A stretch of 46,411 nt of DNA from Clostridiales bacterium. GTDB lineage: Bacteria > Bacillota > Clostridia > Oscillospirales > UBA644. How positions within the stretch are numbered: the first letter of the stretch is position 1; every line of letters starts with the position of its first letter. The stretch lies in contig JAEEJJ010000075.1 in assembly GCA_016281805.1 (NCBI GenBank), positions 1 through 46,411 of the forward strand, in the 5' to 3' direction. Under the pieces are notes generated by a model. The model saw nothing but the letters and a program-made list of their open reading frames with translations. It had not been told where the DNA came from and made no database searches. Below are positions 1 to 46,411 of this stretch, piece after piece. A program made the position numbers and the translations under genes.

Positions 1-228
1 GATCTTCATATCTTCTTCCCGAACAAATATATATTGTGTGGCAGGGACAAGACCTTTGCTGACCGTCAACGGATCCTTATTTCGTTTTGAATATTCTATC
101 CATTCTTTTGGACTTTCAAATGTTTCGAGTCCGCCTGTGCCGTCCATAGAATCTTTGAAGTCAAGAAACTCTTTTCTGTAAAGACGTATCTGATTTTCAA
201 ATCGTTCAGTCGGTTCTATAAGCTCCAC
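1..228 (-). CDS. GNAT-family acetyltransferase, N-terminal part (runs off window)
   Basis: Hand translation from GTG at 228: MELIEPTERFENQIRLYRKEFLDFKDSMDGTGGL...LVPATQYIFVREEDMKI, open to window edge; GGGGAA RBS upstream; resembles predicted acetyltransferases of Firmicutes. Confidence 0.65.
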   Translation of the reverse strand, partial: MELIEPTERFENQIRLYRKEFLDFKDSMDGTGGLETFESPKEWIEYSKRNKDPLTVSKGLVPATQYIFVREEDMKI

Positions 229-273
229 AGTGTTTATTCCCCGTAAAATGTAATGAGCGAACAAATGATTATT

Positions 274-2550
274 TCATAAGCCGCATTTATAAACTTTGTC
301 TCCCGTATGAGAGATCTGCGTTCCGTCTGGAAGAACAACGTTTGCTGTTATGCCGTCAGCAGTGCAAACGTGTATATTCGCACCTCTGTTTGTGCGATCC
401 CAGCGAACAAAGATCTCGCCGGCAGGGGAGGAGTATGATGCCTGCGCATATGAAAGACCGTTGATAAATGCAGGCTTTATAGTAACGTGATCGTGTTTTA
501 TGCCGTCGGGATTATATTTCAGACCGGCAACGCATGAAATAAACCAGTTCTTGATATCGCAGAACATATGATGATTATGCGAAAACAGTCCGTCTTCCGG
601 CAGACCGAAAAATTCCGGTATTGTGGTTTCTCCGAATTCTATAAAAGCGCCGTACGACGGAAATTCCCTGCGTGTGATCATCTTCCATGCAAGGTCGCTT
701 TCACCTGCGTCGGAAAGCACGTGGAAAATAACACGCGCGCCAAGAATTCCGGTATCAAGGAAATCACCGTTATCGTGAATCATTTTTATGAGATGCTCTG
801 TAGCCTTTGCTTTTTCGTCTTCATCGAATATGCCGTAAAAAAGAGCCATAGCCTGACTTGTCTGGCAGTCTGTATCTGCAACACATAACTCTTTGTTGAT
901 CAGATTTTTGCGGACAGCTTCGCGTAATTCGGCGCCCAAATTCAACGCATAAGCCTTTTCGTTATCTTTTTTGAGAATATCAAATATAAAAGCTGCCATT
1001 TTTGCGCATGCAATGATAGTAACGCTGTCGGTAAACTTCAGTGTGGGTTTAACTTTGCCGCCTATCGGACACCAGTCGCCAAGGCCGTATGCAAGCAGCC
1101 CGTTTTCGTCTCTTTTTCCCGAGGCATATTTAAGATATTTGAAGATCGCGTCGGCATTTTCTGTAAGTATCTCTTTGTTTCCAGTATATCTGTATGTAAA
1201 ATACGGAATGAATATCAGCGCGGCGTCCCATGCGGGTCCGTTGCCCCATTGATAACCCCAACCTCCGGTCGGGATAATGCCGGGCAGCTGACCGTCTTCC
1301 TTTTGCGCCGCACGAATGTTTCTCAGCCATTCAATGTAGCTTGTTTCAACATTCATCGTCATCAGCATATGCTCCGACGAAAGCGCGGCATCACCCGTCC
1401 AGCCGTTCTTTTCTCTGTGCGGGCAGTCTGTCGGGAAATAATAGAAATTTGAGCGGTCCGAAGCATCGCACATTTCATAAAGCGTGTTGGCGGTCTCGTC
1501 GGAACAGCAGAATGTTCCTTTGACCTTTGCAGCTGAAGTGCAGACAATAAATGTAAGAAGATCTGTAGTGGCCTGAGCTTCGTCTATTCCTATCACCATA
1601 CAGTATCTGAAACCGTGATAAGTGAACGGCGGCTCGAAAATCTCTTCTCCGCCCTTGCAGATATATACATCGCGCTGAGAATATCCGTCGGGATAAAAAC
1701 TGATATTGTTATAATCCATTTCTCCGTCTGTCATCATCTCTGCGAACTGCAAAACAACGCGCTGTCCGGGTCTTCCGTTGATCTTAAGGCGTATTATACC
1801 GGCATTATTCTTGCCGAAATCATATAAGTAACCTTCTCTTCCGTCGTTTGCGTCTTCCGGATGCGACATTTTCTCAACGTCGCCTCTCGGCGTAAAATCG
1901 CGCATTTTACCGAAACGAACGGAGCTCGCTTTCAGCTCAACGCCTGTAGGCAGCACTGGATCAGCCTCGCATATGCGGAATTCGCCTTTCGGTGTAGCAC
2001 ATGTTTTTGCGTTTGCCCAGTTTGTATCGTCAAAATCAGGCATATTCCATCCGTCGATTTCATTTCGTGCATCGTATCGAACGCCTGCTCTCAGGTCGTC
2101 AAAATACAGCGGCGACGGCGCAGTCTTTACGGTCGTATCCGAAACTATCTGTGTTTTTCCGACATTCAGCAAAAATGCAAGCTTTGGCGCGGAACGGAAC
2201 GACGCTTTGTCAAAATCCCATATCACGCCGCCCGGAGCGTTCTGCATTCCGTTGCCAAGCTGAAATCCCAATACATTTTTTTCGTTCGTTTTTACATATT
2301 CCGACAGATCATAGTCATCAAAATATACTATATGATCCGTATTCGAAATATACGGCGCAATAAGACCTTTTGTTATTTCTTTTCCGTTGATCCATACGCG
2401 GTAAAAACCGAGTCCCGTAACACGCAGAGCACAGTCTGACGTATCGGGAATGAATTCTTTTCTGAAATAGGGGGACGGAACAAAGTTGTGGTATGTTGAA
2501 TATTCTTCTGTCGCGCATATAAACTGTTTAGGAAAATTCATAATATTCAT
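274..2550 (-). CDS. Alpha-L-rhamnosidase, GH78
   Basis: 758 aa; GH78 motifs PTDCPHREKNGWTGD, YDFGKN, FTYHGFRY, GLGDW, SHNHHMF; no signal peptide. Confidence 0.92.
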   Translation of the reverse strand: MNIMNFPKQFICATEEYSTYHNFVPSPYFRKEFIPDTSDCALRVTGLGFYRVWINGKEITKGLIAPYISNTDHIVYFDDYDLSEYVKTNEKNVLGFQLGNGMQNAPGGVIWDFDKASFRSAPKLAFLLNVGKTQIVSDTTVKTAPSPLYFDDLRAGVRYDARNEIDGWNMPDFDDTNWANAKTCATPKGEFRICEADPVLPTGVELKASSVRFGKMRDFTPRGDVEKMSHPEDANDGREGYLYDFGKNNAGIIRLKINGRPGQRVVLQFAEMMTDGEMDYNNISFYPDGYSQRDVYICKGGEEIFEPPFTYHGFRYCMVIGIDEAQATTDLLTFIVCTSAAKVKGTFCCSDETANTLYEMCDASDRSNFYYFPTDCPHREKNGWTGDAALSSEHMLMTMNVETSYIEWLRNIRAAQKEDGQLPGIIPTGGWGYQWGNGPAWDAALIFIPYFTYRYTGNKEILTENADAIFKYLKYASGKRDENGLLAYGLGDWCPIGGKVKPTLKFTDSVTIIACAKMAAFIFDILKKDNEKAYALNLGAELREAVRKNLINKELCVADTDCQTSQAMALFYGIFDEDEKAKATEHLIKMIHDNGDFLDTGILGARVIFHVLSDAGESDLAWKMITRREFPSYGAFIEFGETTIPEFFGLPEDGLFSHNHHMFCDIKNWFISCVAGLKYNPDGIKHDHVTIKPAFINGLSYAQASYSSPAGEIFVRWDRTNRGANIHVCTADGITANVVLPDGTQISHTGDKVYKCGL

Positions 2551-2591
2551 CCTTCTGAAATATAATATAAATTCGCGTGGTTTTCATCGAT

Positions 2592-2620
2592 ATTATAACT
2601 GAAATAACAAACAATGTCAA
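2592..2620 (-). promoter_or_regulatory. Sigma-A promoter of GH78 operon
   Basis: Minus strand TTGACA-17 nt-TATAAT. Confidence 0.8.
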
Positions 2621-2746
2621 CCCGTAAAAAATAAAAATTTCTGTCTTTTCAGCATAAAAAACAGTATGTCAATATGTTTTCGCATTGCCGGACCATTTTA
2701 AAAAATTTGTTTTTCGGTGAATTATGCTTCAATTTTGCGATATGAC

Positions 2747-2785
2747 GAAAATGGCGTCCCGCAAATTTCGCAGGGATGCCATTTC
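2747..2785. terminator. Terminator-like hairpin
   Basis: AAATGGCGTCCC...GGGATGCCATTT inverted repeat. Confidence 0.55.
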
Positions 2786-2836
2786 TTTATGATTATGATT
2801 TGCTTATTTGCCGATACTTCCTGTTTTCAGTCAAAC

Positions 2837-2873
2837 AAAAACCCGTCGGAAAAACTTTATCTCCGCGACGGGT
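2837..2873 (-). terminator. Intrinsic terminator of the permease pair
   Basis: ACCCGTCGGA...TCCGCGACGGGT stem with U tract on minus strand, just after stop at 2902. Confidence 0.65.
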
Positions 2874-2901
2874 CGATTTATGACAGATTTTTTTATACCG
2901 T

Positions 2902-3969
2902 CTATTTTACCTCATTGCTCAAATCCTTTTTTGCAAGAATTCGTAAAACGGGTATTATCCCGCAAATAACGGATATAAGCACAGCGATTATTATTACTAT
3001 TACAACTGTTTTTATAGGCAGCGTTGCAAAATACGCGAATTCGCTTTTTGCAAAGTCAGCGTTCGTGTTGAGCAAACGTATCGTTACAAACGAGATCGCC
3101 ACTCCTGTAAGCGCCGTAAGCGCATATTTTGATGCCACCGACGCTATTATACCCGCCGTGGGTACGCCTACCATTCTGTTTACCGCAACAACTCTTATGT
3201 TCCTTGAACTGTATCTTGCGGAAACTATGATAAGATTCAACGCAACAAGCACCGTTGCCCAGAAATACAGATGGCGTGAATAGTATTCAAACCCTCTTAT
3301 ATTGTTTTCATAATATATATTTTCAAATTCGATTTCTTCGTGATCCTTTTTGAAATTTTCAAGCTGTGACCATATAGCGTTGAAAACTTCGTCCGCGCGT
3401 CCGTAAAAATCGGAATCGATCATATATTTAGTAAATATTGTCTTGTCGTTATCGTAATATCCGCCCCAGTTAAATATAATTATCAGGTCAAGGTCGCTTG
3501 CAGTTTCAAGTCCCATTGTGCCTATAATTCTGAATTTATCCCCGTACGCCTCAACGTATTTTTCTCCGTTTTCCTCCAGAATTCCTTCAAGCACTTTGCT
3601 GCCTACAACGCATGTTTTTTCTTTTGATATTATCTCGTCGTCAGTAAAGAAATGACCGTCAAGCATATGAGGCTTCGGATAATTCCCCTTGCCGTATATG
3701 ACCCTGTGCGTCATTGTGCTCGGACCTGCCTGCACGTCGTTTACAGTGTCATACAAAACGAAATCCGATCCGAGCGATTCCGTATCTATTCTGAAGCCTG
3801 TTCTCTTTGCATTTATCATTATCTTTCTGCTGTCCGAACCGTAAAAACCGTTATAGTATCGGTTGTTTGTTCTGCTCAGATCAAGCTGATTTACAAGAAT
3901 AACTATTATAAATGTTAAAAATGAGTATATTATAACATTCAGAATATTTTCAAGACGGAATATCTTCAT
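2902..3969 (-). CDS. ABC transporter permease, FtsX/MacB-like
   Basis: N-terminal TM, extracellular domain with GHFFTDDE..CVVG motif, three C-terminal TMs with RMVG loop. Confidence 0.75.
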   Translation of the reverse strand: MKIFRLENILNVIIYSFLTFIIVILVNQLDLSRTNNRYYNGFYGSDSRKIMINAKRTGFRIDTESLGSDFVLYDTVNDVQAGPSTMTHRVIYGKGNYPKPHMLDGHFFTDDEIISKEKTCVVGSKVLEGILEENGEKYVEAYGDKFRIIGTMGLETASDLDLIIIFNWGGYYDNDKTIFTKYMIDSDFYGRADEVFNAIWSQLENFKKDHEEIEFENIYYENNIRGFEYYSRHLYFWATVLVALNLIIVSARYSSRNIRVVAVNRMVGVPTAGIIASVASKYALTALTGVAISFVTIRLLNTNADFAKSEFAYFATLPIKTVVIVIIIAVLISVICGIIPVLRILAKKDLSNEVK

Positions 3970-3973
3970 CTTT

Positions 3974-5410
3974 TCACTCCTTATCTTTAATGGATGCAGA
4001 AATATCCGTTGCCGATGCGTATATTCTTGATATAATATATGTCAGCGCAAGTATAATAATATTCATCACGGCAATTACTGTATATATTTTCCCCGTATTG
4101 AAAAAATATATCATACTGTCACCGTTCAAAAAAAGTCCCGTCGCATGAAGAATATACGGATAGTGAATAAGAACGTCCGATACTATAAGCAATATAAACA
4201 TCTGAACCGTCGTCATAAGAGCAACATTGTTTTTTGTTGCGCCCACGAGTCTGTGTATCGAATAATCTTTTTCGTTTGCTATATTAAGCATAAGTATAAG
4301 TATGCCCAAACCGAAAGCGCAAAGAATCCCCACAAGCAAAGCTACATGCAGATATGTTTCCGTTCTTTCTTTTTCAAGTGATGCCGTTATTTTGGCGTAG
4401 GAATCGCAACGTGCAATGGAATAAAAGGCATCCAGTCCCGAGTCCTTAAGAGCATTATTAATTTCTTCAACTATCCGAGCTTCATCTGTTCTGTTGATAT
4501 ACAATTTAGAAGATGGGAGAAGCATCAATTTGTTGAATGCAGCGTAAATATATGCATTATCATTGTTCTTCAGGTCAGGGAAATTGTTTGGAGATGGATC
4601 TTTAACTGCCCGTATAATGCTTGTTGAAAAGTTTAACAGACTATTTCCGTTTGAAGAAGTGGTTACATTTGATTTATCAAGAATTCCTACAACAATTCCG
4701 TTGCTAAAAGTAGGCATATCCACTATTCGCATAGTAATGTCATTTGGGTCATAATGTTTTAGTCTGTCTTTAACCGTAACAATATCCCCCAATGAAAATT
4801 GATTTCGTAAATTATATCCGACAAGAACAGGAACAACCTGTATGCCGTTTTCATCAACATAAAAATCATCTTCTTTCGGCAGTCTGCCTTTCAGCAGAGT
4901 CAAGTTTTCAATATTAAAAAAAATCATAGTAACGGCATAATCTATTGTGTTATCAGGAACATAGTGTCCATCATAAGCATCATGCTGACCTACCGAAAGA
5001 AAAGATCCTTGTTTTATGGTATAATAAAAAACGCCTTGCAACGAATTTAGATTTTCCAGGAAATCCCAAACTTTATCTGCATTTTCAAGATATTTGCGAT
5101 TAATCTCAGGATTTTTTGATAACGGATAGAATAAAAAAGTTTCTTCTTCGGGAATATATTTGCCGCTAACAATATCATATCTTTGACCAAGCCTGAGAGA
5201 TGATTCTTTATCTATCAAAAAACGGTATTGTGATAACTCTACAAATGCCTCCTGTTCCAGAACAACTTCTGTTGTAATGTCCCTTATCTGGATCTGAAGT
5301 GTAACAATCCCCAGAAAAGTCATAATCGAAACTATCATAACCACTATCGCCGCATTGAGCAGAAAATTAGTTCTGATATTTTTCAGGGCTTCCGTCAGAC
5401 AGACAAACAT
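3974..5410 (-). CDS. ABC transporter permease, FtsX/MacB-like
   Basis: Start moved to ATG 5410 (AAGGAGG RBS); LLKGRLP..VPVLVGY..GD and IHRLVGAT motifs; 1+3 TM topology. Confidence 0.75.
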   Translation of the reverse strand: MFVCLTEALKNIRTNFLLNAAIVVMIVSIMTFLGIVTLQIQIRDITTEVVLEQEAFVELSQYRFLIDKESSLRLGQRYDIVSGKYIPEEETFLFYPLSKNPEINRKYLENADKVWDFLENLNSLQGVFYYTIKQGSFLSVGQHDAYDGHYVPDNTIDYAVTMIFFNIENLTLLKGRLPKEDDFYVDENGIQVVPVLVGYNLRNQFSLGDIVTVKDRLKHYDPNDITMRIVDMPTFSNGIVVGILDKSNVTTSSNGNSLLNFSTSIIRAVKDPSPNNFPDLKNNDNAYIYAAFNKLMLLPSSKLYINRTDEARIVEEINNALKDSGLDAFYSIARCDSYAKITASLEKERTETYLHVALLVGILCAFGLGILILMLNIANEKDYSIHRLVGATKNNVALMTTVQMFILLIVSDVLIHYPYILHATGLFLNGDSMIYFFNTGKIYTVIAVMNIIILALTYIISRIYASATDISASIKDKE

Positions 5411-5790
5411 TTTCGGCACCTCCTTAAACATTATTAAGCAAACAGAAGTTAATATATAACTGTAATAAATCAAAAAAAAAGTCAATCATTATTTTGCGTG
5501 AAACTGCCGCAAGAGGTAAACATTGTGAGGACTGCAAAAAGAAATATTATCGTGATAAATTTTTTCATTCTGTTCAGCTCCTATACCAATAAACTTAAGG
5601 CCCGTTTTTATCTCTCATTTGATAATAATATACTATAATTTTTTAATTTTTGCAAATAATATGTAACAGCAATATGAACTATTGTTTTGTATCCTCTATA
5701 GTATAACGCTGCAGGCACTCTTGACGAAGAAGCCGTCAAAAACACGTTGAAAAATACCGTTAACTTGCTTCGAAAAGAATAATAATAATC

Positions 5791-5836
5791 AAAAAACCGG
5801 CAGGGTATTTTCGCCCGAGCCGGATTTTCGTTTTTT
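5791..5836. terminator. Terminator-like hairpin
   Basis: CCGGCAGGG...CCCGAGCCGG flanked by A and T runs. Confidence 0.5.
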
Positions 5837-5862
5837 CCGGGATAGAAATTGAAATGAACAGC

Positions 5863-5891
5863 TTGACAATTCAGATCCCGTGCGTTATAAT
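5863..5891 (+). promoter_or_regulatory. Sigma-A promoter of ldh
   Basis: TTGACA-17 nt-TATAAT. Confidence 0.8.
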
Positions 5892-5951
5892 ATATAACAA
5901 TATAAAGCATATTATTAGTATGTAATACTGAAACAAGATGGGGCGAATGCT

Positions 5952-6989
5952 ATGATCAATGTGGCTTTTTTTGACGCAAAAGAGTATGATAAAGCATCTT
6001 TCGAAAAATATCAGGATCAGCACGGATTACAATTCCGTTTTTTTGAAACGAGATTAAGTGAAGATACAGTATCTCTGGCAAAAGGCAGCGATGTCGTGTG
6101 CGTATTTGTGAATGATTCCGTAAACGCAAATGTCATCAGCACACTTTATGAATACGGCGTCAAAATGGTGGCGCTCCGTTCCGCAGGATATAACAATGTC
6201 GATATCCGTGCGGCGTTCGGCAAAGTTCACGTCGTTCATGTTCCGGCTTATTCACCTTATGCCGTCGCTGAACATGCTATCGCTTTACTGCTTACTTCCG
6301 TTCGCCGTATACATAAAGCCTATAACCGCACAAGAGAGTTTAATTTTTCATTAAGCGGACTGACGGGGTTTGATATTCACGGAAAAACCGTCGGAGTGAT
6401 CGGTACGGGCAAGATAGGAAAGATCTTTATCAACATCTGCCGGGGTTTCGGTATGAATGTTATAGCCTATGACGCTTTTCCGGCACAAAACAGCGATATA
6501 GAATATGTATCTCTCAACGAACTCTTCAAAAAAAGCGATATTATCTCTCTGCACTGTCCTTTGACGGACGAAACGCGTCATATGATCGATGAAAACGCCA
6601 TCCGACAAATGAAAAAGGGCGTAGTGATCATCAATACATCAAGAGGCGCGCTTATAGACTCCGAAGCTCTTCTCAACGGTATCAAAGAGCGTAAAATCGG
6701 GGCAGCCTGTCTTGATGTTTATGAGGAAGAGGCGGATATTTTCTTTGAAGACAGATCAGGTCATATTATGAACGACGATCTTCTGTCACGCCTTATCTCG
6801 ATGCCCAATGTGATCGTTACATCACACCAGGCATTTCTTACAAAAGAAGCTCTGGACAATATTGCCGAAACTACGGTAAATAATATTCTGTCTTATTTTT
6901 CCGGCAACGGTATATGTGATAACGAACTCTGTTATCGCTGCGGCAATATAGAAAAGTGTAAAAAAGAGCGAAAAGAAAAGTGCTTCTGA
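5952..6989 (+). CDS. ldhA: D-lactate dehydrogenase / D-2-hydroxyacid dehydrogenase
   Basis: GVIGTGKIG Rossmann motif, INTSRG, LDVYEEE, TSHQAF, VPAYSPYAVAEH. Confidence 0.88.
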   Translation: MINVAFFDAKEYDKASFEKYQDQHGLQFRFFETRLSEDTVSLAKGSDVVCVFVNDSVNANVISTLYEYGVKMVALRSAGYNNVDIRAAFGKVHVVHVPAYSPYAVAEHAIALLLTSVRRIHKAYNRTREFNFSLSGLTGFDIHGKTVGVIGTGKIGKIFINICRGFGMNVIAYDAFPAQNSDIEYVSLNELFKKSDIISLHCPLTDETRHMIDENAIRQMKKGVVIINTSRGALIDSEALLNGIKERKIGAACLDVYEEEADIFFEDRSGHIMNDDLLSRLISMPNVIVTSHQAFLTKEALDNIAETTVNNILSYFSGNGICDNELCYRCGNIEKCKKERKEKCF

Positions 6990-7046
6990 TAATTATTTGA
7001 AAAAATATTAAAAAACATCTGTGCAATGCACAGAAGGGAGACCAAT

Positions 7047-10000
7047 ATGAAAAAAATCGTTTCATTGCTTTTGGCTGCAGTGTTTATATTGTCACTTGCA
7101 TCCTGCAGTATAACATACGCTGACAAAACCGTCCTTAAGGTGGGCGGCAAAATCGAAGGCTTTATTGTAAAAGAAGTCCGCGATTTTCCGCTTGTAGGCG
7201 CTGTTATATACCTTATGGAACACGAGAAAACAGGCGCTGAACTTGTTTATATCGCAAATAACGACACGAACCGCGTGTTTGATCTGACCTTTTTTACCAG
7301 AGCTGTAGATAACACCGGCCTTCCGCATGTTTTCGAGCATTCCACGCTTGACGGAAGCGAAAAATACCCTTCAAAAGCTCTGTTTTTCAATCTGTCATAT
7401 CAAACTTACAACACTTATATGAATGCAATGACTGCTCCTCTGTATACAACTTATCCCGTTGCAAGCCTTTCTGAAGAGCAGCTTTTGAAATATGCCGATT
7501 TTTATACAGACAGCTGTCTTCATCCTCTGATCCTCGAAGACGAAAGCATTTTCAGAGAGGAAGCCTGGCGTTATCGCCTTGCCGATAAAGAGAGCGACCT
7601 TACTATCGAAGGAACTGTATACTCTGAAATGCTAGGCGCAGTCGATATCAATTCCGAGGCGTACCGCAATTTCCTTAAAACCGCATTCCCGGGTTCCACG
7701 ATAGGCAATGTTTCCGGCGGCGACCCGGCATTTATCCCTGATATGACGTGGGAGAGTCTTCGCAGCTATCATGACCTTTACTATCACCCGTCAAACTGCT
7801 GCGCATTTCTTTACGGCGAATTTGAAGACTATACCGCTTTTCTCAAACTCCTAAATGAGGCATTCTCTCCTTACGAAAAACGCGAATTCAATTTTGAAGA
7901 TAAAGATTATACCGCGCTCACATCCGATGCGGAAGGCTCATATAAATTTCCGGCTGATTCAAGAGCGGTTACCGATAATTCAAGCATAATCTATTATTCG
8001 ATCATGTGCCCGGGTCTGAAAGACGATCCTGACGAGGAAATGATTTACAACACGCTTACGGATCTTCTTAATGCAAGCGGTTCTGTGCTTATGCAGAATC
8101 TCAAACGTGCCCTTCCCAGAGGCAGCTTCGGCACTTACATAGACCTTGACGGACCCGAAGACATGATAGTCTTTGCCGCGGTGAACGTCAATGAGGAAGA
8201 TGCCGAAACCTTCAGAAATACAGTTGATTCTTCTCTTTCCGATATCGCAAAAACAGGCTTCTCTGATGAACTTGTAGATTCTGTTATGAATTCTGTCGCA
8301 ATGAGCGTAAGACTTACCGGTGAAAGCAGCGATATCGGTGTCGATCTTATCGATATGTTCGCAAGCTTCTACGCTTCCCGAGGCAACATTTTCGGATATG
8401 CTGATTATGTTGATGCCATGGAAAAGTTTGAAGAATGGAATAATGAAGGACTTTTCGCAAAAGCTGTTTCAGACCGCCTTCTGAATGCGGATATTACTGT
8501 TCTTGCAACTACTTCACCCGATCCCGGAGCGCGCGAAAAGCTTGATGCAAAAGAAAAAGAACGCCTTGCTTCTGTTAAAGCTGCGATGAGTGAAGATGAA
8601 CTACAGTCTATTATCGACGCAACAAACAGCGAGGCAGAAGATGAAGATGCGTCTTCATATGTCAGAGAACTTCAGGCAGTAACTGTCGCTTCTCTTCCCG
8701 AAGAGATACGTGAATATGAAGTTACCGAAAAAACAGGCGAGGACGGAGTCAGGTATATCGATGCCGTTGCCGATGTCGACGGTGCAGGCAGTATCGTTCT
8801 TTTGCTTGACGCATCAGCGTTGCCGCAAAAAGATATTTTATGGTTCCACCTTTATATGGATCTTCTCGGTGAGCTCGATACTTCAAAACATGACCGTGAC
8901 GAGCTTGCACTTCTTACCGGAAGATATCTTTACAACGGCGAAATTCGTATGTCTTTGACCGTTGATGCGGAAAGCGGGATCGTGACACCTCGTCTTCGAG
9001 CAGGGTGGATATCCGCAGATGAAGATCTCGAAAAAGGATATGATCTTATTCACGAACTCCTTTACGAAACTGAATTTGACGATGTCGAAACTATCGAAAG
9101 TCTTATAGGACGAAATAAAGATTCTCTGAAAAACAGTATAAACGCCGAACCTTACAGCACAATGCTTTACAGAACTATCGGTAGAAACGATGAATTATAC
9201 GGTTATTACAGCTATTTTAACGGTATCAGTTACTATCAGTTCCTTGAAGAAACGGAAAAGCTTGTTCAGGAAACGCCCGGTGTCGTAAAGCTTAAACTTG
9301 AAGGAATAAGAAACTTCTTTAACAACCGCGCCGGAGCCGCCGCGATTTTTGCCGGAAATGCGGAAAGTATAGAGGCTAACTCAAAATACTCTTCCGAGTT
9401 TTTCTCAAAACTTGAAGAAAGGTCCGTAAAACGTTCAACATTCAGCCTTCCCACGCAGAGCGGATTTGAAGCGCTCATAGTTGATTCAAACGTTCAGTTC
9501 AACGGCGTTGTGGCAGATTATTCAACGCTTGGTATGGAAGAATACAGCGGCTATCTCGATGCTGTTTCAAGCATAGTCAGCGATAAGTACCTTTATCCTA
9601 TGCTGCGAGACCAATATGGCGCTTACGGCGTTATGACCGGCTTTATCGAAGACTACGGAGCATATATCGTTTCATACCGTGACCCGAACATCGTTGAAAC
9701 ATTTGAAGTATATGAAAAACTGCCCGACTTCCTTTCTTCTCTTGAGCTCAGTCAGGAAGAGCTTGACGGATACATACTCTCCGCATATTCATATTACGCG
9801 AAGAGCGAGGGTGAACTGAGCGGTGCCGTAAATGCCGCATTTGACAAACTGCTGCACAGCGATTCCTCCGTTATTCTTGATTATATGCGCGATCTTAAGA
9901 GCATAACCGTTGAAAAACTGCAGGATTTTGCTGATGTTTACGCAAAACTTGTAAAGGAAGGCACACGTTTTACCGCCGGCAGCGCTTCAGCGATCAACGC

Positions 10001-10442
10001 AAATGAAGATCTGTTTGACAGCGTGCTTACTCCTTTTGCGGGCGATCAGGTCGATCTTGAAGATGTAAAAGAGGAAATGCCATTTTATGAAGCAGTATCT
10101 TTTGTTATCGATTACGGTCTGATGTATCCCGCAAGCAAAACCGTGTTTGGAGTTGATGATACTGCAACCGCAGGAGATGCTGCGATAGCCCTTTATGCTC
10201 TCGGTATTGAGGATACAAAAGATGCGGCTCTCGCCCTCAGCGAAATTTCTGCTTACGGCATAATCCCGTCGAGCGTTCTCGTTGACGATCCTCTTACCGG
10301 CGCCGCTTTCGAGGATTATCTTGCCGCTTTCAGTGCTCTTGTCGGAGTTCCTTACGAAAAGAGCGGAGCGGAAGATACTGTTATAACAAGAGGCGAGCTG
10401 GCGGAAATGATCATGGATTATACTTTGCCTTTGCTTGGATAG
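7047..10442 (+). CDS. Lipoprotein M16C (presequence protease-like) zinc peptidase with C-terminal SLH-like domain
   Basis: Start at ATG 7047 (AAGGGAG RBS); lipobox LSLASC; inverted zincin HVFEH; GTVYSEM, YHPSN, GAYG, SYRDPN; tail EDVKEEMPFYEAV..FGVDDTAT..ITRGELAEMI. Confidence 0.85.
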   Translation: MKKIVSLLLAAVFILSLASCSITYADKTVLKVGGKIEGFIVKEVRDFPLVGAVIYLMEHEKTGAELVYIANNDTNRVFDLTFFTRAVDNTGLPHVFEHSTLDGSEKYPSKALFFNLSYQTYNTYMNAMTAPLYTTYPVASLSEEQLLKYADFYTDSCLHPLILEDESIFREEAWRYRLADKESDLTIEGTVYSEMLGAVDINSEAYRNFLKTAFPGSTIGNVSGGDPAFIPDMTWESLRSYHDLYYHPSNCCAFLYGEFEDYTAFLKLLNEAFSPYEKREFNFEDKDYTALTSDAEGSYKFPADSRAVTDNSSIIYYSIMCPGLKDDPDEEMIYNTLTDLLNASGSVLMQNLKRALPRGSFGTYIDLDGPEDMIVFAAVNVNEEDAETFRNTVDSSLSDIAKTGFSDELVDSVMNSVAMSVRLTGESSDIGVDLIDMFASFYASRGNIFGYADYVDAMEKFEEWNNEGLFAKAVSDRLLNADITVLATTSPDPGAREKLDAKEKERLASVKAAMSEDELQSIIDATNSEAEDEDASSYVRELQAVTVASLPEEIREYEVTEKTGEDGVRYIDAVADVDGAGSIVLLLDASALPQKDILWFHLYMDLLGELDTSKHDRDELALLTGRYLYNGEIRMSLTVDAESGIVTPRLRAGWISADEDLEKGYDLIHELLYETEFDDVETIESLIGRNKDSLKNSINAEPYSTMLYRTIGRNDELYGYYSYFNGISYYQFLEETEKLVQETPGVVKLKLEGIRNFFNNRAGAAAIFAGNAESIEANSKYSSEFFSKLEERSVKRSTFSLPTQSGFEALIVDSNVQFNGVVADYSTLGMEEYSGYLDAVSSIVSDKYLYPMLRDQYGAYGVMTGFIEDYGAYIVSYRDPNIVETFEVYEKLPDFLSSLELSQEELDGYILSAYSYYAKSEGELSGAVNAAFDKLLHSDSSVILDYMRDLKSITVEKLQDFADVYAKLVKEGTRFTAGSASAINANEDLFDSVLTPFAGDQVDLEDVKEEMPFYEAVSFVIDYGLMYPASKTVFGVDDTATAGDAAIALYALGIEDTKDAALALSEISAYGIIPSSVLVDDPLTGAAFEDYLAAFSALVGVPYEKSGAEDTVITRGELAEMIMDYTLPLLG

Positions 10443-10505
10443 TGAGTTTATCCCACAAAATACTTTCTCGTATTTCTCGTTCCGGTAATAAATTGAAAAA
10501 AACTG

Positions 10506-10534
10506 TTGACAAATCGCCCCGGATGAAATATAAT
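10506..10534 (+). promoter_or_regulatory. Sigma-A promoter of ald
   Basis: TTGACA-17 nt-TATAAT. Confidence 0.8.
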
Positions 10535-10606
10535 GTATATAAATACAGTATTTTGATCATTTTTGCAAATTTATAAACTTACCGTATGAAAGGCTGGTTT
10601 CCCCGT

Positions 10607-11719
10607 ATGAAAATCGGTTGCGTAAAAGAAATCAAAAACAATGAATTCCGCGTAGGGCTTACCCCCGACAATGTTAAAGCATATATTGCGGCAGGTCATC
10701 ATGTCTACATGGAAAAAGGTGCGGGCATAGGCTCCGGTTTTACTGATAATGAGTATGTCGACGCAGGCGCATCGCTTATAGACAACGCCGCAGACGTATG
10801 GCATCTTGTTGATATGATGGTCAAAGTCAAAGAGCCCCTTGAAGAGGAATATCCTCTCTTTCATGAAGGGCTGATCCTTTATACATATCTTCATCTCGCC
10901 GCAGATAAACAGCAGATGGACGCACTGCTCAAAGGCAGAGTAAAGGCAGTCGCATATGAGACAATTCAGGAAAAAGACCGTTCTTTACCGTGTCTTGCCC
11001 CCATGTCTCAGATAGCGGGTCGTCTGTCCATTCAGGAAGGCGCAAAATATCTTGAAAAGCGCTTCGGAGGAGAGGGGATACTTCTTGCAGGCGTTCCCGG
11101 CACTCCCAAAGCTAATGTAGTTATCTTAGGCGGCGGCACAGTAGGCATGAATGCATGCAAAATCGCCGTCGGCATGGGCGCAAACGTTACGATACTTGAT
11201 ATAAACCTAAAAAGGCTTGAAGAGCTTGACAATATTTTCGGAGCGCATATACAGACATTGTATTCCAGCGACACGAATATAGAAAATGTACTGAAAAACG
11301 CCGACCTCGTTATCGGTTCCGTTCTGATACCCGGAGGGTCCACTCCCAAGCTTTTCAAGAAAAAGTATCTTCACGAGATGAAGAACGGCGCTGTTTTTGT
11401 TGATGTGGCGATCGATCAGGGCGGATGCGGCGAAAGCAGCAGAGTAACCACGCATGACGACCCTGTATACATCGAAGAAGGTGTAGTCCACTATTGTGTA
11501 GGCAATATGCCCGGAGCCGTTCCGCGAACAAGTACGATCGCGCTCACAAATGCAACATTGCGTTACGGACTCGAAATCGCAAATAAGGGACTTGAAAATG
11601 CGTGCGCAGATCCCGCTATCCTTTCGGGCGTAAACTGCTATCTCGGCAAGCTCACAAACAAAAATGTCGCTGACGCTCACGGTTATAAATATGAGGACCT
11701 GACTTCTCTGATCGGATAG
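10607..11719 (+). CDS. ald: Alanine dehydrogenase
   Basis: MKIGCVKEIKNNEFRVGLTP, KVKEP, YLHLAA, DVAIDQGG, NMPGAVPRTST. Confidence 0.96.
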   Translation: MKIGCVKEIKNNEFRVGLTPDNVKAYIAAGHHVYMEKGAGIGSGFTDNEYVDAGASLIDNAADVWHLVDMMVKVKEPLEEEYPLFHEGLILYTYLHLAADKQQMDALLKGRVKAVAYETIQEKDRSLPCLAPMSQIAGRLSIQEGAKYLEKRFGGEGILLAGVPGTPKANVVILGGGTVGMNACKIAVGMGANVTILDINLKRLEELDNIFGAHIQTLYSSDTNIENVLKNADLVIGSVLIPGGSTPKLFKKKYLHEMKNGAVFVDVAIDQGGCGESSRVTTHDDPVYIEEGVVHYCVGNMPGAVPRTSTIALTNATLRYGLEIANKGLENACADPAILSGVNCYLGKLTNKNVADAHGYKYEDLTSLIG

Positions 11720-11755
11720 CCGTTTTAACTGTTCAGAAGTAATCATAATAATTAA

Positions 11756-11792
11756 AAAACTGCGTTCAATCTTTATAATTGAACGCAGTTTT
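11756..11792. terminator. Bidirectional intrinsic terminator
   Basis: AAAACTGCGTTCAAT-loop-ATTGAACGCAGTTTT between convergent genes. Confidence 0.8.
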
Positions 11793-11906
11793 ATGCTGTT
11801 GTTATATCAGTTAAAGATATCTTTAAGAATTTCGATAAGATATCATTCGTGCCGTCTTTTCGCAGAAAAGACATATGCAAAAGTCATGAAAATCAATAAA
11901 ATTAAA

Positions 11907-13241
11907 TTACTTTTTTCCCTTTTTGCGGGGAGTCAGAAATTTTACGACAACTGATTTGATTACTCTCTTGACGGCAAAGAAGTTTATACCGGTCAAAAGA
12001 AACAGGCGTATTGTTTTGCTTTGTTTCAGCATGCTGGTATTCTTTACCTTTTTCGTAGGCTTGCGTAATTCTTTGTAATACCGCCTTTTTTCTGACCATG
12101 AAAGACCGTTTTTGCCAAGTCTGGAATTTGTCAGCGCCTGAACATATATCTTCTTCCAGCTATATGCAAGGAGTTTATTTGTTTGGTTCTCAGGATATTT
12201 TTCCATAAAATCAGCCCATCGCGTTGCCGTTTCAACGTAGCTGAAGATCGATTGCTGCAACCCTTGTATCCTGTAAGTTTCAATGCTGAGGTTGTATCCG
12301 TAAGTCATTAAAATACTTATTATGGGGCTCGTCTTTTTTAAATCTTCTGCAAAAGGCAGACTGCAGACAAATGTTCTTACTTCGTTCAAAAAACGTTCTG
12401 CGGCGTCACGCATCCCATCGGTTTGCATTGCCCACGTCTGCACGCAAAGCAGATATCTTAATTTGCTGCACAGATATTCTCTCTGTGAGCGAGAGCCGTT
12501 GTATCTTTGTTGAAAAAAAGATACCAACTCCTTCATCGATATCAATTCCTGCTGCAGTCTGAATTCCGAGCAATCACGCATTCTCGATTTTTCGCGAGAC
12601 ACATAATAATAGATCGCATTTTCCTCTATTTCTAATGATTTTGCGTCATAACACGCCCGAAGCAGAAAAACGGTGTCCTGGGAATTCCTTGCAAGACCGT
12701 ATCTTGCCCCCGTTTTCATGATCATTTCACGGCGGAATATGGCAGTCCAATGATTATATGTAAAAAGTGAAAAAATAGGTTTTTTCGCCAGAAGTCCTGC
12801 CCGTATAACGGCATTTAACGGGGTTGATGCATCCTTATTATTTATTACTCCGTGAATATCGATATGTTCGGGTCGCCCTTTGACGATATCCGCGTTTGTT
12901 TTTTCTGCTTTTTTGTAGAGCAATTCCAGAAAATCTTCTGAAATATAATCATCGGGATCGATAAAAGAAAGGTAATCTCCGGTTGAAGCTTCAATGCCCC
13001 TGTTTCTTGAGTAACCTGCCCCTGAGTTCACATCGTTAACAAGTATAACGATCCTCGGGTCGTTTTTCGCGGCATTTCTCACTTCTTCCATAGAATTATC
13101 TGTTCCGAGATCGTCAATGATAATAATTTCTATATCTTTCAGCGTTTGATTCTGAACCGAGTATAAACATTTTTTTATACCTTCTCCGGGGTTAAAAACA
13201 GGTATTATTACTGATACTGACGGGCTTTTCTTTTCCATCAT
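11907..13241 (-). CDS. Glycosyltransferase family 2
   Basis: SVIIPVFN, IIDDLGTD, SRNRG, FIDPDD (DXD), QD acceptor-site motif. Confidence 0.9.
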   Translation of the reverse strand: MMEKKSPSVSVIIPVFNPGEGIKKCLYSVQNQTLKDIEIIIIDDLGTDNSMEEVRNAAKNDPRIVILVNDVNSGAGYSRNRGIEASTGDYLSFIDPDDYISEDFLELLYKKAEKTNADIVKGRPEHIDIHGVINNKDASTPLNAVIRAGLLAKKPIFSLFTYNHWTAIFRREMIMKTGARYGLARNSQDTVFLLRACYDAKSLEIEENAIYYYVSREKSRMRDCSEFRLQQELISMKELVSFFQQRYNGSRSQREYLCSKLRYLLCVQTWAMQTDGMRDAAERFLNEVRTFVCSLPFAEDLKKTSPIISILMTYGYNLSIETYRIQGLQQSIFSYVETATRWADFMEKYPENQTNKLLAYSWKKIYVQALTNSRLGKNGLSWSEKRRYYKELRKPTKKVKNTSMLKQSKTIRLFLLTGINFFAVKRVIKSVVVKFLTPRKKGKK

Positions 13242-14584
13242 CTTTTGGCTCCCAGATGTTTTAATATATATCGATAGGTTTTCTTTAAGATAGGTTTTTT
13301 CTTGATTTTATTTTTAAATGCAAAAAAGTTGATTCCTGTTGCGATAAAAAGAGAAATTGACCTGCATTCTTTCAGCATACTTATATCTTTTACTATTTTT
13401 GTCAATTTTCGTATTTTACCGTAAAGTTGTTTTTTTCGGCTCCTTGAAAAGCCCTTTTGAAGCAGCCTCGGGTCCGACAACGTGCAGGCATACAGCTTTC
13501 TCCAGTAATAACCAAGCCGGTCGTTTGATGCGTTTTCCGGATACAAATTCATAAAATCAGCCCATCTTTTTATTACTTCAGCATTGCTTTCTATCGGCTG
13601 CTGCATCCCTTGTATTCTGTATGGAAAAATACTCAGATTATAGTTGCGGCTGATCAGAACATCTACTAATGGATCCATCTTTTGAAGATCATCTGCAAAA
13701 GACAGGTTTGTCGTATATATTCTTAGTTTATCCAGATAATCCTTTGCGTCATCCCTGATCTCTTCTGTTTGTGCCGCCCATGCCTGAACGCGAAGATGAT
13801 ACTGTATCAATGTAGTGACATAAAGCCTCTGTTCATAAGAGCCGTCATAGTGTGATTGAATAAATGATATCATATCTGTAAATGAGATCAGCTCCTGCTG
13901 TAATCTGAAAGCGGAGCAATCATTCATTCTGGAATAATCACGAGATACATAGTAATAAATCGCTTTTTCCTCTATCTCTATCGTTTTTGCGGCAAAGCAT
14001 GCGCGCAGCAAAAAGACCGAATCTTCCGAATTTCTGGCAAGACCATATCGTGCCCCTGATTCCGTAAGCAGAGCCCTGCGGTAAATTGCGGTCCAGTGAT
14101 TATATAAAAAAAGCGAAAAAATGCGGCTTCCTTCAGAGAGACCTTTACGTATTCTCGTGTTTAAACTGATTTCCGTGCTCTCGTGATAAATATTTCCGCA
14201 TTCATCGATATGAATGCGGTCACCTTTAACGATATCGGGTTTAGTTTTCTCTGCTTTTCTGTAAAGCAGCTCCAGAAAATCTTCCGCAACATAATCATCG
14301 GGATCTATGAACGATACATATTCTCCTCGCGCCTCTTCTATCCCTCTGTTGCGTGAATAGCCCGGTCCGGAATTGACTTCGTTTACAAGTATAACGATTC
14401 TTGGGTCAGTTTTCGCGGCGTTGCGTACGGTTTCCATTGAATTATCTGTCCCAAGATCGTCAATAAATATTATTTCTATGTTCTGCAGCGTCTGATTCAA
14501 TACTGAATCGATACACTTTTTTACGCCTTCTCCCGGATTATAAACCGGAATAATGACTGATACTAACGGCTCTTTCTTTTCCAC
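13238..14584 (-). CDS. Glycosyltransferase family 2
   Basis: Probable GTG start at 14584 (VEKKEPLVSVIIP, matching paralogue; GGAG upstream); FIDPDD, SED motifs. Confidence 0.88.
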   Translation of the reverse strand: MEKKEPLVSVIIPVYNPGEGVKKCIDSVLNQTLQNIEIIFIDDLGTDNSMETVRNAAKTDPRIVILVNEVNSGPGYSRNRGIEEARGEYVSFIDPDDYVAEDFLELLYRKAEKTKPDIVKGDRIHIDECGNIYHESTEISLNTRIRKGLSEGSRIFSLFLYNHWTAIYRRALLTESGARYGLARNSEDSVFLLRACFAAKTIEIEEKAIYYYVSRDYSRMNDCSAFRLQQELISFTDMISFIQSHYDGSYEQRLYVTTLIQYHLRVQAWAAQTEEIRDDAKDYLDKLRIYTTNLSFADDLQKMDPLVDVLISRNYNLSIFPYRIQGMQQPIESNAEVIKRWADFMNLYPENASNDRLGYYWRKLYACTLSDPRLLQKGFSRSRKKQLYGKIRKLTKIVKDISMLKECRSISLFIATGINFFAFKNKIKKKPILKKTYRYILKHLGAKR

Positions 14585-15912
14585 ATTTTTTTTGCTCCGA
14601 AATGGTAAATCTTGCCCGCGAAATGCGCTATGCGTTTTACAAGGTTTTTTCTTTTCAACAGGTTTATTCCTGTCTTTAAATATGTGAACCAAACAAGATT
14701 TTCAGACGAAATATTCGATTTTGATTCTTTTTTGAATATTTCCGAGCAGCTTTTTCTGAAGCTTTTCCTTTTTACATGTGATATTTTTTTCAATACTGTG
14801 TCGATCCGCAGTGCCTTCTCTGTTGCGGTATTGACGGCACAATTGTAAATCGATCTCTGATCCGGATGCTTTCCGATAAAATCCAGACATCTTGAAAAAG
14901 TCTGTATGCAGGCTTTATCTGTTATATCGGCCATGAACGGATTCAGATAAGGAGCGCGAAGATTATAATTATATTCAAGCAGCGCTTTTGCAAAAGGTGA
15001 TTTCTTTTTAATATCCTCTGCCCACGGCAGATTTAATACCGTCTCTTTAAGACTTTGCAAAAAAAGTTCCGTTTCCCGGTAATAACTGTCAAATGATGAT
15101 GCAACAGCATGGTTTTCCAGATACCATAAAAGCCGTTTGATTATATAAGCAGACGGAACTGACGATGTAACGTTATCCTTAAGAAAAGACATCTGTTCAT
15201 TGAAAGCCAATACCTGATACTGCATCCTTTCAGGCTTGAACGTATGCATAAGTGACCGGTCGTTATCCACATGAAAAACTATCGCTTGTTCTTCAATGAA
15301 AAGAGAACGCGCTTTCCAGCTTGCCTGTAAAAGAAAAAACGAGTCTTCTCCGTAATATGACGTTCCGCAATATATTTTTTCATTTTTTATCCAGCTCAGC
15401 TGATAAATATTGCACCAGAGAGTAGATGAAAAAACATCAAAATTGCTGTTGTCGGGTTTCCATTTTTTTACATTTGCAATATTGAGCAGAGATACGGAAG
15501 AATCAATTACCTTTCCGTCCGTATTTACTGTAACATAACTGCCGCATACTATATGAGGCTTTTCCGTGTTTTCCGCTTTTTGGTATAATAATTCAAGAAA
15601 ATCGTCCGACATATAATCGTCGGCGTCTAAAAAAGCAACATATTCTCCGTTCGCGCAGTCGATCGCTTTGTTTCTTGAAATTCCGGGACCGGAGTTTTTT
15701 TCGTTGGTTATTACATGTATCCGCGGATCTTCAGACTCAAGACGTCTCACATGATCAAATGTTCCGTCATTTCCGCAATCATCTACAAGTATGATCTCTA
15801 TATCCCGCAGAGTTTGATTGCAAACAGAATCTATGCATCTGTAAAACAGTTCACCGGGTCTGTAAACCGGAATAATTACGCTGATTTTCGGGTTTATTTT
15901 CAGTTCAGACAT
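14563..15912 (-). CDS. Glycosyltransferase family 2
   Basis: ISVIIPVY, LVDDCGND, FLDADD, GED motifs. Confidence 0.9.
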   Translation of the reverse strand: MSELKINPKISVIIPVYRPGELFYRCIDSVCNQTLRDIEIILVDDCGNDGTFDHVRRLESEDPRIHVITNEKNSGPGISRNKAIDCANGEYVAFLDADDYMSDDFLELLYQKAENTEKPHIVCGSYVTVNTDGKVIDSSVSLLNIANVKKWKPDNSNFDVFSSTLWCNIYQLSWIKNEKIYCGTSYYGEDSFFLLQASWKARSLFIEEQAIVFHVDNDRSLMHTFKPERMQYQVLAFNEQMSFLKDNVTSSVPSAYIIKRLLWYLENHAVASSFDSYYRETELFLQSLKETVLNLPWAEDIKKKSPFAKALLEYNYNLRAPYLNPFMADITDKACIQTFSRCLDFIGKHPDQRSIYNCAVNTATEKALRIDTVLKKISHVKRKSFRKSCSEIFKKESKSNISSENLVWFTYLKTGINLLKRKNLVKRIAHFAGKIYHFGAKKMWKRKSR

Positions 15913-16681
15913 ATAATATCAATTTCCTGTGATTGAAGTAATAAAATAATAACGACAACGCAGACAGCAAAATGGAAAAGATCAACGGGTACCAAATAAA
16001 CCATGGCGAAAATTCCGCGCATGACACTCCGACTCTGAAAAGCTGCAGTATCGAAAAAAACGGGTTACAATTGAGCAGAAATCCCCAATCGCTTTCAAGA
16101 ATGGCGTTTGGATAGTAAAAAACAGCTGATAAATACATTATGATCGTCGTTATTACTTTCCATAAAAATTCAACATCACGGAAGTAAACGTTTACAATCG
16201 AAAGTATTATCCCCATACTGAGCGTCAATATGAACAATAAAGCAAGAGCAATAAACGCCAGAAAGATATTTACCGTTATTTTTATACGGAAAATAATGAT
16301 CAAAGGAACAAGCACGATCAGAGATATCAGAAAAACAATAAAACGCCAGAGGATTTCCGAGACCGGAAAAAACAGATTCGGAATATAAACTTTTTTTATC
16401 AGTTCAGCATTGTTCCTTACGGAGTTGCATGCAGACAGAGTTCCTTCTGAAAAAAATGAAAAAAGAAGCCTTCCGCAGGCGACATACAAAATAAATTCCG
16501 GCTCTTTATGTCCGAAAAGCGTTCCGAAAACAATGACCATTGTTGTGATAGACAAAACAGGTTCAAATAACGACCATATTATGCCTAAAAAGGAATTTCT
16601 GTATTTTAATCTTATTCCCTTTTTCACAAGCTCTTGGATCAGCGCTCGATTGGTAAAAAGCAGTTTGATTTCTTTAAACAT
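15905..16681 (-). CDS. ABC-2 polysaccharide export permease (Wzm/TagG-like)
   Basis: KYRNSFLGIIWSL, LIKKVYIP, YFRDV, NP motif; about 6 TMs. Confidence 0.9.
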   Translation of the reverse strand: MFKEIKLLFTNRALIQELVKKGIRLKYRNSFLGIIWSLFEPVLSITTMVIVFGTLFGHKEPEFILYVACGRLLFSFFSEGTLSACNSVRNNAELIKKVYIPNLFFPVSEILWRFIVFLISLIVLVPLIIIFRIKITVNIFLAFIALALLFILTLSMGIILSIVNVYFRDVEFLWKVITTIIMYLSAVFYYPNAILESDWGFLLNCNPFFSILQLFRVGVSCAEFSPWFIWYPLIFSILLSALSLLFYYFNHRKLILYV

Positions 16682-17459
16682 TTACTTTCTTCTCCGGGTT
16701 TTCAATGCCGATCAGCTTTTTGTAGCATGAAACTGTTTCATCTATTTCACCTAAAGCTACGGGTTTTCCTTTTTGAAGTATTAGTCCTTTATTGCATATA
16801 TTCTGAACGAGTTCCAGCGAATGCGAAACAAAAAGCACAGTGGTTTTATCGTTTATGATTTTCATTAATCTCTCTTCGCTTTTTTTTCGGAATTTTGCAT
16901 CCCCGACCGCGAATACTTCATCAAGTATCAGTATGTCCGGATTGATCGAAGTGCAGATCGCAAAACCGAGCCTGCTCCGCATACCCGATGAGTAATTTTT
17001 GATCGGAACGTCTGCAAAATCTTCAAGTTCGGCGAAAGTGATGATTTCATTTATACGTTCTGAAAGGAACGAACGCGAATAGCCAAGTATCGTCCCGTAA
17101 AGATATATGTTTTCAACGGCGTTGTAATAGCTGTTGAATCCTGCTCCCAGTTCAAGCAACGGCGCTAATGTGCCGTGTTTTTCTATATATCCTTCGTTAG
17201 GCGTGTAAATATCTGAGATCGCTTTCAAAAGAGTGCTTTTGCCTGATCCGTTAGTTCCGAGGATCGCAAGTCTGTCTCCGGGATAAAGCGTGAAGCTTAT
17301 GTTCCGCAATGCCCAGAATTTTTGTCTGTGTTCAGGTCTTTGACCTTTCAGAGTGTCCAGCAATGTGTCTTTTAAATATGCGCTGTGGTTTCTGCCCAGA
17401 TAAAGCTGTATGCCTAAGTCGGATACGACAACTGACGGTGTCGTGTTATTATCAGGCAT
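16674..17459 (-). CDS. Polysaccharide ABC exporter ATPase (Wzt/TagH-like)
   Basis: Start at ATG 17459 (GGAGG RBS); FWAL, GTNGSGKS, YSSGMRSRLGF, ILDEVFAVGD, VSH. Confidence 0.92.
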   Translation of the reverse strand: MPDNNTTPSVVVSDLGIQLYLGRNHSAYLKDTLLDTLKGQRPEHRQKFWALRNISFTLYPGDRLAILGTNGSGKSTLLKAISDIYTPNEGYIEKHGTLAPLLELGAGFNSYYNAVENIYLYGTILGYSRSFLSERINEIITFAELEDFADVPIKNYSSGMRSRLGFAICTSINPDILILDEVFAVGDAKFRKKSEERLMKIINDKTTVLFVSHSLELVQNICNKGLILQKGKPVALGEIDETVSCYKKLIGIENPEKKVNV

Positions 17460-17675
17460 TAAAATGCCTCCCAAAACATTGAATATATGCAGAGCATCAT
17501 ATGAAAACACATATAAGTCTCCGTGATTCAGTAGTTATTATCTACAATTTGTTTATTATAACATAAGAACTGTCAATTTGCAAGTAATATGTAAATAAAA
17601 TCAATATTTTTTCATTTTTTTCATTATTTATGTATTGATTCTGACGGTTTATTGCGAGAGTTGCGCATTTTGAAC

Positions 17676-17703
17676 TTGACATTTTGGATTTTTATGCTAA
17701 AAT
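17676..17703 (+). promoter_or_regulatory. Sigma-A promoter
   Basis: TTGACA-16 nt-TAAAAT with extended TG. Confidence 0.65.
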
Positions 17704-17739
17704 AATAAGGTAAATGTAAAAATTAACGGAGGACTCAAT

Positions 17740-18309
17740 ATGAGAAAAAATTTAGGTATTCAGCCGGCTCTTTTTCCAATGCCGGTGGTAATAGTTGCCG
17801 CTTACGGCGCAGACGGTAATATTTGCGCGATGAACGCGGCATGGGCACAGATATGCGATATGGATAAAATAGCTCTTTTTATCGATTCTGACCACAAAAC
17901 AACAAAAAACATTATGGAAACAAAAGCATTTACTGTCAGCATAGCCGATGTCGCAAATATCGAGCCTGCAGACTTTTTCGGTATCGCTACGGGAAACAAA
18001 ATGCCCGATAAATTCGAGCGCAGCGGATGCCATGCCCAAAAAAGCGAATTTGTAAATGCTCCGATAATAACGGACTTCCCAGTAACTATCGAGTGTGAGC
18101 TTGCAGAGGAAATAAATACAGAAAACATGCATGCCATTGTGGGAAAAATCGTCAACGTCAGCGCCGATGAAAATGTTGTAGGCGAAAAGGACAAGATCCT
18201 TCCCGAAAAAGTCAACGCATTGATATTTGATCAGTACAGAAACGGATATTATGCCGTCGGAGAAAAAGTCGGACAGGCCTGGAACGCAGGAAAAGGACTT
18301 GTGAAATAA
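17740..18309 (+). CDS. Flavin reductase / flavoredoxin family protein
   Basis: PMPVVIVA, NAAW, HKTTKNI, APII...ECEL, VGQAW. Confidence 0.85.
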   Translation: MRKNLGIQPALFPMPVVIVAAYGADGNICAMNAAWAQICDMDKIALFIDSDHKTTKNIMETKAFTVSIADVANIEPADFFGIATGNKMPDKFERSGCHAQKSEFVNAPIITDFPVTIECELAEEINTENMHAIVGKIVNVSADENVVGEKDKILPEKVNALIFDQYRNGYYAVGEKVGQAWNAGKGLVK

Positions 18310-18381
18310 TAAGCAAGCGCATAAAGGCTGCTTATTTTAGGCTCTGACGGAATAAACACAGTGATTTTCACGGGTGATTGC

Positions 18382-18933
18382 ATGAAACGAAAAACAGCAA
18401 AAGAAATCCTTTCCGATTCATTTCAGGAGCTTGCCGCTGAAAAAAGCATCGATAAAATAACCATCAGGGATATCACCGATAACTGCGGATATTCTCCTGC
18501 CACTTTTTATCGCAATTTCAAAGATAAATACGATCTTATAGCATGGGAATATTCGAGAGTCGTTTCCGATTTTTTCGATAAGATAAACGTATCGGGATAC
18601 GAATGGAAACAAACTCTTTCCGATGCCGCAGTCTGGTTCAGTTCCGAGAAAGAATATCTCGCAAATCTGCTTCAGCACACCACGGGTCACGACTCTTTTA
18701 TGCGCTATATGGTTGAGATCAATTATACTTCTCTTGAAAAATATATTCTTGCCGCCGTAAATAAACGCTCGCTGACTGCAATGGAAAAAATGACGGCAAG
18801 AACATACTGTCTTGGTACTGTAGGCATTACCTGCGAGTGGATCCTTGGCAAAGTGAATGCTTCGATAGGGGAGATTTCCGAACTGTATCTGAATACTGTT
18901 CCCGATTTACTGAAAAAATATCTTCTTAATTGA
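18382..18933 (+). CDS. TetR/AcrR family transcriptional regulator
   Basis: HTH KITIRDITDNCGYSPATFYRNFKDKYDL; ATG at 18382 preferred. Confidence 0.9.
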   Translation: MKRKTAKEILSDSFQELAAEKSIDKITIRDITDNCGYSPATFYRNFKDKYDLIAWEYSRVVSDFFDKINVSGYEWKQTLSDAAVWFSSEKEYLANLLQHTTGHDSFMRYMVEINYTSLEKYILAAVNKRSLTAMEKMTARTYCLGTVGITCEWILGKVNASIGEISELYLNTVPDLLKKYLLN

Positions 18934-19013
18934 GATAATTTATTGAATTTATCTCATTTTGAGAGATATATACTGATTTGTGAGTTGAATTCTATCTCCT
19001 TTTTCAGTATAAT
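18931..19013 (+). promoter_or_regulatory. Promoter with candidate operator repeats
   Basis: TTGAAT-17-TATAAT (18985-19013); palindrome TGAGATAA-N10-TTATCTCA (18931-18956). Confidence 0.6.
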
Positions 19014-19065
19014 ATTTAAAAAGTAAACATAAATACTTAAAAAAAGTGAAGCGGAGGAACAGTTT

Positions 19066-19515
19066 ATGACTAAAATCGAATTTTTAAAAGAGCTTGCAAA
19101 GGGATGGTTCGGCAATTCTCAGCAGCATTCCATTCACGCGCAGCTTCTCAAGGCGCGCGGTTTAAATAAACTTTCAGACAAAATAATGGCAGAATCGGAC
19201 GAAGAATGGGAAGAGGCAAAAAAAGTCAACGCCCGTCTTATCGAGCTCGGAGAAACTCCTTCAGTAGAGCTCGCGGTCTATCCCGTTATAACGGATATCA
19301 AAGAAATGCTTGAATACGACTGCAAAGACTCTTCTGAGGCGCTTCCCATGATGAGCAGATCACTTGCATTGTTTGATGACGACTACGTTACCAAACGTAT
19401 GATCGAAGAATTTATAATCGATGAGCAGGATCATTTCAACTGGGTCAAAGGCCATCTTTGTCTTATCGAGCAGATCGGCATCGAAAATTACATTATCGAA
19501 ATGCTCGGAGAATAA
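19066..19515 (+). CDS. Ferritin-like (bacterioferritin-related) protein
   Basis: RLIELG, DDYVT, DEQDH, IEQIGIENY, as in Bfr helices. Confidence 0.75.
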   Translation: MTKIEFLKELAKGWFGNSQQHSIHAQLLKARGLNKLSDKIMAESDEEWEEAKKVNARLIELGETPSVELAVYPVITDIKEMLEYDCKDSSEALPMMSRSLALFDDDYVTKRMIEEFIIDEQDHFNWVKGHLCLIEQIGIENYIIEMLGE

Positions 19516-19527
19516 AAGGAGTATAAA

Positions 19528-20037
19528 ATGAAAATAGCTGTTTTTAACGGAAGTCCCCGCAATGAAAATACAGCCGCTATGATAGAAGCGTTCCGTGAGG
19601 GTGCACAGACCGCCGGACATGAAGTAGAAGTTTATCATGTTGGCAAAATGAAAATAAACGGATGCCTTGCATGCGAGTATTGCCACGGTAAGGGTGAGGG
19701 CAAATGTATTCAGAAAGACGATCTCGAAAAAATCATGCCCGCATATCTTGAATGCGATATGATCGTATATGCGTCTCCGATATACTACTTTGCGCCCACT
19801 GCTCAGATAGAAGCTGCATGGCAGAGAGTTTACTGCATAGGCAAACCTGCAAAAGCTGCCAAAGCAGCGCTTCTTCTAAGCTCCGGTTCAGGCGCATACG
19901 ACGCTGCGATCGCACAGTTTAAGGCATTCACGGCTTATACAGGCATTGAAAATGCAGGCGTTTTCACCGCAACGGGCGCAGAAAACAAGTCCGAAGCAAA
20001 ACTTGCCGAAATTAAAGCTTTTGCTGAAAAATTATAA
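19528..20037 (+). CDS. Iron-sulfur flavoprotein / multimeric flavodoxin
   Basis: NGSPRNENT FMN loop, CLACEYC-x7-C, ASPIYY. Confidence 0.88.
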   Translation: MKIAVFNGSPRNENTAAMIEAFREGAQTAGHEVEVYHVGKMKINGCLACEYCHGKGEGKCIQKDDLEKIMPAYLECDMIVYASPIYYFAPTAQIEAAWQRVYCIGKPAKAAKAALLLSSGSGAYDAAIAQFKAFTAYTGIENAGVFTATGAENKSEAKLAEIKAFAEKL

Positions 20038-20060
20038 GTTTTCAAAATAAAATATCACAT

Positions 20061-20099
20061 ACCGGTATGCCTCATCTGTACCGAGGCATATCGGTTTTT
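20061..20099 (+). terminator. Intrinsic terminator
   Basis: ACCGGTATGCCTC...GAGGCATATCGGT followed by T run. Confidence 0.75.
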
Positions 20100-20140
20100 C
20101 GGTAACAGGGCGTGGGAGAAAACTGTTATTGAGGTGAAAA

Positions 20141-21241
20141 ATGGAAGATAAATTTGATTTGCAGGCATATCTCACAAAAGGTGTGGAACAGATAGTTTCG
20201 GACGCAATAAAAGCAACGCTCAAAAATCCGAAAGAAAGCGCCTTTATGGCTAAGTTCGCCCTTGCTTCAAAATCCGCATCAAAAAGAAGACGTCTTCTTG
20301 AAGATTCAGGAGAACATATTCCGTCTTTTCTTATCGCAAGCATAACAAGTCAGTGCAATCTGCATTGCGCAGGCTGTTATTCCAGATGTAATCACGCTAC
20401 CGTAGACAGTGAACCGGTAAAACAGCTGTCGGGTGACGAATGGCAGAAAGTATTCAACGAAGCGGAAGAGCTCGGCATCAGTTTTATTCTGCTTGCCGGC
20501 GGGGAACCCATGCTGCGAAGAGATGTGATCGAAGCCGCGGCAAAAAAACAGAATATCCTTTTTCCGATTTTCACAAACGGAACCTTTATAGATGACCGCT
20601 ATCTTGATCTGCTTGATAAAAACCGAAATCTGCTTCCGGTCATGAGTATTGAGGGTGAAAAGGAAACGACCGATCTTCGGCGCGGAAAAGGCGTATACGA
20701 CAGACTGATTTCTAATATGGATTTATTCCGTAAAAAAGGTATTATTTTCGGAGCTTCGGTCACCGTTACCACGCAAAATATCCGAGAGGTCTCGTCAGAT
20801 GCATTCCTGAAAAATCTATCCGAAAGAGGCTGTAAAGTCGTTATTTTCGTTGAATTCGTTCCGGTCACCGACGACAGCAAGGAGCTTGCTCCAGGCGACA
20901 GCGAGCGTGAATATCTCATCGCTGAAATCGACCGTCTCAGAAAAGAACGTCCCGAAATGGTTTATCTGTCATTTCCCGGCGACGAAAAAGGTACCGGCGG
21001 ATGTGTTGCTGCAGGACGCGGATTTTTCCACATAAACTCACACGGAGGCGCGGAGCCTTGCCCGTTTTCTCCGTATTCGGATATAAATGTTCGTGATACG
21101 TCTTTGAAAGTCGCCCTTAATTCACATCTTTTTACTGAACTGCGCAACGGCGGATATCTTCTTGAAGACCATGCCGGCGGATGCGTTCTTTACGAGAAAA
21201 GAGCGCAGGTCGAAAAAATACTTGCCGCCGGAATAAAATAA
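20141..21241 (+). CDS. Radical SAM protein with SPASM/twitch-like C-terminus
   Basis: [17 protein letters not shown]-terminal CVAAG..EPCPF..GGC. Confidence 0.9.
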
Positions 21242-21260
21242 CAAAACAGAGGAGAAAAAA

Positions 21261-22202
21261 ATGGAGATCAAAGCAGTAAAATTCAGAACAGACGGATTTT
21301 ATTCTCAGCCCTTCTCGTTCGGCGGAGAGGAAGGTCCCGATAAATTCGATAAAAACATACGCTATCGCGGCAGTCTGCAAAATTATCTTATAGACCTCGG
21401 CAGCGAAGTTATTCTTGTAGATACCGGCCTGCCTGCAGGAACACCGGAAGAATCTCCGGATGAAAACAGCCCTGCATATACAGGCAGAGATATCTGCTCA
21501 TATATGGAAGCTTTTGAAAAGCTCGGTTACAGACCCGAACAGGTTACCGCCGTTATTCTTACCCACAGGCATTCTGATCATTCGGGTGAACTGAGATCGT
21601 TCCCTGACGCAAAAATATATGTAAATGCCGATGAAATGTCTGCCGATGAACTTCAGGGGCTCAGCAACCTTGTCCCCGTATCGTTTACAGACGGCGCATA
21701 TTATAATTTCCCCGAAAGCGCTAAAATAAGAGACGGCATATATATGATCAAAGCTAAAGGACATACCAACGGCAACAGTATTGTCATTGTAGAAAACAAC
21801 GGTCTTTTCTATATGCTTCACGGAGATATCACTTATGTCGATGAGGCGTTGTATGAAAACAAACTTTCAGTCGTATATGACGATCTTCCCGCCGCGCGAG
21901 AAACTCTTGACAGAGTCCGTGAATTTGTTCGAAATCATCCAACCGTATATTGCGGAACGCATACTCCTCAGGGATATGAAAATCTCGAAGCAAATCGGGT
22001 GATCGATCTTGATGATCCGGCAGAAACAATCCCTGCCAATATCGATTTCGGCAATCAAAAAGCTTCCGGCAAATATGTTTGCTCGATCTGCGGCTATGTT
22101 TACGATCCCGCCGAGCAAGACGGCGTTGCTTTTGATGATCTTCCAGACGACTGGAAATGCCCGAGATGCAAACAGGGTAAGGATAAATTCAATAAAGCGT
22201 AA
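21261..22202 (+). CDS. Metallo-beta-lactamase-fold hydrolase fused to rubredoxin
   Basis: LVDTG, THRHSDH, GHT, GD; C-terminal [21 protein letters not shown]. Confidence 0.88.
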
Positions 22203-22209
22203 ACAGTAT

Positions 22210-22247
22210 AAAAAAAGGACTTCTGCATTCAAATGCAGAGGTCCTTT
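22210..22247. terminator. Bidirectional terminator
   Basis: AAAGGACTTCTGCATT...AATGCAGAGGTCCTTT between convergent genes. Confidence 0.8.
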
Positions 22248-22266
22248 AACATATGTTACAGCAAGG

Positions 22267-23622
22267 TTAATCTTTTTTCCACTTAAAGCAAAGCATCGTC
22301 ATATCGTCAAACTGATCATTGCCGTTTATAAACACATCTATCGATTTTTTGATACCGTCAAGTATTTCCGCAGGAGTGCTGTCGCTTTTGTTTTCAAAAC
22401 AATTAAGCAATCTTTCATCACCGAAAAGATTGTGCTTTTCATCTTCCGCTTCCGTAACTCCGTCCGTATACAAATAAAGCGTATCGCCTGACGTAAGTGT
22501 GATGCTGCTGCTCTTATATTTCATGTTTTCCATGCCGCCGAGAACGAAACCGTTTTTTATCTTCAAAAATTCCGCTTTATTGTCGTGCAGCAATACGGGC
22601 GGATTATGCCCTGCGCTGACAAAAGTCATTTCACCGTTTTCCGTATCAAAAACGCCTACCCATAAAGTAACAAACATTTCCGCTTCGTTTCTTGCGCACA
22701 GAGCGTTGTTTGCCATCATCACTGCATCCGAAAGGCTCGGGATATCTCTTATGCAGTTTTGAAGCGTGATTTTTGATGTTGCCATAAATAACGCGGCAGG
22801 AACACCTTTTCCCGAAACATCTCCGATAACAAACGCAATATGCGTGGGATCAACGAAAAACACATCGTAAAAATCGCCGCCCACCTCTTTTGCGGCTTCC
22901 ATTGATGCGCTTACATCAAGCCCTTCGCAGCCCGGATAGCTTTCGTTCAGCTGAGGCAGCAGTGAGTGCTGGATAACGTTTGCAACTTCAAGCTCCGACT
23001 GCATGCGGCTTTTTTCGAGCGTGAGGTTTTTCTGCTTTTCGGTATAGGTAATAATTGCGATCATCATCATAAAGCCGAGCGCATTTACTATTATAAACGG
23101 TATCGCGATCTGCTTTACTATGTCGAATGCAGTTTCAAACGGTTTTACCATTATCAGCACGATACAAAGGTGAAAAACTTCCATCAATGCGCTGAGAATG
23201 AGTGCAAAATAAGGCTTTATTATGTTCTTATGCCATTTATACGATATAAATCCGCAAATAAGACCTATGCAGCAGGTCGCCACAACACATGCCTGCGCTG
23301 TGATCCCGCCCATGGTCAGCCTGTGAACGCCTGCTATGAGCCCTGCGATCACTCCTCCAAGAGGACCGCCCGAAAATCCGGCAAGCATCGGACCTATATC
23401 TCGAACGGAAATGACTGCTCCGTTAAGATCAAAGCCGGAGATATTACCGTAAATACCGAATATTCCGCCTACAAGCCCCATGATAACGGAATAGATCCAC
23501 TGCTTTTCTGTTTTGAATATTCTTGAGATCAGATCGCTGCCGCCGATAAATGCGGAAACTGTAAGTATTACCGCCAGTGTGCCTATCAGCTTTGAAAACA
23601 TTGTACTTAATTCACTTATCAT
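22267..23622 (-). CDS. Membrane sensor (LytS/YhcK 5TM-type) PP2C/SpoIIE-family phosphatase
   Basis: N-terminal TMs with ISVRD..AG..GGP..G.IAG.HR; VGGDFYD, GDVSGKG, AGHNPP, YTDGVTEA, DDMT. Confidence 0.9.
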   Translation of the reverse strand: MISELSTMFSKLIGTLAVILTVSAFIGGSDLISRIFKTEKQWIYSVIMGLVGGIFGIYGNISGFDLNGAVISVRDIGPMLAGFSGGPLGGVIAGLIAGVHRLTMGGITAQACVVATCCIGLICGFISYKWHKNIIKPYFALILSALMEVFHLCIVLIMVKPFETAFDIVKQIAIPFIIVNALGFMMMIAIITYTEKQKNLTLEKSRMQSELEVANVIQHSLLPQLNESYPGCEGLDVSASMEAAKEVGGDFYDVFFVDPTHIAFVIGDVSGKGVPAALFMATSKITLQNCIRDIPSLSDAVMMANNALCARNEAEMFVTLWVGVFDTENGEMTFVSAGHNPPVLLHDNKAEFLKIKNGFVLGGMENMKYKSSSITLTSGDTLYLYTDGVTEAEDEKHNLFGDERLLNCFENKSDSTPAEILDGIKKSIDVFINGNDQFDDMTMLCFKWKKD

Positions 23623-23657
23623 AATAATCTCTCATTTTCCGTAAATAACAATCTCTT

Positions 23658-24440
23658 TCAGTTATCAGACATAGGAAGAACATTTTCATAAAGGTGCTTT
23701 GCGAATTCATAGCTTGAATATGCGGCAAATCGCTGATATTCATCGCTTTTTTTACTGTCGGCAAAATCGCATACGCTTTTTATGATCAGCGGTATCGGTT
23801 TCGGATCGCTTGAATGGTTTGCCGCATAAACAACGGCGTAAGATTCCATGTCAAGCCCCACTGTGTGCCTGTATTGAGAATATACCTGCTTTTCAAGCAG
23901 CTCCTTGCTTGCCACAACGGTACTGCCGCACGCCATCGGTCCAATAAATACGTGGCACGGATTATCGTTTGATTCAACTGATTTTCTTATTATCGGCATG
24001 ATCTCTTCCGGTATAGACTCAGATGTGGATCTCGGTAAAAAACCTATATTTCCGTAAACGATGCTTGCATTGTCGGGACTGACAAATTTGCCGGCAGAAT
24101 AATTCCACACAACATCTGGAACTATAACGTCGCCGTACATCTGCTCCGTAATATCAGATTGCGCCACGCCTGCCGCGATACCGGTCATTATAAGGTATCT
24201 CGGTCTGAAAGTGTAAATAACCTTCATTGCGGTAGCGGCTGCGGCGGTCATGCCCATTTCGTCTATTTTTGCGTGAACCAGGGAACACGTTTTTCCGTTG
24301 TTCTCAAATGACGCCACATCGTATATCTGTTCATCGGCAGCGAATGTCTTCGCCTTCCAGTCGTGAAAGTGCATAACGGCGCGAAATTCTGTCGTAGTTA
24401 CCGTAAGTATCGCCACATCGGTTTCATATTTGCTCTTCAT
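23658..24440 (-). CDS. Purine nucleoside phosphorylase / MTA-SAH nucleosidase-fold protein
   Basis: MGMTAAA, TGIAAG, GDVIV, GPMACG, DMESYAV, IKSVCDFAD. Confidence 0.82.
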   Translation of the reverse strand: MKSKYETDVAILTVTTTEFRAVMHFHDWKAKTFAADEQIYDVASFENNGKTCSLVHAKIDEMGMTAAAATAMKVIYTFRPRYLIMTGIAAGVAQSDITEQMYGDVIVPDVVWNYSAGKFVSPDNASIVYGNIGFLPRSTSESIPEEIMPIIRKSVESNDNPCHVFIGPMACGSTVVASKELLEKQVYSQYRHTVGLDMESYAVVYAANHSSDPKPIPLIIKSVCDFADSKKSDEYQRFAAYSSYEFAKHLYENVLPMSDN

Positions 24441-24508
24441 AATCCCTCTTGACCGCTTCGCGAATATATTATAATGATCGAAACAGTGAAAACACTATAA
24501 TTTAATTA

Positions 24509-24537
24509 ATTATACCATATTTTTGTTTTTTTTTCAA
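24509..24537 (-). promoter_or_regulatory. Sigma-A promoter of nucleosidase-PP2C operon
   Basis: Minus strand TTGAAA-17-TATAAT with extended TG. Confidence 0.7.
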
Positions 24538-24582
24538 TAGTTAAAATCATCGTATATGATTTTATCCTGAATATGTTTTATA

Positions 24583-24611
24583 TTGACATTTGAAAAAAAT
24601 TGATGTATAAT
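24583..24611 (+). promoter_or_regulatory. Sigma-A promoter
   Basis: TTGACA-17-TATAAT. Confidence 0.8.
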
Positions 24612-24668
24612 GCAGATAATATCATTCTCATTTAATTATTGATCAATAATCGTTTTCGGAGGTATAAA

Positions 24669-26069
24669 ATGGGCAAATCAAAACATTGCAGACTACTTAT
24701 GATATTGTTTGTTGTTTTTCTTGCTATTTCTGCCTGCGTCGGCGCTTCAGATGAGACGATTCCTGAATACGAAAATGCAGTCTACGCTGAGGATCTTGAC
24801 GGTTTTATCATTAAATGGGCATGGACAGCTGCAGATACAACTTTCGGCTATGTGCCCGGAACGAATTTTTCCGATATTGCGCTTGAAAGAAAAAAAGAAG
24901 TTGAAAACAAACTTAACTGCAACATTGATGTCGAATACAATTCAAATACCACAAGCCTTTATCAGGCATCTGTTATGACTGGAACGCATTACTGTGATCT
25001 TCTTACCACCGGAAATACTATTTCGACGCTGATAAGGGGAGGATATTTTGCCGGACTGTCATCTTTTCTTGATCTTGACAATACATTCAAATGGGGATCT
25101 CCCTTAACGCTGTCGTCTGTTGCATGGAAAGACGATGTTTACGCTGTTTGCCCCGCATCGTGGCCCGAGCTGTTTCTCGCATCGGCAAGTTATCCGATAG
25201 TGATAAACGAAAGCCTTGTGGCTAAATACGGACTTGAAGATCCCAGGGTTTACGTTGAAAACGGCACATGGAACTGGGATAAATTTGAAGAATGCATTCA
25301 GGCGTTTACCGTTCAGGACGGTGAGAATAAGGTATACGGTTTTATGACACACCCGCCATATTTCGGAGTCTCAATGGTTCTTTCCAACGGAGTTACTTTC
25401 ACACAGGTTGAAAACGGCAAGGTAACGTGCGGTTTGTATTCCGAAAACGGACGCTCCGCTCTTGAGCGGGCAAGATCCATAATGTTCGAAACATGTTCAG
25501 ATTGTATACATCCCGAAACAGATTGCTATTTTCAGAAAGGCGTTGATCTTTTCCTTTCCAACGCAGCAGTTATGTATACGTCTCGCGGTGACGACCTTCT
25601 GAGCGGCACAGACTCGATTATATTCAATTTCAGCGATATCGGAATTGTCCCGTATCCATACGGTCCCAACGGCAAACCGGGAGTATATCTCGGTTATAAT
25701 CAGGGACTTAATTATGCTACCGCCCTTACTCTGAATTCAGCCGATGCTGAAGCTTCCGTTAAAATATTAAGCGAAATGTTTGAGCCTTTTGAAGGATATG
25801 AAACTAAAGAAAAGCTTATAGAATATATGTCAGAACAGATTTTCTCAGATAAAAGAGATGCAGAAATATACTACAGTCTGCTTGAAAATACCGAATACGG
25901 TTACTATAACGAAGGCGGACGCAAGCTTGTGGATAATATATTTGTGTCTGCAAAGTCAGTATCGGAGATACTTGAATCGTTTGAATCTCAGTATTCCGAT
26001 CTTATAGAAAACTATATGACCCCGATTTATGAAGGGCTTACTGCAGTATACGGTGAAATGCAGCAGTGA
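24669..26069 (+). CDS. Extracellular solute-binding lipoprotein (paralogue 1)
   Basis: ATG 24669 with GGAGG; lipobox ISAC; DPR.YVENGTWNWDKF, IVPYPYGP motifs typical of sugar-type SBPs. Confidence 0.75.
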   Translation: MGKSKHCRLLMILFVVFLAISACVGASDETIPEYENAVYAEDLDGFIIKWAWTAADTTFGYVPGTNFSDIALERKKEVENKLNCNIDVEYNSNTTSLYQASVMTGTHYCDLLTTGNTISTLIRGGYFAGLSSFLDLDNTFKWGSPLTLSSVAWKDDVYAVCPASWPELFLASASYPIVINESLVAKYGLEDPRVYVENGTWNWDKFEECIQAFTVQDGENKVYGFMTHPPYFGVSMVLSNGVTFTQVENGKVTCGLYSENGRSALERARSIMFETCSDCIHPETDCYFQKGVDLFLSNAAVMYTSRGDDLLSGTDSIIFNFSDIGIVPYPYGPNGKPGVYLGYNQGLNYATALTLNSADAEASVKILSEMFEPFEGYETKEKLIEYMSEQIFSDKRDAEIYYSLLENTEYGYYNEGGRKLVDNIFVSAKSVSEILESFESQYSDLIENYMTPIYEGLTAVYGEMQQ

Positions 26070-26155
26070 AAAATGAGTGTGGAACAGCGATATCCGAACA
26101 GTCATATTTTTGTAAACGAGCTTTTTTTCTAAAATGCGCTTATATTTTTGAGATC

Positions 26156-26185
26156 AGAAAGCAGACAAGCTGTCTGCTTTCTTTT
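26156..26185 (+). terminator. Intrinsic terminator
   Basis: AGAAAGCAGACA-AGC-TGTCTGCTTTCT then T run. Confidence 0.75.
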
Positions 26186-26302
26186 AAATTATACGACCGT
26201 TCAGAAAATATGTCCCGATACTCAAAGAATAAAGATATACAATGAAAAAACAGGAACATGCTCACACAGCATCTTTTGTATTTCCCCGCCCGGAATATTA
26301 TA

Positions 26303-26331
26303 TTGACAACCTGAAAGAAATGTAGTATAAT
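26303..26331 (+). promoter_or_regulatory. Sigma-A promoter
   Basis: TTGACA-17-TATAAT. Confidence 0.8.
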
Positions 26332-26407
26332 AAAAATAATTAAATCCCGGATTTTATTATTGTATGTAGCGAATTGCCGATATATATTATCTCAGGAGAT
26401 CAACCAT

Positions 26408-26707
26408 ATGAATGAATTCGTTCTTCCGGCTGTCTGCGCGCTGCTTGTCATTCTGAATCTAATATCTTTTTTTCTGATGGCTTTTGATAAGCATCTTGCA
26501 AAAGCAGGCAAACGCCGTGTTCCCGAAAAAGTTCTTTTTATTTCAACTATATGTTTTGGTGGATTGGGCGGCGTTCTCGGAATGATTTTATGCCGCCATA
26601 AAACGAAGCACTGGTATTTTAAACTGTTTTTCCCGATATTTCTTATTGCTCAGATAGCAGTTCTTGCTTTTTTGTATATGTCATACAACGGAAATCTGAA
26701 TTTCTGA
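26408..26707 (+). CDS. DUF1294 (YsdA-like) membrane protein
   Basis: ATG 26408 with AGGAG; DKHLA..RRVPEK.L..GG.GG..GM..RHKTKH. Confidence 0.85.
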   Translation: MNEFVLPAVCALLVILNLISFFLMAFDKHLAKAGKRRVPEKVLFISTICFGGLGGVLGMILCRHKTKHWYFKLFFPIFLIAQIAVLAFLYMSYNGNLNF

Positions 26708-26728
26708 TTCGGAACAGGGGAGAGAAAA

Positions 26729-27430
26729 GTGAAACCTACAGTCGGTGTTTTACCTCTTTGGGATGAAGAAAAAAACAGCATATGGATGCTGCCCGGTTAT
26801 ATGGACGGGATTTTATCCGCAGGCGCGCTTCCCGTCATATTGCCGTTTTCAACAGAAAACAGCGATCTTGAAAGAATATTCGAAATTTGCGACGGGTTTC
26901 TTTTTACCGGCGGTCAGGATGTGTCGCCCGCATTATATAACGAGATCCCGATCGACGGCATAAACTGTATCTGCGAAAAACGTGACATACTTGAGATCGA
27001 AATTTTCAGAAGAGCTTTTGCTTTAGATAAACCGATCCTCGGCATATGCCGCGGAATTCAGCTTATCAATGTTGCAATGGGCGGAACTCTTTATCAGGAT
27101 CTGCCGATGCAGCGCCCGTCTGATATTATTCACCGTCAGAGTCCTCCGTACGATATTCCGTCGCATACGGTAAGAATAGAAGAGGGATGTCCGCTTTTCA
27201 ACTGTCTGGGTATAAATTCCGCAGATGTCAACAGCAGTCACCATCAGGCGATAAAAAATCTCGCTCCCGGTCTTAAAGCTATGGCATATTCTTCAGACGG
27301 AATTATCGAAGCGGTTTACAGTCCTGACCGCACTTTTCTCTGGGCGGTTCAATGGCATCCGGAAAGACTTTTCAATAAAGATGAAAACAATAAAAAAATT
27401 TTTAATGTTTTTGTAAGATCCATGCTTTAA
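26729..27430 (+). CDS. Peptidase C26 / gamma-glutamyl hydrolase family (class I glutamine amidotransferase)
   Basis: TGGQDV, LGICRG, VNSSHHQA, VQWHPE. Confidence 0.9.
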   Translation: MKPTVGVLPLWDEEKNSIWMLPGYMDGILSAGALPVILPFSTENSDLERIFEICDGFLFTGGQDVSPALYNEIPIDGINCICEKRDILEIEIFRRAFALDKPILGICRGIQLINVAMGGTLYQDLPMQRPSDIIHRQSPPYDIPSHTVRIEEGCPLFNCLGINSADVNSSHHQAIKNLAPGLKAMAYSSDGIIEAVYSPDRTFLWAVQWHPERLFNKDENNKKIFNVFVRSML

Positions 27431-27468
27431 AAATTAAATCATAAAATCAAAATAAGGAGAAAATCATA

Positions 27469-29376
27469 ATGAGCGAAGAAAGTATCAGAATTCAGGACGA
27501 TCTTTATCAGGCAGTCAACGGCGAATGGCTCAAAACTGCCGTCATACCCGATGACAGACCTATGACCGGCGGTTTTGCAGAACTTGACCAGGATGTCGAA
27601 AAAACAATGATGGCTGATTTCAAAGCGTTCGCGGACGGGACAAAAACAACGGATATTCCCGAAATGAAATACGCTGTTTCTCTGTATAAAAAAATTCTTG
27701 ACACCGAAAGAAGAAACAAAGAGGGTATAGCACCTGCTCTTCCTGTTCTCGAAAAGATCAGATCGGTAAAAACCCCCGAGGATCTTAATAATGTCGCTGC
27801 CGAATTTCTTTTAAACGATATCGATCTCCCCATACAGACAAGCGTTGAGGCTGATATGGAAAATGCTGAGAAACATTCTTTCATAATGCTCGGCGCTCCG
27901 ATAATACTTCCCGATACCACATATTATGCAGACGATAATCCTGCCGGCGCGCAGCTTCTTGCGATCTATTCCGATATGGCATCCAAACTTTTAGCTTATA
28001 CGCCGCTTTCTGAAGACGAACAGAAAAAATATCTTGAAGATACTCTTGCTTTTGATGCGCTCGTTGCTCAAAAGGTTAAAAGCCAGGTCGAATGGTCGGA
28101 ATATTACAAAAATCACAATCCTATGAGCGTTGACGAAGTATCGTCATACGTTGCTCCTCTCGACATCAAAAAACTGCTTTGCGACTTATACGGAAGTAAT
28201 TCTCCCGATACGATCATCGTTTATGACCCGAAAGCAATAAAGGAAATGAACGGTTATTTTACGCGCGATAATTTTGATATGTATATTCATTGGGCATATG
28301 TCAGAGCTCTCATCAAAAGCGCCGGTTGTCTTTCCGAAACTCTGGCGTCTCTCAGCAAAACATACCGAAGAGCGCTTACCGGTGTTGCCGCAGACCCTGC
28401 AATAGATAAACAGGCATACAATGTTGCTTCAATGATGTATTCTGAGCCTGTCGGAGTTTATTACGGCAGAACATATTTCGGCGAAGAGGCAAAAAAGGAT
28501 GTAGTCGAGCTCGTTAAAAAAATAATCGAAACATATAAGCTCCGTGTACGCAAAAACACTTTCCTTGCAGAACAAACGAAGGAGCAGGCGATCAAAAAGC
28601 TTTCCACTATCGAAATAAAGATGGGCTATCCGGATACGGTCAAGGAATTTTGGTCAACTCTTGTTTTTGACGAAAACGATTCGTATTTTGATGCTATGTG
28701 CAAGCTTTCTTCGATACGCAACAAAGATGCGATAGACAGATTGCTTAAACCTGTTGACCGCACCGAGTGGGCTATGCCGGGACATATGGTAAACGCCTGC
28801 TACAATCCGAACAGCAATGATATCACTTTCCCCGCAGCTATTCTCCAGAAGCCGTTCTACTCCATTAAACAGAGCGTCAGCGAAAACCTCGGCGGCATCG
28901 GAGCCGTTATAGGCCATGAAATATCTCACGCATTTGACAACAACGGCGCAAAATTCGATGAACGAGGCAATCTGAAAGACTGGTGGACTGAAGACGACTT
29001 CAAGGCGTTTGACGACCTTACAAAAGACATGATCGCTCAGTTTGACGGCATTGAATACCACGGCGGTAAAGTCAACGGTGAGCTTGTCGTCAGTGAAAAC
29101 ATTGCCGATAACGGCGGTATGGGTGTCACTCTTGAAATAATGCATACTCTTTCCGCCCCCGACTATCAGTCATATTTCAAAAACTGGGCGCGTGTATGGT
29201 GTATGAAGGCAAAAGAAGAGTATATACAGCTTCTTCTTTCCGTAGATGTTCATTCCCCAAATGTCCTCAGGGCAAATATGCCTCCCCGAAACTTTGGCGA
29301 GTGGTATGATGCTTTTGATGTTACCGAAAACGATAAAATGTATATTGCCCCCGAAAAGAGAATAAGCATTTGGTAA
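27469..29376 (+). CDS. pepO: M13 endopeptidase
   Basis: QDDLYQAVNGEW, VNACY, FPAAILQ, HEISH, ENIADNGG. Confidence 0.92.
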   Translation: MSEESIRIQDDLYQAVNGEWLKTAVIPDDRPMTGGFAELDQDVEKTMMADFKAFADGTKTTDIPEMKYAVSLYKKILDTERRNKEGIAPALPVLEKIRSVKTPEDLNNVAAEFLLNDIDLPIQTSVEADMENAEKHSFIMLGAPIILPDTTYYADDNPAGAQLLAIYSDMASKLLAYTPLSEDEQKKYLEDTLAFDALVAQKVKSQVEWSEYYKNHNPMSVDEVSSYVAPLDIKKLLCDLYGSNSPDTIIVYDPKAIKEMNGYFTRDNFDMYIHWAYVRALIKSAGCLSETLASLSKTYRRALTGVAADPAIDKQAYNVASMMYSEPVGVYYGRTYFGEEAKKDVVELVKKIIETYKLRVRKNTFLAEQTKEQAIKKLSTIEIKMGYPDTVKEFWSTLVFDENDSYFDAMCKLSSIRNKDAIDRLLKPVDRTEWAMPGHMVNACYNPNSNDITFPAAILQKPFYSIKQSVSENLGGIGAVIGHEISHAFDNNGAKFDERGNLKDWWTEDDFKAFDDLTKDMIAQFDGIEYHGGKVNGELVVSENIADNGGMGVTLEIMHTLSAPDYQSYFKNWARVWCMKAKEEYIQLLLSVDVHSPNVLRANMPPRNFGEWYDAFDVTENDKMYIAPEKRISIW

Positions 29377-29446
29377 TTGTTCCTTAAAAAACGACCTTGC
29401 CTGATTATGACTGTCAGCCCAATAAACTTAAAACGGAGGTAAAATC

Positions 29447-30433
29447 ATGAAAATACTCAAAGCAATTTCCCTTATCATCGTCGCAGCTCTTTTGTTCGCT
29501 CTTACTTCATGCGTCAGTGCGCCAACGGGAGGGGATACTTCGGCAGAACCGTCTCAGACAGCGAATCAGATCGACGATCAGCAAAACAATACCGAAACAG
29601 ATCAGGGAACTTCGGCAGACCCTGAATCAGACCCGGCTCAGACCGGCACCGAAGCGGAATCTGCTGCCGAATCTGAAGACAACAAGGCAGATGTTACTGT
29701 TGAATCTCATGTTGTTTTTGAAGACAGCGGAATCAGAATTACAGTAAAAAGCCTTGATATGAATGCGCTTTTCGGACCTGAACTGAAATTTCTTATCGAA
29801 AACGATTCAGATGAAGATATAGAGATTTCCGTAAACAACGTTGTAGTAAACGGATATATGTTTTCTGCGTATCTTTATACCGATGTTGCCGCAGGTAAAA
29901 AAGCCAACAGCAGCATCACGCTGTCAAAGTCCGATCTCGAAGAACTCGCTATAGATACCGTTGCCGATATCGAAATTGATTTTTCAGTTTATAAAAACGA
30001 TACGTGGGATCTTATTTGCAAATCAGACCTTATCAGTATAAAAACATCCGCCGCAGATAGCTATCTTTATAATTATGATGAATCAGGCACCAAGGTTTAT
30101 GATGACAACGGTGTGCTTATTGTTGTAAAAGGTATAGTGGAAGACGAATTTATGGGCGACAGCATCCTTGTTTACGCATACAATACAAACGATGTACCCG
30201 TTACTGTCAGCACCAGAAACGTTTCTGTCAATGGTTTTATGATAGATCCATGGTTTTCGTGCAACATGCTCCCCGGCAAACATGCGCTGAGCAAGCTGTC
30301 TTTTTCAGAAACCGATCTTGAAGAAAACGAAATTGAAAGCATCCGGGATGTTGAGATCACATTCTATATCTATGATACAGATTCATGGGAAGATATAGCA
30401 TATGCCGACCCTGTTCATCTTACATTTAACTGA
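29447..30433 (+). CDS. Acidic lipoprotein with two tandem beta-rich repeats, unknown function
   Basis: Lipobox LTSC; low-complexity linker; duplicated V(F/Y)xDxG..N....V.VNG(Y/F)M..GK.A.S...DLEE domain. Confidence 0.75.
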   Translation: MKILKAISLIIVAALLFALTSCVSAPTGGDTSAEPSQTANQIDDQQNNTETDQGTSADPESDPAQTGTEAESAAESEDNKADVTVESHVVFEDSGIRITVKSLDMNALFGPELKFLIENDSDEDIEISVNNVVVNGYMFSAYLYTDVAAGKKANSSITLSKSDLEELAIDTVADIEIDFSVYKNDTWDLICKSDLISIKTSAADSYLYNYDESGTKVYDDNGVLIVVKGIVEDEFMGDSILVYAYNTNDVPVTVSTRNVSVNGFMIDPWFSCNMLPGKHALSKLSFSETDLEENEIESIRDVEITFYIYDTDSWEDIAYADPVHLTFN

Positions 30434-30457
30434 TCTTTTGATATATTTTCGGATTTT

Positions 30458-30484
30458 CCGCCCCCTTTTCGGGGGCGGTTTCTT
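30458..30484 (+). terminator. Intrinsic terminator
   Basis: CCGCCCCC-TTTTC-GGGGGCGG-TTTCTT. Confidence 0.8.
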
Positions 30485-30511
30485 ATTTTACCGTAAATCT
30501 GCCCGTATCTA

Positions 30512-30540
30512 TTGACATTCCGTCTTTTTTTCGGTATAAT
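30512..30540 (+). promoter_or_regulatory. Sigma-A promoter
   Basis: TTGACA-17-TATAAT. Confidence 0.8.
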
Positions 30541-30573
30541 AGGTATAATATCATCAGAAAAGAGGTTTTTTAA

Positions 30574-31962
30574 ATGTCAGGTTTTAATAAAGTGCTTGCT
30601 TTGCTCCTTGTGGTTCTGACTGTCTTTTCAGCTTGTCAGACAGCTGCTCCCGAAATTGTTCCTGAATATGATTTTGAAACATCAGAGGGCGATCTCGGAG
30701 GCTTTAACGCTGTTTTCGGATGGTCCGGAACTCAGGGCGAAAATGTTCTCGGCTTTGTTTTTGACACCGCAAACGCCGATTACGCCGCAAAACGTATAAA
30801 AGACGTTGAAAACGCTCTGAACTGTAAAATAGATATTTATTACGATCCTGATAAGATTATCGGAATGCTGCGTGCAGGCGTTATGTCAGGCTCTCAGCCT
30901 TTTGATATTATGGAGGGCGACGGATATCATCTTGTATCCGATGTCCGCGCAGGTTATCTTACCGGCCTTAAAGAATATCTTGATATTGAAAATACCGATA
31001 AATGGGGCACTCCGAATATGCTCCAGTCCATGTTGTGGAATGATGATATATACGGCGTTGTTCCTTTTGCATGGCCGGAACTTGTATACAGAACTCCAGG
31101 ACATCTCCTCGCAGTAAACGAAAATCTCATAACATCTCTCGGTCAGCCGGATCCTCGTGAATTCGTCGAAAATTATACATGGACATGGGATCTTTTTGAA
31201 GAAAAACTCGAGGAATATACTTTTGAAGAGGGCGGTTATACGGTATATGCTCTGAGATGTCATCCCGCATACTTCTCAATCAATATGTTCCTTTCAAGCG
31301 GTGTTGCTCTCTCAGCGTTCGAAAACGGCAGTGTCGTCTGCGGTCTTTATACAGATATAGGCAGAGAAGCTATGCAGCGCGCACAGGATATCTATCAGGT
31401 ATCGCATAAACATTGCTTCCATCCGCAAACAGATTCCACCGGTCATGACGAATTTATTTCGGGTCAGGCAGTAATGTATCTCACATGGACATATGAGCTT
31501 ACAAACGATACGCAGTATATTATGTATAATATGGATAACGTCGGCGTTCTTCCTTTCCCGCAGGGACCTCACGCCACACCGGGCAAGTATCTTTCATACC
31601 ATGAAGGATTAGGCTACGCTACGGGGATCCCTGCCAACGCAAAAGATCCCGCCGCGTCAGCGCTTATTCTTTCAGCTATTTACGAACCGTTTGAAGAATA
31701 TAAAGATAAAGACAGCATTGTTGATTATATGACTTCTCAGGTTTTCCATGATATCCGCGATACAGAGGTCATTCTTAATTCCGTCCGTAATACCGAATAC
31801 GGTTTCTTTAAGGAAGGCGCACGCAAAGCGCTTGAAAATGTTCTCGGCACACATGACTCTGTTCCGCAGATACTTGATTCTCTCAAAAATGCATACGATG
31901 AAATAGTTGAAAAATACATGGCTCCGCACTATGCTGCCCGTATAGCCGTATATGGTGAATAA
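30574..31962 (+). CDS. Extracellular solute-binding lipoprotein (paralogue 2)
   Basis: Lipobox FSAC; DPREFVENYTWTW, VLPFPQGP. Confidence 0.75.
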   Translation: MSGFNKVLALLLVVLTVFSACQTAAPEIVPEYDFETSEGDLGGFNAVFGWSGTQGENVLGFVFDTANADYAAKRIKDVENALNCKIDIYYDPDKIIGMLRAGVMSGSQPFDIMEGDGYHLVSDVRAGYLTGLKEYLDIENTDKWGTPNMLQSMLWNDDIYGVVPFAWPELVYRTPGHLLAVNENLITSLGQPDPREFVENYTWTWDLFEEKLEEYTFEEGGYTVYALRCHPAYFSINMFLSSGVALSAFENGSVVCGLYTDIGREAMQRAQDIYQVSHKHCFHPQTDSTGHDEFISGQAVMYLTWTYELTNDTQYIMYNMDNVGVLPFPQGPHATPGKYLSYHEGLGYATGIPANAKDPAASALILSAIYEPFEEYKDKDSIVDYMTSQVFHDIRDTEVILNSVRNTEYGFFKEGARKALENVLGTHDSVPQILDSLKNAYDEIVEKYMAPHYAARIAVYGE

Positions 31963-32085
31963 TTGGCTTTGATCAGTTGCTGATGCACAAATAAACATGC
32001 AAAATCATGGCAACGCACGGTAAATCGCCTGTATGTTTTCAATACTTCATTGATACAGAAACCGAGTAAACCACAAAAATAAGAT

Positions 32086-32123
32086 AAAAAACATCCGCGC
32101 GGCATTATAGTCGTGCGGATGTT
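32086..32123. terminator. Terminator between convergent genes
   Basis: AACATCCGCGCGGC...GTCGTGCGGATGTT. Confidence 0.7.
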
Positions 32124-32149
32124 CTGTAATATTTTCTATTATTCTGATC

Positions 32150-33583
32150 TCATTGGACAACTTCATTGATATTCCAGCCCGAAGACATGAAATCTCCCTT
32201 TGTGTCATAAAGATTTCTCAGTATAGCGGCATTTTCAGTTACGGCATAGTAAGGTCCTTCTTCGCCTTCCTGCCATGCGCACGATGCGGCGTATGTTGCT
32301 TTGCTCAACCATGACGGCAGATCCTGCCATGTTGTCTGTAAAATGCCGTATGCCTTAAGTTCTTTTGCGTCTGCATCAAGCGAACGGACGTTTTCATTTT
32401 CAAGCCACGGACACACTACGGTGTCAAAACCTTTGTCTATAAAATATTTCGTTGTTACGTTAAATCTTTTCGTGTTCCAATATTCCCAGTCTGCAATGAT
32501 AATGTCTTTATCTATAAGATCGATAGCTGCCGCGGTATTTTTATTTTCTCCGCTTGCTACAACAGGTCCTTCGCCGAAATCCGAACGTCTTATAAACTGA
32601 TCATGCCATACTATAGACCGTCTTCCCTTTTTTCGCAGATCGTCCGCCGTTTCGTTCAGAAATTCCGCAAGAAGCTCATGCGGCACATGTTTTCTGCATC
32701 TGTCGCAGCTCGCAAATGAATAGGATTCGTCAAATCCCAGATGAAAATACCTGCCGTCCCCGAAAAAATCGATCAGCTCATTGCGTATTTCAGCAAGCAG
32801 TTTCTTCGTATCGGGATTCGTTATGCACCATGTCCATCCGTCGGGTTCAAAAAGCCTTGCAAGACGAGGGTTTGTATTCAAAACAACATGCCGCCCATAC
32901 ATCGCCCGCGACTGTGTTGCATGCCCGAGCTGATTTGACATAGGTATCGGTTCCATTCCGTAACTGCGGATAAGACTGACAAGTTTTTTATAATCCTCTT
33001 TTGAGTGCGATCTGTCGCTCCATGAAAGTTCAGGTAAGCAATCATATCGGAAGGTGCCCCAGAATTCCAGTATAACATGCGTCATTTTTAAAAAACCGGC
33101 AAGATGGATCGCTTTTTCTATGTTGTAAAGCTCCGTGTCAGGAAAAATGCAGAAATGTATCGCTCTGAACAAAACAGCAGGGGAGTCGTGGATCTCAACA
33201 GCAGAAATATACAATGATTCTTCGCCGATTTTGAGATTGTCGGGACATATAAGCTGAACGAGAGTTTTTATCCCATCTATAAGTCCTTTTCCATCGTGCC
33301 CCGATACGGAAAAACCTTCGGGCGTTGCAATTATCGAATAAGTGTCATCGTCTTTCAGGCAGCTTTTTGCTTTGCCTGCTGTAAAAGTATAATTCTCTTC
33401 ACCTTCTTCGAGCAATAACTCACACGCTCCGAAACTGAATCTTTTCCATAAGTATTTTGTCCTCTCCGCCATATCCGCCGATAGTCCGTTGACTTTTACA
33501 GTCAGTTTTGAACTGAAAACAAAACGATTCTCTTCATCTTCTTTAATATATTTCGGTTTCGGGTACAGATGACTCAGATACAT
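32150..33583 (-). CDS. GH20-family beta-N-acetylhexosaminidase-like protein
   Basis: Probable ATG 33583 (AGGAG RBS); IHDSP..FRAIH, LGH, FHLGFDES (catalytic DE), WHD, DWEY. Confidence 0.82.
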   Translation of the reverse strand: MYLSHLYPKPKYIKEDEENRFVFSSKLTVKVNGLSADMAERTKYLWKRFSFGACELLLEEGEENYTFTAGKAKSCLKDDDTYSIIATPEGFSVSGHDGKGLIDGIKTLVQLICPDNLKIGEESLYISAVEIHDSPAVLFRAIHFCIFPDTELYNIEKAIHLAGFLKMTHVILEFWGTFRYDCLPELSWSDRSHSKEDYKKLVSLIRSYGMEPIPMSNQLGHATQSRAMYGRHVVLNTNPRLARLFEPDGWTWCITNPDTKKLLAEIRNELIDFFGDGRYFHLGFDESYSFASCDRCRKHVPHELLAEFLNETADDLRKKGRRSIVWHDQFIRRSDFGEGPVVASGENKNTAAAIDLIDKDIIIADWEYWNTKRFNVTTKYFIDKGFDTVVCPWLENENVRSLDADAKELKAYGILQTTWQDLPSWLSKATYAASCAWQEGEEGPYYAVTENAAILRNLYDTKGDFMSSGWNINEVVQ

Positions 33584-33671
33584 AAACTCAGGCTCCTGTT
33601 TCATATATTGTTTTTTCGATCGCCATTTTAAAGCTTTTTTTCAAAAATATCAAATCAGGCTTTATATCGTT

Positions 33672-33699
33672 ATTATACCATAAATCATCCCGTTGTCAA
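33672..33699 (-). promoter_or_regulatory. Sigma-A promoter of GH20 gene
   Basis: Minus strand TTGACA-16-TATAAT with extended TG. Confidence 0.7.
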
Positions 33700-33744
33700 G
33701 ATTGAAATAACTGTTTATATCATTTTATCTTTCTCGGGCTAATG

Positions 33745-33842
33745 AAAAAAAGCTCCGATACGCTCGGAGCTTTTCAGCAATTGTTGAAAGGAGTTGAAAA
33801 ACATGAAAAAAATATATTGGAAATGAAATAATCTTAATTTGT
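33745..33842 (-). ncRNA. Candidate ~98-nt small RNA with anti-SD/anti-AUG sequence
   Basis: Own promoter (33849-33877) and terminator (GCTCCGA-GCGTA-TCGGAGC-U7, 33745-33774); no RBS-led ORF on this strand; contains UUUUUUUCAUGUUUUUCAACUCCUUUC. Confidence 0.65.
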
Positions 33843-33848
33843 AACTGA

Positions 33849-33919
33849 ATTATACATCAAAAAAAACTGTTCGTCAACCCCGTTTTGCGCAAGTTGCATT
33901 TTTTACGGTGTAAGTTGCA
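33849..33919 (-). promoter_or_regulatory. sRNA promoter with upstream direct repeat
   Basis: TTGACG-17-TATAAT (33877-33849); AAGTTGCA at 33891 and 33912 (21-bp period). Confidence 0.65.
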
Positions 33920-33940
33920 AAAACAGCGTGTAAAATACAA

Positions 33941-33974
33941 AAAAAAGTCTGTCCTGTATTAACGGACAGACTTT
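33941..33974 (-). terminator. Terminator of SBP paralogue 3
   Basis: AAAGTCTGTCC...GGACAGACTTT with long U tract on minus strand. Confidence 0.8.
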
Positions 33975-34011
33975 ATTTAGTGTATTTTTATTATGATAAA
34001 AAAACGTTTTA

Positions 34012-35394
34012 TTAGTCTGATTTTTCTTCTTCGATCAGTTCCATGATCGTTTCAGCGTTCGGAATAACATACTGTCTTACCTTCTCGTTTGCAGAGCCGG
34101 ATGTCCGTTCAACTATTTCCGCGCCTGTCTTTCCGGTTTTAGCTGCGCTCGTGGCATTCTGAAAATAATCCCATATTCCGAGCGTATAATAATTCCATCG
34201 TGAATACTTCATAAACGTAGTAAACAGTTCAACATCACGCTTGTCGTAAAAAATAGTCGATGCATACGCCTTAAGTTCGTCAAGCGTTTCATACCCTTCA
34301 AACGGCTCAAATATTCTGTCGATAACCATCGCTGCAGCCTCCGGCTCATGGGCATTTACCCAAATTGCCATGCTGTCCGCGCCCGAGTATGCATTTACCC
34401 ATTCGCCGTAAGTTCCGTTCGGACCGCACGGGAACGGAACAACTCCGTAGTTATCAACATCGTATATCATTTCGTTTATCATATGCGAAAAAGATGTTTG
34501 CGCAAGTGTGATATTGCCGTTTATAAATGCCGCAACCATATCGTAGTGACCGAGATAGGTAATTATGTCCGCATGATTTCTCAGCAGGTTTGAACACCAG
34601 TCAAATGCATCTATAACGTTTTGCGAATCAAGCGCCGGAACCATTTTCCCGTCATTCTGAACAGCATAAAACTGCACTCCGTTCATCATTGTAAAATCAA
34701 GGATCGACCATGTGAGATTCATGGCCGTTGATGTGTATTCGCCGTCAACAACATGATAATCCGGCAGAACCTTTTCAAAAGTATCCCATGTCCACTCGCC
34801 GTTTTCAACATATTCGCGAGGGTCGGTAAGGTTGTATTTTGATACTGTATCCTCGTTTACGGCAAATATATTGTATGCGTAGAGCTTTTGCTTTCCTGGC
34901 CACGAAACGGGTGACACCGTGTATGGAATACCGTTGAACATACCCTGTTCAAGTATTCCCGGACTTCCGAATTTTTCTGCATTCGTGTAGTCGATATAAT
35001 CTCTCAGCGCGTCGAGAGGATAATATAATCCGTCTTTTGCGGGATTGTGCGGAGAATGTGAGCAGGCAATTTCTCCAACATATAAATTTGACGCTATCCT
35101 CGCAGTTTCATTGCCGAGAATCGTCTGTATGGAAATCTTGCAGTTATATTCGTCAGATATATCTTTGAGCCTTTTCAGATACAGATCACCCATCAGCGTT
35201 CCGACAGGATACTGAAACGGATGGTCAAGATCATAATCCTGAACGATCGTGCAGTCATATCCGCCGAGATCTACGGTATCTGTATTTGATTCACTGTCAA
35301 AATCAAGAAGAAACTCTTCTTTTTCTCTTTGCGTGCAGGAGCATATCGCAAAAAGGAACAGCAGAACAATTATAATCGAAACGCTTTTTTTCAT
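34012..35394 (-). CDS. Extracellular solute-binding lipoprotein (paralogue 3)
   Basis: ATG 35394 (AAGGGAG); lipobox ICSC; DPREYVENGEWTW, VVPFPCGP. Confidence 0.75.
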   Translation of the reverse strand: MKKSVSIIIVLLFLFAICSCTQREKEEFLLDFDSESNTDTVDLGGYDCTIVQDYDLDHPFQYPVGTLMGDLYLKRLKDISDEYNCKISIQTILGNETARIASNLYVGEIACSHSPHNPAKDGLYYPLDALRDYIDYTNAEKFGSPGILEQGMFNGIPYTVSPVSWPGKQKLYAYNIFAVNEDTVSKYNLTDPREYVENGEWTWDTFEKVLPDYHVVDGEYTSTAMNLTWSILDFTMMNGVQFYAVQNDGKMVPALDSQNVIDAFDWCSNLLRNHADIITYLGHYDMVAAFINGNITLAQTSFSHMINEMIYDVDNYGVVPFPCGPNGTYGEWVNAYSGADSMAIWVNAHEPEAAAMVIDRIFEPFEGYETLDELKAYASTIFYDKRDVELFTTFMKYSRWNYYTLGIWDYFQNATSAAKTGKTGAEIVERTSGSANEKVRQYVIPNAETIMELIEEEKSD

Positions 35395-35428
35395 GGCAAT
35401 CTCCCTTCGGACGATATATGGTATAATA

Positions 35429-35457
35429 AATATAGCATAAATTTGAAAAAATGTCAA
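35429..35457 (-). promoter_or_regulatory. Sigma-A promoter
   Basis: Minus strand TTGACA-17-TATATT with extended TG. Confidence 0.7.
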
Positions 35458-35506
35458 CATTGATAAAATGTTTTATACATAAAAAGCTTATTGAACCCAT
35501 AAAGTA

Positions 35507-35535
35507 TTGACTTTACAGCGTAAAATGTTTATAAT
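35507..35535 (+). promoter_or_regulatory. Sigma-A promoter
   Basis: TTGACT-17-TATAAT. Confidence 0.75.
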
Positions 35536-35565
35536 ATGCATAATAAATATCAGGGGGAAGACTGA

Positions 35566-36018
35566 ATGAAAAATCGTGAAAAATGCTTTACTGATAATAA
35601 AACTGCTGCCGAGAAGAAAAGAATTCTGATAAGTACAGCATTTATTTTTACGGCGATACTTGTTTTGCTTACATCATGCCAAAGATACACATCATCATAC
35701 AAAGCCGTCGGTTTTGTGCACTCAAACGGACCGTCATCGGCATTTATGAACTTTTACTCATTTGAAGGGGTAATGGTTTTTTCGTGCACAGGCAAAAGAG
35801 AAGGGGATATATCCTTTTCCGCCAGACTTGAATCGGGCAGCGCAGATATTTATTACGATTACAACGGACAAAAAAATCTGCTTTTTTCAATATCCGGCGG
35901 CGACGAGATCAGTTCTAACGGCGGTTATTTTGAAAAAGGTCCGGTATATATTATTGTTGAAACAAACGGACAGTGTATGAACGGAGATTTTAAGTTTGAT
36001 CTTCGGAATCAGGAATAG
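35566..36018 (+). CDS. Small hypothetical lipoprotein
   Basis: Hydrophobic stretch ending LLTSC; beta-rich mature part; GGGGAAG RBS. Confidence 0.65.
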   Translation: MKNREKCFTDNKTAAEKKRILISTAFIFTAILVLLTSCQRYTSSYKAVGFVHSNGPSSAFMNFYSFEGVMVFSCTGKREGDISFSARLESGSADIYYDYNGQKNLLFSISGGDEISSNGGYFEKGPVYIIVETNGQCMNGDFKFDLRNQE

Positions 36019-36051
36019 AATCACCTTTGTGAGGATAATTACGAAGCGGCA

Positions 36052-36621
36052 ATGAACGATCACTTATCATATACTGTTTTGACAGGTAAAAATATCATTC
36101 TCAGAAAAGCCGAAGAAAACGACGGAAAATCGATTTACAGACATGTATGGGGCAACGAAAATGTCTATCTCCAAATGCTTTTTCAGCCTTCATTCAGCGA
36201 AAGTGAAGCCGTTGAAAGGTGCAAACGCAGCATCATTTATCAACAAAACAACTATGCATGGTTCGTTGCTTTGAAAGAAACCAATGAGGCTATAGGTCTT
36301 TGCGCAATTAAGGAGACCGAAAAGGGACAATGGGAAGAGGCAGGCATATGTATAGGCAACGAATTCTGGGGCAGAGGCATCGGTACGGAAATTTTATCGC
36401 TTCTGCTCGACTTATCGTTCAATCATCTTGGCGCTGAAGTTTTCAGATACGGATTTTTCAACGATAACCGCCGATCCGGGAATCTTGCACGGAAATTCGG
36501 TTTAACATATGATCGCACAGAGAAAATCATCCGTCCGTGGGACGGCGAGGAAAAAACAGTTGTTTCTTGTGTCCTTACAAAAGAGAGATATTTGTCTGCA
36601 ACAGACATTTCAACCGATTAA
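36052..36621 (+). CDS. GNAT N-acetyltransferase (RimJ/RimL-like)
   Basis: IILRK, AIGLC, EFWGRGIGTE acetyl-CoA loop, N..S..L..KFG. Confidence 0.85.
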   Translation: MNDHLSYTVLTGKNIILRKAEENDGKSIYRHVWGNENVYLQMLFQPSFSESEAVERCKRSIIYQQNNYAWFVALKETNEAIGLCAIKETEKGQWEEAGICIGNEFWGRGIGTEILSLLLDLSFNHLGAEVFRYGFFNDNRRSGNLARKFGLTYDRTEKIIRPWDGEEKTVVSCVLTKERYLSATDISTD

Positions 36622-36627
36622 AAAATC

Positions 36628-36668
36628 ATCCGATCCTACAGCGTTTGCTGCCGGATCGGATCTTTTTT
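36628..36668. terminator. Bidirectional terminator
   Basis: ATCCGATCC...GGATCGGAT followed by T run, between convergent genes. Confidence 0.7.
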
Positions 36669-36686
36669 ACTCTTTAACGCAAAAGA

Positions 36687-38096
36687 TCATCTGTCAAATT
36701 CTCCCCATACCGCAATGGTTCCGCGAACGGCAGGCATAATGTATTCTTCGAAAATTTCTGAGGCAGATTCTCTGTTGCTGTCTACAAAACTGCTCACCGC
36801 TCCGTTATATGTAATAAAATCCTTGTATTTTGAACCTATGCTGGTATTATTGAATAAATTATCCCACGATAAATACAAATCAAAGAAGCTGTCGCAGTCT
36901 GTTTTATCAAAGAAATAATAGCGTGACATATGCTCTTTTATCTTATCCGTTGTTTCAAATCCGGGGAGGGGACTGTATAATTCGTTCAATACTGTCGCGG
37001 CAGTTTCCGGGTCATGAGAGAGTATCGGGATCGTTATGCATATACCGTAACCGGAAAAAACACCGCATGCATATCCCGGTTCAGCGTTCGGCCCGTATGG
37101 AAACTGAAGGATACTGTAATTTTTCAGAGCTTTTGAAACAGCGTAGTCATCTGCTCCGAAGATATACGGCGTGCAGCACATTGCAGCTTCACCGTTATCG
37201 AATTTTTCAACTGTCGGAATGGGCAGAGCCGTGTATACAGCATACGAAAGGCTGCCTTTCAGAATATCTCTTGCCTCTTCCATAGCCTGGATCGCACTGT
37301 CCGATGAAAAACCGAAAACATATTTCCCGCTGTTGTCTCTGCCAACCATGCGGTCTCCGTTTGTTCTCACAAACATTTCCACAAAAGCACTGTCCGTTGT
37401 GGAAAAGCCGTAAATGCTTACGTTTCCGCTTTCGATCACGGTAGAATCTTCAATAAACTTTCTGAATGCTTCCCATGTCCATGTTTTTGTTTCAACATAT
37501 TCTCTCGGACTTGTAAGCGATAATTGCGCAACGATATCCTCATTGATTGCAAGCGGATATCCAAACGACATCTGAGTCAAAAGCGGCCACGCGGCCGGAA
37601 ATACTCCGTAAAGATCATCTTCATAGCATAATGCAAGAAGCTGATTTTTATTGCCCCATCTTTCAAAATCATTATAATCTATTATCCCGCCAAGCGATTT
37701 GATCCCTGTAAGAACTCCTGCTCTTATTGCACCTACCGCATTGTTTGAGTTTCCGCAGAGAATATCACAAAGATAAGTTCCGGCAAACGTCGTTGAGATC
37801 AGAGAGGAAAAGCTTTCTCCGCCGTAAACGATGTTCAGTTTGCAGTTAAGCTTATTTTCCGTATCGCTTATCCTCTTTTTTGCAAGATCTGAAAACTCCG
37901 TTCCGATCTCGTAGCCGAGAACGGTATTGTCGCCGTAAGATGCGTTGTATGTTATAACCTCTCCGTTAAGATCGATGTTTTCATCTGAAACATCCGTGAA
38001 ATCCTCATCAAATACCTCGGTAATGCCTGAACAGGAACAAACAAATATAGTAATAATAAAGCAGATAAATATCCTGAAAACTATATTGTATTTCAT
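36687..38096 (-). CDS. Extracellular solute-binding lipoprotein (paralogue 4)
   Basis: AAAGGAG RBS; lipobox VCSC; SPREYVETKTWTW, QFPYGP. Confidence 0.75.
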   Translation of the reverse strand: MKYNIVFRIFICFIITIFVCSCSGITEVFDEDFTDVSDENIDLNGEVITYNASYGDNTVLGYEIGTEFSDLAKKRISDTENKLNCKLNIVYGGESFSSLISTTFAGTYLCDILCGNSNNAVGAIRAGVLTGIKSLGGIIDYNDFERWGNKNQLLALCYEDDLYGVFPAAWPLLTQMSFGYPLAINEDIVAQLSLTSPREYVETKTWTWEAFRKFIEDSTVIESGNVSIYGFSTTDSAFVEMFVRTNGDRMVGRDNSGKYVFGFSSDSAIQAMEEARDILKGSLSYAVYTALPIPTVEKFDNGEAAMCCTPYIFGADDYAVSKALKNYSILQFPYGPNAEPGYACGVFSGYGICITIPILSHDPETAATVLNELYSPLPGFETTDKIKEHMSRYYFFDKTDCDSFFDLYLSWDNLFNNTSIGSKYKDFITYNGAVSSFVDSNRESASEIFEEYIMPAVRGTIAVWGEFDR

Positions 38097-38152
38097 ATGT
38101 TAGCTCCTTTGATCATCGGGAATTATCCGGATTTTATAAGAATTATCCTATT

Positions 38153-39568
38153 TCAGCCGAATATCTCTTCTGCGGTAGATTCCATATTAACAATATATTT
38201 TATTCTGTTTGCCTCATCTGCGTCAGCGATAGAGTCAAGACTTTCCTGCATAGTCTTGTTGTCTCTTATATTTATGTAAACATCCGTTATGCCTTCATGT
38301 CTGTAGTTATAAAGAATGGTTTTATACATTTCAACAAAGTTATAAACATCTCTGTCGTCGAAGAAATACTGTTTTCTCATATATTCAATCGTATCGTCTT
38401 CCGTCTCGTATCCGGGCAGCGGTTCATATATGGCGTCAAGTATCACTGCAGACATGACCGGTTCTTTGCAGAACGCGGGAATACTTGTTGTAAATCTTGT
38501 TGTTGTAATTGTTGAACCTGTATTTTTTAAAGAACCGTTCGGACCATGGGGAAACGGTACAATGCCGAAATTATCCATGTTGAATGCTATGGAGTTTTCT
38601 CCGCCGCAAAGATCCGTGCCGTTCATAAGGGTGAGAACGGATTTGCCGTCAAGAAAATTCTGAAGCATATTTGTCCAGTTGTTGGCGAGATCTATATTTA
38701 CATAAGTGGAATACTCTCCGAATGTCCAGTTCCATGCTGTCTGCATCGCTTCAAAAGTGATAGGGGAATGCAGTCCAAGTTGAAATTCGCCTTTTTCGTC
38801 TTTAATTACCGGCGGCTCACCGTTTGTTGTATGAATTGTTCTGAAGAGCCAGTGAACGGTTGTCTGAAGTGCCTTTACCTCGTCGCCGAAATCGTTTACA
38901 TGCGTATATATGGGCATAAGCTCTTCAAGCTTCCGCCATGTCCAGTCGTCTGCCTCAACAAATTCTCTCGGGTCTGTCTGACTGAGACGACTTATAATGT
39001 TTTCGTTTACAACCATTGCACCGTCTATTGAACGGTATTTCAGCATAGGCCATGCGGCGGGAATTACACCGTAAAGTCCACCGTTCCAGCATATCGGTTT
39101 AAGATCTTCCTTCATGCCCCATTTATTCGCATCCAGATAGTTGATCACGTCTCCGAGAACCGTAAGATCATATAAATAACCTGCCCTTGCAAGACCGGCG
39201 TTAGTGCTTGACTGTGCCTGGAGCGCGTCATAAGGAACCATTCCGCTTAAAGACATCGAAACGATCAGATTTGTAATATCCGAACCTGATGAGTCTACGG
39301 AAATTTTAACATTGTATTTGCTTTCAACCTCTTTTATCCTTCTCATTGCAAGATCGGCAAATTCAGTATTTACAACATATCCGAAATAATCTTCGCCAGT
39401 TGAATGTTCTTCATTTCTTTGCGCAAACGAGAATTCTGCTCCTCTGTAGTCGATTGCACCGACTTCGAGCTCATATTCAGGAATAGTCTCCTCTTCGGCA
39501 CTCTGTCCGCATGAGCAAAGCGCAAAAACCATTATGGCAGCAATCATCAGCGATATTATTTTTCTCAT
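38153..39568 (-). CDS. Extracellular solute-binding lipoprotein (paralogue 5)
   Basis: Lipobox LCSC; DPREFVEADDWTW, IVPFPHGP. Confidence 0.75.
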   Translation of the reverse strand: MRKIISLMIAAIMVFALCSCGQSAEEETIPEYELEVGAIDYRGAEFSFAQRNEEHSTGEDYFGYVVNTEFADLAMRRIKEVESKYNVKISVDSSGSDITNLIVSMSLSGMVPYDALQAQSSTNAGLARAGYLYDLTVLGDVINYLDANKWGMKEDLKPICWNGGLYGVIPAAWPMLKYRSIDGAMVVNENIISRLSQTDPREFVEADDWTWRKLEELMPIYTHVNDFGDEVKALQTTVHWLFRTIHTTNGEPPVIKDEKGEFQLGLHSPITFEAMQTAWNWTFGEYSTYVNIDLANNWTNMLQNFLDGKSVLTLMNGTDLCGGENSIAFNMDNFGIVPFPHGPNGSLKNTGSTITTTRFTTSIPAFCKEPVMSAVILDAIYEPLPGYETEDDTIEYMRKQYFFDDRDVYNFVEMYKTILYNYRHEGITDVYINIRDNKTMQESLDSIADADEANRIKYIVNMESTAEEIFG

Positions 39569-39633
39569 AGCAAAGTTCCTTTCACAGTTTATAGACTATT
39601 TTGTGCGAAAAATTTGTATATAATGCTGATTTA

Positions 39634-39662
39634 ATTATAAATCATCTTTTTAAAATTGTCAA
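39634..39662 (-). promoter_or_regulatory. Sigma-A promoter of SBP5-SBP4
   Basis: Minus strand TTGACA-17-TATAAT. Confidence 0.8.
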
Positions 39663-39811
39663 TATTAATTGGATTTTTCAATGTAGAAAAATACGTTCTT
39701 CATATGTATGATTTTTGTAGAAATTGCCGAAAAAATCTAAGATTGTTCATTTTTAGTTTATTTTTTTATGGTATTATCCAAATATTTATTTTTGGGTTAC
39801 GGGGAATATAT

Positions 39812-40534
39812 ATGAGAAAAGAGAAAATAAAAGGAGTGCTTCCTAAATCGCTTTACTATATTGTTTTACTGAGTTTTATTCTGCCGATCGGCTACCTTGT
39901 GTTCAGAATAATCACTGTAGCAGAGCCTGAAATATCTGCAGGGCTTCATTCGAGAGCGGATTATGTTCTTATGCTGCTTGAATGTGTTCTCGGAATTTTT
40001 GTGATCCATATTCCTTCAATTATTTCAAGACAGTTTAAATTCGAGATTCCCGGACTGCTGTACGGTCTGTATATTCTCTTCCTGTATTGCGCAATTTTTC
40101 TCGGTGAAGTTCGAAGCTTTTACTATCTTGTTCCGCATTGGGATGATTTTCTGCATCTTTTCAGCAGCATGATGACGGGCTTTTTTGCTGTAATGGTCAT
40201 TACGATTCTTAATCGCGATGAAAATCTCGTATTTCGCTTATCTCCGTTTTTTGTATCGCTGTTCGCTTTCGCTTTTTCGATAACGATCGGAGCATTATGG
40301 GAGTTATATGAATATGCGGGAGACGGACTTTTCGGGCTGAATATGCAGAAATTCATTACCGCAAGCGGCGATATACTTTCAGGTCACGATGCTCTTACCG
40401 ATACTATGAAAGATATTGCGGTAGATATGTTTGGTGCGCTGATTTCGTCCGTGACAGGCGGGATATCGGTAAAATACAGTAAGCGGTGGCTTATTCCGAC
40501 GTTAAAAAAAGAGGATATCTCCTCAAAATCGTAA
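39812..40534 (+). CDS. Integral membrane protein (DUF2238/YjdF-like)
   Basis: ATG 39812 preferred; WDDFLH, LWELYEY, DTMKD motifs in a multi-TM protein. Confidence 0.7.
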   Translation: MRKEKIKGVLPKSLYYIVLLSFILPIGYLVFRIITVAEPEISAGLHSRADYVLMLLECVLGIFVIHIPSIISRQFKFEIPGLLYGLYILFLYCAIFLGEVRSFYYLVPHWDDFLHLFSSMMTGFFAVMVITILNRDENLVFRLSPFFVSLFAFAFSITIGALWELYEYAGDGLFGLNMQKFITASGDILSGHDALTDTMKDIAVDMFGALISSVTGGISVKYSKRWLIPTLKKEDISSKS

Positions 40535-40603
40535 ATTGCGCTGCAAAAAACGAAGCGATACCCCGATATCGAATAGACGAGGCATATATCGGTTTACATA
40601 AAC

Positions 40604-40641
40604 AACAGTCCCTTTCCGTTATATGCGAAAGGGACTGTTTT
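40604..40641. terminator. Bidirectional terminator
   Basis: AACAGTCCCTTTC...GAAAGGGACTGTT. Confidence 0.8.
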
Positions 40642-40655
40642 GTATTTCTTAAAAA

Positions 40656-41060
40656 TCACTGTTTTGTCATAAGGTCGCTCAGCTTTTTGCCGTAAAAGAA
40701 ATCGTGCACCATTTTATCGAATTCCGTCCACATCGGGAGAGTCTGACAGATTTCTTTTCTGGAACAGTCATTTGTCCCTGAAGCAAGACACGCAACCGAA
40801 TACATCGGTCCTTCCGTGATTTCCAGAATTTCTCCAACGGTATACTCTTCCGGCTTTCTGCGAAGTCTGTAACCTCCGCCTTTTCCGCTTGCCGCCTCGA
40901 CCAATCCACCAAAAACCATGTCTTTAACTATTATTTCAAGATATTTTTTTGATATTTCCTGCCTTTCGGCTATATCTTTTAACGGAATGAAATGTCCGTC
41001 GCCGTTTTCGGCAATGTCAAGCATAACTCTGATCGCATATCTTCCTCTTGTTGAAATCAT
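40656..41060 (-). CDS. Rrf2 family regulator (IscR/CymR-like, 3 Cys)
   Basis: STRGRYA, IAERQEISKKYLE, GKGGGY, C-x7-C-x5-C. Confidence 0.92.
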   Translation of the reverse strand: MISTRGRYAIRVMLDIAENGDGHFIPLKDIAERQEISKKYLEIIVKDMVFGGLVEAASGKGGGYRLRRKPEEYTVGEILEITEGPMYSVACLASGTNDCSRKEICQTLPMWTEFDKMVHDFFYGKKLSDLMTKQ

Positions 41061-41087
41061 GAAACTCGCCTCCTGTGTTTATTGTCT

Positions 41088-41170
41088 ATTATACCACAAG
41101 GTGAATAGGTAAGTCAAGAGGAAAAAAAATTTTTTTACCTATTGACAAAATAGGTGAATAGGTGTATAAT
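41088..41170. promoter_or_regulatory. Divergent rrf2/iscS promoters with palindromic operator
   Basis: Plus TTGACA-17-TATAAT (41142-41170); minus TTGACT-18-TATAAT (41117-41088); ACCTATT-N5-AATAGGT at 41137-41155. Confidence 0.78.
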
Positions 41171-41202
41171 ATGGCATAATCTCAAAATGGAGCGTTATTT
41201 TT

Positions 41203-42387
41203 ATGATCTACGCAGATAATGCGGCAACAACAAAAATGAGCAGGAGAGCTCTCGAAACATTGGTTTCATTTAACGAAAAATTCTGGGGCAATCCCTCAAG
41301 TCTGTATACACACGGTCAGAATGCGAAGGAAGCACTCGAACAGGCGAGACGTGATATCGCTTCTTTGATCAACGCACAGCCCGGAGAAGTATATTTTACT
41401 TCCGGCGGGAGCGAATCTGATAATCAGGCGATCTTGTCAGCGGCCCAGACAGGGAAGAAGGCAGGGAAAAAGCACATCGTATCTACTGCATTCGAGCATC
41501 ATGCGGTCCTTCATACGCTTGAAAAACTGAAAAAAGAAGGCTTCGAGATCACACTTCTTGATGTTCATTCAAACGGAATCGTTAAAGCGGAAGATGTTGA
41601 GGCGGCGATAAGGGATGACACGTGTCTTGTTTCTGTAATGTATGCAAATAATGAGATCGGAACGATTCAGCCGATCAAAGAGATAGGCGCGATTTGTAAA
41701 AAAAGAGGTATTCCGTTTCATACTGATGCTGTTCAGGCAGTCGGGCATATTCCCATTGATGTTACCGGGGATAATATAGATATGCTTTCCGCTTCCGCAC
41801 ACAAATTTCACGGACCGAAAGGTGTCGGTTTTCTTTATGCGAAAAAAGGAATAAAGCTTTCCTCTCTCATAGAGGGCGGAGCTCAGGAGCGGGGAAAAAG
41901 AGCCGGTACGGAAAATGTTCCGGCAATAGCCGCTATGGCAGAGGCGTTGAAGGAATCGACCGGAAAAATAGCAGAAAAAACGGAATCTCTCATTTTAATG
42001 AGAAACAGGCTTATTAAAGGTATATCCGAAATCCCGCATTCATCTCTTAACGGCGACCCGGAAAACAGGCTTCCGGGAAATGTCAGCTTCTGTTTCGAGG
42101 GCATAGAAGGGGAAGCGTTGCTTTTACTTCTTGACGACAGAGGAATATGTGCGTCATCAGGTTCAGCGTGTACGTCCGGTTCGCTCGATCCGAGCCATGT
42201 CCTTCTTGCTATCGGCAGGGTCCACGATGTTGCTCACGGTTCTTTGAGGCTCAGCATAGATGATACAGTCACAGATGATGACGTTGCTTACATCGTCGCT
42301 TCCGTAAAAGAAGTAGTTGAATATCTGCGAGGCTTTTCTCCGATCTGGAGAGATCTTGTTTCAGGCAAAAAAGAGTTTATTCTGTAA
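41203..42387 (+). CDS. iscS: Cysteine desulfurase (IscS/NifS)
   Basis: DNAATT, HTDAVQ, SAHKFHGPKG, SSGSAC. Confidence 0.95.
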   Translation: MIYADNAATTKMSRRALETLVSFNEKFWGNPSSLYTHGQNAKEALEQARRDIASLINAQPGEVYFTSGGSESDNQAILSAAQTGKKAGKKHIVSTAFEHHAVLHTLEKLKKEGFEITLLDVHSNGIVKAEDVEAAIRDDTCLVSVMYANNEIGTIQPIKEIGAICKKRGIPFHTDAVQAVGHIPIDVTGDNIDMLSASAHKFHGPKGVGFLYAKKGIKLSSLIEGGAQERGKRAGTENVPAIAAMAEALKESTGKIAEKTESLILMRNRLIKGISEIPHSSLNGDPENRLPGNVSFCFEGIEGEALLLLLDDRGICASSGSACTSGSLDPSHVLLAIGRVHDVAHGSLRLSIDDTVTDDDVAYIVASVKEVVEYLRGFSPIWRDLVSGKKEFIL

Positions 42388-42400
42388 GGAGGTATTTTTT

Positions 42401-42784
42401 ATGGCATTATACAGTGAAAAAGTAATGGATCATTTCCGCAATCCGCGCAATGTCGGCATACTTGAAGATGCAAACGGTATCGGAGAGGTTGGAAACGCCA
42501 AATGCGGAGACATAATGAAAATGTATCTGAAAATAGAAGACGGCGTTGTTCAAGACGTGAAATTCGAAACATTCGGCTGCGGCAGCGCCATAGCCTCAAG
42601 CTCTATGGCAACCGAGCTCATAAAAGGCAAACCAGTAAGTGAAGTAAAGCAGCTTACAAACAAGGCAGTTGCCGAGGCACTTGACGGACTTCCCGCATAC
42701 AAAATGCATTGCAGCGTACTTGCCGAAGAGGCAATTCAGTCTGCACTGGAAGACTATCAAAAAAGAACAGGAAATAAAATATGA
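42401..42784 (+). CDS. iscU: Fe-S cluster scaffold IscU/NifU
   Basis: ATG 42401 with AAGGAGG; YSEKVMDHF.NPRNVG, CGD, FGC, KMHC. Confidence 0.95.
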   Translation: MALYSEKVMDHFRNPRNVGILEDANGIGEVGNAKCGDIMKMYLKIEDGVVQDVKFETFGCGSAIASSSMATELIKGKPVSEVKQLTNKAVAEALDGLPAYKMHCSVLAEEAIQSALEDYQKRTGNKI

Positions 42785-42795
42785 CATTTCTATGA

Positions 42796-42829
42796 ACCTA
42801 TTGACATAATAGGCGAATGATGTTATAAT
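42796..42829 (+). promoter_or_regulatory. Promoter of metY-cysK-cysE with second operator copy
   Basis: TTGACA-17-TATAAT (42801-42829) overlapped by ACCTATT-N5-AATAGGC. Confidence 0.8.
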
Positions 42830-42861
42830 GACCGCAAATTACTAAAACGGAGGCGAAAAAG

Positions 42862-42984
42862 ATGTTTTACGGTATCATATTCAGTAATAACTTCATGTGT
42901 TGTCGAAGGTTGTGCTCCCGGGCAGGCTGCTGTATCGAGACATATTCCGGCATGCAATTTCGCCTCGATATAAAATTTCGTTAA
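42862..42984 (+). CDS. Candidate Cys-rich leader peptide (40 aa)
   Basis: GGAGG RBS; MFYGIIFSNNFMCCRRLCSRAGCCIETYSGMQFRLDIKFR*; 5 Cys and 2 internal Met, upstream of sulfur amino-acid genes. Confidence 0.7.
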   Translation: MFYGIIFSNNFMCCRRLCSRAGCCIETYSGMQFRLDIKFR

Positions 42985-43010
42985 TGCGTTTTGCCTTGCG
43001 TATTTCAATG

Positions 43011-43042
43011 CCCGGGAGCTATTGTCAGGTTGCCGGGTTTTT
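43011..43042 (+). terminator. Candidate attenuator terminator
   Basis: CCCGG..CCGGG imperfect stem plus TTTTT; 5' arm can alternatively pair with 42914-42924. Confidence 0.6.
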
Positions 43043-43090
43043 ATGCTATATTTGAACATATTGAAATCAAGTTAATAAGAGGAATTTACA

Positions 43091-44371
43091 ATGAATAAAT
43101 ATAAATTTGAAACATTACAGCTTCACGTCGGTCAGGAAAATGCCGACCCCGCAACAGATGCGCGCGCTGTTCCCATTTATCAGACAACGTCATACGTTTT
43201 TCATAACAGCAAGCATGCCGCAGACCGTTTCGGTCTTGCCGATGCCGGCAATATATACGGCAGACTAACAAATTCCACGCAGGAAGTTCTTGAAAAGAGG
43301 ATAGCTGCGCTTGAAGGAGGAAGCGCTGCGCTTGCACTTGCTTCCGGCGCTGCGGCAATTACTTATACAATAGAAGCCCTTGCAGCAAACGGCGGTCATA
43401 TCGTTGCACAGAAAACCATATACGGCGGAACCTATAACCTGCTTGAACATACGTTGCCGCAATACGGGATCAAAACAACATTTGTCGATATTCACGACCT
43501 CAAAGAAGTCGAAGCTGCGATCAGCAACGATACGAGGGCGATCTTTCTTGAAACGCTCGGCAACCCGAACAGCGATATCCCGGATATAGACGCCGTTTCC
43601 GAAATAGCACACAGGCACGGAATTCCCGTTGTCATCGACAATACGTTCGGAACCCCGTATCTTATCAGACCTATTGAACACGGCGCGGATATAGTCGTTC
43701 ATTCCGCCACGAAATTTATAGGCGGTCACGGAACGACCCTGGGCGGCATTATTGTTGAGTCGGGAAAGTTTAACTGGAAAGACAGCGGCAAATATCCCAA
43801 TATATCAGAACCTAATCCAAGCTATCACGGCGTTTCTTTTTACGATGCAGTCGGACCGGCAGCTTTTGTCACTTTCATCAGAGCCATTCTCTTACGTGAT
43901 ACTGGTGCAGCAATATCGCCGTTTAACGCATTTCTGCTTTTGCAGGGCGTGGAAACTCTTTCGCTTCGTCTTGAAAGACATGCCGAAAACACAAAAAAGG
44001 TCGTTGAATTTTTAAGTAAGCATCCGAAGGTGGAAAAAGTCAATCATCCGTCTCTTCCGGACCATCCCGACCATGCGCTTTATGAAAAATATTTCCCGAA
44101 CGGCGGCGGATCGATCTTCACATTCGATATCCGCGGCGGACGTGACGAAGCATGGAAATTTATTGACAATCTTAAAATATTCTCTCTTCTCGCCAATGTC
44201 GCCGATGTAAAAAGCCTTGTTATCCATCCTGCGTCAACAACTCATTCGCAGCTTAACGAAAAAGAGCTTGAAGAACAAAATATCGGGCAAAACACAATCA
44301 GATTGTCTGTCGGCACGGAACATATCGATGATATTATCTCAGATCTCGAAAACGGTTTCCGGGCTATCTGA
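43091..44371 (+). CDS. metY: O-acetylhomoserine/O-acetylserine sulfhydrylase
   Basis: VPIYQTTSY, IYGRLTN, HSATKFIGGHG, LANVADVKSLVIHPASTTH. Confidence 0.9.
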   Translation: MNKYKFETLQLHVGQENADPATDARAVPIYQTTSYVFHNSKHAADRFGLADAGNIYGRLTNSTQEVLEKRIAALEGGSAALALASGAAAITYTIEALAANGGHIVAQKTIYGGTYNLLEHTLPQYGIKTTFVDIHDLKEVEAAISNDTRAIFLETLGNPNSDIPDIDAVSEIAHRHGIPVVIDNTFGTPYLIRPIEHGADIVVHSATKFIGGHGTTLGGIIVESGKFNWKDSGKYPNISEPNPSYHGVSFYDAVGPAAFVTFIRAILLRDTGAAISPFNAFLLLQGVETLSLRLERHAENTKKVVEFLSKHPKVEKVNHPSLPDHPDHALYEKYFPNGGGSIFTFDIRGGRDEAWKFIDNLKIFSLLANVADVKSLVIHPASTTHSQLNEKELEEQNIGQNTIRLSVGTEHIDDIISDLENGFRAI

Positions 44372-44391
44372 ACTTTTATGGGAGAAATACA

Positions 44392-45324
44392 ATGAAAAAT
44401 ATATATATGGGTATACTTGACTTGATCGGCAAAACACCTCTTGTCGAAATAACTAATATTGAAAAAAAACTCAGTCTTGATGCAAAGATTTTCGCAAAAC
44501 TCGAATACTTCAATCCGTCCGGAAGCGTTAAAGACCGTATCGCCAAAGCCATGATAGAAGATGCCGAACATAAGGGACTGCTGAAAAAAGGTTCGGTTAT
44601 CATAGAGCCCACGTCGGGCAATACCGGTATCGGACTTGCAGCGATCGGCGCCGCAAAAGGTTACCGCGTTATTCTGACGATGCCTGAAACCATGAGCGTT
44701 GAAAGAAGAAATATTCTTAAAGCATACGGAGCTGAAGTAGTGCTTACGGAAGGCGCAAAAGGTATGAAAGGCGCAATTCAGAAAGCCGAAGACCTCGCCC
44801 ATGAAATTCCCGGTGCATTTATCCCCGGTCAATTTGTAAATCCCGCAAATCCTGCAATCCATAAAGCCACAACAGGCCCAGAAATATGGAATGATACAGA
44901 CGGAGACGTCGATGTCTTTATCGCAGGCGTCGGAACAGGAGGAACGCTTACGGGAGTAGGGGAATATCTTAAAGAAAAAAATCCCTCTGTCCGGATCATA
45001 GCCGTTGAACCCGAAGATTCTCCGGTACTGTCTGAAGGAAAATCGGGAGCACATAAAATTCAGGGAATAGGGGCAGGGTTTGTTCCCGATGTGCTGAATA
45101 CAAGAATATTTGATGAAGTTCTTAAAATATCTAATCAGGATGCTTTTGAAACATCAAAACTTCTTGCAAAAAATGAAGGCATTTCCGTCGGTATTTCTTC
45201 AGGTGCGGCGCTGTATGCGGCAATAACCGTTGCAAAACGTCAGGAAAACAAAAATAAAAATATCGTTGCTCTTTTGCCTGACAGCGGTGACCGCTATTAT
45301 TCCACGCCTCTGTTTTCAGACTGA
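44392..45324 (+). CDS. cysK: Cysteine synthase A
   Basis: KLEYFNPSGSVKDR, PTSGNTG, GVGTGGT, HKIQGIGAG, PDSGDRY. Confidence 0.96.
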   Translation: MKNIYMGILDLIGKTPLVEITNIEKKLSLDAKIFAKLEYFNPSGSVKDRIAKAMIEDAEHKGLLKKGSVIIEPTSGNTGIGLAAIGAAKGYRVILTMPETMSVERRNILKAYGAEVVLTEGAKGMKGAIQKAEDLAHEIPGAFIPGQFVNPANPAIHKATTGPEIWNDTDGDVDVFIAGVGTGGTLTGVGEYLKEKNPSVRIIAVEPEDSPVLSEGKSGAHKIQGIGAGFVPDVLNTRIFDEVLKISNQDAFETSKLLAKNEGISVGISSGAALYAAITVAKRQENKNKNIVALLPDSGDRYYSTPLFSD

Positions 45325-45362
45325 TATTTTTATCCCTTATTATTTTCGGCGGAGAACCTGAT

Positions 45363-46241
45363 ATGACAGACTTTGAAAAAGTAATGTGCAAACTTGATGA
45401 GATCGGCAGAAACTCTAAGCTTATTCACATTGAAAACGATAAAATGTTTCCCGATAAAAAAAAGATATTTGCAGTATTGCTTGATACTCTTGCTTTGCTC
45501 TTTCCCGGACATTATACTCCTCAGACGTCACATTCCGACAAGTCGGTTGCGGAGATCGTCTCCTCATCGCTTGCCGAGCAGATAGACAGGGTTTTGTCAT
45601 TAACAGGAAGAAAATCTGCCATTTCAGGCACTGAAATCGCAAAAAAATACATTGCAAGTCTGCCTGAACTGAAAGAAGTCCTTCTTACGGATATAGAGGC
45701 GCTTTATAAAGGCGATCCCGCGGCTGAATTACGAGATGAGGTAGTTACCTGCTACCCGGGATTTTTTGCAACAGCAGTATACAGAATAGCTCACGGTCTT
45801 TATGAAATGGACGTTCCCGTTATTCCGAGAATAATGACTGAATACGCTCACAGCAAGACAGGAATAGACATCCATCCCGGAGCATCTATCGGAAGCTATT
45901 TTTTCATTGACCACGGCACCGGCATAGTTATCGGAGAAACTACCGTGATCGGCTGCAATGTCAAGCTTTATCAGGGCGTAACTCTCGGCGCAAAGAGCTT
46001 TGAAAAAGATCAGGACGGAAATCCAGTCAAAAGACTGAAAAGGCATCCCAATATCGGCAATAATGTAATTATTTATGCGAATGCCACAATACTCGGAGGC
46101 AGAACTTTCATAGGCGATAACTGCGTTATAGGAGCAAGCACGTGGATCGTCGAGTCTGTTCCTGCGGGAAGCACGGTCCTTTATTCATCAAATACTGAAA
46201 AAATGCTTCAGCTTTGGGGCGATAACGGTTCCGGTATATAA
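45363..46241 (+). CDS. cysE: Serine O-acetyltransferase
   Basis: GDPAA, YPG, GIDIHPGA, FIDHGTGIVIGET, KRHP, hexapeptide repeats. Confidence 0.92.
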   Translation: MTDFEKVMCKLDEIGRNSKLIHIENDKMFPDKKKIFAVLLDTLALLFPGHYTPQTSHSDKSVAEIVSSSLAEQIDRVLSLTGRKSAISGTEIAKKYIASLPELKEVLLTDIEALYKGDPAAELRDEVVTCYPGFFATAVYRIAHGLYEMDVPVIPRIMTEYAHSKTGIDIHPGASIGSYFFIDHGTGIVIGETTVIGCNVKLYQGVTLGAKSFEKDQDGNPVKRLKRHPNIGNNVIIYANATILGGRTFIGDNCVIGASTWIVESVPAGSTVLYSSNTEKMLQLWGDNGSGI

Positions 46242-46296
46242 AGCAAAACATAACGGTTTTGTTTTGAAATAAAAAGCTTTGATTAAGGAGAAAAAC

Positions 46297-46411
46297 ATGA
46301 AACCAATGACTTCGAAAGAACGCATCGACGCCGTCCTTAACGGCAAACCTGTTGACAGAACACCGTTCTGTTTTGTTGACGGAGGAGCATGGATTGCGAA
46401 AACAGAGAATA
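46297..46411 (+). CDS. Uroporphyrinogen decarboxylase / MtaA-CmuA family protein, N-terminal part
   Basis: AAGGAG RBS; MKPMTSKERIDAVLNGKPVDRTP matches the MTxxER...G..VDR.P family start. Confidence 0.7.
   Translation, partial: MKPMTSKERIDAVLNGKPVDRTPFCFVDGGAWIAKTEN

Follow-up and report, generated by a model that had tools for sequence, protein, structure and literature searches.

The window, by which we mean the whole 46,411-nt stretch of DNA that was analysed, carries on its minus strand a compact transcription unit made up of a TTGACG-17-TATAAT promoter, a U-rich body of ~98 nt, and a hairpin followed by U7. A preliminary description had proposed such a stand-alone unit, flanked by a terminator and a downstream promoter, with a body that reverse-complements a Shine-Dalgarno (SD)-AUG-Lys-Lys string and with a second anti-AUG module; all of these elements were recovered, and the match to the SD-AUG-Lys-Lys string is exact (Table 1). 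The minus-strand promoter is an 11/12 match and ranks second among eight promoter-like sites in the region 33000-34600, shuffles of which hold 4.3±2.2 such sites. We placed the predicted start of the RNA at A33842 because of the position of the -10 hexamer and a yACAAA motif conserved at +1 in the paralogues. Upon folding, the terminator alone pairs (-18.1 kcal/mol, z -3.5, with equally stable shuffles in 1/200), leaving the 5′ 68 nt unpaired, including both CUCCUUUC and CAU. A simple terminator scan returned no sites despite the hairpin and U7 read at the end of the small RNA, presumably because extension of the stem into the A4/U4 flanks consumes the U-tract. The RNA libraries considered were two runs labelled RNA and two presumed to be RNA, each with a small share, and parts without cover are uninformative; the only signal is a 249-nt contig (run X18) that covers 33741-33944, stopping ~6 nt past the terminator and also spanning the promoter and the repeats. 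Since contigs reveal neither strand nor ends, and the signal may stem from carried-over DNA, we draw no inference on expression from this contig.

Table 1. Features of the small-RNA locus, in window positions.
Feature	Position	Strand	Basis
Upstream terminator	33975-33945		read in sequence
Distal 9-bp direct repeat GCAACTTAC, putative LytTR regulator site	33910..33918	-	read in sequence
Proximal 9-bp direct repeat GCAACTTGC	33889..33897	-	12 bp after distal repeat, 11 bp before -35
-35 hexamer TTGACG	33872..33877	-	TTGAC kept in 9/9 small-RNA promoters
-10 hexamer TATAAT, 17-bp spacer to -35	33849..33854	-	promoter scan and reading of sequence
Predicted small RNA, ~98 nt, A33842 to end of U-tract	33745..33842	-	start position predicted
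Upstream UUUCAU, second anti-start module	33823..33828	-	read in sequence
U7-CAU, complementary to AUG AAA AAA A (Met-Lys-Lys start)	33803..33812	-	U5-7-CAU in 9/9 stand-alone copies
Anti-SD CUCCUUUC, 9 nt after CAU	33786..33793	-	(C)CUCCUUU 7-9 nt from CAU in 9/9 copies
Intrinsic terminator: A4, stem GCUCCGA, loop GCGUA, stem UCGGAGC, U7 (hairpin 33770-33752, U7 33751-33745)	33745..33774	-	sequence and folding
Downstream TTGACA-16-TGnTATAAT promoter	33699-33672		12/12 match

The search for homologues and paralogues identified nine stand-alone copies of the unit, each with promoter, core and terminator, in five genomes of the genus that represent five species, and the window RNA scores 91.8 bits with a covariance model built from eight copies. 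All nine retain U5-7-CAU-N7-9-(C)CUCCUUU while the remainder of each RNA drifts: among seven representatives, mean pairwise identity is 0.87 in the core, 0.62 in the 5′ part and 0.56 in the linker. Such a pattern supports selection acting on the anti-SD/anti-AUG-Lys-Lys core. Every one of the 21 family elements closes with a hairpin and a U-tract, and the stem sequences of these terminators vary yet pair in 21/21 (e.g., GUCCCG/CGGGAC, CCCCGA/UCGGGG); an automatic alignment that mixed in reverse-strand terminator matches was left out of the pair counts. In the source genome, 51 strong SD-N6-10-ATGAAAAA sites were found, eight of which lack a real ORF, and three of those eight belong to the element family. 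The covariance model matched none of 30 genomes from nine other genera at E<=0.001, and the stand-alone copies are confined to five closely related species, all of them metagenome-assembled genomes. Across the whole window Rfam gave no match at gathering score, and each of the 16 sub-threshold matches within 33650-33950 scores well under cut-off. Judged by its sequence conservation, the unit is a real, conserved gene of the genus, and its expression is predicted. The genus itself comprises uncultured gut Clostridia.

Two 9-bp direct repeats stand upstream of the -35 hexamer. For LytTR Regulatory Systems (LRSs), the parts of PMC6193735 available describe ~9-bp direct repeats 11-13 bp apart, mostly 12 bp, that lie 4-11 bp upstream of the -35, about 10 bp, as in the GCAACTTAG-11 bp-GCAACTTGA pair of one S. 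mutans LRS; the same excerpts present LRSs as widespread, with characterised examples from S. mutans only. By its layout, the repeat pair of the window unit is an LRS signature. The repeat pair, here GCAACTTAC-12 bp-GCAACTTGC, is also found before a LytTR operon, before a sortase-domain gene and before the paralogues of the small RNA. With one mismatch allowed per box, the source genome contains exactly four double-box sites, namely the window unit, a paralogue at C80:3180-3280, an R-M operon on contig C128, and the sortase-domain gene on contig C131. The regulator R has 148 aa, with the Pfam LytTR domain at residues 49-143 (E 7.9e-27); the Pfam search gave no receiver domain and no other domain besides LytTR, and the only NCBIfam match of R, far under cut-off, is to the DNA-binding C-terminal part of BtsR/LytR. 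By eye, the membrane protein M (145 aa in the source genome) has four hydrophobic segments; it has no match in Pfam or NCBIfam and is the predicted inhibitor of R.

The family-wide scan for the double-box pattern, covering 46 genomes, gave 33 places: 12 R operons, nine sortase-class promoters, eight small-RNA units and four chance sites. The covariance-model search recovered the ninth small RNA, one of whose boxes has one mismatch. R was found in 12 of the 16 genomes of the genus, and the identical 12 carry the boxes. All 12 R operons and the window unit display GCAACTTAN-12 bp-GCAACTTRC at 10-11 bp before TTGAC, and in every one of these operons an M ORF of 142-146 aa follows R, beginning 4 nt past the R stop codon in G000; the lengths of 155-158 aa obtained for G013 and G003 reflect an upstream GTG start chosen by the script. 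The same pattern gave 82 matches in 80 metagenome loci, three of which belong to this system (L167, L126, L103). The remaining matches are mostly due to chance, a few being similar boxes before secreted-protein genes of other organisms, and no further small-RNA copies were found in the 80 loci. A distant LRS relative (L071) encodes an R that is 42% identical and has an ABC gene in place of the 3′UTR element.

This 3′UTR element is the same element as the small RNA: in 12/12 LRS operons it lies directly after the M stop codon and shares the operon terminator. The post-stop AAGAUUAU motif recurs close to the 5′ ends of type A and type C small RNAs, AAUUGCUGA and the GCUCCGA stem are common to the window RNA and one operon 3′UTR, and two operon 3′UTRs (G010, G001) have lost CAU. 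A comparable second CAU occurs in 5/9 stand-alone copies and in several operon 3′UTRs, and is therefore not universal. The upstream repeats, the paralogues and the matching element in the operon 3′UTR together tie the window small RNA to the LRS, and because its promoter is near consensus it might also fire without R. Since every LRS operon 3′UTR holds the same element, the stand-alone genes look like an operon promoter joined to the operon 3′UTR, with both ORFs deleted. The LytTR-type repeats, the paralogues and the identical element in the regulator-operon 3′UTR are all absent from the preliminary description.

Predicted targets were analysed in the source genome on a rough set of 2130 gene calls, 277 of which a heuristic flagged as signal-peptide genes. 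The 42-nt core pairs with start regions at a mean of -12.04 kcal/mol, compared with -10.18±0.62 for 32 dinucleotide shuffles, none of which reach it. Among the top 100 predicted targets, 44 are signal-peptide genes versus 16.6±4.8 for the composition-matched shuffles (0/32 reach), in line with the proposal that mRNAs of Met-Lys-Lys-starting signal-peptide proteins would be targets; a weaker measure, the AUC for signal peptides, is 0.685 and was equalled by 1/32 shuffles. This enrichment is partly circular because Lys-Lys starts mark signal peptides: 46 of 74 ATGAAAAAA-starting genes are signal-peptide genes, versus 13% overall. Duplex energies are governed mainly by U-rich versus purine-rich composition. 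A unique cognate target was rejected, the longest perfect complement genome-wide being 15-16 nt and of low complexity. The best duplex, formed by the operon 3′UTR with an ABC-exporter start (-43 kcal/mol), involves a purine-rich stretch and was judged compositional; the ranking in the source genome gave no outlier besides it.

Specificity for binding-protein genes, suggested originally from the resemblance of several start regions in the window, did not hold up, as the SBP genes of the window rank from 116 to 1492 of 2130 with the window RNA. Among the start regions originally quoted as resembling the target, only that of the M16-like lipoprotein at window position 7047 ranks high, at 15/2130, with SBP3, SBP5 and SBP4 at 116, 190 and 635. 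Other candidate target mRNAs are those of C44:838-2241 and of the upstream gene at 34012-35394. The start regions of the LRS genes were likewise rejected as dedicated targets, given unremarkable ranks and modest cross-genome z-scores for M: R, M and sortase rank 513, 86 and 181 with the window RNA, 655, 430 and 907 with the paralogue RNA, and 295, 160 and 462 with the operon 3′UTR, in each case among 2130.

We favour, with somewhat better than even confidence, the interpretation that the small RNA is an LRS-dependent blocker of translation initiation within the LRS regulon, similar to the csRNAs of Streptococcus and derived from the regulator operon. The LRS would consist of a stand-alone LytTR factor, R, restrained by the co-transcribed four-segment membrane protein M. 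Released R would bind the two 9-bp repeats upstream of the -35 and thereby lead to transcription of the ~98-nt RNA, and would likewise activate its own operon, the sortase-domain gene and the second small-RNA gene on another contig. The unstructured 5′ two-thirds of the RNA would present U7-CAU-N9-CUCCUUUC, a mirror of a strong ribosome-binding site (RBS) and AUG AAA AAA, which may pair with translation-initiation regions and block binding of the 30S subunit. Because strong-SD Met-Lys-Lys starts mostly belong to secreted proteins and lipoproteins, the net effect would likely be a throttling of exported-protein synthesis while the LRS is on. The stand-alone genes would have arisen from operon copies that lost both ORFs, fusing the promoter to the 3′UTR. 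As the RNA has the same repeat-bearing promoter as the LytTR regulator and appears designed to pair with RBS and Met-Lys-Lys starts, it probably acts as the translational arm for a membrane-gated LytTR sensory system. A bolder version, possible and held only tentatively, has RNA as the main output of the LRS: ribosome-mimicking molecules that combine an anti-SD, an initiator anticodon and two anti-Lys codons would be produced from several copies, flood the cell on inhibitor release and throttle the strong-SD Met-Lys-Lys secretome, their genes again being ORF-deleted operons.

A dedicated feedback, in which the RNA and the operon 3′UTR chiefly target the M start, so that less inhibitor is made and the switch locks on, appears unlikely. 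The element adjoins M in all LRS operons, M starts with AUG AAA AAA or AAG behind GGAGG in 9/12 of them, and AGUUGA, AUGAAAAA and AAUAUAUU occur both in the complement of the window RNA and in the G010/G001-type M start (-27.7 kcal/mol); the rank of 86 given above also speaks for it. The match is nevertheless not special, given the lower ranks of M with the paralogue and with the 3′UTR, and RNA-M pairs from the same genome yield z-scores of -2.0 to +1.2, with the M start wrongly set for G013 and G003. Moreover, in G002, G004 and G005 M starts with AUGUUGGAU, yet the 3′UTR retains U7-8-CAU, so that changes in M are not mirrored in the element. Slightly less probable still is the notion that the stand-alone units arose as duplicates of LRS operons and are now decaying, playing no role whether transcribed or not. 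Their clear homology to operon ends, their restriction to five closely related species, and the fact that duplex ranking and complementarity search in the source genome identified no target would all fit such leftovers. Against this stand the repeats, -35, -10 and terminator, which are intact in all of four or more lineages that have diverged (types A, B, C and G013:C15), orthologous stand-alone copies maintained across different species and contexts, and an SD-to-start spacing of 7-9 nt that is cleaner in the stand-alone copies than in the 3′UTR versions even though the flanks have drifted.

Function is very unlikely to reside in the plus strand, through the MKKIYWK mini-ORF or a 29-aa ORF at 33742-33831 acting as a micropeptide or as a type I toxin with the RNA as antitoxin. 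A perfect SD at proper spacing precedes the ATG, MKKIY recurs in several copies, type A loci have in common a 26-29-aa ORF starting MKKSSD..GAFQ (read by eye), and promoter-like sites exist on this strand, weak as they are (9/12 matches). Comparison of the copies argues otherwise: the mini-ORFs span 3-30 aa, stop in differing places and show no conservation past Met-Lys-Lys, so that the MKKIYWK reading, named at the outset as the alternative, is not maintained. In 2/12 3′UTR copies the search behind the SD-like motif gave no mini-ORF beginning with ATG, and the G001 copy lacks CAU. The 29-aa ORF lacks an SD, is found in type A only and shifts frame after the hairpin-encoded part; the plus-direction site sits behind a bidirectional terminator, with no conserved plus-strand promoter. 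The test for a type I toxin likewise found no conserved small hydrophobic ORF opposite the RNA, a single copy alone encoding a hydrophobic peptide, of 17 aa. We give least credence of all to a U/C-rich decoy that would bind a protein (a pyrimidine-tract or 16S anti-SD-tail factor) or ribosomal components rather than pair with mRNA. Such a role would agree with the duplex and complement searches in the source genome, from which no specific mRNA target emerged, and with the core itself, which we take to look like the 3′ tail of 16S rRNA joined to the initiator anticodon. The loci show no link to any candidate binding protein, however, and exact SD-to-start spacing with a Lys-Lys extension is what mRNA pairing predicts. 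The 16S 3′ end is not assembled in the source genome.

With translation-initiation blocking by an LRS-dependent RNA as the preferred interpretation, the regulon of this genus would be compact, comprising the operon itself, the sortase-domain protein and one or two small RNAs, which suggests that LRS output can be post-transcriptional. The locus would also offer a clean, datable case of a stand-alone small-RNA gene born from an mRNA 3′UTR that captured the promoter of its own operon. Should the RNA indeed damp the whole class of Met-Lys-Lys starts, the state of the envelope or of secretion would be coupled in a simple manner to the translation of exported proteins in Firmicutes.

The closest functional parallel is found in the csRNAs of Streptococcus. 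As far as the excerpted source goes (PMC3091779), these are ~90-150 nt long with their own terminator, carry an anti-SD and an anti-start sequence in an unpaired region (CAU in 53/61), and, like the window RNA, occur as several siblings under one regulator (CiaRH) acting via direct repeats in the promoter. Two stem-loops flank the unpaired region of csRNAs, whereas the window RNA has the terminator hairpin only and adds a U7, by which pairing would reach into two Lys codons; the two share no similarity in sequence or Rfam model, and the lineage here is uncultured gut Clostridia. The csRNA regulator is a phosphorylated OmpR-type response regulator, in contrast to the stand-alone LytTR protein with a predicted membrane inhibitor described here. 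The CiaR-type promoter repeat, TTTAAG-N5-TTTAAG, is absent from the window promoter, which bears GCAACTTAC-type 9-bp repeats instead. GcvB, which represses many transporter and binding-protein mRNAs at their start regions, was the analogy drawn in the preliminary description and proves a poor one: its Rfam score is 19.8 bits versus a gathering score of 42, its seed logic differs (a G/U-rich seed against C/A-rich enhancers, as opposed to an anti-SD/anti-AUG mirror), and the window RNA displays no preference for binding-protein genes in the target ranks.

Among LytTR-domain regulators, AgrA binds paired repeats and drives the regulatory RNAIII. The combination proposed here, of LytTR-domain regulator, paired repeats and regulatory RNA, is also described for VR-RNA and its VirR boxes in the available portions of PMC4877802 and PMC4963840. 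Unlike R, the regulators of RNAIII and VR-RNA are phosphorylated two-component response regulators, and both RNAs are long and structured, with C-rich loops or specific sites, whereas the window RNA is a linear SD-to-start mirror. Location of a predicted regulatory RNA within a 3′UTR is shared with CpxQ, which, according to excerpts of PMC4817254, stems from the cpxP 3′UTR and serves as the post-transcriptional arm of the membrane-linked Cpx stress system. CpxQ is Gram-negative, depends on Hfq and RNase E and uses specific seeds; here there are extra stand-alone copies with their own promoter. An LRS with RNA as its main output would, if true, provide in Gram-positive bacteria what the small-RNA arms of the sigma-E and Cpx responses provide elsewhere. 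A literature search combining LytTR, small RNA and anti-Shine-Dalgarno gave no LytTR work among the matches listed, and the term 'small RNA' does not occur in the LRS paper (PMC6193735). As described there, HdrRM, BrsRM and their relatives share with the present system the operon of R plus a membrane protein and two 9-bp repeats 12 bp apart, 10-11 bp ahead of the -35, at their own and their regulon promoters, and the repeat sequence of the window nearly equals that of S. mutans SMU_1070c/1069c (PMC6193735). The LRS regulons described there consist of bacteriocin and competence genes (PMC6193735), whereas the one predicted here consists mostly of RNA, and its operon has a 3′UTR predicted to be directed against ribosome-binding sites.

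Searching positions 33500-34100 against 41 relatives, we found the best conservation in the 54 nt upstream of the small-RNA unit's -35, a stretch with several occurrences per genome. Two direct repeats 12 bp apart lie there, the proximal one ending 11 bp before the -35; the preliminary description had read the -35 and -10 correctly and overlooked this LytTR-type pair. According to PMC6193735, a LytTR Regulatory System (LRS) combines a LytTR regulator with a membrane inhibitor under positive autoregulation, its promoters carry a pair of 9-bp repeats ~10 bp before the -35, in most cases with 12 bp between them, and one S. mutans LRS has GCAACTTAG-11 bp-GCAACTTGA, nearly identical to the window repeat. 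In the window's own genome (G000; 2.2 Mb, 43% G+C, 83% complete), a scan tolerating one mismatch per box returned exactly four double-box sites. One precedes the regulator R, which has a LytTR DNA-binding domain (Pfam E 7.9e-27) and no receiver domain; the presumed inhibitor M begins 4 nt after R, contains four hydrophobic segments and matched no known family in Pfam or NCBIfam. Since the repeat pair, R and the adjoining M match the layout that defines an LRS, the window unit's promoter is, on sequence criteria, a LytTR-system promoter. The 3'UTR of the R-M operon holds two U-run-CAU modules and CUCCUUUC, then a terminator common to a convergent HD-domain-like gene, a synteny seen again in most genomes of the genus.

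Features of the window small-RNA unit and double-box sites of its genome (G000)
Feature	Sequence or content	Position	Strand or place	Basis
Distal direct repeat	GCAACTTAC	33918-33910	minus	sequence read
Proximal direct repeat	GCAACTTGC	33897-33889	minus	sequence read
-35	TTGACG	33877-33872	minus	sequence read
Promoter spacer	17 bp, between -35 and -10		minus	sequence read
-10	TATAAT	33854-33849	minus	sequence read
Likely transcription start	A	33842	minus	predicted
U-run and CAU	U7-CAU	33812-33803	minus	sequence read
Spacer, CAU to anti-SD	9 nt	33802-33794	minus	
Anti-SD	CUCCUUUC	33793-33786	minus	sequence read
Terminator hairpin	GCUCCGA/UCGGAGC	33770-33752	minus	
U7 tract	U7	33751-33745	minus	
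Upstream terminator		33975-33945	flank	
Promoter of GH20-domain gene	extended -10, 12/12	33699-33672	downstream flank	
Double-box site 1	window unit			
Double-box site 2	second small-RNA-like unit	C80:3180-3280		
Double-box site 3	promoter before 148-aa R	C128		
Double-box site 4	promoter before 555-aa sortase-domain protein	C131		
R-M operon (L032/L058)	R 148 aa with TTG start, M 145 aa	C128:9349-10326		

By eye, sequence on either side of the proximal repeat often shows complementarity (CCGU...ACGG, CCCCU...AGGGG, CCUU...AAGG), in the manner of a short inverted repeat enclosing that box, at 33885-33912 and in the corresponding parts of other R and small-RNA promoters. In sortase-class promoters (C131:17571-19370 in G000; L037, L041, L051, L054, L056, L057, L059 and L062), the proximal box and a TTGATT -35 are enclosed by an inverted repeat that is conserved among them, ACCGCC...GGCGGT and then T5. 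This repeat might belong to a terminator of the preceding gene that overlaps the promoter, or add a further layer of control. Metagenome loci from other organisms (L135, L139, L140, L144, L150, L169, L121, L124) have closely similar double boxes, GCAACTTAC-12 bp-GCAACTTAC and then TTGAC; the genes behind them encode Met-Lys-Lys or Met-Lys secreted proteins, which suggests wider use of this repeat type for exported-protein genes.

The minus-strand unit of the preliminary description, with promoter, body, hairpin, U7 and both flanking elements, was present when both strands were read, and a Pfam GH20 domain was found in the gene downstream. The promoter scan scored the unit 11/12, among eight promoter-like sites in 33000-34600 versus 4.3±2.2 in shuffles. 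The RNA folds at -18.1 kcal/mol (z -3.5; 1/200 shuffles equally stable), with the terminator as its sole paired part and the 5' 68 nt open. A simple terminator scan reported none at the unit, probably through extension of the stem into the A4/U4 flanks, which would use up the U-tract. Rfam gave 0 matches at gathering threshold across the window; the 16 sub-threshold matches in 33650-33950 were all far under cut-off. The likeness to GcvB did not hold up, the Rfam GcvB model scoring 19.8 bits against a gathering threshold of 42.

A pattern scan of 46 genomes of the taxonomic family, with places sorted by downstream content, yielded 33 double-box places: 12 regulator operons, nine sortase-class promoters, eight small-RNA units and four chance sites in coding DNA. 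All 29 true sites are confined to one genus, where R was found in 12 of 16 genomes, the same 12 that carry boxes; two of the four genomes without R are 98% complete and two ~60%. A covariance model built on the eight units and run on these 16 genomes recovered them at 84-102 bits and added a ninth (G013:C15, 63.6 bits; one mismatch in the proximal box), with no match at E≤0.001 in 30 genomes of nine other genera. The proposed search for homologues and paralogues thereby gave nine stand-alone copies, a second one lying in the own genome. They are restricted to the five genomes whose R is at least 91% identical to that of G000.

In all nine copies U5-7 and CAU are followed, 7-9 nt on, by (C)CUCCUUU, from which a short linker leads to the terminator. 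Across seven non-redundant copies, mean pairwise identity is 0.87 in the core and 0.82 in the terminator versus 0.62 in the 5' part and 0.56 in the linker. Terminator stems vary (GCUCCGA, GUCCCG, GCUCCGG, CCCCGA, CUCCGAAG, GAUCCUCGG and others), with pairing kept in 21/21 elements. That the plus strand is the functional one we regard as highly improbable. Opposite-strand ORFs behind the SD-like motif range from 3 to 30 aa with differing stops and have only Met-Lys-Lys in common, Ile-Tyr being found in some; in two 3'UTR copies no ATG-started mini-ORF was found after the motif, and CAU is gone in G001. The MKKIYWK reading, named beforehand as the competing possibility, is thus not conserved. 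A plus-strand ORF traversing the hairpin (33742-33831, 26-29 aa, MKKSSD..GAFQ..) exists in type A loci only (L010, L039, L060), without an SD and, by eye, with frame shifts past the hairpin-encoded residues. From the conserved core and the unconserved opposite-strand ORFs, selection as read in these alignments is on an RNA-level mirror of the start region, not on a peptide. Type A copies also have a CAU directly after the terminator U-tract, a third U7-CAU. In the own genome, eight of 51 strong SD-N6-10-ATGAAAAA sites lack a real gene; three belong to the small-RNA element family and two are cut by contig ends. At 5485-5568 (minus), an orphan strong ribosome-binding site precedes a 28-aa ORF that resembles the signal peptide of a lipoprotein (MKKF...TSC) and ends there; either a lipoprotein gene has been truncated or the product may be a lipoprotein of very small size.

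The covariance model also matches directly after the M stop codon in regulator operons of many genomes. The same element, sharing the operon terminator, was present in 12/12 operons extracted; 10/12 keep a U-run, CAU or CAC and anti-SD, CAU being lost in G010 and G001. Types A and C have a AAGAUUAU motif 7-20 nt from the start that operons have after the stop codon, AAUUGCUGA and the GCUCCGA stem are common to the window RNA and the operon 3'UTR of G008, and in G013 the nucleotides just after the -10 are similar to the operon leader. The simplest history, judged from homology, would be that the operon was duplicated and the duplicate lost its two ORFs, so that promoter and 3'UTR became fused. 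Stand-alone copies of such descent might be inert leftovers, a reading we hold to be quite unlikely. A locus of G013 (L022, C73:27542-28765) is homologous to the sequence that lies upstream of the window RNA and has one degenerate box and a promoter in decay; a small-RNA copy may have been lost there.

By its proposed mechanism, the window RNA would block translation initiation on strong-SD Met-Lys-Lys messages. We compared the 42-nt core with 32 dinucleotide shuffles over 2130 own-genome start regions from crude gene calls, 277 of them flagged heuristically for signal peptides. Mean duplex energy was -12.04 kcal/mol against -10.18±0.62 (reached by 0/32 shuffles), and the AUC for signal-peptide genes 0.685 against 0.591±0.037 (1/32). 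The anticipated enrichment of signal-peptide genes emerged, with 44 in the top 100 against 16.6±4.8 (0/32); with the full open region the counts were 37 for the window RNA, 31 for the paralogue and 23 for the operon 3'UTR. Signal-peptide genes make up 46 of the 74 ATGAAAAAA-starting genes versus 13% of all genes. The examples originally offered fared unevenly: the M16-like gene ranked 15, while SBP3, SBP5 and SBP4 ranked 116, 190 and 635. Complementarity and duplex ranking revealed no outstanding single target in the own genome, where no perfect complement exceeded 15-16 nt. The sole duplex-energy outlier is a purine-rich start region. In C187:3091-9038, ORFs of 244 and 432 aa are followed by two ABC-exporter-like ORFs, and the purine-rich start of the second exporter (7161) gave the strongest predicted duplex with the operon 3'UTR, -43 kcal/mol; we judged this candidate cognate target compositional. 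That the main target is instead the system's own inhibitor M appears unlikely. The operon's own start regions rank from 86 to 655 among the 2130, and co-variation does not support the idea: three operons with an AUGUUGGAU M start still keep U7-8-CAU.

Four sequencing runs, two with an RNA label and two presumed to be RNA, each matched a small share of the stretch. A single 249-nt contig from one covers 33741-33944, including promoter, repeats and RNA; such contigs show neither strand nor ends, and it speaks neither for nor against transcription. PMC6193735 describes LRS as silent under basal conditions, so absence of the RNA from bulk data would not be decisive.

Taken together, the window unit is very probably a real, conserved, LRS-linked small-RNA gene, and blocking of initiation on strong-SD Met-Lys-Lys messages is its probable action. 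RNAIII is a LytTR-driven regulatory RNA of a two-component regulator. No report of small RNAs in LRS regulons was found among the matches listed in a full-text search of open-access papers, and "small RNA" occurs 0 times in PMC6193735; LytTR-driven regulatory RNAs were already known for two-component regulators, as in VirR and VR-RNA. The operon-embedded version of the element has a parallel in CpxQ (PMC4817254). Streptococcal csRNAs likewise leave an anti-SD and an anti-start unpaired, and 53/61 contain CAU (PMC3091779); the window RNA agrees in design and would act alike, yet it departs from them in its promoter repeats, in folding without their two hairpins and in giving no match to an Rfam model.

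Follow-up and report, generated by a model that had tools for sequence, protein, structure and literature searches.

The trp, his, leu, thr, ilv and pheA operons of Enterobacteria are controlled by classical leader-peptide transcription attenuators, and the textbook control of methionine and cysteine genes in Firmicutes is by SAM riboswitches, T-boxes and CymR. TnaC and SpeFL arrest at a stop codon, and plant CGS1, which shares its enzyme superfamily and pathway with MetY, is a SAM-dependent arrest peptide. TnaC and SpeFL are reported to be metabolite-dependent arrest peptides responding to Trp (PMC8429421) and ornithine (bioRxiv 10.1101/604074), respectively, and the S-box (SAM-I) riboswitch, the Cys and Met T-boxes and CymR govern Met/Cys genes in Firmicutes (PMC2566862, PMC2940859). 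A His leader peptide is predicted before hisS/hisZ in Bacilli (Naville & Gautheret 2010, PMC2965389). In mycobacteria, one report describes a 'Cys ribulon', in which leaderless polycysteine sORFs precede several sulfur operons and the stalled ribosome is proposed to remodel the mRNA (Canestrari et al., bioRxiv 10.1101/834739).

The window, a 46,411-nucleotide stretch of a Clostridiales bacterium (contig JAEEJJ010000075.1), carries on its forward strand metY for O-acetylhomoserine/O-acetylserine sulfhydrylase (43091–44371; TIGR01326, 633.9 bits against a cut-off of 495.1), cysK for cysteine synthase A (44392–45324; TIGR01139, 458.8 bits against 350.95) and a cysE-like gene (45363–46241), whose serine O-acetyltransferase-like product scores below the cut-offs of both TIGR01172 (164.3 bits; cut-off 210.65) and the EpsC model (145.2; cut-off 150). 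The metY–cysK–cysE leader holds a short ORF that sequence comparison assigns, as a divergent member, to a large family of clostridial upstream ORFs of about 18 codons, and the chances are slightly better than even that this leader is a ribosome-mediated transcription attenuator sensing Met/Cys decoding.

This leader resembles the classical attenuators in its leader ORF led by a Shine-Dalgarno (SD) sequence, its codons for the end product, its terminator with a U tract and an alternative pairing through the 5′ arm of the terminator, and it resembles trpL in a helix sequestering the ribosome-binding site (RBS) of the leader ORF. It differs from them in that most family members have only one to three sensor codons, ahead of which stand an invariant rare CGA and an extended conserved peptide, that the stop codon lies far beyond the 5′ strand of the antiterminator (region 2), that Met and Cys are combined, that the lineage is clostridial and that most members lack a terminator. 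Like the mycobacterial 'Cys ribulon', the family places unannotated sORFs with Cys codons before several sulfur-metabolism operons, but the mycobacterial sORFs are leaderless, contain Cys runs and unmask the RBS of the next gene, whereas those described here are SD-led and have an invariant CGA-AUG and a conserved peptide, and the version in the window would act through a terminator. With no more than two Cys codons in a row, the ORF of the window falls outside the definition of the mycobacterial polycysteine sORFs. Like TnaC, SpeFL and CGS1, the family places a short conserved peptide of fixed length before a metabolic operon, with a candidate stall site at or beside the stop codon in many members; it differs in showing no sequence similarity to them and in that its copy in the window lacks half the motif. 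Compared with the S-box, T-box and CymR systems, the target genes and the output, premature termination versus read-through, are the same, but the sensor would be the translating ribosome rather than an RNA aptamer or a tRNA-binding leader. The Bacilli His leader (PMC2965389) is likewise a 'regular' leader peptide in Firmicutes at a site where a T-box would be expected, but it concerns another amino acid and another class and has a run of His codons and no conserved peptide motif.

A sigma-70-type promoter, TTGACA-17-TATAAT with a TG extension (42801–42829; 12 of 12 consensus matches), precedes the leader on the forward strand and is kept in genomes G009, G010 and G001. It would place the transcript start near 42836, leaving about 26 nt of 5′ UTR ahead of the leader ORF. 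The leader ORF, MFYGIIFSNNFMCCRRLCSRAGCCIETYSGMQFRLDIKFR (42862–42984, 40 codons plus stop), is homologous to a family with the motif L-[LV]-R-x-N-F-R-x-G-R-M, and its SD sequence GGAGG (42849–42853), 8 nt before the ATG, is invariant in four aligned leaders. Cys is encoded at codons 13, 14, 18, 23 and 24, that is, five times in 40 codons, and there are two internal Met codons. The candidate sensor codons are AUG UGU UGU CGA AGG (M12 C13 C14 R15 R16; 42895–42909), with CGA-AGG at the position of the invariant CGA-AUG of the family. At 42908 a T, giving AUG instead of the AGG of the window, is found in G009 and in RNA-library contigs from a G009-like strain; in these contigs, which carry no end information, the leader and metY can share one contig.

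Random sequence of the same composition gives at least five Cys in 39 codons with a probability of 0.017, and the coding frequency of the genome gives 0.0003. The chance that the frame opened by a given ATG runs for 40 codons without a stop is 0.07, a perfect inverted repeat of at least 11 nt occurs in 16 of 2000 mononucleotide shuffles of 42830–43090, and the fold stability of the whole leader equals that of shuffles (z = 0.08). Since these results are modest, the sequence by itself is only moderately unusual and the weight rests on conservation in other genomes. The leader DNA is found in G009, G010 and G001 with the ORF in frame and SD-led and with a synonymous Leu change from TTG to CTA, while the flanks diverge. 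The M-C-C codons are kept in four genomes, and C23 and C24 are absent from G010 and G001. With five Cys in 40 residues, the ORF could also encode a RiPP precursor or a small Cys-rich protein that functions on its own, but this is extremely improbable: nothing beyond M-C-C and the structure-bound TGC is kept in the relatives, many family members are 18-residue peptides devoid of Cys, no maturase gene is nearby (the neighbours are nifU on the 5′ side and metY on the 3′ side), and no Pfam or NCBIfam family or protein homologue was found. The homologue search with the 40-residue type-B alignment returned no candidate, which leaves absence unproven, small ORFs being rarely called.

Downstream of the ORF lies an intrinsic-terminator-like hairpin, GCCCGG.AGCU-loop-GGUU.CCGGGU followed by U5 (43010–43042, forward strand; stem 43010–43038, −13.6 kcal/mol; T tract 43038–43042), which a simple terminator scan of the window did not list; the stem is broken by a G/G mismatch. 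Its 5′ arm, region 3 (UGCCCGGGAGC, 43009–43019), was found by inverted-repeat search and is also the 3′ strand of the antiterminator. Region 2 (GCUCCCGGGCA, 42914–42924), which comprises codons C18-S19-R20-A21, forms 11 bp with it at −26.4 kcal/mol, and at the DNA level GCTCCCGGGCA and TGCCCGGGAGC at these two places make an inverted repeat of 11 nt with 100% identity. A further inverted repeat of 9 nt, absent from the first-pass annotation, joins GAGGCGAAA (42850–42858) at the SD sequence to TTTCGCCTC (42958–42966) inside the ORF; in the RNA it gives an SD:anti-SD helix that is present in the minimum-free-energy fold, with the anti-SD strand UUUCGCCUC covering codons 33–35. This pairing persists with altered flanks as GAGGCGCA/UGCGCCUC in G010 and G001 and as GAGGCGAAC/GUUCGCCUC in G183. 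TATCGAG (42933–42939) and CTCGATA (42964–42970) form a 7-nt inverted repeat. Another inverted repeat, ATTTCAAT (43002–43009) with ATTGAAAT (43060–43067), likewise absent from the first-pass annotation, is missing in G009 and was dropped as a functional element.

Most of this architecture had been proposed in the first-pass annotation. The GGAGG-led 40-codon ORF with its MCC, C and CC codons is as described there to within one base, the 11-nt complementarity is perfect and kept in relatives, and the hairpin with its U tract, placed at 43011–43042, was found one base wider. The TATCGAG/CTCGATA stem is present but is not conserved as such, and its 3′ arm belongs to the conserved SD:anti-SD helix. 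As to the later Cys codons, which had been said to overlap the antiterminator arm, C18 does lie inside the antiterminator strand, but C23 and C24 do not recur in G010 and G001.

Leaders with the terminator/antiterminator extension (type B) number only about 13, including that of the window. The complementarity of regions 2 and 3 is present in all 13, with 87.3% of 142 cells paired and a G-C to A-U change in G188. Covariation of the antiterminator is minimal, with this type of evidence confined to one compensatory change, and the shuffle controls are not significant. Since region 2 also encodes S-R-A, its conservation has two possible causes. All 13 type-B leaders have an equivalent terminator hairpin; a run of four or more U goes with it in 9 of 12 leaders examined, and the U tracts of G010 and G001 are weak. 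Region 2 starts at AUG+8 or AUG+9 in 10 of the 13, and in the window it begins 11–14 nt after C13/C14. In the model such a spacing puts the start of region 2 at the leading edge of a ribosome whose A site holds the AUG, and it is compatible with A-site stalling. Equilibrium folds vary across the 13 leaders, four preferring the antiterminator without a ribosome and the group of the window always preferring the terminator, and a comparison of forced terminator and forced antiterminator energies at four ribosome positions gave no uniform pattern. Folds computed with the ribosome footprint masked were heterogeneous as well.

The window thus has an SD-led leader ORF, an enrichment of Met/Cys codons, a terminator and a mutually exclusive antiterminator, and the translation of the ORF, the pause site, the signal sensed and the direction of switching are inferred in the following model. 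After transcription from the strong promoter at 42801–42829, a ribosome would load at the GGAGG-led ORF, and the speed of its passage over codons 12–16 (AUG UGU UGU CGA AGG; CGA AUG in all relatives) would decide whether 42914–42924 pairs with 43009–43019, a pairing that would exclude the terminator hairpin 43010–43038 and its U5. In the preferred reading, a shortage of Met- or Cys-tRNA would hold the ribosome with one of the sensor codons in the A site and its front edge at about 42910–42916, leaving region 2 exposed and its upstream partners covered. The 11-bp antiterminator would then form, and RNA polymerase would continue into metY–cysK–cysE. When supply is good, the ribosome would reach the stop codon at 42982, the SD:anti-SD helix (42850–42858/42958–42966) would shut the ORF domain and block reloading, and the terminator would form, so that transcripts would end near 43042. 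The occurrence of the ORF family before metY, metQNI-type transporter genes and cysK would make it a ribosome-run sulfur-amino-acid regulon.

Several points count against such an attenuator. The stop codon lies 58 nt beyond region 2, so that a terminating ribosome, unlike that of trp, leaves region 2 unmasked, and the separation of regions 2 and 3 under plenty is unexplained by the model. A stall at C18, C23 or C24 would cover region 2. A sensor of hungry codons needs no conserved peptide of 10–12 residues, the copy in the window has AGG where AUG is invariant, and 28 of the 93 family members stop directly after R-M.

The family was delimited with strict criteria as SD-led sORFs with an in-frame CGAATG upstream of metY, and 93 of the 149 metY orthologues compared within the order have one. 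CGAATG occurs 113 times on the forward strand and 7 times on the opposite strand in 44,391 nt of metY upstream regions. The conserved stretch of the motif L-[LV]-R-x-N-F-R-x-G-R-M spans 10–12 residues, and the length from the start to R-M is 18 codons in 28 of 30 members. The last two motif codons are CGA ATG in all 52 distinct sequences when the anchor leaves out those codons, whereas all six Arg codons occur at the two other invariant Arg positions, all four Gly codons at the Gly position, and the Leu codons also drift synonymously. Such drift, read from the alignments, indicates translation of the canonical family and shows selection on its peptide. R-M is followed by Cys in 45 of the 93 members, by a stop codon in 28 (UGA in 26) and by other codons in 20. 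Some members have no Cys codon at all, and many are just 18 residues long, leaving one Met codon as the only such codon universal across the family. The window ORF retains only N-F…R and the downstream L-x-S-R-A of the canonical motif; in its lineage R-x-G is exchanged for M-C-C(-C), so that extra Met/Cys codons stand at the same spot.

A pattern search of 401 genomes gave 76 matches in 66 of them, against one for the reversed control, and the matches away from metY precede genes for NlpA/MetQ, MetN (ABC plus NIL domains), a permease and CysK. In a GTDB-wide scan of 80 loci, the first downstream ORF encodes MetY in 62, a MetQ-like protein in 9 and CysK in 2. The carriers belong to Oscillospiraceae, Ruminococcaceae and Acutalibacteraceae, and records titled Lachnospiraceae, Christensenella and Mogibacterium also carry it; one isolate record, of a Ruminococcaceae bacterium, has a canonical upstream ORF in front of metY–cysK. 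The predicted regulon is methionine-centred (metY, metQNI) with cysK in addition. A Cys codon after R-M shows no association with a downstream cysK (19/12 versus 5/5; Fisher p = 0.71). CGA is a rare Arg codon (5.7% of Arg codons), and the CGA-ATG codon pair is not avoided in the genes of G000 (22 observed, 20.4 expected), and so nothing marks it as inherently slow to decode. Leader ORFs of the classical kind, rich in Met/Cys and followed by a clear terminator, also occur in relatives (MMMCMYMNMCICMCM is one), and sORFs with at least six M/C in 12 residues number 17 on the forward and none on the reverse strand, which makes ribosome-mediated attenuation in a clostridial lineage credible. The strict hairpin with at least four U is present in only 10 of the 93 family leaders, and most of the family must therefore work in another way. 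A peptide profile, A3, gave 26 weak matches (E 0.01–0.65) in the 46 genomes of the family; these were dismissed, the start being missing or the context unrelated.

These comparisons bear on the remaining claims of the first-pass annotation, which had proposed a cysteine-sensing attenuator in a clostridial lineage. Conservation of the ORF, of M-C-C and of the 2:3 complementarity in relatives bears it out, but the covariation it asked for comes to a single compensatory change. The sensing of Cys agrees with the retention of M-C-C, but what is conserved across the family is a peptide motif ending in CGA AUG, with Cys following in 45 of 93. An attenuator in this lineage gains from the Met/Cys-rich leader ORFs with terminators in relatives, but the regulon is centred on methionine, with cysK added. 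No T-box or SAM element was found in the window or in 60 related metY upstream regions, as had been expected.

A conserved peptide of fixed length raises the possibility of a regulatory arrest peptide, in which the nascent …L-L-R-x-N-F-R-x-G-R-M would halt its own ribosome at CGA-AUG-UGN from within the exit tunnel, either constitutively or in dependence on a small molecule (methionine, SAM, cysteine, O-acetylhomoserine or the like). With the AUG in the P site, most of region 2 would be covered and termination would follow, so that the end product would mean OFF; in short leaders, the arrest would block or unmask the RBS of metY. Selection over about 12 residues with free synonymous drift in the canonical family, the 18 codons from start to R-M in 28 of 30, the invariant codons at the stall site and the 28 of 93 members that end in R-M-stop (26 with UGA), resembling the stop-codon arrests of TnaC and SpeFL, all speak for such an arrest, and placing the AUG in the P site makes the terminator the favoured fold in G277, G296 and G339. 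However, the lineage of the window lacks R-x-G, and G000 also lacks the Met, and yet the whole switch is kept; if stalling switched the operon OFF, the extra Met/Cys codons that replace the motif would work in the wrong direction; and the arrest is a prediction to which no leader- or arrest-peptide model of NCBIfam or Pfam corresponds. As an account of the leader, such an arrest is thus rather unlikely. The complementarity between the footprint of an RM-stalled ribosome and the RBS of metY exceeds that of shuffles only weakly (−6.8 versus −6.1 kcal/mol, p = 0.056), with p ≤ 0.05 in 7 of 72 leaders.

The invariance of CGAAUG(UG) at the nucleotide level could instead reflect a ligand- or protein-binding RNA, that is, a new riboswitch or the target of an RNA-binding protein, with the ORF a by-product of a conserved RNA such as CGAAUGUG. 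In agreement with this, CGAAUG pairs with CACAUUYG, located in the start region of the upstream ORF or just before the metY SD sequence, in 30 of 93 leaders (chance expectation about 9), a leader being counted when its pairing is matched or beaten by at most 5 of 100 shuffles. But every occurrence of the motif is in frame within an ORF led by an SD sequence, the conservation upstream of it is at the amino-acid rather than the nucleotide level, the subtypes have no conserved structured core in common and the fold z-score is 0.08, so that a binding RNA is quite improbable. Rfam is likewise negative: T-box and SAM families are absent from the window at the gathering score and from 42700–43200 at E values up to 10, where snoR20a (E 7.9) and RAGATH-22 (E 1) are chance-level matches, and none of the 60 related metY upstream regions of the order contains an Rfam element. 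The leader- and arrest-peptide models of NCBIfam and Pfam match neither the leader ORF nor the family. Since Rfam 15, Pfam, NCBIfam, the protein collection and the literature searched gave nothing alike, the CGA-AUG leader family appears to be new and undescribed, and annotation currently misses it.

These observations lead to a tentative hypothesis, less probable than not by a clear distance, that the L-[LV]-R-x-N-F-R-x-G-R(CGA)-M(AUG)-UGN upstream ORF encodes a bacterial sensory nascent peptide of a new kind, which reads the sulfur-amino-acid state with the ribosome, either by making the decoding of one AUG/UGY codon hypersensitive to Met- or Cys-tRNA or because methionine, SAM or a precursor binds within the exit tunnel. 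It would run a Met/Cys 'ribulon' (metY, cysK, metQNI) in gut Clostridia instead of S-box and T-box RNAs, and the window would represent a lineage in which the sensor is coupled to a terminator/antiterminator and has in part been remodelled by additional Met/Cys codons. Gut and rumen Clostridia appear to use a translated leader where a SAM riboswitch, a T-box or CymR would be expected, and such a family explains the seeming lack of known regulators before metY. The conserved peptide with a rare-codon pair, CGA-AUG, that never varies has no counterpart in classical attenuators. The element is compact, about 60 nt, and directly testable, and it bears on the sensing of amino acids by the ribosome at single codons and on a bacterial counterpart to plant CGS1. 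In G000, a metY paralogue (contig C49, 43% identity) has no leader ORF in front, and a whole-genome scan for M/C-rich or CGAATG-bearing sORFs did not find a second credible family member; an M/C-rich sORF at about 17461–17512 on the reverse strand precedes an ABC ATPase gene for polysaccharide/teichoic-acid export and is probably a chance occurrence.

A palindromic box, CCTATTGACATAATAGG (42797–42813), overlaps the −35 element of the metY promoter and is a candidate operator. A box of the same form, CCTA-N9-TAGG, lies at 41138–41154, where it overlaps the −35 element of the nifS–nifU promoter (41142–41170), which is 86% identical to the metY promoter over 34 nt. A gene for an Rrf2-family regulator, IscR/CymR-like, is divergent from nifS–nifU (40656–41060, reverse strand; TIGR00738 Rrf2 superfamily, 111.5 bits against a cut-off of 73.3; the IscR and CymR equivalog models, at 95.6 and 82.3, each stay under their own cut-offs), and its product is a candidate binder of these boxes. 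Control purely at the DNA level, with this or a paralogous Rrf2-type repressor acting on CCTA-N9-TAGG and the leader being incidental or affecting mRNA stability, would fit the adjoining Rrf2 gene, the sharing of the box by the nifS and metY promoters and its presence in 42 of 149 metY upstream regions (shuffled mean 0.62; other spacings 0–10). It is improbable, however, since it leaves the conserved in-frame upstream ORF, the invariant CGA AUG and the 13 terminator/antiterminator leaders unaccounted for. The box and the upstream ORF occur together and so look like two layers rather than alternatives, the box over the metY −35 element probably adding repressor control to the ribosome-mediated attenuator as the second layer.

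The leader of metY (43091–44371; TIGR01326, 634 bits) lies within a 306-nt stretch between nifU and metY that reads as non-coding. Family-model matches identify an Rrf2-family regulator on the minus strand (40656–41060), nifS (41203–42387) and a clostridial-type nifU ending at 42784, and metY is followed by cysK (44392–45324; TIGR01139, 459 bits) and a serine acetyltransferase-like gene (45363–46241) scoring under the cysE cut-off. A sigma-70-type promoter with 12/12 matches and a TG extension (42801–42829) precedes the Shine-Dalgarno (SD) sequence GGAGG (42849–42853), a 40-codon leader ORF (42862–42984) and a hairpin with five U residues (43010–43042), which a simple terminator scan of the window misses. 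The features that the first-pass annotation saw in this ~260-nt leader are thus all present, and a repeat search recovers both of its stems as well as a 9-nt SD:anti-SD pair (42850–42858/42958–42966). An inverted repeat of at least 11 nt is reached by 16 of 2000 shuffles of the leader, five Cys codons in the ORF have P = 0.017, and the fold stability of the whole leader equals that of shuffles (z = 0.08); considered in isolation, these features are only moderately improbable. Rfam gives no match in the entire window at gathering score, no meaningful match in the leader up to E 10, and no riboswitch or T-box in any of 60 related metY leaders, which speaks against a T-box or SAM riboswitch of the kind that the annotation names as usual for these genes in Firmicutes. 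An 8-nt inverted repeat (43002–43009/43060–43067) flanks the terminator and is not kept in G009, a closely related genome.

A search of 60 related genomes with the 306-nt leader as the query has shown that it recurs in G009 (97% identity over the full length), G010 (77% over 137 nt) and G001 (76% over 79 nt), with the ORF in frame and of near-equal length in all three. The peptide reads MFYGIIFSNNFMCCRRLCSRAG… in the window, MIGYTTLNGNIFMCCRMLCSRD… in G010 and …KIYMCCCRMLCSRD… in G001, and the Leu17 codon changes from TTG to CTA at two synonymous positions. The promoter, the SD sequence, M-C-C and the GCUCCCGGG, CGCCUCGAUA and CCCGGGAGC blocks are kept while the remainder drifts. Pairing of the SD:anti-SD helix is maintained despite altered flanks, being GAGGCGAAA/UUUCGCCUC in the window's own genome (G000), GAGGCGCA/UGCGCCUC in G010 and G001, and GAGGCGAAC/GUUCGCCUC in G183. 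G010 and G001 have only a weak U tract. In G013 (contig C5, locus L061), MetY is 92% identical with the same nifU–metY arrangement and promoter position, and the leader is only ~90 nt long without uORF or terminator, as if the attenuator had been lost recently.

Of the 401 sampled genomes of the order, 150 encode a MetY orthologue at E 1e-150 or better, and the 600 nt upstream were taken for 149 of them, six clipped by contig ends and the remaining orthologue lying at a contig start. An SD-led ORF of at most 75 codons that ends before metY and contains an in-frame CGAATG within 300 nt is found in 93 of the 149 regions, and seven more pass if a weaker SD sequence or overlap with metY is allowed. 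In 44,391 nt, the sense strand has 113 copies of CGAATG and the opposite strand 7. About half of the qualifying uORFs share the motif …F-E-K-L-[LV]-R-x-N-F-R-x-G-R-M, and the start codon lies 18 codons from R-M in 28 of 30 aligned uORFs. Among 49 distinct sequences, every one of the six Arg codons occurs at the two invariant Arg positions further upstream, and every one of the four Gly codons at the Gly position; the uORF thus appears to be translated, and its peptide is under selection. With an anchor that excludes the last two codons, these are CGA ATG in all 52 distinct sequences. In G000, which encodes tRNA-Arg(ACG), CGA is rarely used for Arg (5.7% of Arg codons). After AUG, 45 of the 93 uORFs have a Cys codon, 28 a stop (UGA in 26 of them) and 20 another codon. 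The window's ORF aligns with this family without gaps, N-F-[M-C-C]-R-[R]-L-C-S-R-A against N-F-[R-C-G]-R-[M]-L-Y-S-R-A of G339, and has CGAAGG in place of CGAATG. The differing position, 42908, is G in G000 (AGG, Arg) and T (AUG) in 52/52 canonical uORFs and 12/13 leaders of the window's subtype, including G009, as well as in RNA-library contigs; the G reflects strain variation or an error in assembling this MAG. The Cys codons on which the first-pass annotation centred are kept as M-C-C in close relatives; the conserved core of the family is R(CGA)-M(AUG), set in a conserved peptide that serves a Met/Cys regulon, and the Cys codons have been added in this lineage.

In thirteen leaders, termed type-B (G000, G009, G010, G001, G137, G277, G183, G284, G296, G210, G339, G188 and G337), the ORF extends beyond R-M by x-x-S-R-A…, and this extension coincides with the strand (C)UCCCGGGC(A). 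All have (U)GYCCGGGAGC ~95–118 nt downstream, forming the 5' arm of a hairpin that runs into U residues. A strict terminator (hairpin of -8 kcal/mol or better with at least four U) follows the uORF in only 10 of the 93 leaders, nine of them type-B. The antiterminator 5' strand (region 2, 42914–42924) and the terminator 5' arm (region 3, 43009–43019) form gap-free blocks in a MAFFT alignment of type-B leaders, and their 11-bp helix is predicted at -26.4 kcal/mol, against -13.6 kcal/mol for the terminator hairpin. Pairing holds in 87.3% of 142 cells; two of the pairs are G-U, and G188 has the one double change (G-C to A-U). Covariation in the 13 leaders is not significant against shuffle controls because the helix barely varies, and the pairing is therefore called conserved complementarity, short of proven covariation. 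The alignment of relatives upholds the ORF and the complementarity of the first-pass annotation, with minimal covariation in the antiterminator.

Region 2 starts 11–14 nt past C13/C14, and at AUG+8/9 in 10 of the 13 type-B leaders. This start would correspond to the front edge of a ribosome whose P site is occupied by CGA and whose A site faces the sensor codon. In the window's lineage, M-C-C(-C) is substituted for R-x-G at exactly the sensor spot, and relatives carry Met/Cys-rich leader ORFs of the textbook kind, among them MMMCMYMNMCICMCM and MMEMCMWACCMCMAFC, together with strong terminators; small ORFs with at least six Met/Cys per 12 residues number 17 on the sense strand and none on the reverse strand. 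From the substitution and these relatives, the most likely functional event is pausing when Met/Cys is short, in which a ribosome held at the sensor codons would allow read-through into metY, and the SD:anti-SD helix would limit ribosome loading to one round. A conserved peptide is needless for such a hungry-codon sensor, and the ORF stops 58 nt past region 2, so that region 2 has no obvious cover under plenty. The main rival, a true and possibly ligand-dependent arrest peptide that would cover region 2 with AUG in the P site and so cause termination, is rather improbable. There is a real chance that the uORF encodes a new sensory nascent peptide. A ribosome stalled at C18, C23 or C24 would act in the opposite sense, against shortage-dependent read-through, and masked equilibrium folds vary across the 13 type-B leaders. 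Genes of G000 show no avoidance of the CGA-AUG pair, and the Cys tail is not associated with cysK downstream (p = 0.71). Judged from comparative sequence evidence, ribosome-mediated attenuation in a clostridial lineage, as the annotation proposed, is somewhat favoured; the kind of control seems right and the Cys-centred scope too narrow.

Eight loci have Met/Cys-rich ORFs, each followed by a strong hairpin and U tract upstream of metY (L093 in G214, L082 in G186, L103 in G252, L132 in G242, L075 in G238, L201 in G178, L207 in G193 and L206 in G145), and in five a canonical R-M uORF comes next in tandem, so that two sensors lie in series. A 17-codon Met/Cys-rich ORF in the window (17461–17512, minus strand; MCFHMMLCIYSMFWEAF), downstream of a TTGACA-17-TATAAT promoter and with its stop overlapping the start of a TagH/Wzt-like exporter ATPase, was rejected as a sulfur-linked leader; no tie to sulfur metabolism was found, and it is probably a chance occurrence.

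Since a strict terminator is so infrequent, most of the family must act by something other than a terminator. Structures involving the metY ribosome-binding site are one possibility: in 30 of the 93 leaders, pairing between the CGAAUGUG site and a CACAUUYG element is matched by ≤5/100 shuffles (~9 expected), and complementarity of the ribosome footprint to the metY ribosome-binding site is only marginal. The pattern AAYTTYMGNNNNGGNCGAATG gives 76 matches in 66 of the 401 genomes, and its reverse a single match. Among 26 matches away from metY, with Pfam run on ten representative downstream proteins, the products include NlpA/MetQ lipoproteins, MetN (ABC and NIL domains), an ABC permease and a PLP-dependent enzyme of the PALP family whose N-terminal sequence is CysK-like. 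In G373, G417 and G303 (L240–L242), the uORF precedes NMT1/THI5-like ABC binding proteins, after which the first two have an enolase-superfamily enzyme (of these loci, Pfam was run on L240); the connection of this operon to methionine is not obvious. At L238 (G238, contig C57), the gene behind a canonical uORF with an R-M-stop end encodes a 511-aa protein without a Pfam family, possibly a further Met/Cys regulon member. A GTDB-wide scan with one genome per species gives at least 120 stretches; for 80 loci analysed among the matches listed, the nearest ORF downstream encodes MetY in 62, a MetQ-like protein in 9, CysK in 2 and a protein of unknown kind in 5, and 2 loci have none. The matches listed are overwhelmingly from Clostridia (Oscillospiraceae, Ruminococcaceae, Acutalibacteraceae, several Lachnospiraceae, a Christensenella and a Mogibacterium), and a few odd taxon labels may be binning errors. 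The uORF peptides match no Pfam or NCBIfam model, the 40-aa version has no relative in the protein collection searched, and no leader of this kind is described in the part of the literature reached by full-text searching.

Contigs of a G009-like strain are found in RNA-library assemblies of two studies. In three runs of one study, they begin at the end of nifU or in the promoter region, cross the terminator and reach into metY (42511–43829, 42793–44500 and 42762–44421); as assembled contigs, these give neither ends nor strand and are not proof of transcription. A 17-bp palindrome, CCTA-N9-TAGG, covers the -35 elements of both metY (42797–42813) and nifS–nifU (41138–41154), and occurs in 42 of the 149 metY upstream regions of the order against a shuffled mean of 0.62, suggesting a candidate operator and second control layer, perhaps bound by the adjacent Rrf2 regulator. 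At times (G026, G031, G020 and G320), a second copy lies directly past the -10 element.
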